DNA from: Orbicella franksi
Taxonomy: Eukaryota
Assembly: GCA_964199315.1 (NCBI GenBank)
Contig: OZ116708.1
Location: 28,458,001 to 28,522,000, forward strand
DNA length: 64,000 nucleotides
Reading direction: 5' to 3'
In this document: one piece after another, positions 1 to 64,000 of the stretch
How the letters are laid out: the number at the start of each line of letters is the position of its first letter
How positions within the stretch are numbered: the first letter of the stretch is position 1
Notes under the pieces: model-generated
Seen by the model: the letters and a program-made list of their open reading frames with translations, nothing else
What the model was told of the DNA's origin: nothing
The model's database searches: none
Program-made: the position numbers and the translations under genes

Positions 1-51283: not shown

Positions 51284-51560
51284 CTAAGGTAAAGGTTAAA
51301 TCTGTATAGAAGCCAGATGGCCCACGAGGCCTGAGCTTATCCTGGTTTCTGTTGCCTGAAGCGACTAGGAGTATTTCTATTGCCCCCAGGGTTGCTCCCA
51401 GCATTACGTTAGCTGGTTCTCATTTATACACCTGGGTGGAGAGAGGCACTGCAAGAGTTAAGTGACTTGCCCATGAACACAATGCAATATCCCCTGCTAG
51501 GGCTCAAGCCCAGACCACTTGATCCAGAGACGAGCGCACTAACCATGAGGCCACTGCGCC
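51284..51560 (-). mobile_element. tRNA-derived SINE
   Basis: The minus strand starts AGGCGCAGTGGCCTCATGGTTAGTGCGCTCG (A-box-like) and ends in a (TTTACC)-like tail. Confidence 0.75.
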
Positions 51561-51969
51561 TTCCACACAAACCACCCATAGTTGACCAATATTTACTAAC
51601 AGGTTGGGGAGATACCAGCTACAGTTGACCAATATACCAAAGATAGTTCACTAATACACCACAGACAGATGACCAATATATTACTCACAGTTAACACATA
51701 TATTACATACAGTTGGCCAATATACCATTGGCAGTTGATTTATACAGCAGCAGCTGTCAATTGATAGTTAACTAGCAGCTGACCTATGTACCATCAATAT
51801 ATCAGAGACACTTGCTGATATTTAAATGACCCTTATTTACCAGAGACAATTGACCAGTGTTCAGCTTACTATTTATTTTAAGCTTCGTTTCGTATACAAA
51901 TATCTCAAATTTGAATTAAAACAGCCCTTGTAGGTTTTAATTGAAAATGTTATTCCATTTTTCAGGTAG

Positions 51970-52062
51970 AAGAGATGGATATTCAGCTGCAACAGCCATA
52001 TTTTCGCAAGGCTCAGCAACATGAATGAGGAAAAGATGGACTGGATTTTTAATGAGACAAAG
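51970..52062 (+). CDS. Isolated candidate coding exon (KRWIFSCNSHIFARLSNMNEEKMDWIFNETK)
   Basis: Polypyrimidine tract plus CAGGTAG tandem acceptor, 93-nt open frame and AAG/GTGAGC donor. May belong to the unknown gene starting at 32898. Confidence 0.4.
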
Positions 52063-52404
52063 GTGAGCAGTAGTTGCAGCTTTTGGACCGTGACAATGTC
52101 TTAATCAACTTAACTAATATGGATAGTGTTATGTAATGTGTTAAAAGTTGACTTTAAGTATAGAATTATTTTATCTCTGATACATATGTATTGGTGGATA
52201 TGTACTTGGACCGATATATTTACATGTAGTAGTTCACCAATATTGTTCACAGACACATTACCTCTAATTTTCCAATACTTTGATCACCGATACATAGCCG
52301 ATTTACTACCATCAGCTGGGTTAGGTACATGTATGACAGATACTGCTATTCAACTGATGCCTAACTGATGTATGTACCAAACGCACTTAACAAATATGCA
52401 TGGA

Positions 52405-52690
52405 CACACTTTATTTAGACACGGTCGAAACATCAGTTACAAGATCGAGATTTTAAAAAAAGCCGATTTACATGTTTGCCGTGTGGGAGTACAAGGAGGA
52501 CAGTTGGTGATTTATCTCATTTCTAAAGTTAATAAAAGATCTAATGGCTCTGACGTTGGATGGAAGGCTATTCCACAAATATGCCCCACTGTAGCAGCAA
52601 CTACGTTTCAATAAATTGGGGTTGGCAGAGCCAATTTGTTTTCAATATTTCTGAGTCCATGGTCCGTGCTGAAGGGCTTAAATAGGCCTA
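52405..52690 (-). mobile_element. L2/CR1 LINE 3' fragment
   Basis: Minus-strand translation HGLRNIENKLALP...YSGAYLWNSLPSNVRAIRS, ending with AATAAAG near 52410. Confidence 0.7.
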
Positions 52691-53750
52691 GAGTCCAGGG
52701 CTCGAAAAAAACTTGAATTCCAGCTGCCCTTGGGACAAGTATGTCTCAAATATTTCTTGCCGTGGGCAAGCCTTAGTTTGCTCTTTTTATGATTTAGTTG
52801 CATTGGCAGACAACTTGCCTGATGCCTTGCCCATCAGGCAAGTCAGAATGAAAAGGTACTTCCTCAGAAGGAGAATCTACTTGTTCTGGACAACTGGACG
52901 GCACTATTTTTGGCACTTGACTGATAAACCACCAACTAATATAGCCCGTGTTTTCAAGAAAGATGTTTACCTTGGTTTTGTTTTAACTTTCCTGAAGTGA
53001 AATTTTTAAATGTGTAAACACCGTAGTAAACCCCCTTAAATGGCAGCAAAATCAAAAGTAAGTCAACCCAGGTTTGTCGATAGTTGAACGCCTCATCAGG
53101 CATGGTTTAGCTTAGTAACAGACGGTAACTGAGGAAAAGCAGACATTGTCGCTACATCTTGGCAGCAAGTGTTCACGAGTTCAGTGCGTAAAGAAGAGAA
53201 AAAAAGACAAAGATTCCCCCTAATAAAAGTAGGTTTCAAGTCAATGGGCAAGAAAAGCTAAATTAACTCTTACGAGTTTAGGCAAAGAAAGTCCAGACAA
53301 TTGTTTCCCTTTCACTCTCGAGTGTCATAAGCATTTCCTTTCTGTTAGAGGCTCAGTTGCTCAACAGCAGGGTACATGCAGGCACAAGAAGAAGACCTGT
53401 TGGTCACAAAGAGAAAGAGAGAGAGAGAGAGAAAAACATCACCGATTCCCCTGAAACATGGCAAACGTGCACAACATCACTATTATGTTAACTAAGTGCA
53501 GCAGTTTGATTAAACTGTCTATTGTTTACGAGATATGTCAATCAAACTGTCAAATTTGTGGTAAGAATATACATCAAGTTTGATCACTTGTTGCAAGCTA
53601 GAAACAACTTGAAATGACATTATATTTCTGCATAGAGTAGTTCAAACCCTTAGAAATAAAACGTTGAGTAAACTTCCGTGGCTTATTTTTTTGGCCAGGA
53701 GCTAAATTTCAACTCACCCTAGTCAAGTCATATCTAAACAGTAGGGTCTT

Positions 53751-54550
53751 TTAAGGGCCCATTAACCGATTTATGTGCGCCCTTGCGTGCGTTGCTAAGG
53801 AGGTGAAATTTCACTTCCGGTTACTTAAGTCAGCCCGAGGCAGAAAATAAAAATAATTCAATAACTTCCAAATTCGCACACATTTTAGTTGTTTTTCTTC
53901 GTGTTTCACAAAATGCAAAGTAAAAAAAGTACAAGCAAAGACAAAATAAGAGAAAGACAGAAAAACAAGAGCAATAGAAAGAGAAAAACTAACTCCGTGT
54001 GGCTTTGTTTGATCTTACCAAAATGTGCTGGTGGTGTAAAGTGTGCACACGCTGATAGGGTAACTTCCAATATATATCAGGCGCACTTCCAGTTTCTTTA
54101 AATGCTAAAGGAAACCCGGTTTTTCCTTAAATCCAGCCTTTTTTGACGGACTTAAATTAAAGGCAACGTTGGAAACATAGCTATGCATTCTTTTTTCAAA
54201 ATCATGCTGTTTTCAAAAAATTGCGAACTTTTTAATATTTTGAAATTCTCTCAAAATTTGACCTTTTAGAAATGAAACAAAATCTATGCATAGTGCAATG
54301 AGGATTTAAATTAAAATATTAAATCAATGAAAAAAATTCCGATAAAGTAATTTGCCTGGGAGCCTTTGCATTTTTTCAGTATTGGTCACATGACTATGGG
54401 CGTGGACTGATGAGGTCATCACTAGTGTTGCTGATCATGAAAAAGTTAAAACACATGAAAAAAACTCTGAAGTAGCTCAAAATGACGAGGTTATATGAGA
54501 ATAAATTTTCCCTAGCAACGGCTTGAAAAGATTGGTTAATGGGCCCTTAA
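53751..54550. mobile_element. Non-autonomous Kolobok-like DNA transposon, 800 bp
   Basis: TTAA-GGGCCCATTAACC...GGTTAATGGGCCC-TTAA termini. Confidence 0.8.
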
Positions 54551-55155
54551 GTTGGTGTTTGAAGTGATGCGGCCTGTTTTTCCAATCAAATTTGGAGCTA
54601 TCTAAAGCTTGCCAAAGAAATGATCTTTCAGTTTGAAAAGCAAAAACTCTGTGAAGGACGCTGTTGGAAAACCTCTCTTTGCATCATTTACTAATGTTTG
54701 TTTGTGACAATATGCAAATTAGCTCGACATGGAATTACTGTCAGAATGTTCATTGTTTGTTAGTCTATACTTTAAAAAACTGTATCCATCAACACCGTGA
54801 TTGATTGTGACTTTTTAATTGTGGATTTTGTAGATGTACACTACTGATTTCTTTCACTCGTCCATTGTTTTTTCTTTTCACTATACTTTTTATAGCGGAG
54901 CTCGGGCGGCCCAAAGGGCCGCTAAGCGGAGGCCCATACTCATATAGGAAAGAAAAGAAAACCCACGAGTTGATTTTTTTGGGGGACTGGGGCTGACCAT
55001 CATGGTGTCGAGCTCACTGCTTCTATAGCTCCACAAACTATGGCGATTTAATGATTTGTAAGCTGAAGTTTTGGTTATGCATGGTGAACAAAAAGGTTAG
55101 ATGGACTATTTCTACACAAATATTTGGCTGATGTAGCTGGACCTGGATTTTAAAG

Positions 55156-58100
55156 ATGCCACCGAAGGAAAAAAAAGTGGCCACGAGGTTCAAGTTCATC
55201 GACCGGGGAGGCTGACGAAATTCTTGAGAGGCTGTTAAGCATCCAAAATCGCATTGAAAATGGATTTACAAAGATTTACGATGAAATAGAAACTTTGAAG
55301 ACTGAACTAAACCACAATATCAAGTCTGTTAAAGAAGAACTGGGTGAGACAACAAAATCTCTAAATGCCGTATGGGAAGAAGTTCGATTGCTCAAAGAAG
55401 AGAACAAAGAGCTAAAAAAGCAACTTGACAGCACCACTAAAAAGAGTGATACTTTAGAGAAGAAGGTCGAAACCCTAAGGAGCGACTGGTAAAACAGGAG
55501 GATTACTCAAGAAGGGAAAATTTACGTTTTTATAATATCCCAGAAGAACCAAATGAGATGAACAAAGAATGTTTTCAGAAGCTGAGGCAAGTTTTGACCG
55601 AGCTCGGAGCGCCTTCAGATGTCAAATTTCATGGGGTTCATCGTACAGGAAAGCCAAATGTGGGCACACGAACACCTTCAACATCGAATGAAGAAGAGAT
55701 ACAGGGACCACCTCGCCCGCGACCAATATTAGCCCGTTTTCTATCGCGTATGGACTGCGATTTGGTGTGGTTTAAGAGAAAGGAATTGCTGAAGAGCGCC
55801 CGTTTCCCGACTGTATTTATCGACAAGGATCTCTCTCCAGAATCTGCTAAAGACCGAGCTAAATTATGTGCTGCCTTTAGGAAAGCTAAACAACTGAACA
55901 TTGCTAAGGTACTACTCAGAGGTAAAAGTCTAATTATAAATAGTAGTAAATATTCTGTAGACACATTACCAGAGTACTCGCTGCCAAGCGAGCAATCAAC
56001 TACTCCTGAGTAAAAACCTTTGATTGACTTTATTTCCATTTTATTTTGTAAAGCCGATGATCGGCTTTTATCGTTTAAGGCGCCACCAAACCTCTCAACT
56101 GATAGGCAATTTATAAGTCTTAACTTTGCTTTGGTGTCGCTAAAATTGCGATGTAAATGGTAATTAGAATTGCGATAAAATTCTTGCATACCAAAATTTA
56201 ACGGAATGAAACACCAAAACATTTAATTCGCCAAAGTTTTTTCATTAGCACCTAACATTTTTGTTTTGTTTTTATAACAATAGCTGAATAAGTCCAAAGT
56301 CCCAAGGGTCCAAACCAAGGTTCAAATCTTGAGACCCTTTTACCATCTAATCAGTTTAGTTTTTTGTTTTAATATGTGTTTAAAATGTCTATTTAGTGAG
56401 TGTACGTGTTATTGCTTCTATGTATACTGCATAGACTTTTCTTTTGGAGCTGCCAGTTAGGAAACAGCTCTTTTGAGTCAAATAATGATTATACAATGGC
56501 AAGCAAAAAGGAGAATGTGAATTTTAAACTTCTTTCGCTTAACGTACGTGGAATCCGTTCGCTCGAAAAAACGGAAAGCTTTGTTTATCTGGTTGAATAA
56601 GCAAAAAGCAGACATTATTTTCCTCCAAGAAATGTACAGTTCAGTAGAAATCGAGAATATATGGAGAACCCAATGGAATGGGAAAATGTTTTTCGCGCAT
56701 GGATCAAATCACAGTTGTGGCGTTATAACACTCGTTAGAAATGATTTAGATTTTGAAGAAGAATCCTGCAAGTGTTACCAAAATGGTAGATTTATAATTT
56801 TGAATGCGTCTGTGCAAGGAGTTAAATATGTCTTTGCCAACATCTATGCACCAAATAAGGTACGTCATCAATGTACTTACTTTAAAGATTTATATGAAAA
56901 ATTGGACGACATCATAACAAGCGCTGAACAAAACGTTATCATTGGAGGTGACTTCAATGTCACTTTTGATTCAAGTCTGGACTGTTTGGGTGGTTCACCA
57001 GCAAAAACAGAATTGGTTAAGATTCTTGAAGAAATCTGTTTGGATCTGGATTTGATCGATATCTGGAGAGTAAGAAATCCGAAAGAGAGGCTGTTTACTC
57101 TGAAGCAAACCAAACCTTTGATCCAAAGAAGACTAGATTTTTGGCTGATTAGTGACACCTGCCAAGATGAAGTCGAAGAAGTTAAAATTATACCTTCTAT
57201 AAAGTCAGATCATTTAGCATTTACATTAATTTTTAATGGCATAGAAGAACAAAAGCATGGTCCATCTCATTGGAAATTCAACTCTACTTTGACTAAGGAT
57301 GACGAACATGTAAAACTTATTAGTGAAAGTGTACCCGTTTGGATTGAGGAATTTAAAGAGGTCAATGACAAAAGAGTGCTCTGGGATCTTATAAATATGG
57401 AATCCGACAAGTTTCTATAAAATATAGTAAAGGGAAAGCATGGCTAAGAAAAGACAAATTGCTAGAAATAGAAACACTTCTTAAAGTGTACCAGGAAAAA
57501 TGCCCTACTGATCCATCAGCAGAAAATATTGAGCAGCTTGAAATTCTTCAAAGTAAGTACGATGCACATTTTGATTACCTTTCGAAAGGAGCTATTATTC
57601 ATTCGAGAGCGTCCTGGTACGAGAAGGGTGAAAAAAATAATAAGTACTTTCTAAGCTTAGAATCTCATAAAAAGGCCAAAAGTTGTGTCCATAAAGTTTT
57701 TACTAAAAAAGGAACTTTAAGCTCAGACCCAAAGAAAATTATGAATGAGATTGAAGATTTTTACACAGATTTATACGGTCTCGAGAGTAACCTACCAGAA
57801 TTTGCAGATTCCTTTTTTCAACATTCTGCAATTTCTAAACTCTCACCAGATAGAGCAGCAACTTGTGAAGGAAAGCTAATGGTGGAAGAATGTTTTAAAA
57901 GCCTACAATCCTTTAAAGAAAACAAATCACCAGGAAATGATGGACTTACTGTAGAATTTTATAAAACATTCTGGGGTGTTCTGGGTAATCTTCTAGTAGA
58001 AAGTCTAAATTGTGCTTTTGGCTACAGTGAGTTATCAAATTCACAAAAGCAAGCGATTATAACTTTGATAGAAAAGAAAGGAAAAGACAGAAGACATATT

Positions 58101-59595
58101 TCCAATTGGAGACCAATCTCGTTAATAAATGCGGATGCAAAGATTGGATCAAAAGCAATTGCAAGAAGACTTCAGGGGGTTTTACCTGATATAATACATC
58201 ATGATCAAAATGCTTATGTTAAAGGAAAGTCTATCTTTGACGCAGTTAGAAGTATTGACGATATTTTATAATTTACTGAACAGAAAAAGATCAAAGGTTT
58301 TATGCTAGCAATTGATTTTAAAAAAGCGTTTGATTCGCTTAACAGAAGTTTTATGTTTGAAACGCTGTTAACTTTTAACTTTGGCCCTTCCTTCGTGCGT
58401 TGGATTAGGACTTTTTATCAAAATATAACAAGTTCAGTTATGAATAATGGTTTTTGGACTGGCCCATTCAACGTACGGAGAGATGTTAGACAAGGTGACC
58501 CCCTATCAGCGTATTTGTTTATTATCTGTCTTGAAATTCTTACTATCTCTGTGCGTGAAAATAACAATATCCAGGGGATTCAAGTCGATAAGGAAGAAAT
58601 TAAACTTGAAATGTTTGCCGACGATGTTACAGCCTTTGTAAGAAACAGGAGATCTCTTGAAGCCCTTCTCTGCACTACTGACTTGTTTAGTAAGTGCTCT
58701 GGACTTGAAATCAACTCCGAAAAAACTGAATGTATGCTTTTGGGTAATCGAGTCTCCTTGGCAGCAATGGATGTCATTCCTCCAAAAACATCCGAATTAA
58801 AGACACGGTTAAAATTTTAGGTGTTTACTTTACTTACAATGAAAGTCAAAGAAAAAAGTTAAATTTTGATGAAATTCTTAAATCCATTAAAGAAAAGTTG
58901 CAAAGGTGGAAGTGGAGGGACCTTACCATTCTAGGAAGAATTCAGATTGTAAAGACGTTTGTGACACCATTGTTCATGTACCGAGCCAGTTTAATTTGTG
59001 TGCAAAAAGATACCGTAATGGAAGTCAACAGATTACTCTTCCAGTTCATCTGGAAAGGAAACGATAAAGTCAAACGTTTATCACTTGTAAGTGATATCGA
59101 TAAAGGTGGACTAAAAGCGCCTCACGTAGAATCGATTATTAAAAGCCAAAGGATCATGTGTTGCAAGAAATTTGCCGATGATCAACAAAGTAATTGGAAG
59201 ATTATTCTTTCCCATTACCTAAAAATGTGGGGTCGAAACTACTTCTGCGCTGTACTTTTGACTTAAAGAAATTGCCTATTAATTTACCCATTTATTTTGA
59301 AGAATGTCTGCGATGTTTTGCAGTAGAATGTAGAATAACTGAGTAGAATAACTGAACAAGCACTTTGTCAAGAAATACACAACAAGTTTATTTGTATACA
59401 AGTTAGGTCCATTTTCTACGAAGAGTTATTTAGAAAAGGAATTATTACACTTGGGGATCTTACGACTAAAGAAAATGCAGTATTCACAGGGTTTCAAATT
59501 ATTACAAGCTCTTCGCTTACATCCAAAGAAAAGTTTCAGCTAATGGCGATAATAGACGCATTACCTGCACAGTGGCGACAACATTTAAAAAACAC
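55156..59595 (+). mobile_element. Decayed L1/Tx1-clade LINE (ORF1 and ORF2), 3' end cut off
   Basis: ORF1 (about 55156-56013): coiled coil then RRENLRFYNIPE, VHRTG and PRPILARF. ORF2 from ATG 56496: LSLNVRG, FLQE, NIYAPN, GGDFN, SDH endonuclease; KSPGNDGLTVEFYK, IDFKKAFDS, RQGDPLS, FADD RT. Several frameshifts and stops. Confidence 0.92.
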
Positions 59596-59738
59596 ACATA
59601 TAAAGTGAGGGTTCTGGCGCAGCGCTCACGCACACTGTGCAAGCGTAACGCAACTCCTCATCTCAAAGATTCGGAGTTGCGTCACGCTTGCACTGTGTGC
59701 GTTCGCTTGCGACCAGAACTCTCACTTTATATGTGTGT
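59592..59738. repeat. 147-bp imperfect palindrome at the LINE / virus-like junction
   Basis: Arms 59592-59657 and 59673-59738 are reverse complements with a few mismatches or bulges. The central 15 nt hold a further ATCT-CAA-AGAT mini-stem. Confidence 0.92.
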
Positions 59739-59991
59739 GTGTACAAAGAACATCAGTTGTTGAAAGCAAAGCTCGACAAGGATACAGCGTGTTGCGTGAG
59801 CACTGCGCCAGAACGGTGAGTGTATGTACGCACCAGTGCACCAGTAAAATTTGGCGAAAAAGCGGGTCCAGCAAAGCTGCAACGTCCGTAATCAATATGC
59901 GCGGACGTGCCTTTCACTGGTATATATAGAAAACCGCACCAGAAAAATTTTCCCATTGGAGAAGTGCACGCTCAGTGTATACTGTGCCGAC

Positions 59992-60345
59992 ATGGCTGCC
60001 TGTGGACTTTCCGAGGCCATCCAAAATCTCCCTCCAGAGCTCCGTGAGATGATTTTCAAGGAGTACATTGCGAAAAAAATCAAGGAAAAAAAAGAAATGG
60101 GGTGGGGGAAAGTACACGAAAATCTTAAAAAACTACCGTTTTGCGAACTGAAGCAGCAAATAGCCCGCATGATAATATGTTTCGATGATCCAGACTGTCC
60201 TTTCGAAGGGAAATGTTCTCGCTGTTTTGATGAGGGAAATGTTCATGAAATGCGGAGGTCCGAGTTCAGTGGGTTTATAATTCCATGTTCTTTGGGTGCT
60301 TATGATTATCACGAATTATTTCTTACCGACTACATAATGTTTTAG
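59992..60345 (+). CDS. Virus-like F-box-like / Cys-rich protein A, copy 1 (117 aa)
   Basis: Intronless ORF with IQNLPPELREMIFKEY (F-box-like LPxEL..MIF) and a C-terminal Cys cluster with CxxC. Confidence 0.65.
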   Translation: MAACGLSEAIQNLPPELREMIFKEYIAKKIKEKKEMGWGKVHENLKKLPFCELKQQIARMIICFDDPDCPFEGKCSRCFDEGNVHEMRRSEFSGFIIPCSLGAYDYHELFLTDYIMF

Positions 60346-60422
60346 CGAAAAGCATCATCCGCCAAAGCCATTGCGGCGACGGCGCTGCGCCGGGGGTACA
60401 ACTCACAACAAAGGAGTGTGAC

Positions 60423-60830
60423 ATGTTAGAAACAAGCGAGCACGTTGTTATACCACCAGAGCCAGGGATGGCACGAGCCCCAAACAAGTGTGGGTGGCTG
60501 ATGCGGGGCCGGAAAGAAAGCTGCAGGCTTTCAGAGGCCATTCAAAACCTCTCTCCAGAGCTTCGTGAGATGATACTCAAGGAGTATCTCGCGATAAAAA
60601 AGAGGCAAAAAAAGGAAATGGGCTGGGATGAGGTACATGACGAGATTGAAGAGGCACCGATCTGCGAAAAACGATCAAGAATTGTAAAGGTCATGTTTTG
60701 CCGTAAATGCAACTCTTGTGGCATAAACGGGCTCTGTTACGAGTGTTATAAAAATGCAGAAAAACATTATCTTGCCTACCCCATGTATGATGAGAACGAC
60801 CACGCCGAAATCTTTCAGAAATTTTACTAA
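60423..60830 (+). CDS. Virus-like F-box-like / Cys-rich protein B, copy 1 (up to 135 aa)
   Basis: Paralogue of A: IQNLSPELREMILKEY...KKEMGW, then CRKCNSCGINGLCYEC. Confidence 0.65.
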   Translation: MLETSEHVVIPPEPGMARAPNKCGWLMRGRKESCRLSEAIQNLSPELREMILKEYLAIKKRQKKEMGWDEVHDEIEEAPICEKRSRIVKVMFCRKCNSCGINGLCYECYKNAEKHYLAYPMYDENDHAEIFQKFY

Positions 60831-60972
60831 CTGACAAAGCTTTATCTTTGTTTTTATCTCCCAAGGAGGCCGAACCTTCTATTTTCAAAGTGTCCCAACG
60901 CACTTTCGGAATCGGGTCTTCGAAATAGATAGTCTGCCCGTTCTGTTGCGTGGCAATAGTGAGAACAACCAT
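60820..60972 (-). pseudogene. 5' fragment of a Polinton/adintovirus-type minor capsid (penton) gene
   Basis: MVVLTIATQQNGQTIYFEDPIPKV..WDTLKIEGSASLG resembles the N-terminus of the protein whose C-terminus is at 63758-64000 (recalled family pattern). Truncated at a junction. Confidence 0.55.
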
Positions 60973-61007
60973 TTTATATTCAACAAATAAAATTGTGTTC
61001 AAATAAT

Positions 61008-61577
61008 ATGGCAAATGTGTGGAAAGATCCAAACATTGTGATAAAAGACGCAATAGCCAAGACAAACGCATTGATAGAATTTGCAGCACATTTCCCCAAG
61101 GCCGATAGATCCCGTTTCATCGCTCAGGGGAATACAGACGGAAAAAACGTTACAGAAGAAATCTTTTTCAAAGAGGGCCCAGGCTCCCTTCAAAGCGTCT
61201 TCGGCTCAGACAAAAAATGTTGGAGCGAGGAAATGAAAAAGGCGTTGGGTTTGGAAGACAAGCGCTCGGGGGAAATTGGAAGGTTTCCTTACCAGCTGGC
61301 GCCGCTTGGTTCAAAAGTTTCCTTGCCCATCCCTGCCGTACCTTTCGACGGCAAAGCACAAAGTTTGAAAAAAATATTCGATACCCCCATCCAAATATAT
61401 GTCACGCCTGAACAATATTTTACGACAAAATTCCGAGAAATATTTGAAAAAACCAAACTCAGGCACATGTCGGCAGTCGAATCAAAACGCTGGCTGGGAG
61501 GGCCTGACATGAAATATTGGCCACAGCAGCTCAACTTCGCGGTTTTCTGCTTGACACAGGGGTGCGGAGTTTCTCGC
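61008..61577 (+). pseudogene. Truncated conserved Polinton/adintovirus-type protein (WPQQLNFAVFC family)
   Basis: Intronless 190-codon frame ending KRWLGGPDMKYWPQQLNFAVFCLTQGCGVSR at the duplication breakpoint. The motif is recalled from invertebrate Polinton-like elements. Confidence 0.6.
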
Positions 61578-61627
61578 GAAAAATTTTCCCATTGGAGAAG
61601 TGCACGCTCAGTGTATACTGTGCCGAC

Positions 61628-61981
61628 ATGGCTGCCTGTGGACTTTCCGAGGCCATCCAAAATCTCCCTCCAGAGCTCCGTGAGATGATTTTCAAGGAGT
61701 ACATTGCGAAAAAAATCAAGGAAAAAAAAGAAATGGGGTGGGGGAAAGTACACGAAAATCTTAAAAAACTACCGTTTTGCGAACTGAAGCAGCAAATAGC
61801 CCGCATGATAATATGTTTCGATGATCCAGACTGTCCTTTCGAAGGGAAATGTTCTCGCTGTTTTGATGAGGGAAATGTTCATGAAATGCGGAGGTCCGAG
61901 TTCAGTGGGTTTATAATTCCATGTTCTTTGGGTGCTTATGATTATCACGAATTATTTCTTACCGACTACATAATGTTTTAG
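61628..61981 (+). CDS. F-box-like protein A, copy 2
   Basis: Identical translation to 59992-60345, offset 1636 bp. Confidence 0.65.
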   Translation: MAACGLSEAIQNLPPELREMIFKEYIAKKIKEKKEMGWGKVHENLKKLPFCELKQQIARMIICFDDPDCPFEGKCSRCFDEGNVHEMRRSEFSGFIIPCSLGAYDYHELFLTDYIMF

Positions 61982-62058
61982 CGAAAAGCATCATCCGCCA
62001 AAGCCATTGCGGCGACGGCGCTGCACCGGGGGTACAACTCACAACAAAGGAGTGTGAC

Positions 62059-62466
62059 ATGTTAGAAACAAGCGAGCACGTTGTTATACCACCAGAGCCA
62101 GGGATGGCACGAGCCCCAAACAAGTGTGGGTGGCTGATGCGGGGCCGGAAAGAAAGCTGCAGGCTTTCAGAGGCCATTCAAAACCTCTCTCCAGAGCTTC
62201 GTGAGATGATACTCAAGGAGTATCTCGCGATAAAAAAGAGGCAAAAAAAGGAAATGGGCTGGGATGAGGTACATGACGAGATTGAAGAGGCACCGATCTG
62301 CGAAAAACGATCAAGAATTGTAAAGGTCATGTTTTGCCGTAAATGCAACTCTTGTGGCATAAACGGGCTCTGTTACGAGTGTTATAAAAATGCAGAAAAA
62401 CATTATCTTGACTACCCCATGTATGATGAGAACGACCACGCCGAAATCTTTCAGAAATTTTACTGA
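62059..62466 (+). CDS. F-box-like protein B, copy 2
   Basis: One amino-acid difference from copy 1 (HYLAYP versus HYLDYP), and a TGA rather than TAA stop. Confidence 0.65.
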   Translation: MLETSEHVVIPPEPGMARAPNKCGWLMRGRKESCRLSEAIQNLSPELREMILKEYLAIKKRQKKEMGWDEVHDEIEEAPICEKRSRIVKVMFCRKCNSCGINGLCYECYKNAEKHYLDYPMYDENDHAEIFQKFY

Positions 62467-63113
62467 GCGGCTACGATATAACCTCCGGCCGAATTACATT
62501 TAAAATCTATGGTTTCATTTGCATATGATAAAACATGCTTGTCAGTGTTCACTTGATTGCGTTTCTTTTGAATGAATATTTCACGCCTGAGTGGCAGAGA
62601 CAAGTGCGTGATATTACACGCGAAGTTGTTGATTGCTTTCATGACGCGGTTCCGGTTGAGGCGATACAGCTTCCCGTTGCGAATTCCTGAAGGCTACAGT
62701 TTAAGTTTGTTGCATTCCTCTTGGCTTCAGTTGAAGCGATCAGGAATTTTCAAAGCCATCAGGAATGTTGAAGTCAAAAGGAATTTTACAGGCGGATTTC
62801 TATTTTTTGTCCACAGTTTGTTAGAATATGGTATTTCTTCTCGGCCTGGCCAATAAAAATGGCACTTTTCACCTTTTTTCGAAAAAAAATTGGGCACGAA
62901 ACGTGATAGAACAAAGAGACTTCACCAGAACGATAAAAAGAAACAGCTGATCGCGGGGTTTTCCCTATTTCGCACGTGACTGCGTAAGTGAGTAACCTTC
63001 TCGAAAGTTCAAGGCTATTTTTGTGACATGATAAATACACAATCACATGTTTTTGATAAGACAAAGAGAGAGTTTTGTGTTTTTTCGCTCAAAATTTAGT
63101 TCAAATCTGGTGT

Positions 63114-63740
63114 TTACTCTGCATTTTTTTTTCTATATTCCTGAACCTGGTCCCGAACCTGGTTTCTTATTTTTTTGATATCTGGCTGGATTGGACTTGT
63201 CTGTATTTGAGCAAAGTTCGAGCGTAAAGTATCTTTAAGCTGGCTATATTTCTGCATTTCACGTGTGATCAGTTGAAACTCCGTGTCAGAAACCTGATTA
63301 TCATTAAGAGCCTGTGAGACGGCGAGGTTAATCGAGTCATGTTTCGCAATAGCCAGAGAATGGATTCTGGAGTGCTTATTGACTTTGCGTTCAAGCTTCT
63401 TGTTGACAACGGACAGGCCAGTGAAAACTGCACCAGATAAAGCGGCAATCCCGGCAACAGGCGCGCCGACAACAATTCCAACACCAGTGAGTGATGTTGC
63501 GACAGCCCCAGAAGACAGAACTGCTGTGAAGGCGGTAAGGCCAACCACGGAATAGTGAAGCGCTTTCTGGGCTTTTTTGTATTTTTTCAACACAAGCCTG
63601 TAATGCTCGACCTCAGCAGAAATTTCTTTTTCAATTCTGCTGATCTCGGTTAGCCGGAAATTCTCGGCATTCATCGTTTCGGGAAGGCTTGGATAGATGT
63701 CAGGCGGTGCACTTGGTGGCAACAGATTTGCCGAAGACAT
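63114..63740 (-). CDS. Polinton/adintovirus-type protein with Gly/Ala-rich hydrophobic hairpin and N-terminal PSAP/YPxL motifs (208 aa)
   Basis: PPSAPPDIYPSLP, FRLTEISRIEKE, an approximately 50-aa hydrophobic stretch, KH..I..LA and SQALNDNQVSDTEF. Lies directly downstream of the penton gene. Confidence 0.75.
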   Translation of the reverse strand: MSSANLLPPSAPPDIYPSLPETMNAENFRLTEISRIEKEISAEVEHYRLVLKKYKKAQKALHYSVVGLTAFTAVLSSGAVATSLTGVGIVVGAPVAGIAALSGAVFTGLSVVNKKLERKVNKHSRIHSLAIAKHDSINLAVSQALNDNQVSDTEFQLITREMQKYSQLKDTLRSNFAQIQTSPIQPDIKKIRNQVRDQVQEYRKKNAE

Positions 63741-63757
63741 CGCGTATATATAGAAAT

Positions 63758-64000
63758 TTAATTTAACTCTAATTCAAAAAGAAGAGGAAAGCCCTTGAAA
63801 TCAAAGAGTTCGCCATTTTCATCTTTCACGCTAATGGTGATGCTATTTATGGACTGGTCTGTAGAGCAGTCTCGCAAAACCTGTTGCGGAGAACCCTGGT
63901 AGCTCACCTTTTCATAAGGATTCCCTTTCACATCAAAGAAGGCTAATACATCTGACCTTTTGCCATTGAACAGATTCCGTTTTGTGTCGATCAAATCACA
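63758..64000 (-). CDS. 3' part of a Polinton/adintovirus-type minor capsid (penton) gene, running off the window
   Basis: C-terminus INSITISVKDENGELFDFKGFPLLFELELN has the I.I.I.(V/L).D..G..(I/F)DF.G pattern typical of Polinton single-jelly-roll pentons (recalled). No stop upstream within the window. Confidence 0.7.
   Translation of the reverse strand, partial: CDLIDTKRNLFNGKRSDVLAFFDVKGNPYEKVSYQGSPQQVLRDCSTDQSINSITISVKDENGELFDFKGFPLLFELELN

Follow-up and report, generated by a model that had tools for sequence, protein, structure and literature searches.

Conserved late-domain-type motifs on a predicted membrane-hairpin protein of animal Polinton-type viruses

The analysed window is a stretch of 64,000 nucleotides from the Orbicella franksi genome (contig OZ116708.1, positions 28,458,001 to 28,522,000), and its end falls within a Polinton-type element. 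The 30 kb that follow contain genes for an A32 packaging ATPase (E 1.2e-5, with bits barely above the Pfam cut-off), an rve integrase (E 2.6e-4, below the Pfam cut-off) and a partial PolB, which shares 42% identity with the PolB of the viral contig L074. The element thus holds the combination of PolB, rve integrase and A32 ATPase by which Polintons/Mavericks (Polintoviricetes) are recognised. A comparison of the window with the 30 kb beyond it revealed no terminal inverted repeats for this rearranged copy. The gene near the window that we take, mainly from its position, to encode the major capsid protein is fragmented; it gave zero matches in Pfam and PHROGs and zero BLAST match to the capsid of L074. 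The gene located at the very end of the window probably encodes the penton and stops 17 nt ahead of the ATG of the gene studied here (Table 1). It yielded a structural model of low confidence (pLDDT 48), for which minor capsid proteins stand among the top Foldseek rows, at E 0.008-0.05. Compared with its nearest relatives, this penton (L021:1761-2393) lacks about 12 residues near the N-terminus. Given the shortened penton and the fragmented putative major capsid gene, the window copy of the element is probably defective.

Table 1. Features of the hairpin-protein gene and its upstream neighbour in the window
Feature	Positions	Strand	Basis or remark
Probable minor capsid (penton) gene, upstream, 3′ end	63758..64000	(-)	Weak fold matches; homologue upstream in distant clade
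SLATT/2TM-like hairpin protein gene of the Polinton-type element	63114..63740	(-)	208 aa; at least 150 genome matches
PSAP, TSG101-UEV-type late-domain motif, residues 9-12	63705..63716	(-)	Sequence
IYPSL, ALIX-V-type motif (hydrophobic-Y-P-x-L), residues 15-19	63684..63698	(-)	Sequence
Met23, candidate alternative start omitting both motifs; not conserved	63672..63674	(-)	
Long-helix first arm, residues 25-62, basic KKYKK at its end	63555..63668	(-)	AlphaFold
Uncharged Gly/Ala/Val-rich hairpin of 50 residues (63-112), turn 84-87, predicted membrane-inserted	63405..63554	(-)	
C-terminal helical region, residues 113-208, predicted cytosolic like the motifs	63117..63404	(-)	Model; topology from basic flanks

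The product of the minus-strand ORF 63740-63114 begins with MSSANLLPPSAPPDIYPSLP. The original prediction had recognised PSAP and YPSL at this N-terminus, and both are present. The AlphaFold model, calculated from an alignment of 80 sequences, has a mean pLDDT of 89.7; residues 1-24 are unstructured and helices span residues 25-83, 88-146, 152-181 and 188-207. The segment 63-112 contains zero charged residues and 17 Gly/Ala among its 50 positions, and Lys/Arg residues flank it on either side. These features suggest a membrane hairpin with both the N- and the C-terminus in the cytosol. PSAP, conserved as P-[ST]-A-P in a disordered segment that is probably exposed to the cytosol, has the form expected of a P(T/S)AP late domain. 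The flexible leader and the hairpin of about 50 residues in the original prediction agree with the model, and the penton identity of the neighbouring gene is supported weakly.

The predicted fold has the architecture of SLATT/2TM proteins, that is, two hydrophobic helices forming a hairpin and followed by a helical C-terminal region. The Pfam SLATT_1 hit is weak and below the cut-off (E 0.051; 14.1 bits against 26.3), and 1 of 80 family members matches this model at E<=0.01. The PADLOC 2TM effector model matches residues 24-167 at E 2.2e-6 and is matched by four of the 80 members; the RTX N-terminal domain of Pfam is matched by eight of the 80. In viruses, the strongest fold matches are to uncharacterised invertebrate iridescent virus proteins (E 1.5e-7 to 7e-6), with S6DF61 (E 1.5e-7), A0A5B8RH66 and A0A068QKD3 at the top. 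SLATT-labelled models from giant viruses appear among the weaker matches at E>=0.1. The Foldseek search of the PDB returned nothing at E<=0.001. VIA-align scores peaked at Z 11, against BAR domains and other helical bundles, which lies in the range of common arrangements and does not argue for kinship with BAR domains or ESCRT-III.

Proteins of this type have been noticed before. The label "SLATT" stands on published adintovirus maps, that of a coral element included, whose labelled protein may be of this family (PMC8502044). The SLATT genes of adintoviruses and Polinton-like viruses have been interpreted as pores (PMC12220804, 10.1101/2025.10.09.676808, 10.64898/2026.10.13.758929), with a hypothesised role in endosomal escape or lysis in the case of Polinton-like viruses (PMC12220804, 10.64898/2026.10.13.758929). 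The available portions of these reports do not mention late domains for the viral SLATT proteins (PMC12220804, 10.1101/2025.10.09.676808, 10.64898/2026.10.13.758929). A search of the open-access literature yielded no description of ESCRT late domains in Polintons or on SLATT proteins. The original remark that no description was known holds for the motif pair on a Polinton protein, which is apparently new, but not for the type of protein, which is already known as SLATT/2TM.

At least 150 matches to the protein were listed in the genome from 307 candidates. They form two families, with identities of about 75-95% and 35-46%. Sixty of the 150 listed copies were fetched and 58 were examined; L013 and L033 were excluded, their start being parsed differently. 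PSAP is present in 46 of the 58 copies, YPxL in 36 and YPx[VI] in 19. The 12 copies lacking PSAP carry scattered base changes, six of them at CpG, which matches the decay expected after insertion. The PSAP codons vary between copies, CCA AGC GCG CCG standing against CCT TCC GCT CCT, and a TCN serine is used in 6 of the 46. In the second family (B), 18 of the 33 copies with YP read YPVV instead of YPxL. When ten family-B copies were compared with the window copy, six agreed with it at 84-95% over the 150 nt upstream and at 82-90% over the first 13 codons, the cores agreeing at about 54%. Because recombination shares the penton end and the first 13 codons between the families, their agreement in the motifs was not counted as independent evidence. 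Across the genomic loci (L001-L063 of G000), two types of penton and two of hairpin protein are variously combined. They are joined at the end of the penton gene and the start region, which are nearly identical between types and form a recombination hot spot in these elements. The close relatives that bear names come from stony corals, and RNA matches come from coral samples. Raw reads numbered two in one RNA run and zero in another. Contigs from two RNA runs cover 30 of 30 bins, a result that carry-over of multi-copy DNA would also give.

To assess conservation apart from the leader itself, a core-only profile was built from 14 genome copies with the leaders removed and used to search 1.84 billion representatives, of which 1604 matched at E<=0.001. 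The best 150 of these were examined and 57 full-length relatives were kept. The 93 dropped sequences comprised 53 without the core start, 33 without the core end, five with leaders shorter than 10 aa and two with leaders longer than 60 aa. The median pairwise core identity among the 57 is 34%. P[ST]AP occurs in the leaders of 27 relatives and YPxL in those of 39, against means of 0.30 (maximum 4) and 0.81 (maximum 5), respectively, in 2000 composition-preserving shuffles. This corresponds to an enrichment of about 50-90-fold, and conservation above the background of the variable leader, which the original prediction had left to be checked, is thus established. In 38 relatives a hydrophobic residue precedes the tyrosine, giving the hydrophobic-Y-P-x-L form of ALIX-binding YPXnL motifs with x free. 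Either motif is found in 46 relatives and both in 20. The cores and tails of the same 57 proteins contain zero occurrences of P[ST]AP or YPxL, and the first 45 aa of other ORFs in the window and the adjacent 30 kb contain them in 0 of 68 cases. For PPxY there is no clear enrichment, as four of the 57 relatives have it against a shuffle maximum of 6.

The 57 relatives share ancestry, since single linkage at 40% leaves four clusters. When each 50% cluster (28 in all) contributes one member, P[ST]AP averages 13.1 and YPxL 17.5; at 45% (19 clusters) the averages are 9.9 and 12.7. When all short leader patterns are ranked without bias, YPxL leads, with 17.6 of the 28 weighted clusters, and PxAP follows at 14.0, level with PxLP. 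The spacer between the two motifs varies from 0 to 13 aa, and the residue ahead of Ala-Pro is Ser in 22 cases and Thr in 7. YPxL precedes P[ST]AP in 7 of the 20 relatives with both. On the core tree, the reversed order (eight rows when YPx[LIV] is allowed) takes five changes, at least three of which are forced by well-supported branches; the bootstrap was nearly settled. Free spacing, Ser/Thr exchange and order reversal together are the behaviour of selected short linear motifs. The leaders contain 63 tyrosines; Pro stands at +1 of 49 of them, Leu, Ile or Val at -1 of 47 and Leu at +3 of 42, the +2 position being free. This tyrosine context fits the ALIX motif (LYPxL) better than the general YxxPhi signal. 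Judged by the leader sequences, the motif pair is real and strongly selected on a SLATT-like, predicted membrane protein of animal Polinton-type viruses.

The motifs are not universal. Seven of the 57 relatives have neither, even with YPx[LIV] included, one clade retains YPxL alone, and in a later, leader-inclusive search 5 of 26 relatives have short leaders free of motifs. It had also been recognised that translation starting downstream, at MNAENF, would remove both motifs from the protein. Such a start is unlikely as a family trait: a Met within the leader occurs in 6 of the 58 genome copies, and 7 of 50 distant relatives have a Met after the last motif.

In a distant clade, a penton-like gene lies upstream of the hairpin gene in three of four metagenome loci, and the single such gene that was compared matches the local penton family with a probability of 97%. 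A core-only DNA pattern led to L074, a 17.6-kb adintovirus-like viral contig which encodes a double-jelly-roll capsid, A32 ATPase, PLA2 and PolB. Its hairpin-protein homologue (E 2e-37) is encoded among the capsid genes and carries IYPDL followed by PTAP; the gene does not stand immediately behind the penton-like gene. As the capsid of L074 has no BLAST match to the putative local one, the hairpin gene appears to travel with different capsid modules. L074 also encodes a DUF2738 protein and, by eye, a short dUTPase-like ORF, and no integrase was seen in the part examined. It is the one contig among the pattern matches that is homologous; L077-L079 were rejected as chance matches. Protein-based scans of viral contigs and scans of prokaryote genomes found no relatives, and the Atlas clusters matching the hairpin protein include viral ones. 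Cluster look-ups of 30 distant relatives named a host in one case, Hydractinia. "Bartonella" labels on two short contigs probably reflect contamination. Behind a homologue with YPxL only, an overlapping frame (L070:2488-2724) ends in PSAPPMYSL, that is, PSAP and PPxY in tandem. This frame could represent a tail shifted out of frame, a minor gene of its own or a coincidence.

The host possesses candidate partners for both motifs. Exons of the ALIX V domain are present in the genome and match the FYN segment of human ALIX. Two UEV loci (G000:C2:27307351-27307518 and G000:C4:20219253-20219420) have TSG101-like exons matching residues 67-118 of human TSG101, with Tyr68, Asn69, Thr92 and Met95 retained. 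We take these residues and the FYN segment to line the motif pockets. The two UEV exons possibly represent a duplicated TSG101 or a UEVLD-type paralogue.

Several known systems resemble this arrangement. NS3 of bluetongue virus has two membrane helices and carries PSAP and PPRY, through which it links non-enveloped particles to ESCRT for non-lytic release (PMC7409164). The likeness extends to a similar size, N-terminal late domains including PSAP, a predicted coiled region, a basic stretch ahead of the two membrane helices, and a virus that is non-enveloped (PMC7409164). The proteins differ in that NS3 pairs PSAP with PPRY, a Nedd4 motif, whereas the hairpin protein pairs it with the ALIX-type YPxL, and in that the lumenal loop of NS3 is 21 aa long and glycosylated, whereas the turn of the hairpin protein has four residues. 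Foldseek lists NS3 at E 0.19 and TM 0.18, and Pfam lists no NS3 match; by this comparison NS3 would be an analogue of the hairpin protein and not a relative. The same motif pair within a disordered, Pro-rich segment is found in retroviral Gag: HIV-1 p6 contains PTAP and YPXnL, and EIAV YPxL (PMC4880917, PMC5217368); LYPSL is given for Rous sarcoma virus in the title of a reference cited there (PMC5217368). Gag, however, is a capsid/matrix polyprotein of enveloped RNA viruses, whereas here the motif carrier is a distinct membrane protein, encoded by a jelly-roll-lineage DNA virus that is known from its genes. Iridoviruses belong to the same virus kingdom as Polintons and bud by means of ESCRT (PMC4880917); in tiger frog virus, VP031L, VP065L and VP093L are described as acting in budding through ALIX, TSG101 and Nedd4 (PMC4880917). 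They differ in being large and in that their budding is already established. The pair of ESCRT-type motifs is a variant of a known strategy, apparently undescribed in this virus group. The original prediction also regarded Polinton-type viruses as usually assumed to be non-enveloped. This needs qualification, as enveloped particles have already been hypothesised for nematode Mavericks with the MFUS-1 fusogen (10.1101/2022.07.12.499685). That idea rests on the captured fusogen, and the words "ESCRT" and "budding" do not occur in the paper (10.1101/2022.07.12.499685). The ORFs of the window element and of L074 include no recognisable fusogen, which points to a quasi-envelope.

From the pattern of conservation we consider it likely that the N-terminal motifs bind ESCRT at all. 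ESCRT recruitment by itself does not single out egress; nevertheless, we infer that egress is the likeliest purpose of the motifs. We propose, by analogy with bluetongue NS3 and giving the idea an even chance of being correct, that the hairpin protein is an adaptor which recruits ESCRT for non-lytic exit in host membrane. The hairpin would insert into the plasma or an endosomal membrane, and the leader would bind the TSG101 UEV domain via P[ST]AP and the ALIX V domain via hydrophobic-YPxL. ESCRT-III and VPS4 would then pinch the membrane off, away from the cytosol. The C-terminal helices may hold the capsid, giving quasi-enveloped particles; the capsid is suggested as cargo because the gene stands among capsid genes. 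YPxL would act as the steadier signal and P[ST]AP as a second, partly redundant one.

It is also conceivable, though unlikely, that the protein forms pores or lyses membranes during entry or lysis, and that the motifs steer it or the incoming particle through endosomes. The 2TM effector and RTX N-terminal matches and the published pore hypothesis for Polinton-like virus SLATT proteins agree with such a role, as does adenovirus protein VI, whose PPxY is required at entry (PMC5217368). On the other hand, that viral SLATT proteins act as pores is so far hypothetical, the PLA2 of L074 is of an enzyme kind thought to serve entry (PMC8502044), and combined TSG101 and ALIX signals typify outward budding (PMC4880917). 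Somewhat less probable is a decoy or disposal tag, by which the protein would sequester ALIX and TSG101 from membrane repair before lysis or sort itself into intraluminal vesicles or exosomes. This would require only the binding implied by conservation, and the relatives without motifs show that the core can occur without it; but the position next to capsid genes in distant elements suits particle biology, and two parallel routes kept over deep time are excessive for a disposal tag.

The motifs could also serve the nuclear exit of capsids by recruiting ALIX and ESCRT-III to the inner nuclear membrane, in the manner of the nuclear egress proteins of herpesviruses. Nuclear assembly is plausible because no RNA polymerase was seen among the ORFs of the element, YPxL is the steadier motif, and the basic stretches could direct the protein to the nucleus. 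We nonetheless hold this to be improbable, since about half of the relatives retain P[ST]AP, and this ESCRT-I motif suits budding at plasma or endosomal membranes better than nuclear exit. No more probable than nuclear exit is that the motifs are selected for other partners, YPxL as a YxxPhi sorting signal for adaptor proteins and PSAP as an SH3-type proline motif. YPSL satisfies YxxPhi formally, YPxV and YPxI variants exist and the leaders contain 15% Pro; YxxPhi, however, requires neither the proline at +1 nor the hydrophobic residue at -1, and exchange restricted to Ser and Thr ahead of an invariant Ala-Pro is the pattern of the TSG101 motif. Chance, or hitch-hiking of a proline-rich leader with the penton gene end, is hardly credible even though recombination puts the same 5′ DNA on two different cores in the genome, being largely refuted by the enrichment over shuffles, the free spacing, the order reversal, the codon switches and the presence of both motifs in L074, where the gene does not directly follow the penton-like gene.

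Returning to ESCRT-mediated exit, a conserved ESCRT-recruiting membrane protein would give animal Polintons a concrete exit route, and it would offer an alternative function for the widespread viral SLATT-like proteins that have so far been taken as pores. More broadly, and with somewhat less than even confidence, in animal Polintons and adintoviruses alike the SLATT-like protein may be a dedicated ESCRT adaptor for non-lytic exit in a membrane cloak, a DNA-virus counterpart of NS3 that invertebrate iridoviruses would share. If so, elements present in hundreds of integrated copies could spread between cells or hosts without killing them, and the difficulty of finding naked Polinton virions would be accounted for. 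Capsid genes of coral Polintons are reported to be expressed (PMC11131425), and particles of vertebrate Mavericks are reported not to have been observed (PMC8097293).

Some further features of the element and its surroundings were recorded. The capsid module encodes a 521-aa coiled-coil protein (L021:4015-5577), which has a hydrophobic hairpin at its C-terminus and matches tape-measure proteins weakly; it is a second membrane-active candidate, and its N-terminus is without late-domain motifs. Within the window, an 887-nt block is duplicated at 99.8% in the region 59942-62464 (59942-60828 = 61578-62464), each block holding two related small Cys-rich ORFs, and the blocks are separated by 761 nt copied from the element DNA immediately past the window end. 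Several decayed retroelements flank the Polinton end at 42788-59266 and include, by eye, LINE-type ORFs for reverse transcriptase and endonuclease and BEL/Pao-like gag pieces.
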